Virus record (IMG/VR): IMGVR_UViG_638341196_000007
Direction: 5' to 3' (one strand)
Length of the DNA: 12,669 nucleotides
Origin: a virus
Lineage: Duplodnaviria; Heunggongvirae; Uroviricota; Caudoviricetes
Numbering within the stretch: position 1 is the stretch's first letter; every line of letters starts with the position of its first letter. The translations under genes were made by a program, and so were the position numbers. The notes beneath the pieces are model-generated. The model was not told where the DNA came from and searched no databases. It saw nothing but the letters and a program-made list of their open reading frames with translations. Positions 1 through 12,669 of the stretch are shown piece after piece.

Positions 1-636
1 TCAAGCCCCGGCGACATTACCTATACCCGGAACAACGGAACCAAGTTGCGCACCCGCTAAAGCGCCTGATGCCGCCCCACCAATACCACGCGCAAGACTG
101 GATGGCTGCTGCGCCTGACCTGCACGAATGGCGCCAAGCCCCTGCAAGAGTTGCCCGGTATTATTGGCGTAGTTTTGCCCTGCTGTTGCCTGCCCTGATG
201 CCGCATTCATCCCGACATTTAGCAGGTTTCCATAATTTTGCATTTGCCCACTGAGCCAATTGTTATAAAGCATGGGCGCAATGGAAGATAACTGGTTACT
301 GGTAGCTGTTGAGCCAAGCCCCCCGGTAGCTTCTGCTGAGACAAGGTTCTGATAACGGGCCTGATCTGCCTGTGTTTTATATAAACCAGAACCAAAGAAA
401 TCATTCGCGGCTTTATTCTGCCCTTCCAGAGTCATCAGTCCTTGCAGTTGTTGTAAAGCAGGCAATCCGACTTCTGCATACGGCTTGAGATTATTCATCA
501 CCGTATTCCACTGCTCGCGCTGCAAATCAATTGCCTGCTGCTGGGCCTTCGCCTGAGCTTTAGAGGCACCACCATCACCGCCTTTTTCGTATACGGCACG
601 ATTGAGATGTTTATGAGCTATATGGGTAATTAACAT
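1..636 (-). CDS. hypothetical Gln/Gly/Ala/Asn-rich low-complexity protein (partial; C-terminus lies beyond the window start)
   Basis: ATG at 636-634 with AAGGAA-like SD upstream; start overlaps the stop of the 630-1091 gene (ATGTTAATT); frame open to position 1; composition dominated by G/A/Q/N/S after residue ~20; no family recognised. Confidence 0.5.
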   Translation of the reverse strand: MLITHIAHKHLNRAVYEKGGDGGASKAQAKAQQQAIDLQREQWNTVMNNLKPYAEVGLPALQQLQGLMTLEGQNKAANDFFGSGLYKTQADQARYQNLVSAEATGGLGSTATSNQLSSIAPMLYNNWLSGQMQNYGNLLNVGMNAASGQATAGQNYANNTGQLLQGLGAIRAGQAQQPSSLARGIGGAASGALAGAQLGSVVPGIGNVAGA

Positions 637-1091
637 TCGCTGAATTCCTTATATTGTTGCCGAGTTAACTGATAAAGCGTTACGCCGACGGGTTTACCAC
701 ATCTGATATAAGCATCATCAAGGTGACCAACACGGGTAGCGCCAAGCAAACGGATAATTGCCCGTCCATATTTCGTGGTGTCAGGAACCATAGTGATGCT
801 GTTAAGGAATGGTGAGTTTTCGAGAAGCCATTTGCAGAATAATCGATGCCCTTGCAGTGCATATTCACCACGGAATCCGGGGTCGTACACCGCATGGCAT
901 TCAACAACGCTATGCCAGAAGTTACGCACTTCATGAACGCCAGCCAGCACTAATCCTTCGTAGATGCCGAGATATACCGCATCAGGCTTGATGTAGTACG
1001 AGTGCCCCGGCTCAACAATATTTTCGGTATTGCCTGGCTCGTTAAGAAAGGCCTGTAATCGCACAGGGTTATCAATAAATTTTAGTTCCAT
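630..1091 (-). CDS. hypothetical protein (153 aa, MELKFIDNPVRL...)
   Basis: ORF track; ATG 1091-1089; stop TAA 632-630 lies inside the first codons of the next gene (translational coupling); no recognisable motif. Confidence 0.55.
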   Translation of the reverse strand: MELKFIDNPVRLQAFLNEPGNTENIVEPGHSYYIKPDAVYLGIYEGLVLAGVHEVRNFWHSVVECHAVYDPGFRGEYALQGHRLFCKWLLENSPFLNSITMVPDTTKYGRAIIRLLGATRVGHLDDAYIRCGKPVGVTLYQLTRQQYKEFSEC

Positions 1092-1107
1092 GCGATGCCA
1101 TCCATTT

Positions 1108-1269
1108 TCACATACAGCCTGCCAGCGCCTTATCTATTAACCCTCGTGCAATTTCATGCAGAGTTGGCGCTACTCCAATTCCTGATTTTTTACGCTGCTC
1201 TTCCTGAATTTTCTTTATCGCTTCCATTTGCTTCTCACTTATCAATACCGGCTTTACTGAAATAGCCAT
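1108..1269 (-). CDS. small hypothetical protein, 53 aa (MAISVKPVLISEKQMEAIKK...), possibly a small DNA-binding regulator
   Basis: Below the 60-aa cut-off of the ORF track; ATG 1269-1267 preceded by AAGGGGG SD; TGA stop 1110-1108; lies directly downstream of a palindromic operator-like site and a TATAAT. Confidence 0.35.
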   Translation of the reverse strand: MAISVKPVLISEKQMEAIKKIQEEQRKKSGIGVAPTLHEIARGLIDKALAGCM

Positions 1270-1280
1270 AACGCCCCCTT

Positions 1281-1308
1281 ATAACTGTATAAAACAACAG
1301 TTATTATA
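1281..1308 (-). promoter_or_regulatory. palindrome ATAACTGT-N8-ACAGTTAT (1281-1304) overlapping a perfect minus-strand TATAAT (1308-1303); candidate promoter/operator of the left-hand small operon
   Basis: Perfect 8-bp inverted-repeat arms read directly; TATAAT about 35 nt upstream of the 1269 ATG; no convincing -35. Confidence 0.3.
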
Positions 1309-1364
1309 GTTTCACAAATCGCAATATTCATCATCGTAATTGCAGAATATGAAACAAATAGCAC

Positions 1365-1395
1365 AAAAAAATGCCACCGCTCAGTAGCTGGTGGC
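1365..1395 (-). terminator. rho-independent terminator candidate ending the primase transcription unit
   Basis: Minus-strand RNA would form GCCACC-11 nt loop-GGUGGC (1395-1373) followed by A then U7 (plus-strand A7 at 1365-1371). Confidence 0.45.
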
Positions 1396-1591
1396 GTCGT
1401 TCTGTGTGTCAGGTTTTGACAGGTTTTTTATGGACTCTAAAAACTATATTTATGGTGTCGCATTACTCTTCACGGCAGGCGCTTTTCAGTTCTGCCCTTG
1501 CTTCTGGCTCCATTGGTAATTTGATTCGCGATCAGCTATGCGGATGGTTTGCTGAACAGGCATAACAACTTCTCAGAGGCTGTTTTTTGAA

Positions 1592-1667
1592 CTACGAAAA
1601 TTTCGTAGTGCTCACTTTCAAAAACGTCACGCCCTTGTACACAGGATTTTACGAAAGTCTCGTAAAA
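1592..1667. repeat. two palindromes sharing a TACGA/TCGTA core: CTACGAAAATTTCGTAG (1592-1608) and TTTTACGA-N5-TCGTAAAA (1647-1667)
   Basis: Perfect inverted repeats read directly in the non-coding tract between terminator and iterons. Confidence 0.5.
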
Positions 1668-1717
1668 CACTCTCTGATGCCAGCCAGGTGTTGTGCGCAT
1701 CAATTCAGTCACATTGT

Positions 1718-1860
1718 GTTGGTTCAAAATACCGTGTTGTTGGTTCAGTGTTGGTTCAAAATACCGTGTTGTTGGTTCAGTGTTGGTTCAATAAAAAGAA
1801 TAAAATCCTTATAAAACAATACCATTTACAAATTGAACCAACTGAACCAACTGAACCAAC
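1718..1860. repeat. iteron cluster / candidate replication origin: five direct GTTGGTTCA copies (starting 1718, 1739, 1750, 1771, 1782), AT-rich spacer (1791-1833), three abutting inverted copies TGAACCAAC (1834-1860)
   Basis: Exact 9-mers with alternating 21/11-bp spacing (32-bp period) plus an inverted triplet; lies immediately 3' of the primase-helicase gene. Confidence 0.6.
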
Positions 1861-1885
1861 ACCTTTTCTACGCACATGAAGAAGC

Positions 1886-4642
1886 TCATTCTTCAGATGA
1901 GTTATAATCTCCTGGCTGGTAATTGAGTACATAAACGTTTATTTGTCGTCCCTGAATACGTGGTGATTTTCTTTGGTATCCACGACCGCTGTTTGGTGGG
2001 GTTAGCATCCCGGCTTTTTTCAACACTTCAGCAAACTGTTTTGCGTTGAAACCACATGCGATCTCCTTTTCAAATGTGGCCGGGAATGTGTAGAAAATCA
2101 TTGGGCTTTCGTCATGTTCTCCACGCTGACGGTATCCGGCTAAATCTTTGATGGGCAAATCTGCCGGGCTGTATGGAAATGGTGCAAAACGGCTAAGCCC
2201 ATAGGCATTAAGAAATGCCTCCGTTTGTTCAATAATCTGCTGATGTTCTTTGTTACCTGTGCCGAACTCGCGCAACCATGCGTTATAGCTGTGCTGTATC
2301 GCATCACGGCATGTCTGAGCATCCCAGCCTGTTACAACCTCGCCTAACAGCAATGCGGCCTCCAGAATGGCAAATCGCGCGGCTACACGGTGAACCTGCT
2401 CACCATAATCGGATGGGATCAGGTTTCTCCATCTGCTTTCGCAATCACGAACGGTTTTAATAGCCTGTTGCTGGTGGTCTGCCAGCCATTTAATCCACTC
2501 ACGCCCGGCTGCGCCGTGGTGATGCTGGTAAGCGTCTTTCAGTGCGTCTGCGTGCTGTTTTCCGTTCTGGTAATCGTGAAAGCGTACTGCTTTACTCAAC
2601 GGAATATTCAGCAGTCGCACCAGTTGCCCGGCTTTGGTTTTTCGCCCGGAAGTAGCGATAAATGTTTCTAAATCCATTTCTCCGGTGCTGATTGCCACTG
2701 TACGCCAGCGTTTTAGATCCCGGTTTCCACCATCTTTAGCGCCTTGCAGTTTCCCTACACCGTTAAATAACGCATAGGCAGACTGTGAAACGCTGACAGG
2801 ATCAGCGCCCTGACCAACTTCATCAAGCGGCATTAGTCCGTCATTGTGGGCGGCGGCCTCATTTGCCAGCCCCAGCGCGGTTCCGTACCACGTCAGCCGC
2901 AGTAAATCAGGGTTGCCGTATAAGCTGCTCGCCACGTTTGCCGTGGTGGTCTTACCTGCGCTCGACTGCTCATAGAAATGAATGCCGAACCCGTCAGCGC
3001 CCACCAGCCCAATCAATGGCGCTGCCAGTGCTGCGCCGATCCCGGTCATCATTGAATAGTTACCAAAGGCCAGACGCGCCACGTTATCACGCCAGCTTTT
3101 CGCGCTCCCTGAGACGGTATATCCGGCTGCGGCTGAGCTTCTCCCGCTGAACAGCACAGGATTTTCAGGTGTTCCGATGATTTCCCCATCAGGCATGATG
3201 TACGCTCCGCATTGCCAGACAGTGGCATGAGCAACACGCCACAATTCACGAGAGCCACTGCGTTGTAGCCAGTCTGCCAGTATTGCTCTGAGGCTGCTTT
3301 TGGTCGTGACATTTACCCCACCAGCTTTAAGTGTGCGCCATCCTTCACGTTCACCAATATCAGCCAGTGGAATGGCAGCGGTTGTCGGCGTTTCAGAACC
3401 AAACGACAGCCAGCGAAGAATGAGATACTGGTCTTTATCGTCTCTGCCAGTACCGATAACGCTTAACGGAGAACATAACCAGCTTTCGTTATTGATGATT
3501 TCTCCACTCTGGCTGTCAGCTCTCGGAGATACCCAATAAATACCATCCTCGCGGCTTTCTATTCTTGGTTTCAGTGGGTCGGTATCCATAACCTTAAAAT
3601 CGCTTCCCTCAATGGTCTGTGGCTCCTGTTTCACGCCATTACCCTGTGGTTGGTACATTGACTTATTGAACGCTTCTGTGGCGCATTTAATGCCGTGTTT
3701 TTGGTGGTAATCATTCCAGTCTGCTTTGTGATCTGTCGGGGGTAATGCCACCCATCCAGAAACAGATAAAGCTGCTTTTTCTGCTGCTATTCTCCCCGTG
3801 TTTTGTCTTCCTTCGCTGTGGTCGTTATCCGCAGCAATGATGATTTGTGCTGAAGGAAATTTATCCCGCAGTACCTGGGCGACATATAACAGGTTCCCGG
3901 CATCAATCGCCGCCACTGTCAGCGCCTCTGGACGAATTAAATGGGCAGATAATGCCGTTGCCAGCCCTTCTGCGATTAAGATGCTCTGTGTTGTTTCTGG
4001 CGCGTTTATGGCGTGATATGCCCCCCGCTTTGCTGAACCTGTCAGGAGTCTTTTTTCACCATGTGATGTAATAGTCTGTGCTGCTGTGACTGCGCCGGAT
4101 TTATCCACCAGCGCCAGCAACAGAGATCCATCGGGCAACACGGGGAATGTAAAATCACCTACCCCTTTCGCAACCAGATAATCAGATTTGCCGTTTACAG
4201 CCTTTCTGCGCATGTCATCAAACTGACGGGAAAACGTATCCCGTCTTTGTTGTTCGTCCTTCTCTGCCCTTTTCAGGCGCTCCTGTTCGCGTCGCTGGCG
4301 CTCGGTTTCCAGTTGTTCCCGTTTCTGGCTGGTGGCTTCTGGTGTTTCCGTTGTCCGGTAATCAATACCCAGAACATCAGCGGCAAGAAGCGCCGCCTCT
4401 GTTGTGTCGCAGTTATTTACGCGTTTAATTAAATCCAGCCCATCACCAGCGCCGCACTGATTACAGATGAAGCTACCGCGCCCGTTGTCATCGAACCGGA
4501 ATCGATCTTTGCCCCCACATGCAGGGCAGGGAGCATGACGGCGCGGAGAGTCAGGGACATTTATGTTCAGGCAGCCCAGCACATGAGGCCAGTTGTTTTC
4601 AGACGCACTGATAACCTGACGGATAAGATCAATGTTTCGCAT
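1886..4642 (-). CDS. DNA primase/helicase of phage-satellite type: N-terminal Zn-ribbon (CPACGG...CNQCG), charged E/R/Q-rich linker, TOPRIM (IIIAADNDH), C-terminal P-loop NTPase (SSAGKTT Walker A-like, LMPLDEVG Walker B-like)
   Basis: 2.75-kb ORF; ATG at 4642-4640 (the ORF track starts at the in-frame GTG 4645-4643); motifs read from the translation; stop TGA 1888-1886. Confidence 0.9.
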   Translation of the reverse strand: MRNIDLIRQVISASENNWPHVLGCLNINVPDSPRRHAPCPACGGKDRFRFDDNGRGSFICNQCGAGDGLDLIKRVNNCDTTEAALLAADVLGIDYRTTETPEATSQKREQLETERQRREQERLKRAEKDEQQRRDTFSRQFDDMRRKAVNGKSDYLVAKGVGDFTFPVLPDGSLLLALVDKSGAVTAAQTITSHGEKRLLTGSAKRGAYHAINAPETTQSILIAEGLATALSAHLIRPEALTVAAIDAGNLLYVAQVLRDKFPSAQIIIAADNDHSEGRQNTGRIAAEKAALSVSGWVALPPTDHKADWNDYHQKHGIKCATEAFNKSMYQPQGNGVKQEPQTIEGSDFKVMDTDPLKPRIESREDGIYWVSPRADSQSGEIINNESWLCSPLSVIGTGRDDKDQYLILRWLSFGSETPTTAAIPLADIGEREGWRTLKAGGVNVTTKSSLRAILADWLQRSGSRELWRVAHATVWQCGAYIMPDGEIIGTPENPVLFSGRSSAAAGYTVSGSAKSWRDNVARLAFGNYSMMTGIGAALAAPLIGLVGADGFGIHFYEQSSAGKTTTANVASSLYGNPDLLRLTWYGTALGLANEAAAHNDGLMPLDEVGQGADPVSVSQSAYALFNGVGKLQGAKDGGNRDLKRWRTVAISTGEMDLETFIATSGRKTKAGQLVRLLNIPLSKAVRFHDYQNGKQHADALKDAYQHHHGAAGREWIKWLADHQQQAIKTVRDCESRWRNLIPSDYGEQVHRVAARFAILEAALLLGEVVTGWDAQTCRDAIQHSYNAWLREFGTGNKEHQQIIEQTEAFLNAYGLSRFAPFPYSPADLPIKDLAGYRQRGEHDESPMIFYTFPATFEKEIACGFNAKQFAEVLKKAGMLTPPNSGRGYQRKSPRIQGRQINVYVLNYQPGDYNSSEE

Positions 4643-5000
4643 CACCGTACCCCACGTGGTCTATAGCGTTTGCGATATGGCTAACCAGCATCTGCCACTT
4701 GGTTATTCCGTAATCAGTCAGCATGCCATCATTGTTTAGCCACATATCAAATTCAGCGGTTGTCGCAAGTTTCCACTTATCGCCGTGGACAGTCCTCATT
4801 GCTGGGTACATGAATGCGCAAATCAGATCACAAACATCTGACGGCTTCAGAGATGTAGTAATGGTGCGTCCCTCTGGCGTCTGAATTGCCATTTTCTCTT
4901 CACCAGTAGAATGAAGGTTATGAATCCACACAGCACCAGCAATCTTTGCCACCGGCTCTCCGATTGCGGAGCTAAGCGCCATTTCTGCATTTTCACGCAT
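4629..5000 (-). CDS. hypothetical protein (123 aa)
   Basis: ATG 5000-4998 with GGGAGG SD; its stop overlaps the primase start by about 14 nt. Confidence 0.55.
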   Translation of the reverse strand: MRENAEMALSSAIGEPVAKIAGAVWIHNLHSTGEEKMAIQTPEGRTITTSLKPSDVCDLICAFMYPAMRTVHGDKWKLATTAEFDMWLNNDGMLTDYGITKWQMLVSHIANAIDHVGYGDAKH

Positions 5001-5334
5001 GAGAACCTCCCGCTACAGTTGCGCCCATGTCATTAACCATGCTTTGCCATATCTCACGCCCGACGTCAGTCAATCCGTCCTTAGTGACGCAACGCTCAAG
5101 AAGCTCGATCCCCACGGTTTCCCACTGCGGGTAGAACACTTTCATGGCTGCCAGTGTGTAGCTATCGATCAGGCTGCGAACGCCTTTTACTCCATTAACG
5201 ATTTCCACACGTACGGCCTCGCCGTCCGCATCAACCATGAAATAGTCCCCGCCGCTGGTGGAGGTAATGTGGTTATACAGTGCCGACGCATACTTATTTG
5301 CCAGCGCATTCAGTCGGAAATTTTTAGTAATCAT
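4993..5334 (-). CDS. hypothetical protein (113 aa)
   Basis: ATG 5334-5332 with GGAG SD; stop TGA 4995-4993 overlaps the next start. Confidence 0.55.
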   Translation of the reverse strand: MITKNFRLNALANKYASALYNHITSTSGGDYFMVDADGEAVRVEIVNGVKGVRSLIDSYTLAAMKVFYPQWETVGIELLERCVTKDGLTDVGREIWQSMVNDMGATVAGGSHA

Positions 5335-5344
5335 GGCTCCATCC

Positions 5345-5947
5345 TCAGTGCGTCACTGGTTCCGCTGGCATGCCGTTTTCATTCAGTTCAGCTATAAAGC
5401 TGTTGTGAAGTTCAGCAAGCGTTTCACGACCAAATGGAGTCAGTGCTCCTTGTTCCACATCCATCATGGCTCTGTAGAAAATGATGGCGCGTTCTGTGCC
5501 AGACTCGATGCCAAAACGTTCTATCATCGCTCCCTCAATGTTGTTTGCCATAGCGAGGCGCTCTGCTACTGGATACAGCGGCATGGCGACGATGCCGTTG
5601 GAATAAACAGCCACTTCGGAAGGATTGCCAGTATCATCAATGATGCTGACAGTGCCGTTTTCCTCTCTCATTTCCAGCATGAATACTGTTGCGATCAGCC
5701 ATCTCCACATAATGACGTTATGCTGTGATGTGTAATCGAAATATCCCTGGTTGCCGCCATCGGCAATAGCGAGATGTATTGACATACCTTCATCTGGTTT
5801 ATCGTCATAATCCCCGGCATCCAGACGATTTACGGCATCAATATATGAGACGGCCTCAACGCGTTCTGTCATGCCATCGTTGCTGCGGTACATGATGTTT
5901 ACGCCGTCAGGCGTTGCTTCTGTATGGAAAGTTAAGAAATTATTCAT
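5345..5947 (-). CDS. hypothetical protein (200 aa, MNNFLTFHTE...)
   Basis: ATG 5947-5945 with GAGG SD, preferred over the TTG at 6052 used by the ORF track because the upstream gene's stop (5942-5940) falls inside codons 2-3, the same coupling pattern as the neighbours. Confidence 0.5.
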   Translation of the reverse strand: MNNFLTFHTEATPDGVNIMYRSNDGMTERVEAVSYIDAVNRLDAGDYDDKPDEGMSIHLAIADGGNQGYFDYTSQHNVIMWRWLIATVFMLEMREENGTVSIIDDTGNPSEVAVYSNGIVAMPLYPVAERLAMANNIEGAMIERFGIESGTERAIIFYRAMMDVEQGALTPFGRETLAELHNSFIAELNENGMPAEPVTH

Positions 5948-6161
5948 GTTTCGCCTCGCCTGAATGATTCTGTAACTCATATTTGCCCAACAATTCGTCC
6001 GCTTCCTGAATAGCTTCTGGTACGCCATTGAGCAGTGACATAACCGCGCCAATCATTAACTTGTCTCTGTTGCTGGGGCTGGCCCCTTCAAGCCAGAACC
6101 CTAAAACAGTCTGAACCTGTTCGATGCGACATTGCGCTTCAATGAGCTGGATGTTGGTCAT
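5940..6161 (-). CDS. hypothetical protein (73 aa)
   Basis: ATG 6161-6159; ATGA overlap with the upstream stop. Confidence 0.5.
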   Translation of the reverse strand: MTNIQLIEAQCRIEQVQTVLGFWLEGASPSNRDKLMIGAVMSLLNGVPEAIQEADELLGKYELQNHSGEAKHE

Positions 6162-6421
6162 TTCGCACTCTCCACATCGATTAAACTGATATCTATCAGG
6201 GAGGTAACTTTTTGTAGCCAGCTATTGATTACTGTCGCCTGTTCCCCGCCCACCGAGGGAACAATCTCATTCATCACATGAACCAGACCTGTGCGCGCTC
6301 TGGTAAGCCGTTCAGTCGCGCAATCTGCGGGAGTGAATGTGTCTGGATATGGCTCTTCACGCCCCAGCAATGATTCAATTTCCAGCTCACACGGATGACG
6401 ATAAATTAAGTTGATATTCAT
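6158..6421 (-). CDS. hypothetical protein (87 aa)
   Basis: ATG 6421-6419; ATGA overlap with the upstream stop (6420-6418). Confidence 0.5.
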   Translation of the reverse strand: MNINLIYRHPCELEIESLLGREEPYPDTFTPADCATERLTRARTGLVHVMNEIVPSVGGEQATVINSWLQKVTSLIDISLIDVESAK

Positions 6422-6612
6422 TTTTCACCCCCAAGAATTACCAGCTCGGCACGGGCATCGTTAACCAAAGATGAGCACGCTTTAATCGCATCCACGACAT
6501 CAGTAGCGTCCATTTCTTCAGCCGAAAGACTGACAGCAACCAGGACAGCCGCTGCTTGCTCGATTAATTGAAGTGCGGACGTAAGGCGAGGGGTATTAAT
6601 TGAGTTATTCAT
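6418..6612 (-). CDS. hypothetical protein (64 aa, [10 protein letters not shown]...)
   Basis: ATG 6612-6610 chosen because the upstream frame's TAA sits inside ATGAATAAC; the ORF track extends it to 6669. Confidence 0.45.
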   Translation of the reverse strand: MNNSINTPRLTSALQLIEQAAAVLVAVSLSAEEMDATDVVDAIKACSSLVNDARAELVILGGEK

Positions 6613-6823
6613 TGGTTGCCCCCGTTTTTCCTGGCATTTCGCCACCTTCCAGCAGGAAATGAACGTCACGAACGGCGAGATCCAATATCGCGAGTAACGC
6701 CTTCAGTCTTTCGTCTCGTGAGGGAGAGTTGCTCACCAGAATGTCGTTAATCACTTCTGTCAGTGTGATGATCTGGCTTGTGCGTTCGAGGGGATCCATA
6801 TGCACATCGTAGGTTTTAATCAT
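6605..6823 (-). CDS. hypothetical protein (72 aa, [10 protein letters not shown]...)
   Basis: ATG 6823-6821 with GGAGGTG SD; in the same frame as the long 6605-7672 ORF, so it may instead be that ORF's C-terminus. Confidence 0.4.
   Translation of the reverse strand: MIKTYDVHMDPLERTSQIITLTEVINDILVSNSPSRDERLKALLAILDLAVRDVHFLLEGGEMPGKTGATNE

Positions 6824-12669: not shown

Follow-up and report, generated by a model that had tools for sequence, protein, structure and literature searches.

The repeat array that follows the primase-helicase gene in the window, the 12,669-nt stretch of DNA analyzed here, very probably serves an island of the phage-satellite type as its replication origin, or at the least supplies the core of that origin to which the initiator binds. 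The anatomy of the array and its conservation among relatives are established here, as are three further points: the initiator's helicase is homologous to SaPI Rep, its C-terminus has a predicted winged-helix-like fold, and the repeated word co-varies with the putative wing of that C-terminal domain. The coordinates of the array, the initiator gene and the surrounding features are collected in Table 1.

Table 1. Features of the origin region and of the island within the window (positions count from the first nucleotide of the window; a dot marks a feature without strand).
Feature	Position	Strand	Details
Motif CCTGGCTGG, primase sense	1680–1688	.	Alignments with relatives
Tandem duplication of a 32-bp unit	1716–1779	+	1716–1747 = 1748–1779, 100% identity
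Initiator-distal iterons, 5 × GTTGGTTCA	1718–1790	+	Reads TGAACCAAC in primase sense
AT-rich spacer, presumed DNA unwinding element	1791–1833	.	43 nt, 84% A+T
Initiator-proximal iterons, 3 abutting GTTGGTTCA, primase sense strand	1834–1860	-	9-nt step
Linker, stop codon to first iteron	1861–1885	.	25 nt; conserved (T)TCACATRCGTAG, then an A/T-rich run
Pri-Rep initiator gene, 919 aa	1886–4645	-	Pfam, PHROG and PDB-sequence matches
C-terminal winged-helix-like domain, aa 849–909, presumed iteron-binding	1919–2101	-	Predicted model
Codons for aa 891–897 (QRKSPRI), co-varying segment	1955–1975	-	Alignments and model
AlpA-like excisionase/regulator	9118–9315	-	Gene-family matches
P4-family tyrosine integrase	10537–11589, continuing 12503–12669	-	Gene-family matches
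IS splitting the integrase, ~0.9 kb	11596–12502		

The array holds eight perfect copies of the 9-mer GTTGGTTCA within 143 bp, arranged as two sets of opposite orientation around an AT-rich spacer. On the initiator-distal side, exact plus-strand copies start at positions 1718, 1739, 1750, 1771 and 1782, with start-to-start steps of 21, 11, 21 and 11 nt; on the proximal side, minus-strand copies start at 1834, 1843 and 1852. The original prediction had described five direct copies in a 32-bp periodic pattern, a spacer of about 40 bp and three abutting inverted copies, eight identical 9-mers in all, and every one of these details was reproduced, with the spacer measured at its exact length and the periodicity refined to a perfect tandem duplication. 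No other 43-mer of the window is as rich in A+T as the spacer; the average over the window is 52%. The array had also been placed directly downstream of the primase-helicase, and this is correct, since the ORF lies on the minus strand and its stop codon is 25 nt from the nearest iteron.

The 32-bp duplication takes the distal set from three to five copies. In E. coli PEC301 and ABU 83972, which are the closest relatives, the alignment shows a 32-nt gap relative to the window and the two sets have 3 + 3 copies. Among the sampled full-coverage E. coli matches in complete genomes, the array region measures 164 nt, or 173–174 nt in a few, versus 196 nt in the query; the duplication on the distal side is specific to the strain. 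When a single mismatch was tolerated, GTTGGTTCA was matched 10 times in the whole 12.7-kb window versus 2.9 ± 1.7 times in dinucleotide-preserving shuffles, and none of the 200 shuffles reached 10. The two matches outside the array are scattered singletons, and no other 200-nt stretch of the window contains a comparable pile-up of one word. The two sets also differ in helical phase: the 9-bp step rotates successive proximal sites by about -51 degrees, whereas the 11- and 21-bp steps hold the distal sites on one face. Given this conserved difference in geometry, we speculate that the sets may differ in role, one perhaps serving ring assembly and the other same-face anchoring or bending.

The neighboring gene had been read as a primase-helicase, and its domain content bears this out. 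Pfam searches of the encoded initiator, Pri-Rep, identified a Zn ribbon at aa 35–70 (Zn_Ribbon_Prim, PF08273), a Toprim domain at aa 222–319 (Toprim_3, PF13362) and a helicase at aa 366–644 (DUF927, E = 5e-45), followed by a C-terminal domain. Over its full length, the protein matches the phage/satellite primase family phrog_1139 (E = 4e-176). The helicase half (aa 404–814) is homologous to SaPIbov1 Rep (PDB 8tch; phmmer, E = 4.4e-11), with a weaker match to the SCCmec Cch helicase (5dgk). At the N-terminus, aa 8–362 are 33% identical to P4 alpha (E = 2e-41), and no similarity to P4 alpha was detected past aa 362. Because of these two affinities, Pri-Rep is an evolutionary chimera of a P4-type primase and a SaPI-type self-loading helicase. 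The ORF is intact, and its translation retains the cysteines of the Zn ribbon, AEG and DND in the Toprim domain, and the Walker A sequence AGKT.

AF2 modeling of Pri-Rep aa 740–919, based on 34 homologues (mean pLDDT 81.7), yielded a helical bundle followed by a strand–helix–helix–extended hairpin–strand arrangement. The C-terminus is thereby predicted to adopt the winged-helix-like fold of SaPI Reps. In the model, QRKSPRI lies in an extended strand just ahead of the last β-strand, in the position of a "wing".

To assess the conservation of this layout, one genome per GTDB species was scanned for Pri-Rep relatives, yielding 77 loci, mostly from Enterobacterales and with 50–99% identity, 58 of which had usable downstream sequence. 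The same arrangement follows the stop codon of the orthologous gene in about 55 of these 58 loci (Enterobacterales, GTDB species representatives). The linker from stop codon to first iteron is mostly 24–30 nt long (21–47 nt at the extremes) and carries a conserved CACATRCGTAG-like motif. It is followed by two or three abutting proximal iterons with a 9-nt step, or seven in locus L062, and in most relatives by a spacer of 42–45 nt with 65–90% A+T; the spacers of the closer relatives have the core TGTTTTATAAGGnTTTTATT in common. The inverted distal iterons are positioned at +0, +11 and +32, in some loci with a fourth at +53. Copy numbers on the proximal and distal sides can be unequal, with 3 versus 5 in the window, 7 versus 3 in L062 and 2 versus 4 in L036. 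In two loci, L058 and L051, the gene is present with no array within 4 kb.

The original prediction had suggested comparing related elements, as iteron specificity usually co-varies with the initiator, and across about 58 loci the word does change in concert with a seven-residue C-terminal segment. At least eight iteron words occur among the relatives and differ between lineages, while all copies within one element have the same word, in both arms and in a second module where one is present, with occasional degenerate copies. The word GTTGGTTCA is paired with QRKSPR[IV] in 39 of 39 loci, the window included, and GTTGTCTCA with QGRV-RE in all five of its loci. The remaining pairs are GTCGGTTCA with QRKTPRI or TRK[TS]LRI, ACGGGTTAY with K[RK]KALK[RK][IM], GTGGGTTAT with KKKALRKM, GGTCGGTT with TKKTLVV, GTCGGGTA with TKKTLVH, and CTTATCCCA with WQIRTPRLKH.

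The comparison of the GTTGTCTCA and GTTGGTTCA classes is the most sharply localized. Over aa 1–790, proteins of the two classes are as alike as GTTGGTTCA-class proteins are among themselves; identity in the helicase core is about 0.96 both within the GTTGGTTCA class and between the classes, and the last ~110 residues differ slightly. Only seven columns of the whole alignment (840, 892, 893, 894, 895, 897 and 911) have disjoint residue sets in the two classes, and five of them fall inside aa 891–897. At the DNA level, in a comparison of the final 240 nt of the gene and 190 nt downstream, the fixed differences are mainly the class-separating codons and iteron positions 5–6, with spacer and linker otherwise common to both classes. 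From this comparison with relatives we infer that the seven amino acids at 891–897 would be those that read the repeat. A different pattern is seen in the ACGGGTTAY class, whose proteins are 95–99% identical to those of the window's class in the helicase core and 43–57% identical from about aa 808 onward, and this drop suggests that a single cassette, made up of the origin and the gene's 3' part, was exchanged.

As the wing codons lie less than 150 nt from the iterons, some of the co-variation could reflect co-inheritance of a single recombination block instead of functional coupling; the tightly localized GTTGTCTCA case argues against mere co-inheritance. Since many loci share descent, the independent class switches are few, about seven. 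Other proteins of the island were also considered as iteron binders, and this option was rejected: none of them tracks the iteron class, and none is consistently present.

In the mechanism that we propose, Pri-Rep would read each 9-bp iteron through the wing (aa 891–897, QRKSPRI) of its winged-helix-like C-terminal domain, and Rep oligomers would form on the two opposed iteron sets. The 43-nt, 84% A+T spacer between the sets would then melt, the DUF927-type helicase would be self-loading, as has been demonstrated for SaPI Reps, and synthesis would be primed by the Toprim primase fused to it. Binding, melting, helicase loading, and initiation at this site rather than at a second module described below are inferred.

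The element that hosts the array is probably a PICI-like island of the phage-satellite type, integrated at thrW, a tRNA-Thr gene of E. coli. Every gene of appreciable size in the window is encoded on the minus strand. From the integrase, the order is DUF6387, the AlpA-like gene, an AntA-domain protein, several small ORFs and the large Pri-Rep ORF; past the array follow a small ORF, a DUF2824 gene and a P22 gp7-type ejection protein, the last two within 1–1091. Complete copies in E. coli adjoin tRNA-Thr (thrW) and proA, continue outside the window's span with gp20- and gp16-like ejection/injection genes, end with perC, and measure about 18 kb from int to perC. The integrase of the present copy is split by an IS, and so this copy probably lacks the ability to excise by itself. 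A fragment of P22 terS that contains a pac-like word was also detected and, together with the ejection-protein genes, hints at induction, packaging and transfer by a helper phage. The P22 pac site, searched as a 22-mer with up to three mismatches, is absent from the window; an alignment gave a match at 16 of 22 positions. A phage collection was searched with two queries, the entire window and the C-terminal 139 aa, and returned only patchy P22-like matches and two records.

SaPI Reps are self-loading helicases that bind and melt the origin without ATP (PMC9371898). Their C-terminal winged helix binds iterons located just 3' of rep; two or more of these lie to either side of an AT-rich region, and the two groups point in opposing directions (PMC9371898). 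Gram-negative PICIs are reported to have the same iteron/AT-rich layout 3' of the initiator gene, and deletion of the origin region of EcCICFT073 impaired the maintenance of a pri-ori plasmid (PMC6092414). The earlier view that iterons around an AT-rich element beside the initiator gene represent a satellite/PICI origin design agrees with both descriptions. A Rep-type helicase, a winged-helix-like C-terminus (in the model), an origin 3' of rep and opposed iterons are all present, and every feature of the SaPI/PICI Rep–ori design that can be judged from sequence is in place.

There are also differences from SaPIs. The characterized SaPI proteins (SaPIbov1 Rep 8tch, SaPI1 Rep1, SaPI5 PriRep5) come from Staphylococcus aureus, whereas the host here is Gram-negative; SaPI iterons are 5–6 bp long, compared with 9 bp here; and the similarity to SaPIbov1 Rep ends at aa 814, short of the winged-helix part. 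In contrast to SaPIs, the island also has a primase part like that of P4 alpha, an array whose sides are asymmetric (abutting versus 11-/21-nt phased) and, often, a second module.

The Gram-negative PICI EcCICFT073 (Fillol-Salom et al. 2018, PMC6092414) has the same overall design of int, alpA, unidirectional genes, pri-rep, 3' origin and perC. The PICI gene order (int, alpA, and pri-rep followed by ori, in one direction) is found in the window as well, and complete copies exceed the ~10–15 kb of that design. The EcCICFT073 origin also consists of two iteron sets around an AT-rich stretch, with the word CTGTCTACC. Its initiator has D5_N/DUF5906/Pox_D5 domains, which differ from the Pfam domains of the window's protein, and BLASTP detected no significant similarity between the two Pri-Reps (best E = 1.2). 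Gram-negative PICIs are expected to lack phage structural genes; the thrW island has P22-type ejection-protein genes, and EcCICFT073 itself has capsid-like genes. Neither the iteron word nor thrW or the ejection genes were found in the tables and supplements of Fillol-Salom et al. 2018, whose Fig. 2a gives iteron sequences outside the searchable text. The literature on thrW, perC and DUF927 satellites yielded nothing specific to this origin.

Complete islands contain a second iteron module with the word GTTGGTTCA, located 8.5 kb away and outside the window (5597–5717 in locus L001). It lies directly upstream of perC, up against its start codon, and in the opposite orientation to the first module, with which it shares 84% identity over the spacer plus the abutting set. 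In deletion variants of the island, the perC-side module is all that remains. In relatives outside E. coli, the two modules adjoin within 290 nt of the stop codon, always with the same word, and perC comes next; the motif CCTGGCTGG marks the boundary between the first module and the adjoining second one, and past this motif the sequence in the window is unrelated. Given that the modules adjoin in these relatives and are 8.5 kb apart in E. coli, the E. coli island gives the impression that cargo was inserted between its two modules.

With this second module present, either site might fire, and P4 provides a comparison. P4 has a homologous Zn-ribbon and Toprim primase, and its crr iteron cluster begins 46 nt past the stop codon of alpha, right after the initiator gene as in the window. 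The P4 ori lies kilobases from crr, and both are required in cis. A second cluster at a distance of kilobases is a trait of P4 and of complete thrW islands alike, and the island further shares with P4 an immunity RNA of the C4 type and an integrase of the P4 family. The array could accordingly be a cis-acting replication enhancer resembling crr, with Rep looping the DNA between the array and the perC-side module, and with replication starting there or requiring both. The P4 alpha-like N-terminal primase, the same word in the cluster 8.5 kb away, the word common to the adjoining modules of non-E. coli relatives, and the P4-type C4 RNA would all fit such an arrangement. We nevertheless consider it unlikely. 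The array has an AT-rich centre and opposed iterons, as in PICIs and SaPIs, whereas crr consists of two 120-bp direct repeats containing the octamer TGTTCACC; many relatives (L003-like loci, L013, L021, L023) have only the first module in the ~400 nt that follow the stop codon; and in neither its helicase nor its DNA-binding part is Pri-Rep related to P4 alpha, which combines a D5/SF3-type helicase with a C-terminal origin-binding domain where Pri-Rep has DUF927. No homologues of sid, delta, psu or epsilon are present among the Pfam and PHROG matches of the window's ORFs. By sequence comparison, the element would not be a P4-type replicon past the primase domain.

Iteron plasmids such as pPS10, R6K, RK2 and F provide another point of reference. 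In these plasmids too, the words bound by the initiator adjoin an AT-rich element where the DNA unwinds, and distinct specificity groups occur. The plasmid Rep proteins are WH1-WH2 dimers that recruit DnaB from the host, whereas here the initiator itself is both helicase and primase. Plasmid iterons serve replication as well as control, and it could be argued that the present iterons mainly control copy number, incompatibility ("handcuffing") or transcription instead of forming an origin; Rep could, for instance, control genes downstream of the array, and the perC-side module might act likewise. Iteron number does vary between strains, as the increase from three to five distal copies here and the seven proximal copies in L062 illustrate, and the second module directly adjoins the start codon of perC. 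A promoter scan of 1050–2000, however, detected no sigma-70-like site, and its two terminator-like hairpins both lie outside the array; the closest downstream gene on the primase strand is ~450 nt away, past a terminator-like hairpin. The AT-rich centre, the 42–45-nt spacer and the opposed orientation are, moreover, features of an origin, and a purely regulatory function is in our estimation decidedly improbable.

The preferred origin reading was also weighed against a role of the array as a hairpin, whether as an RNA element, a single-strand initiation site or a cruciform, in which the concerted changes of the words would be compensatory base-pair changes. As single-stranded DNA, 1710–1870 folds at -29 kcal/mol (z = -3.9 versus shuffles), and both arms change together between lineages. 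The better-than-shuffle fold is due to the inverted repeats, while the direct copies within each arm and the second module also change in concert, for which pairing gives no reason. The arms are out of register (9-nt versus 11-/21-nt steps) and unequal in copy number, a gathering scan found no Rfam family at 1700–1880, and the co-variation with the protein would be left unexplained; we therefore rejected this reading as scarcely credible. That the repeats arose by chance or slippage and have no function is a negligible prospect: the extra 32-bp unit does indicate that slippage or unequal exchange happens here, but none of the 200 shuffles reached the observed count, and position, spacing and orientation are kept across many genera at 50–80% protein identity.

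Beyond the assignment of the array as an origin, a wider hypothesis in three parts can be formulated, in which the array is one half of a bipartite, exchangeable replication-specificity system. We offer it tentatively, since all three parts holding jointly is possible but somewhat doubtful. First, the last ~30–100 codons of the initiator and the iterons may travel as a cassette that defines at least eight specificity groups in Enterobacterales. Within this cassette a near one-to-one code may operate, in which RKSP-I changes to GRV-E with GG-TT to GT-CT at iteron positions 5–6, and S894T accompanies T3C as a further example. Second, the modules of the thrW island may have been pulled 8.5 kb apart and inverted, so that they bracket the P22-type ejection cargo; by analogy with P4 alpha at ori and crr, Rep bound at both modules may loop or handcuff the DNA, while sitting on the promoter region of perC. 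Third, because the integrase is broken by the IS, firing of the origin may amplify the flanking chromosome in situ.

Origins of this type are textbook for SaPIs and have already been reported for Gram-negative PICIs, so that finding one here is unsurprising. The origin itself holds nothing unexpected; what merits attention is the specificity map, along with the splitting-off of the second module. A DUF927 self-loading initiator with a P4-type primase serves a widespread island family of Enterobacterales, and the sole experimentally tested E. coli PICI origin, that of EcCICFT073, uses an unrelated initiator. Natural variation within the family provides a sharp recognition map, seven residues versus two or three base positions, which could serve to predict incompatibility or cross-activation between islands. 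The perC-side module and the P22-related cargo, in turn, offer a clue to how replication, gene control and the exploitation of helper phages are linked in these islands.

A second iteron module, directly followed by perC, repeats the word of the primase-proximal origin. It lies 8.5 kb from that origin in inverted orientation relative to it, and consists of three abutting copies, a 43-nt AT-rich spacer and three copies at 21-nt steps. In primase-less islands this perC-side module is the sole one remaining; in relatives from outside E. coli, both modules are adjacent and perC comes next. Iteron copy number differs among relatives on both sides of the array, with seven abutting copies in an uncultured Erwinia MAG (L062) and four distal copies in several loci (L036, L049 and L050 in the set). 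Two related loci, L058 and L051, carry the primase gene with no iteron array within 4 kb. The primase gene region of Yersinia pekkanenii (L034) holds an insertion with an HNH endonuclease. The experimentally tested PICI origin of EcCICFT073 (L083), with further iteron copies farther downstream, is of like design but stands behind a D5-type Pri-Rep unrelated to the initiator in the window; thus, the combination of iterons and an AT-rich stretch also occurs with another initiator family.

An unannotated gap of ~450 nt separates the primase-proximal origin from the next gene (ORF 1108-1269), and ~330 nt of it (1373-1700) were found in Escherichia islands only. The gap holds two related palindromes, which look like operator sites for a dimeric regulator.

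Coordinates of features in the window and in related loci
Feature	Position	Strand	Details
Perfect 9-1-9 palindrome	1591-1609		ACTACGAAA-T-TTTCGTAGT
Imperfect palindrome	1650-1664		57 nt from the perfect one
Terminator-like hairpin	1388-1373	-	
Second iteron module	L001 (E. coli PEC301) 5597-5717		word GTTGGTTCA; beyond left end of window
Second iteron module	L080 6000-6125		word GTTGGTTCA
Second iteron module	L081 6001-6108		word GTTGGTTCA
EcCICFT073 origin	L083 (E. coli CFT073) 7000-7240		word CTGTCTACC / GGTAGACAG around AT-rich stretch
P22 gp7-type DNA ejection protein (PF25688) and DUF2824 protein genes	1-1091	-	beyond origin
C4 antisense RNA (P4/P1-type immunity RNA)	7064-7151	-	Rfam, 81 bits
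isrK RNA	7214-7291	-	Rfam, 69 bits
Small-terminase (gene 3) fragment of P22-like phages	7405-7524	+	~107 nt, 85-88% identity
int-alpA RNA	10409-10476	-	Rfam, 47 bits
IS element, ~0.9 kb	11596-12502	-	two overlapping transposase ORFs on the - strand

Three RNA elements scored above the Rfam gathering threshold. The C4 and isrK matches fall within a 355-aa ORF named 'ash family protein' in RefSeq; since only residues 106-233 match Ash-like families, its long N-terminal part is probably non-coding. The integrase gene is interrupted by the IS element, with the integrase N-terminus picking up again at 12503-12669, and excision is probably no longer possible for this island copy.

The terminase fragment runs antisense to the island genes, translates into 31 residues, and its similarity to P22-like gene 3 begins at the P22 pac site. 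There, GAAGGTTTTTGTGGAGTCACTA shares 16 of the 22 positions of the P22 pac 22-mer; it also conforms to a published pseudo-pac pattern (PMC11226127) at 16 of 17 positions, but to the pac core at only 8 of 12. Complete islands carry, in addition to the ejection-protein gene of the window, gp20- and gp16-like ejection/injection proteins. Taken together, the terminase fragment with its pac-like word and the ejection-protein genes hint at a P22-like helper, and virion ejection proteins represent unusual cargo for a PICI-like island.
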